From: Octopus sinensis
Lineage: Eukaryota
Direction: 5' to 3'
Length of the DNA: 13,840 nt
NCBI RefSeq assembly: GCF_006345805.1
Contig: NW_021826034.1
Location: 1 to 13,840, forward strand
Part shown: piece by piece, positions 1 through 13,840 of the stretch
How the letters are laid out: each line of letters begins with the position of its first letter
Numbering within the stretch: position 1 is the stretch's first letter
Translations under genes and position numbers: made by a program
The notes under the pieces: model-generated
The model's input: the letters and a program-made list of their open reading frames with translations, nothing else
Databases searched by the model: none
What the model was told of the DNA's origin: nothing

Positions 1-148
1 CGATCTCCAACAGAACCGCAAGGCCTAAAACTTTGTAAGTAGATATAGTAAAGTATATCCACTCTGGAACTTGATGGATACTTATTTTATCGACCACAGA
101 AGGCTAAAAGATAAAATCGATGCCGATTGTATTTGAACTCAGAACGTA
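1..148 (-). mobile_element. Decayed tRNA-derived SINE remnant (family C; central domain resembles the widely shared 'CATCCTTTCGGGGTCGATAAAATAAGTACC' type)
   Basis: The reverse complement of 76-148 reads TACGTTCTGAGTTCAAATACAATCGGCATCGATTTTATCTTTTAGCCTTCTGTGGTCGATAAAATAAGTATCC: a B-box-like GAGTTCAAAT followed by a GGTCGATAAAATAAGTA motif that I recognise from mollusc SINEs. 'gcaaggcctaaaacttt' at 18-34 fits the downstream part of that family. It is diverged, and the family assignment is from memory. Confidence 0.6.
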
Positions 149-193
149 TTTCCTGTATTTAGAAAACAAGTCTTTCATCTTTAAAATAAGTCA

Positions 194-632
194 TACTCTC
201 TTTTCACTCTTTTACTCTTTTACTTGTTTCAGTCATTTGACTGTGGCCATGCTGGTGCACCACCTTTCGTCGAGCAAATAGACCCCATGACTTATTCTTT
301 GTAAGCCTAGTACTTATTCAATTGGTCTTTTTTGCCGAACCGCTAAGTTACGGGGACGTAAACACACCAGCATCGGTTGTCAAGAGATGTTGGGGGGACA
401 AACACAGACACACAAACACACACACACACACACACGCACACACACACATACATATATATACAAATATACGATGGGCTTTTTTCGGTTTCCGTCTACCAAA
501 TCCACTCACAAGGCTTTGGTCGGCCCAAGGCTATAGTAGAAGATACTTGCCCAAGGTGCCACGCAGTGGGACTGAACCTGGAACCATGTGGTTGGTAAGC
601 AAGCTACTTACCCCACAGCCACTCCTGCGCCT
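194..632 (-). mobile_element. Full-length tRNA-derived CORE-like SINE (family A, octopus-type) with internal (CA)n/(TA)n and GTAAAAGA-type tail
   Basis: The reverse complement begins AGGCGCAGGAGTGGCTGTG (A box), then GGTTCAGTCCC (B box), CCTTGGGCAAGT (CORE-like), an internal microsatellite, a CAGTCAAATGACTG hairpin (230-243) and the tandem tail. It is collinear with the copies at 6105, 7108, 7764, 11877 and 13117. Confidence 0.95.
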
Positions 633-657
633 AGATGTTAGATTTAAAAAAAATATT

Positions 658-987
658 TTACGTTTCAGTCACTTTACTGTGGGCCATGCTGGAGCACCAC
701 CGCGAAGTGCTTAGTTGAACAAATTTATCCCAGCACGTAGTCTCATTTTTGCCAAACCACTGCGTTAAGGAGATGAAAAGAAACCAACACCGGTTGGGGC
801 AAACACAACGCAAACGCAAACTCACACAGATATATATGGCAAGCTTCCACACAGTTTCTCACAACCAAATTCACTGACAAGGCATTGGTTGGCCAGGTCA
901 TATGCCCAAGATGAAGTACAGTTGAACTGAATCGGAAACCACGTCGTTGCAAAGCGAGTTTCTTAGTCTCACAGCAATGCTTGTGCC
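658..987 (-). mobile_element. Older, diverged relative of SINE family A
   Basis: Same order of motifs as 194-632 (gtttcagtca..ggccatgctggagcaccac..tttttgccaaaccac..accaaattcactgacaaggcattggttggcc..tgcccaag..gaaaccacgtcgttgcaaagcgagtttctta..acagcaatgcttgtgcc) with many substitutions and deletions. Confidence 0.8.
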
Positions 988-1099
988 AATATCTAATATT
1001 TTTCTAATATTTCTGTATTTCCGGAGTTTGGTCTTTGTGTCAAACATCACGTGGACGAAAGTACTTAGTTGCTTAGCTCATGAAACTGCCGTATTGCTA

Positions 1100-1147
1100 A
1101 GCCGTGGTGGTCGTGGTGGTGATAGTGGTTGTGGCCGTCGTCGTCGT
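1100..1147. repeat. Degenerate (GGT/GTC)n trinucleotide repeat
   Basis: gccgtggtggtcgtggtggtgatagtggttgtggccgtcgtcgtcgt. Confidence 0.8.
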
Positions 1148-1216
1148 AATTTTCATGCCGTTTATTGAAGTAGAAACCGCAAGATATATTGATAAATGTA
1201 TTATCGCCGTGTATTA

Positions 1217-1268
<52 letters not shown>

Positions 1269-1447
1269 CCACACAGATACACACACAAATAAATATCTAA
1301 ACACGCCTATATGCATACGTCCATATGTACCTGTACAATTTTTTCGGGTATACATACATGCAGACAAGTATGTGTGCACGCATATCTATATGTATGTGTG
1401 TACATATATATATATGTGTTTATATATACATACACACATACATATGC

Positions 1448-1506
<59 letters not shown>

Positions 1507-1720
1507 TGTGTAGAAACATATATGCATAAATATATACGTATATATCTATACAAACAGAAAGCTATGTATACATGTAAGGATATGTATGCACACACATTAG
1601 ATATTTCTATATACACATATGTATACACATGCATATGCATATACATATATACATATAAATATACCTCCCACAGTACACATACAGACACACGTACGTATAC
1701 ACACGTACACACACTCACAC
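1217..1720. repeat. Compound (CA)n/(TA)n/(TG)n microsatellite and low-complexity tract
   Basis: Perfect (CA)n at ~1218-1264, (TA)n at ~1448-1470, (TG)n at ~1471-1505, with TA/CA-rich degenerate sequence between. Confidence 0.95.
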
Positions 1721-2111
1721 GCATTGTTCTGTTGAATCCAAATGTTCAGTTGACGTGTTGGATTAAATACACATAATTTTCCTTGGTGTTCTGTCCTTCA
1801 ATTACGTTTCTACAATCTAGTCATTGGATTAAAAGGAAAATAAACAAAAGAAGAAAGAAAAGAGTTCCTTTTAAAGCTTTTACTGACAACAACGTTTTCT
1901 TCATGTAAATGTAATCTTTAGGATTTAGTCTTTAACGGCGTTAGCTTAAAATCTGCCGAGCACCGCTTACCATTGTAGTGTCATGCCTAAACATCATAAG
2001 ACGAAAACTAAGTCCAGAATTATCTGCCGTGTTTGATGAAATAATTAAAATTTAATTAGTCTTGGGTTATTTTTAAAATTTTTATTTAAATCTCTTCCTT
2101 TCGTCATATTA

Positions 2112-2320
2112 CAGGATGCATCAAAAAACGTCCCATATTTTACATGTTGAAAAACGTCTCAATAGCAAACGCACAGTGTGCACTTATTCAAACCATGAGG
2201 GTAACTCAAATACAACGGTGAAGCCTTACCTACTTAAGAACATTATTACATTCTGCCTAACTTTATCAGTGCCACACCAATGGCTAGGTAAAATATGGGA
2301 GATTTTTCTGCCAAAATTTG
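2112..2320. mobile_element. Putative Tc1/mariner-type MITE (~209 bp, decayed TIRs, TA flanks)
   Basis: Left end TA|CAGGATGCATCAAAAAACGTCCCATATTTTAC. Right end GTAAAATATGGGAGATTTTTCTGCCAAAATTTG|TA. There is a perfect 13-bp inverted match (2131-2143 vs 2288-2300), a shared A-run and TACA termini. The outer halves of the TIRs are poorly matched. Confidence 0.45.
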
Positions 2321-2428
2321 TATATATTTCTTGTTAGTTTGTTCATAGTCTCTGCACTCGAAATGCGTTAAAACTAGAATTTACTATATAAATTCCACTG
2401 TATTGATCTAATAAGAGGCCCCCTGTGT

Positions 2429-2648
2429 CAGCGGCTCTCAGCCGGGATTCACATAAGATTTTGTTGTAAAATTTATGTGTTATAAATTGCTTATACATCT
2501 ATAATACATCTTATAATTTTTTTTCATACAATATCAAATAATATTTAATTACAAAAATATAATGGGGGCTTTTTAAACATCGAATGGCTATGAGGGTTCA
2601 CCCGAGTAAAATAGGAATCAAAGGGCCAAAAATAGTTGAGAAACATCG
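2429..2648. mobile_element. Putative non-autonomous hAT (Charlie-like) MITE remnant (~220 bp)
   Basis: The left end CAGCGGCTCTCAGCC and the reverse complement of the right end, CGATGTTTCTCAACT, are each 12/15 identical to the Charlie-type TIR CAGTG(G/T)TTCTCAACC. The interior is AT-rich. No 8-bp TSD is recognisable. Confidence 0.5.
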
Positions 2649-2754
2649 TAGAGCCTATGTGGCCGCTAGGCTTGTTAGAAATAGTAGTCAAATCTCCCTT
2701 AAAATCCATTCTACCGTCTTGATAAGAGGACACATTGGATATTGTATTCACAAA

Positions 2755-2982
2755 CACACTATACCATATCGTATTACATCCAAATACACCAAGCCGTATA
2801 ACACATTAGAACATCTTGGCATATCGAATGGGTCTTTATTACATCATCTTTTTCACACCGCTTCATACCACCATCCATACTACATCTTGTCACATATGCG
2901 ATACTGCGCTATACTACGCACTCTACCACAGCGTATAACCCCATAATAAACCACAGCATACCATACCATACTAACAATGCTG
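2755..2982. repeat. Degenerate pentanucleotide repeat (ATACC/ACATC-like)
   Basis: 5-bp periodicity, e.g. cgatactgcgctatactacgcactctaccacagc and ccacagcataccataccatact. Confidence 0.6.
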
Positions 2983-3081
2983 TTTTAAGGCATGTGCACA
3001 CTTTCCAAGCGGCCCTCATAGTACTAGGAACTCAATTGTGATCTATGTATGATGTGGTTTGCTGTTTCAATAAATAGTTAT

Positions 3082-3250
3082 GGCACGTAGCTTAATGACT
3101 AGGATACTTGGCTCACGATCGTAAGGTTGTGAGTTCGATTCCCCGTGGTACGTTGTGTCCTTGAGCAAGACACTTTGTTTCTCTTTACTCCAGTCTATTC
3201 GGCTGGCAAAAATGATCTGTACCAGTAATTACTAAGGGTCCTTATCTGTC
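3082..3250 (+). mobile_element. tRNA-derived SINE (family B), 3'-truncated
   Basis: A box TAGCTTAATGA (3088), B box GTTCGATTCC (3133), then TTGTGTCCTTGAGCAAGACACTTT (CORE/V-like) and CTCCAGTC..GCTGGCAAAAATG. Homologous to the minus-strand copy at ~9410-9555. Confidence 0.85.
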
Positions 3251-3264
3251 ACTGATCTTCACCC

Positions 3265-3860
3265 GCCTCACTACTCGTTACCCCTCGTCACCTCTCGTCA
3301 CTTCTCACAGCATCACTCTTCGTCATTCGTCACCATTCGTTCATTATCACTCATCATCCTTCGTAACAGCTTGGCACCAATCGTCATTGCTCGTCACTAT
3401 TCATCACCACTCATCACCATTCGTCCCCATTCATTTACGACTCATCACTACTCGTCACCAGACGTCATAACTCGTCCACTTGTCACCCCTCGTCACAACT
3501 CTTCACCATTTGTCTCTAGTATTCGCCATTTGTCATCACCCATCACCACATATGACCATTTGTCATCACTCGTCACCAGCTGTCACCATTCATCAACAAT
3601 CGTCACTACTCATCGGCATTCAATACTCTTTCTCACCACACATCACCCCTCGTTACCGTTCATAAATGCTCGTCACCACTCGTCACCACTCGTCACCACT
3701 CGTCACCACTCGTCACCGCTCGTCACTACTCGTCACCATTCGTCACCGATCATCACCATTCGTCATTGATCATTACCACTCATCTGTATTCGTTACCATT
3801 CGTCACTATTTGTCACCACTCATCATTCCTCATTACTCGTCATTCTTTATTATCGTCATT
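3265..3860. repeat. Degenerate 10-bp minisatellite, unit CGTCACCACT
   Basis: Purest at 3671-3740 (cgtcaccact x4, cgtcaccgct, cgtcactact, cgtcaccatt). The 30-nt translational period LVTTRHHSSP appears in three frames of the ORF track. A further decayed patch lies at ~4210-4285. Confidence 0.9.
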
Positions 3861-4469
3861 CTTTATTATCGGTCATTCTCATCACTTTTCATCATCGCCA
3901 TTCTGTAGCTTTATCTCTTAAAGTAGTAATCAAATCTTCTAAATCTCACGTTAATGTCTAAGGAAGGAGGAAAAAAAGGTAAAAAAAGAAGCCATAAATG
4001 AAGCAAAACAAAGCATGGTAGATAATTAAATTCTAAAATCCTCTCCATATAAGAAGAGCTGATCGCGATTACCATGCTTTTGTGCGCCAGTCTTGATTGA
4101 CTAGAGCTGACCTGGGGCTAAACGAGGACGACAAGAATAAGGATAAGAACAAGAGAACAAAGAAGAAAAAGCACTACAACATTAACTCGTTAGTTCTGGC
4201 TACCATACTCCACCGCTCGTTCGTCCGTCACCGCTCGTTACTGCGCGTTATTAACTGTCACCTCGCGCTCATTATACGTTACTCTACGCCATTAACCGGC
4301 CTCAGGAAGAAAAAGGGCGCCCTATCTGCCACATTTAATAAAAATGTCCAATAGCATTTGTTGAAAATGTTGTTTGGATTAACACGGCTGCTACAATACT
4401 ATCGTAGTTACCTTGTAGATTATAGGATTGGTTACGCGGCTTTTCTTTATATGGCTTCAAGAAAATCAA

Positions 4470-5469
4470 TACGCATACGGATGTACATACTCAGATAGAG
4501 ACAGGCAAACACATACGCATGCGCGCTGAAACGTGTGTGCGAGCATAAATGTACATATAGGAACACATGTCTAGATGTGCATGTACAAGCATGCGTACAC
4601 TCACAGACACATACAGATCCAGCTGCACGTATATACCTACGCATATACGTATGCATACGCAAGCATACACTCGCAGACACATGCAGATCCAACTGCACAT
4701 ATATACCTACATATATAGATATGCATACGCAAGCATACACTCGCAGACACATGCAGATCCAACTGCACATATATACCTACATATATAGATATGCATACGC
4801 AAGCATACACTCGCAGACACATGCAGATCCAAATGTACAAATATATATATATATACGTGCACATATTCATACATATGCAGACACATACAGGACTCAGACG
4901 CACGAGTATATCACACACCTGCAAAAACATATGCATCGGCATTTTAGCACGTATACGAACACACGTCTGGAAAGAAGTGCACGTGTATGCGCACACATGC
5001 GCAGATGAATATGGACCTAAATGAACTTAAACCTCCCCACTCCCGCTTCACACGCGCAAACATATGCACGCATACACAAACACTTGCACCAGCATATGCA
5101 CATATATACGAAGACATACATGCGTGTGCATGCGTATGCATGCGCACACTTGCAGACATACACATGCACTAAATCACACGCGTACGTACACACGCGTACA
5201 CACGGCGCATATTTTATAATATGCGTATTTACGTACGCTTACATATGATTGTGTACACTGCGTGTGAAATACACACGTTGGCATACATAGATATGAATGC
5301 ACAGACACACACACACCCAAATATACACAGATGTACACGTACACATGTATGTATAAACCACATGCATACACACAGAGAGAAACAATGACATAAGCACACA
5401 CATACATACATGCAAACATAATTTTAAACACAAATGCACGCATTGCACACACACACACACACACACACA

Positions 5470-5542
<73 letters not shown>

Positions 5543-5739
5543 ATCATATTCATGCGCATATACGCGTATGTGTATATACATATAAGTGTATATATATATA
5601 TATACGTATACATATATGCATACTTATATATACTCATAAATAAACATACCCAAGCATACATATACATGCATGTAGACACTGAAATATATGTATATACACA
5701 CATATAAACACGTGCAGAGAGAGAGTGAGAGTGTGTGTA

Positions 5740-5770
<31 letters not shown>

Positions 5771-5960
5771 TAGACTCTCTGTGTGTGTGTGTGTGTGTGT
5801 GTGAAGGAAAGAGAGAGAAAAGAATTCATTTAGCCACATATACATGTATATGTGCACACATATCCATACACAGATAAAAACACAAGCACATGCGGAATAC
5901 AATTATTCATATATGCACTCACGCAAAACCACATGCATGCTATAACACAGAAATGCACAC
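4470..5960. repeat. Long purine-pyrimidine-alternating low-complexity region with (CA)n, (TA)n, (TG)n and (GA)n runs
   Basis: Cryptic RY alternation throughout; (CA)n at ~5446-5490, (TA)n at ~5491-5538, (TG)n and (GA)n at ~5716-5820. Confidence 0.9.
4611..4832. repeat. 70-bp tandem repeat (~3.2 copies)
   Basis: 4681-4750 and 4751-4820 are identical, and perfect 70-bp periodicity runs from 4650 to 4832. Copy 4611-4680 differs at 7 of 70 positions. Confidence 0.95.
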
Positions 5961-6104
5961 TTTCACCTCCAGAGGCTCATATAGGACTGCACGCTTTCGC
6001 GTGCATATGCACTCCCAGAAGTAGCTGGTATTCGCTTAGATATCTGCGCACACACAATCATCAAAAGTTTTTCACTAGCATACCGGCAAGACTCTGAGGC
6101 ATGC

Positions 6105-6284
6105 AGCTTGCTTCTCAACCACATGGTTCCGGGTTCAGTCCCACTGCGTAGCACCTTGGGCGAATGTCTTCTACTATAAGCCTCGGGCCGACCAAAGCCT
6201 TGTGAGTGGATTTGGTAGACGGAAACTGAAAAAAAAAGCCCGTTGTGTGTATATATATATATATACAACATATATATGTATGTA

Positions 6285-6330
<46 letters not shown>

Positions 6331-6517
6331 GGCCCCAATCATCGCTTGACAACCAGTTGTATTTGCGTTTCCGTAACCTAGCGGTTCGGCAAGAAGAGAG
6401 TGATAGAATAAATACTAAGGTTTCCTGGTGGCGATCTCTTCGACTAAAACCTTTCAAGGCGGTGCTCCAAAATGGCAGCAGTCAAATGACTGAAACAAGT
6501 AAAAGAATAAATGAATA
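6105..6517 (+). mobile_element. SINE family A variant copy, lacking the extreme 5' end (A box)
   Basis: Starts at AGCTTGCTT..ACATGGTTCCGGGTTCAGTCCC (B box) and includes the internal (TA)/(TG)n, a variant 3' region with CGACTAAAACCTTTCAAGGCGG, the hairpin at 6479-6492 and the tail GTAAAAGAATAAATGAATA. Confidence 0.9.
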
Positions 6518-7107
6518 CACACATCATAAACATATGTAAATTTATACACACACATACACACACATGTGCGCGTGAGCGTAGGATATCATACACTAAGGCA
6601 TATACATATAGACATACACATATACATGCGTACATACACACGTATATACATACAAACATACATACATTCATACGTACATCACTATCACTTAAGAATAAAG
6701 ATGCACACACACACACACACATTGCATTTTATCATATCTGTAACGAAAATGTACACATGCACACATAATTACACATATCCACACACACAAAATCATACAC
6801 TGACACACACACACACATATATTACTCACGCAAGTTCATATATACTAATGAACATATACGTATAGACATATACACATACATACATTTTCACTGAAGAATA
6901 TATATACACATACACATTGACATAAACAAATACTGACATAGATGTATACGCACTCCCATATATGCTGACGTGTGTTTTTTGATATCAGGACGGACATATA
7001 TACGCACGCCAAAAGAATCGCACAGACGAACGTACTCTTAGACAAACTTAAATACACTAATGCACATACACACATATATACATAATGCGCGTACATATAT
7101 ATATATA
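6518..7107. repeat. CA/TA-rich low-complexity spacer
   Basis: Degenerate (CA)n/(TACA)n sequence between two SINEs. Confidence 0.8.
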
Positions 7108-7545
7108 TACTCTTACTCTTTTACTCTTTTATTTGTTTCAATCATTTGACTGCGACCATGCTGGAGCACCGCCTTTAGTCGAGCAAATCGACCCCAGGAC
7201 TTATCATTTGGAAGCCTAGTGCTTATTCTATCGGTCTCTTTTGCCGAACCGCTAATTCACAGACACGTAAACACACCACCATCTGTTGTCAAGCGATGCT
7301 GGGGGACAAACACAGACGCACAAACATATACACACACATACATATATATATACATATATACGACGAGCTTCTTTCAGTTTCCGTCTACCAAATCTACTCA
7401 CAAGGCTTTGGTCGGCCCGAGGCTATAGTAGAAGATACTTGCCCAAAGTGCCACGCCGTGGGACTGAACCCGGAACCATGTGGTTGTTAAGCAAGCTACT
7501 TAGTCCACAGCCACTCCTCCGCCTACTTACCACACAACCACTCCT
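7108..7545 (-). mobile_element. Full-length SINE family A with duplicated 5' head fragment
   Basis: Collinear with 194-632 and ending at ..CCACTCCTCCGCCT (7524), followed by a second ACTTACCACACAACCACTCCT (7525-7545). (TA)n lies on both sides. Confidence 0.95.
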
Positions 7546-7576
7546 ATATATATATATATAATATATATATATATTA

Positions 7577-7631
<55 letters not shown>

Positions 7632-7660
7632 CATATATTATATATTGCATATACATATAT
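7546..7660. repeat. (TA)n microsatellite
   Basis: Interrupted TA run. Confidence 0.95.
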
Positions 7661-7767
7661 ATACCACACACACATATTTGTATATTCGAATTGATACAAA
7701 CGTATACCAACATGCTTACATAGCTATATACAGTAACATAAGAGATATGATCACTAAGTATCCGGAC

Positions 7768-8092
7768 TTCTTTGTAAGCCTAGTATTTATTTTATCGGTC
7801 TCTTTTGCCGAACCGTAAACACACCAGTATCGGTTGTCAATTATGTTGGAGGGGACAAACACAGACACACCAACATATAGGCACACACACACACACACAC
7901 ACATACATATATATATATACATATATACGACGGGCTTCTTTTAGTTTCCGTCTACCAAATCCACTCACAAGGTTTTGGTCGGCCCGAGGTTATAGTAGTA
8001 AACACTTGCCCAAGGTGCCACGCAGTGGGACTGAACCCAGAACCATGTGGTTGGTAAGCATGCTACTTGTCACATACCCACTCCTACGGCCT
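7768..8092 (-). mobile_element. SINE family A lacking its 3' ~80 bp, nested in the mariner element
   Basis: Head, B box, CORE-like block and internal microsatellite are collinear with the other copies. The hairpin and tail are missing, and a 16-bp internal deletion lies at 7815/7816. Confidence 0.9.
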
Positions 8093-8157
8093 TGAGCAGG
8101 GATCGCCAAGCTTTTGGCAAAACTGATGCAGATTCTTTGCTCAACTTTCTCTGTTAT
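8093..8157 (-). pseudogene. Mariner-type transposase N-terminal fragment (pseudogene)
   Basis: The minus strand reads ATA(ex-ATG?) T E K V E Q R I C I, then after a 1-nt deletion F C Q K L G D P C S. This fits the 'EQRxCIKFC.KLG' start of mariner transposase HTH domains, ~165 bp inside the TIR. Confidence 0.75.
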
Positions 8158-8419
8158 AGTTAATGCAACAAGCATACGCTACACGTGTTCCTTCCAAGCA
8201 CTGCTGTAAGCAGCAGAAGTGAGCTAGAACGTTAAAACTAACTGCGCATGCAAAAGAGAGTTCAAAGTCAATTTGTGTCAAGCGGCTTTACTCTGCGTAC
8301 TTTAGCTTCGTTAGTATAGCAAAAGTCCGGATACTTATTGATCAGACTACATATCCATTTTGTTATATCTGTACAGACATTCATATTACACGTACATAAG
8401 TAGCCACGCACACCTACAT

Positions 8420-8610
8420 GCAAAATCATAATGCACACACACACACACACACTCACACAAACTGATATACAATAATGCACTTACATATAAGCATATACAT
8501 ATGCAATCAAACACGCTCGCTTGCATTTCATTATGTCTGTGCGGACACACACACACATCTTACAAGTACATAAATATATATACTCACATTTACACACACA
8601 CACACACGCT
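8420..8610. repeat. (CA)n-containing low-complexity tract
   Basis: Several short (CA)n runs. Confidence 0.8.
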
Positions 8611-8639
8611 CGGTTCCCACGGATATTATTGCATATGAA

Positions 8640-8975
8640 AGCAATATCTTAATATATTCTTATTCAGTGGCAGCTGCTGCTCTCACGTATAATATTTTCT
8701 CCAGAATTCTCCTGGAATGGACATTCTTGGTCTTGCCTCGGAGGTGGAAGATTATATGCTTGGCTGTCTCTTTTGTTTAACTGGGTTTTAGCTGACATCC
8801 AGTGTCCTGGCTCCAAGGAAGCTGGTGGAGACTTCTGTCAGAAATCTTTCCATACAAAATCCTGCACGCATCAGCAGCGAAGTTTTCAGAATTCATTAAC
8901 TGTTTCGAGTCTTTCAATAATTATGCCATAACCACACCCATGCGCTCCATTCAGAGGATAACATGCGGAGATTGT
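8640..8975 (-). pseudogene. Possible highly decayed non-LTR retrotransposon reverse-transcriptase fragment
   Basis: One minus frame reads ..MERMGVVMA*LLKDSKQLMNSENFAADACRILYGKISDRSLHQLPWSQDTGCQLKPS*TK.. FAAD (8870-8881) is one base from FADD, and GCQLKPS*TK (8771-8800) resembles GLxLNxxKTK, with 23 aa between them (typically about 25). There are several stops and the flanking motifs are weak. Confidence 0.4.
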
Positions 8976-8984
8976 CCCGTCATG

Positions 8985-9265
8985 CTCAGCTACTAATACC
9001 AGAGTACGTACCACATACTGAGCTGTGCTGATTCAGCTTGAGCCCAGCATGATGAAAGGCGGGCCCTGTAGAACTCAGTTACTAATCAAGAGGTCAATAC
9101 TGAGCCACGCTGAGTCAGTTTGAGAACAACATGGAGAAAGGAAGGCGGGTTGCGTTTTAATTGTCAGTTACGTATTTAGCGGTCAATATTGTGTCATTCT
9201 GAGACGGATTGAGTACAACAGTGTGGAAGACAGTCGTGTAATACGCAGAGTGTCACATTGTGTCT
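8985..9265 (+). repeat. Diverged tandem repeat with ~82-89-bp unit (3 near-complete copies plus partials)
   Basis: The cores at 9016 (TACTGAGCTGTGCTGATTCAGCTTGAGCCCAGCATG), 9098 (TACTGAGCCACGCTGAGTCAGTTTGAGAACAACATG) and 9187 (TATTGTGTCATTCTGAGACGGATTGAGTACAACAG) align. The linkers share AAGGCGGG..TCAGTTAC..GGTCAATA. Confidence 0.8.
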
Positions 9266-9409
9266 CACGCAGGAGGACAACGGGCGTTGGGGAGAATATG
9301 TGTTGTAATTATAGGATCAAAAGTCATTTCCTCACCTATATACTCTTATGGTAGGTTTCTCGAATTCTGAAAAGTAAATATTCTCTCCATTGGATTAGAC
9401 GGTATGTCG

Positions 9410-9555
9410 CAAGTTTGCTCATTTTTGGCAGCTGAGTGGACTGGAGCAACGTGAAATTAAGTGTTTTGCTCAAGAACACAACACATTGCCTAGTCCAGGA
9501 ATCGAAACCACAATCTTACAATGAGTACAGTATCCTAACCATTAAGCCACACGCA
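9410..9555 (-). mobile_element. tRNA-derived SINE (family B), minus strand
   Basis: GCTCATTTTTGGCAGCTGAGTGGACTGGAGCAACGTGAAATTAAGTGTTTTGCTCAAGAACACAAC..GGAATCGAAAC (B box, reverse complement)..CCTAACCATTAAGCCAC (A box, reverse complement). It is the reverse complement of the 3082 family. Confidence 0.85.
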
Positions 9556-9733
9556 TCTACCTGTCCTGTAATACTCAACAATTTATCGAAGTTTTACCTT
9601 TTAACATACTGCTACACGGTGACTGGGCTATGTATGCTTGCGTGTGTGCGTGCATGCGTGTGTGTATGTGTATTTGTATTATGGGAATAAGTTGTCTCAG
9701 AATACTTATCCCTTAACCTTAGGGTTCATCTTT

Positions 9734-9797
9734 GTCACATATTATGCCACGCTGAGTCGACTTCAGATCAACAGAGAAGACGAACTGTCGTGTAATA
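9734..9797 (+). repeat. Solo dispersed copy of the ~85-bp repeat core
   Basis: GTCACATATTATGCCACGCTGAGTCGACTTCAGATCAACAG..GTCGTGTAATA shares GCCACGCTGAGTC with 9105-9117 and GTCGTGTAATA with 9233-9243. Confidence 0.7.
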
Positions 9798-10319
9798 ACA
9801 TGTAGTATAATTACAGGAATAACGGACAGAGTCAACGACTATTGAAATAGTTGCAAGACGCAACGAAAATTTTAGGAAAAATAAATAAGTAAACGGGTGG
9901 AAACTTTACCGGTGAGTGTGTAAAATTATAAGGCACTAAAAGAGAATGACTCGCCCCAGACACAACTTTAACACACGAACTCACATAAAGAATCTTGCAA
10001 ACCAAATCCAAAGAGGAATTATTAATAGCTAACTATTGGATTAATAGTTAACTATCAATCCAAGGGTAAACTGAGCTGAACAAGGTTAATGAAAACGAAT
10101 GGTGGTGGTGGTGGTGGTAGGTGGTAGAGGAGCCTGTCTTATAATTATCAACCCCTTAAGCACTAATTCAATGAACTGGTAGCTTAGTTGACCCTTGAAC
10201 AATCGGAACACACTTTTCGTTGAGATCGATACGAGATCCATTTCATGCGAGTATAAATAAATTCTATTACTTGTACCTAGATATATTTCTGTACAAAACT
10301 ATCTAAATTTAAATCAATT

Positions 10320-10510
10320 TAATTTTTCTCTGGTTCTTTCTCAGCCTTTCTCCACGCCACTCAGTCTCTCTCTACCTGTTTCTTTTTCTCTCCTTTTCTC
10401 TCCTACTTCGCATCTTCGCTCTCTTATTCCACTCGCCTTTCTAATTAAGCATAAGCCCATATAAACAGCTCTTACTCCTCCTCCTCTCTCTCTCTCGTTC
10501 TTTCCTCTCG
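10320..10510. repeat. Polypyrimidine (CT-rich) tract
   Basis: Nearly all C/T on the + strand, including (CT)n at ~10482-10495. Confidence 0.75.
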
Positions 10511-10650
10511 TGTATCCGTCAATCCGTTACATTTTATCCAATTATTCCACAAACCGATGTCGCTGTAACCAGTAAAATACTCTCTACAAATGGCATTTAT
10601 CTCCGAGAAAGATTAATGCTTCGTCTTAAGGAAACACTTGTTCGCCTACC

Positions 10651-11110
10651 ACGATGATGATGACGACGGCGGGAACGACGGCGATGACAACGACTATGAC
10701 GACATCGGTGATGACGACAACGATGAAGGATGAAGGAGAGGCTGATGCTGATGACGTTGATCAACGTTACCACCACCACCACAACCACCATCACCCCCAC
10801 CACCACCACTACCACCACCACCACAATCACATCCATAATCTTCGCAATCCTCAACATCATCGTTATCGTCTTCCTCGTCACTGTCACTCTTGTAATCATA
10901 ATCGGTGCCTTCTACTCCTCCACCGCCCCTCCTCCTCTTCCCCATGCCCCCTCCACCCCCTCCTCATCGTCATTAGGAGAGGCCGTCATCGTTGCCGTCA
11001 TCGTCATCGCCGTCATTGTTGCATCATCATCATCATCATCATCATCATCGTCGTCGTCGTCGTCGTCGTCGTTGTTATCGTTATCATTTTTGCTATCTTT
11101 ATCATTAGAA
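10651..11110. repeat. Compound trinucleotide repeat block: (GAT/GAC)n, (CAC)n, (CCT)n, (CAT)9(CGT)8
   Basis: Visible directly; (CAT)9 at 11022-11048 and (CGT)8 at 11049-11072. Confidence 0.9.
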
Positions 11111-11454
11111 AGCCAATTAATGTCAATACACCGCTCGTGCTCCTCATTCCTTCACCACATTCTTCGCCCATCGCCCCTCTTACCCCTCCAGTACCCTGAC
11201 TACATCACTTCAACCCCATCCCCAGACACAAAATGAACAAACCTCATCTTTCATTGTATCATTCCATTGTCATCCATCTTGACGTTCCATATTTTTTTCT
11301 TTAATCACATGATTACTGATTTTATGGTAGATCTTAGAAACACAAAATAACAAACTAGCATTTATAACCGCAATTCTTCCCATACTCTTACATATAGTCC
11401 TGTCTTATCTACATTTTATTCAGCGGTTCTTCTTGATATTTTATATGTTGTAAC

Positions 11455-11875
11455 CGTTCTTACCGACAGCTCATTCTCAACTTCTTATCAACACTTCTGT
11501 CATTCGTTCCTACCAACAATTCTTTCAATGCTTTTAGATAGAATAATTTTTTATTCAGTTTATTGACATGTTGTTTCTTACAGTCGTTTCGCACCTACAG
11601 TCTTCCACATATCCTTATCAACATGTCTTCACCTTCTGTTCTTCCATATGTTCTTACTTAGAGTTTATTTACATGTCCTTACGAACATTTCTTTCCCGCT
11701 CTTACGAATAGTTTTCTCCCGTTCTTACTAACAGTTCCTTCAGTTCATTTTACCTTTTCTTATAGGACAATTCTTTCAATGTTCCTACAGTGCCTTATCC
11801 GCAATTAATTCACGTATCCTTACATACAATTCTTTCTCCCGTACAGCTCTTTCACATGTTCTTATCAGCAATATC
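11455..11875. repeat. Degenerate ~23-25-bp minisatellite (GTTCTTACNAACAGTTCTTTCNC-like)
   Basis: Units start at 11650, 11675, 11698 and 11721 (spacings 25, 23, 23), with similar motifs at ~11456, 11482, 11506 and 11858. Confidence 0.7.
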
Positions 11876-11876
11876 T

Positions 11877-12131
11877 GAATTTGGTAGACGGATACTGAAA
11901 GAAGCCCATCGTATATATGTATATGTATATATATGTGTGTGTGTATTTGTATGGCTGTGTTTGTTCCCCCAACATCGCTTGACAACCTATGCTGGTGTGT
12001 TTACGTCCCCGTAACTTAGCGGTTCGGCAAAAGATACCGATAGAATAAGTACTAGGCTTACAAAGAATAAGTCCTGAGGTCGATTTGCTTGACTAAAGGC
12101 AGTGCTCCAGCATGGCCGCAGTAAAAGAGAG
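11877..12131 (+). mobile_element. 5'-truncated SINE family A
   Basis: Begins at GAATTTGGTAGACGG, has the internal microsatellite and the 3' region, and carries an 18-bp deletion just before the tail. Confidence 0.9.
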
Positions 12132-12963
12132 CAAGAACTCTAAGGATTAAAACTCAATTGATTAAAAAAGGCATTTGTTTTTTGGCACTCGTACTCTTTC
12201 TCAGTTGCCTTCTTTCGGTGTTTCCCATTTGTCTTCTGAAGAAAGACTAATAACCGAAGCGTTGTTTTTCAAGTGATAAACTATTATCCTATTTGTTGTA
12301 CTTTCTTCTCACACTGTTGCTCTTTCTGTTATAAACTGTTTTTGTATTTACTTAAAATTACGCTCAGAGACACAAACTCATATATTTATATATTGTAATA
12401 AGGCCTGTCTTCATTAACATAGACAAAATATATCAGGTTAACTAACGTTTTTATATATTGTTAGATACTCATTAATTTAAATAAAACCTATTACAAGTTT
12501 ACTTAATGTTAACAGCTATTCTGTGTGCAATATCCTGTAAAAAAAAGGAGAAAAAAAAACACCAGAATATTCTTGTATATTACGAATGTAAAAAGAGAAA
12601 ACTAGCCGTTTTCCAAAGTCGGGCGATCATGGTAACTTCCTGCTTGAACTTAGCTACAGTGAAGAGCAAAAGATTTTCATTAATTGACAAATATTTTGAG
12701 GCGGGATATTTCTTCCAATCTAAATAAAAACGCATATGTTTAACGTGTCTATCAATCGTCTCATGACGCAGAGGTTCTCCTCCATGTGTAAGAGATAAGT
12801 ATCATCCATATATTTATTCAATATCTGTCTCGGTTATTTGAGAAAGTAATGAATTATGTATGGTGAGTTCCAAACGTATGTAAATATATTTGTATTTTAT
12901 ATAGAATTGTGCCATTTGTTTTCGGTGTCCTAATTAATAATCTCTCTTCTTATATGCTTCTGT

Positions 12964-12967
12964 GTGC

Positions 12968-13009
<42 letters not shown>

Positions 13010-13025
13010 ATATAATACCACTAAA

Positions 13026-13061
<36 letters not shown>

Positions 13062-13116
13062 TATATATACATACAGACAGACATATATATATATGTGTGT
13101 ATATATATATATATGT
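12964..13116. repeat. (TA)n/(TACA)n compound microsatellite
   Basis: Visible directly. Confidence 0.95.
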
Positions 13117-13519
13117 AGGCGCAGGAGTGGCTGTGTGGTAAGTAGCTTGCTTACCAACCACATGGTTCCGGGTTCAGTCCCACTGCGTGGCATCTTGGGC
13201 AAGTGTCTTCTGCTATAGCCTCGGGCCGACCAATGCCTTGTGAGTGGATTTGGTAGACGGAAACTGAAAGAAGCCTGTCGTATATATGTATATATATGTG
13301 TATGTATGTGTGTGTGTGTGTGTGTGTGTTTGTGTGTCTGTGTTTGTCCCCCCACCATCGCTTGACAACCGATGCTGGTGTGTTTACGTCCCCGTCACTT
13401 AGCGGTTCGGCAAAAAGAGACCGATAGAATAAGTCCCGGGGTCGATTTGCTTGACTAAAGGTGGTGCTCCAGCATGGCCGCAGTCAAATGACTGAAACAA
13501 GTAAAATAGTAAAATAGTA

Positions 13520-13524
<5 letters not shown>
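13117..13524 (+). mobile_element. Full-length SINE family A with 22-bp internal deletion and (GTAAAATA)3 tail
   Basis: Starts AGGCGCAGGAG, with A box TGGCTGTGTGG (13128), B box GGTTCAGTCC (13171), hairpin 13481-13494 and tail 13501-13524. Confidence 0.95.
13128..13180 (+). promoter_or_regulatory. Internal Pol III type-2 promoter (A and B boxes) of the SINE head
   Basis: TGGCTGTGTGG and GGTTCAGTCC lie 43 bp apart (start to start), resembling tRNA A/B boxes. Activity is unknown. Confidence 0.6.
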
Positions 13525-13567
<43 letters not shown>

Positions 13568-13739
13568 CATGCATCTATATATGTGTGCATATGTTTATGT
13601 ATAACTGTCTGCTGAGTGAAAGGGTGTGATTCTGTGTGCGTATATATACAAACATGTATAACCACATGTACGAATGTATACTTAATACACACATATAGAT
13701 GTGTGTAATTCTGCGTGCATGTATCCATCCCCCTTTGTG

Positions 13740-13740
<1 letters not shown>

Positions 13741-13818
<78 letters not shown>

Positions 13819-13840
13819 GTCTGTCTGTCTGTCTGTCTGT
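13741..13840. repeat. (CTAT)19(CTGT)6 compound tetranucleotide microsatellite, running to the window end
   Basis: CTAT at 13741-13816 and CTGT at 13817-13840. Confidence 0.97.

What the first reader, a model, noticed from the sequence alone, without database searches (positions are those of the whole stretch)
7741..8351. Mariner shell carrying a SINE: a composite DNA-transposon/retroposon unit
Seen: 29-bp inverted termini (23/29; inner 22 bp 21/22), each bounded by TA, enclose 611 bp made of a mariner 5' UTR, ~22 codons of transposase (TEKVEQRICI/FCQKLGDPCS) and then a family-A SINE whose body joins the opposite TIR directly. Known: mariner duplicates TA and transposases can mobilise TIR-bounded non-autonomous elements in trans. 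Inferred: a SINE inserted into the transposase ORF and a later deletion removed about 1 kb of mariner plus the SINE tail. That left a MITE-like unit that could have spread a SINE head and Pol III promoter by cut-and-paste rather than by retrotransposition. The outer TIR bases have decayed, so it may be a one-off fossil.
Basis: partly seen in the sequence, partly recalled or inferred. Interest (0 to 1): 0.72.

Follow-up and report, generated by a model that had tools for sequence, protein, structure and literature searches.

The report
Dead mariner shell enclosing a SINE
A 611-bp relic of a mariner DNA transposon keeps both end repeats but has lost its gene and instead holds a retroposed SINE; the anatomy is real, it is an ordinary transposon fossil of a known kind, and whether it ever multiplied could not be tested.

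Summary
On the minus strand, 8351-7741 reads as follows:
- TA, then a 29-bp mariner terminal inverted repeat (TIR).
- A 165-bp 5' UTR.
- 22 decayed transposase codons (ATG changed to ATA, plus a 1-bp frameshift).
- A SINE with a complete 5' end that lacks its last ~80 bp.
- The second TIR joined directly to the SINE, then TA.

Independent mariners fetched from public data share the window's N-terminus. They also carry the same TIR family at both ends, about 205-212 bp upstream of their ATG, and are ~1.3 kb long. This confirms the shell's identity, the terminus at 8351, and a loss of about 1 kb.

The SINE is missing its 3' end. Retroposition truncates 5' ends, so a deletion must have followed the insertion. 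The junction shows 2-6 bp of microhomology.

The 'spreading MITE' idea could not be tested. None of the reachable DNA or protein collections contains this SINE, so zero junction hits carry no information.

Three points favour a one-off fossil:
- SINEs occur about once per 2.3 kb in this window, so nesting is expected.
- The outer TIR bases and the Pol III A box have decayed.
- Human MER6/MER6A is already a described mariner MITE that carries a SINE.

Verdict: a new member of a known kind, of low to moderate interest.

The parts
8352..8353 (.). TA flanking the 5' TIR (putative half of the target-site duplication)
   Evidence: Read from the sequence. Relatives L001 and L002 have TA at both ends, and L003 has TA at its 3' end; its 5' end abuts the contig start. 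This is weak evidence on its own, because the flanks are AT-rich.
8323..8351 (-). 5' terminal inverted repeat of the mariner (TGTAGTCTGATCAATAAGTATCCGGACTT)
   Evidence: It is the inverted-repeat partner of 7741-7769. It aligns from its first base with the TIR CGAGGTCTGTTCAAAAAGTATCCGAC of L001, L002 and L003, which starts directly after TA.
8158..8322 (-). Mariner 5' untranslated region, 165 bp
   Evidence: It lies between the TIR and the start-codon remnant. The distance from terminus to start is 194 bp, against about 205-212 bp in L001-L003. There is no other copy in the window.
8093..8157 (-). Remnant of transposase codons 1-22 (start of the HTH_48 domain). ATG is now ATA at 8155-8157, and a 1-bp deletion lies near 8125-8127.
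   Evidence: Translation is shown. Between 14 and 17 of 21 residues are identical to about 30 database proteins, nearly all (27 of 31) beginning at their residue 2. The tblastn and blastn matches to L003 fall only here (85% identity over 48 nt).
7768..8092 (-). tRNA-type SINE with a full-length 5' end and a truncated 3' end. A-box-like site at 8070-8080 (degenerate), B box at 8027-8037, internal (TA)n/(TG)n at about 7866-7928. It also carries a 16-bp internal deletion relative to the other copies.
   Evidence: It matches five other copies in the window. The multiple alignment shows its 5' end coincides with the family's 5' end, and about 80 bp of 3' sequence is missing. Divergence from the local consensus is JC 0.10-0.13.
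7741..7769 (+). 3' terminal inverted repeat of the mariner (AGAGATATGATCACTAAGTATCCGGACTT). Its inner end overlaps the last SINE bases by 2 bp (7768-7769).
   Evidence: It shares with the other arm three differences from the relatives' TIR (A at position 10, T at position 15, an extra G). This marks the two arms as one lineage.
7739..7740 (.). TA flanking the 3' TIR
   Evidence: Read from the sequence.

Best explanation
This is one decayed copy of a DD34D mariner that inserted at a TA. A full-length SINE then retroposed into about codon 22 of its transposase gene, in the same orientation as the gene. A single later deletion of about 1.1 kb removed the SINE's last ~80 bp and about 1.0 kb of mariner. 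That deletion fused the SINE to the inner edge of the other TIR across a few bases of microhomology. The product has the form of a MITE (TIR, non-coding filling, TIR) but is most likely a single-locus, now immobile fossil.

Shown: the parts, their boundaries, and the mariner and SINE identities.
Inferred: the order of events, that only one deletion occurred, and that the unit did not amplify.
For: Mariner identity:
- The N-terminal remnant matches the family MTE[RK][VI]EQRYCIKFCQKLGD.
- The loci encoding those proteins carry TIRs homologous to both window arms, directly after TA, about 205-212 bp upstream of ATG, at both ends of ~1.3-kb elements.
- The L003 transposase is Mos1-like (E 1e-41 to PDB 3hos).
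- It contains HTH_48 and Transposase_1 and has DD34D spacing, counted on the translation.

One element rather than two:
- The arms match 21/22 in the inner part and share three lineage-specific differences from the relatives' TIR.
- No shuffle reaches this repeat.

SINE retroposition followed by deletion:
- The SINE's 5' end coincides with the family's 5' end, while about 80 bp of 3' sequence is missing.
- The naturally truncated copy at 11876-12067 lacks its 5' part instead, as target-primed reverse transcription predicts (established knowledge).
- The junction overlaps by 2 bp. It can be read as 4-6 bp of microhomology (TTTG, or GGACTT with a 3-bp loss).

Ordinary nesting:
- There are 6 SINE copies in 13.8 kb, so a 1.3-kb target expects about 0.5 insertions.

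Decay:
- The start codon is lost and the frame is shifted.
- 5 of the outer 7 TIR positions differ between the arms.
- The A-box-like site differs from the local SINE consensus at two positions.
Against: - Copy number in the source genome is unknown, so 'single-locus' rests on base rates and decay, not on a search.
- The number of deletion events cannot be read from one copy.
- The consensus TIR of this particular lineage is unknown. The outer 7 bp match the distant relatives' CGAGGTC at only 4/7 in each arm.
- TA flanks are weak evidence in AT-rich DNA.
- The probe that retrieved the relatives was padded with 16 residues recalled from memory. The window-derived 21 residues alone would not be significant against 5.8 billion proteins. 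Significance comes from the independent TIR and spacing match.
Confidence: 0.65

Rival explanations
1. The chimera is one member of an amplified MITE family. After it formed, a mariner transposase supplied in trans moved it by cut-and-paste, and it carried the SINE head with it.
For: - It has all the formal requirements of a MITE: two TIRs of one lineage, TA flanks, 611 bp and no coding capacity.
- MER6/MER6A show that mariner-plus-SINE chimeras can amplify. 8,588 copies were analysed in that study (PMC6887750).
- The divergence of the TIR arms (about 0.10-0.12 per site) is no older than that of the SINE (JC 0.10-0.13), so a move after chimera formation is not excluded.
Against: - There is no second copy in the 13.8-kb window.
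- No external data were available to search.
- Most internally deleted transposon copies never amplify (established knowledge).
- SINE nesting is expected by chance at this density.
Confidence: 0.12
2. The order of events was different. The mariner first became a short internal-deletion derivative, the SINE then retroposed into it, and a second, small deletion removed the SINE tail up to the TIR. This is the order proposed for MER6.
For: - Luchetti et al. propose deletion first and SINE second for MER6 (PMC6887750).
- Internal-deletion derivatives of mariner are common (established knowledge).
- Nothing in the locus fixes how much mariner sequence lay between the SINE tail and the TIR.
Against: - It needs two deletions where one suffices.
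- No trace of 3' subterminal mariner sequence remains between the SINE and the TIR.
Confidence: 0.15
3. The SINE was not retroposed into the mariner. It was copied in as filler DNA by template switching during abortive gap repair after an excision.
For: - There is microhomology at the SINE-TIR junction.
- Abortive gap repair with filler capture is an established route to non-autonomous DNA elements (established knowledge).
Against: The SINE's 5' boundary coincides, within about 3 bp, with the family's true 5' end. That is expected for retroposition and would be a coincidence for random template switching.
Confidence: 0.05
4. The two TIRs come from two separate mariner or MITE insertions that were brought together by chance or by deletion.
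For: - Mariner elements are reported to be numerous in cephalopod genomes (PMC8967140).
- TA flanks are uninformative here.
Against: - It requires two fragments in exactly inverted orientation.
- Each fragment would have to end at a true terminus, one of them trimmed exactly to its TIR.
- The two arms share three lineage-specific TIR differences.
- No other fragment of this mariner lies in the window.
Confidence: 0.03

Closest known systems
MER6 / MER6A (human, primate, bat and eulipotyphlan MITEs built from a Mariner-2_CPB-like shell and an Ac1-like V-SINE; Luchetti et al. 2019, PMC6887750)
   Same: Mariner termini enclose SINE-derived sequence and there is no transposase. The same concept of a SINE sequence able to ride a cut-and-paste vehicle was proposed there.
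   Different: - MER6 carries the SINE body and tail but not the tRNA-like head. This unit carries the head and body but not the tail.
- MER6 is shown to be amplified (thousands of copies). Here only one copy is known.
- The host, the mariner lineage and the SINE family are unrelated.
Internal-deletion derivatives and MITEs of mariner (for example MADE1 from Hsmar1, and deleted Mos1-type copies); named from general knowledge
   Same: - Both TIRs and the 5' subterminal region are kept.
- The catalytic domain is lost.
- The deletion breakpoint shows short microhomology.
- The flanks are TA.
   Different: More than half of the interior (325 of 553 bp) is a foreign retroposon rather than residual mariner sequence.
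Mos1-type DD34D mariner transposons (Pfam HTH_48 + Transposase_1; PDB 3hos)
   Same: The parent lineage of the shell shares these features:
- A TIR of about 29 bp.
- TA target sites.
- A 5' UTR of about 200 bp.
- An N-terminus of the form MTE.VEQR.CIKFCQKLGD.

Relatives are about 1.3 kb and match Mos1 at E 1e-41.
   Different: The window copy keeps only 22 codons and cannot encode a transposase. Its UTR has no detectable nucleotide similarity to the relatives found.
tRNA-derived SINEs that dominate octopus genomes (PMC8967140; PMC13282606)
   Same: - It has a head with Pol III box A and box B motifs.
- There are many copies per window; SINE sequence is about 13% of this window, against 11.6% of the genome reported for O. 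vulgaris.
- It has an internal microsatellite.
   Different: - The host species of the window was not established with the tools. Assigning it to an octopus rests on my recollection of the SINE and is unverified.
- This copy is truncated at the 3' end, which retroposition does not produce.

Membership tests
mariner (Tc1/mariner superfamily, DD34D) - derivative of | Terminal inverted repeats of about 28-30 bp, homologous to those of elements that encode a mariner transposase | tested here: met
   Both arms align with the TIRs of L001, L002 and L003, starting directly after TA. The arms match 21/22 in the inner part.
mariner (Tc1/mariner superfamily, DD34D) - derivative of | TA target-site duplication | tested here: met
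   TA lies at 7739-7740 and 8352-8353. The value of this evidence is low in AT-rich flanks.
mariner (Tc1/mariner superfamily, DD34D) - derivative of | Transposase with an N-terminal HTH (HTH_48) and a DD34D catalytic domain | tested here: not met
   Only codons 1-22 remain, and they are broken. The catalytic domain is absent from the window. Relatives have it. The unit is therefore a non-autonomous derivative, not a functional mariner.
MITE (miniature inverted-repeat transposable element) | Short (under about 800 bp), bounded by TIRs, flanked by a target-site duplication, non-coding | tested here: met
   611 bp with two TIRs, TA flanks and no intact ORF of transposase origin.
MITE (miniature inverted-repeat transposable element) | Multiple dispersed copies with the same internal structure at different target sites | not testable with these tools
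   There is one copy in the window. The SINE control pattern is absent from all DNA collections, and SINE-derived ORFs are absent from the protein collection. Zero junction hits are therefore uninformative.
tRNA-type SINE (the internal element) | Repeated family with an internal Pol III promoter (box A and box B) in its head | tested here: met
   Five other copies lie in the window. The box B-like site GGTTCAGTCCC is intact at 8027-8037. The box A-like site at 8070-8080 departs from the family consensus at two positions. ARAGORN and Rfam call nothing, as is usual for diverged SINE heads.
tRNA-type SINE (the internal element) | Complete 3' end or tail, as required for target-primed reverse transcription | tested here: not met
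   About 80 bp of 3' sequence present in the other copies is missing. This implies loss after insertion.
MER6-like composite (mariner shell plus SINE cargo) | Mariner termini enclosing SINE-derived sequence | tested here: met
   compared with PMC6887750.
MER6-like composite (mariner shell plus SINE cargo) | The chimera itself has amplified | not testable with these tools
   No genome of the source organism or a relative is reachable.

The most novel reading that the evidence does not exclude
The 611-bp chimera is a member, or the founder, of an amplified MITE family in its host. The family would carry a complete SINE 5' head with its Pol III promoter and would be moved by a mariner transposase. 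In that case a retroposon module has been spread by cut-and-paste and could seed new SINE source genes at new sites. This would complement MER6, which carries only the SINE body and tail.
Probability: 0.1. Interest if true: 0.55.

Novelty: new member of a known kind. Interest (0 to 1): 0.25.

Why it matters
As it stands, this is a neat, fully dissectable example of three things. It shows how non-autonomous DNA elements arise: nesting followed by a microhomology-associated internal deletion. It shows how densely this genome is packed with SINEs. It also gives a terminus-to-ATG map for an otherwise undescribed mariner lineage.

It would matter more only if the same two junctions recur at other TA sites. 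It would then be a second, independent case after MER6 of a SINE hitch-hiking on a mariner. It would also be the first such case to carry the promoter-bearing head.

Tried and rejected
**Searches that led nowhere**
- Pfam on the 28-aa frame-corrected peptide and on the 61-aa junction ORF found no family, because the queries are too short.
- ARAGORN and Rfam on the window found nothing.
- Exact look-ups found none of the window's ORFs on record. This covered the junction ORF and nine others.
- A homologue search with the 61-aa junction ORF, meant to find paralogous chimeras, returned one word-sharing candidate and nothing scoring.
- A homologue search with the consensus antisense SINE ORF, meant to reach host genome contigs, returned no candidate.
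- The TIR pattern gave 0 hits in viral contigs.
- The deletion-junction pattern gave 0 hits in metagenome contigs and genome contigs.
- The SINE control pattern also gave 0 hits in all three collections, which makes the junction nulls uninformative.
- A full-text search for the SINE and TIR sequence strings found 0 papers.
- The supplement of the O. vulgaris repeat paper is a single 6.4-kB document; I did not open or search it for sequences.
- Joining the two flanks into an 'empty site' and searching the window found no paralogous empty site.

**Ideas rejected**
- A mariner inserted into a SINE. The flanks outside the TIRs are not SINE.
- A second MITE inserted into the SINE tail. The inner end of the TIR, not the outer end, abuts the SINE.
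- A chance inverted repeat.

**Caveat**
The first homologue query had to be padded to 40 aa or more, using 16 residues I recalled for this mariner family. I therefore did not use its E-values as evidence. I relied on the window-derived residues and on the TIR and spacing match.

Full report
**1. What is in the sequence**

The window is AT-rich, microsatellite-rich eukaryotic DNA. One SINE family is present six times in 13.8 kb: 295-629, 6105-6417, 7207-7521, 7768-8088, 11876-12067 and 13120-13432. I recall this SINE as the abundant octopus type, and SINE sequence makes up about 13% of the window. That compares with 11.6% of the genome reported for Octopus vulgaris (PMC13282606). The host was not established with any tool, so this remains a lead only.

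**2. The inverted repeat**

- The repeat finder reports arms at 7748-7769 and 8323-8344, 22 nt and 95% complementary, 553 nt apart.
- This is the only non-microsatellite inverted repeat of that quality in the region.
- TA lies immediately outside both arms.
- None of 300 dinucleotide shuffles reached 21/22; the maximum was 20.

**3. The mariner shell**

Read on the minus strand from 8351, the unit has a 29-bp arm and then 165 bp without homology elsewhere in the window. After that comes ATA-ACA-GAG..., which reads ITEKVEQRIC, a 1-bp slip, and then FCQKLGDPCS.

The homologue search needs at least 40 aa. I therefore padded the 28 window-derived residues with 16 residues recalled for this kind of mariner. 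I do not use those E-values as evidence. What counts is the following.

- About 30 of the returned proteins begin MTE[RK][VI]EQRYCIKFCQKLGD. They match 14-17 of the 21 window-derived residues, nearly all (27 of 31) starting at their residue 2. The window's ATA is therefore a mutated start codon.
- I fetched the DNA around three of them: L001 and L002 from ENA ERZ25067590, and L003 from Logan SRR31412062.
- That DNA shows TA|CGAGGTCTGTTCAAAAAGTATCCGACTTTT about 205-212 bp upstream of the ATG, and the same sequence inverted at the other end.
- L002 and L003 are about 1.3 kb from TIR to TIR; L001 is about 1.9 kb.

The TIR was not part of the query. The window's arm TA|TGTAGTCTGATCAATAAGTATCCGGACTTTT nevertheless aligns with it from the first base, at a comparable distance (194 bp) from the start codon.

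- Both window arms share three differences from those relatives (A at position 10, T at position 15, an extra G). This marks them as one lineage.
- The L003 transposase hits the window by tblastn only at 8157-8093, and by blastn at 85% over 48 nt.
- The L003 transposase matches Mos1 at E 1e-41 (PDB 3hos).
- It has HTH_48 and Transposase_1.
- It shows DD34D spacing on its translation.

The shell is therefore a bona fide mariner derivative, and its terminus at 8351 is confirmed.

**4. The SINE**

Aligning the chimera's copy with the other five gives these results.

- Its 5' end, AGGCCGTAGGAGTGG at about 8092, coincides with the family's 5' end, (T)AGGCGCAGGAGTGG.
- Its 3' side stops at GGCTTACAAAGAA.
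- Full copies continue for about 80 bp more (TAAGTCCTGGGGTCGATTTGC...GAAACAAGTAAAAGAG).
- The last two SINE bases are also the first two of the TIR.
- Depending on how the junction is read, the SINE and the inner TIR share TTTG, or GGACTT with a 3-bp loss. That is 2-6 bp of microhomology.

Retroposition by target-primed reverse transcription starts at the 3' end and truncates 5' ends (established knowledge). The copy at 11876-12067 shows exactly that pattern. A SINE that is complete at its 5' end but truncated at its 3' end therefore requires a deletion after insertion.

This copy also lacks 16 bp internally. Its box A-like site differs from the family consensus at two positions, while its box B is intact.

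**5. Age**

| SINE copy | JC distance from the local consensus |
|---|---|
| Chimera's copy | 0.10-0.13 |
| Three youngest copies | 0.00-0.06 |
| Oldest copy | 0.15-0.18 |

- Relative to the relatives' TIR, and after removing the shared differences, the two arms carry about 7 private changes in 58 positions (about 0.12). The TIRs and the SINE are therefore about equally old.
- If the O. vulgaris calibration applied (JC 0.065 is about 18 My and 0.09 about 25 My; PMC13282606), this would be roughly 30 My. That estimate depends on the unverified host.

**6. Most likely history**

The sequence of events was probably: mariner insertion at TA, then full-length SINE retroposition into codon ~22, then one ~1.1-kb microhomology-associated deletion, then neutral decay. 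The deletion could have arisen by in-place end-joining or slippage, or by abortive gap repair after an excision.

Rivals:
- Deletion first, SINE second, then a second small deletion. This is the order proposed for MER6, and it needs one extra event.
- Filler capture by template switching. It is disfavoured by the exact SINE 5' end.
- Two independent TIRs. It is disfavoured by the orientation, the exact termini and the shared lineage markers.

**7. Did it spread?**

- The window's ORFs are not in the protein collection.
- The junction ORF and a consensus SINE ORF find nothing there.
- A 25-nt SINE core that is exact in 3 of the 5 window copies that retain the head is absent from metagenome, viral and prokaryote-genome contigs.
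- The zero hits for the deletion junction therefore carry no information.

The indirect evidence leans towards a one-off:
- With one SINE per 2.3 kb here, a 1.3-kb mariner expects about 0.5 SINE insertions, so nesting is unremarkable.
- Internal deletion is the usual fate of mariner copies.
- The outermost TIR bases, needed for cleavage, are the most decayed.

**8. Comparison with what is known**

Human and other mammalian MER6/MER6A are MITEs. They are built from the ends of a Mariner-2_CPB-like element and a nearly full-length Ac1-like V-SINE that lacks its tRNA head. They amplified to thousands of copies (PMC6887750).

The present unit is the same kind of object but differs in three ways. 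It has the complementary cargo (head and body, no tail). It comes from a different mariner and a different SINE. It has no demonstrated amplification.

It meets the structural definition of a MITE. The copy-number criterion is untestable here. As a mariner it fails the transposase criterion, so it is a non-autonomous derivative.

**9. Verdict**

The structure and the deletion are supported. Mobility is untested and, on priors, unlikely.
- It is a new member of a known kind.
- Interest is 0.25. It would rise to about 0.55 if identical junctions are found at other TA sites.

Noticed in passing
window 7741-7747 and 8345-8351: The mismatches between the two TIR arms are not spread evenly. Five of the six lie in the outermost 7 bp and one in the inner 22 bp (hypergeometric p about 0.001). 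Each arm keeps a different 4 of 7 bases of the relatives' CGAGGTC terminus. Possible causes are a natively imperfect TIR in this lineage, CpG decay at positions 1-2, or repair after failed cleavage. This is unresolved.
   Followed up: partly
window 7500-7545: The neighbouring SINE copy (7207-7521, minus strand) carries a partial tandem duplication of about 21-27 bp of its own 5' head (AGGAGTGGTTGTGTGGTAAGT before AGGCGGAGGAGTGGCTGTGG...). It sits directly next to a (TA)n tract.
   Followed up: no
window 7768-7865 (alignment A1, columns 425-440): The chimera's SINE lacks 16 bp (CGTCCCCGTAACTTAG) that are present in all five other copies. This is either a private deletion or a subfamily marker.
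   Followed up: no
window 11876-12067: This is a 5'-truncated SINE copy, with the head missing and the copy starting near GAATTTGGTAGACGG. It is the usual retroposition truncation and a useful contrast to the 3'-truncated copy inside the mariner.
   Followed up: partly
window 3375-3825, 4589-4936 and 13740-13838: A degenerate 10/20/30-bp minisatellite (CTCATCACCA-type, about 450 bp), a 70/140-bp tandem repeat (2.4-3.7 copies, 78-93% matches), and a (TCTA)25 array at the window's end.
   Followed up: no
L003 1-1330 (Logan SRR31412062); L002 2779-4095 and L001 2789-4669 (ENA ERZ25067590): These are relatives of the parent mariner. L003 is a 1.3-kb element whose transposase frame is interrupted by a single stop codon. 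L001 is about 1.9 kb between identical TIRs, so it probably carries an insertion. The source organisms of these samples were not identified.
   Followed up: partly
window, all six SINE copies: Each full SINE copy contains an internal (TA)n/(TG)n microsatellite of variable length between its body and its 3' part. The family therefore seeds microsatellites across the window, and many of the 'ORFs' listed are translations of these tracts.
   Followed up: no
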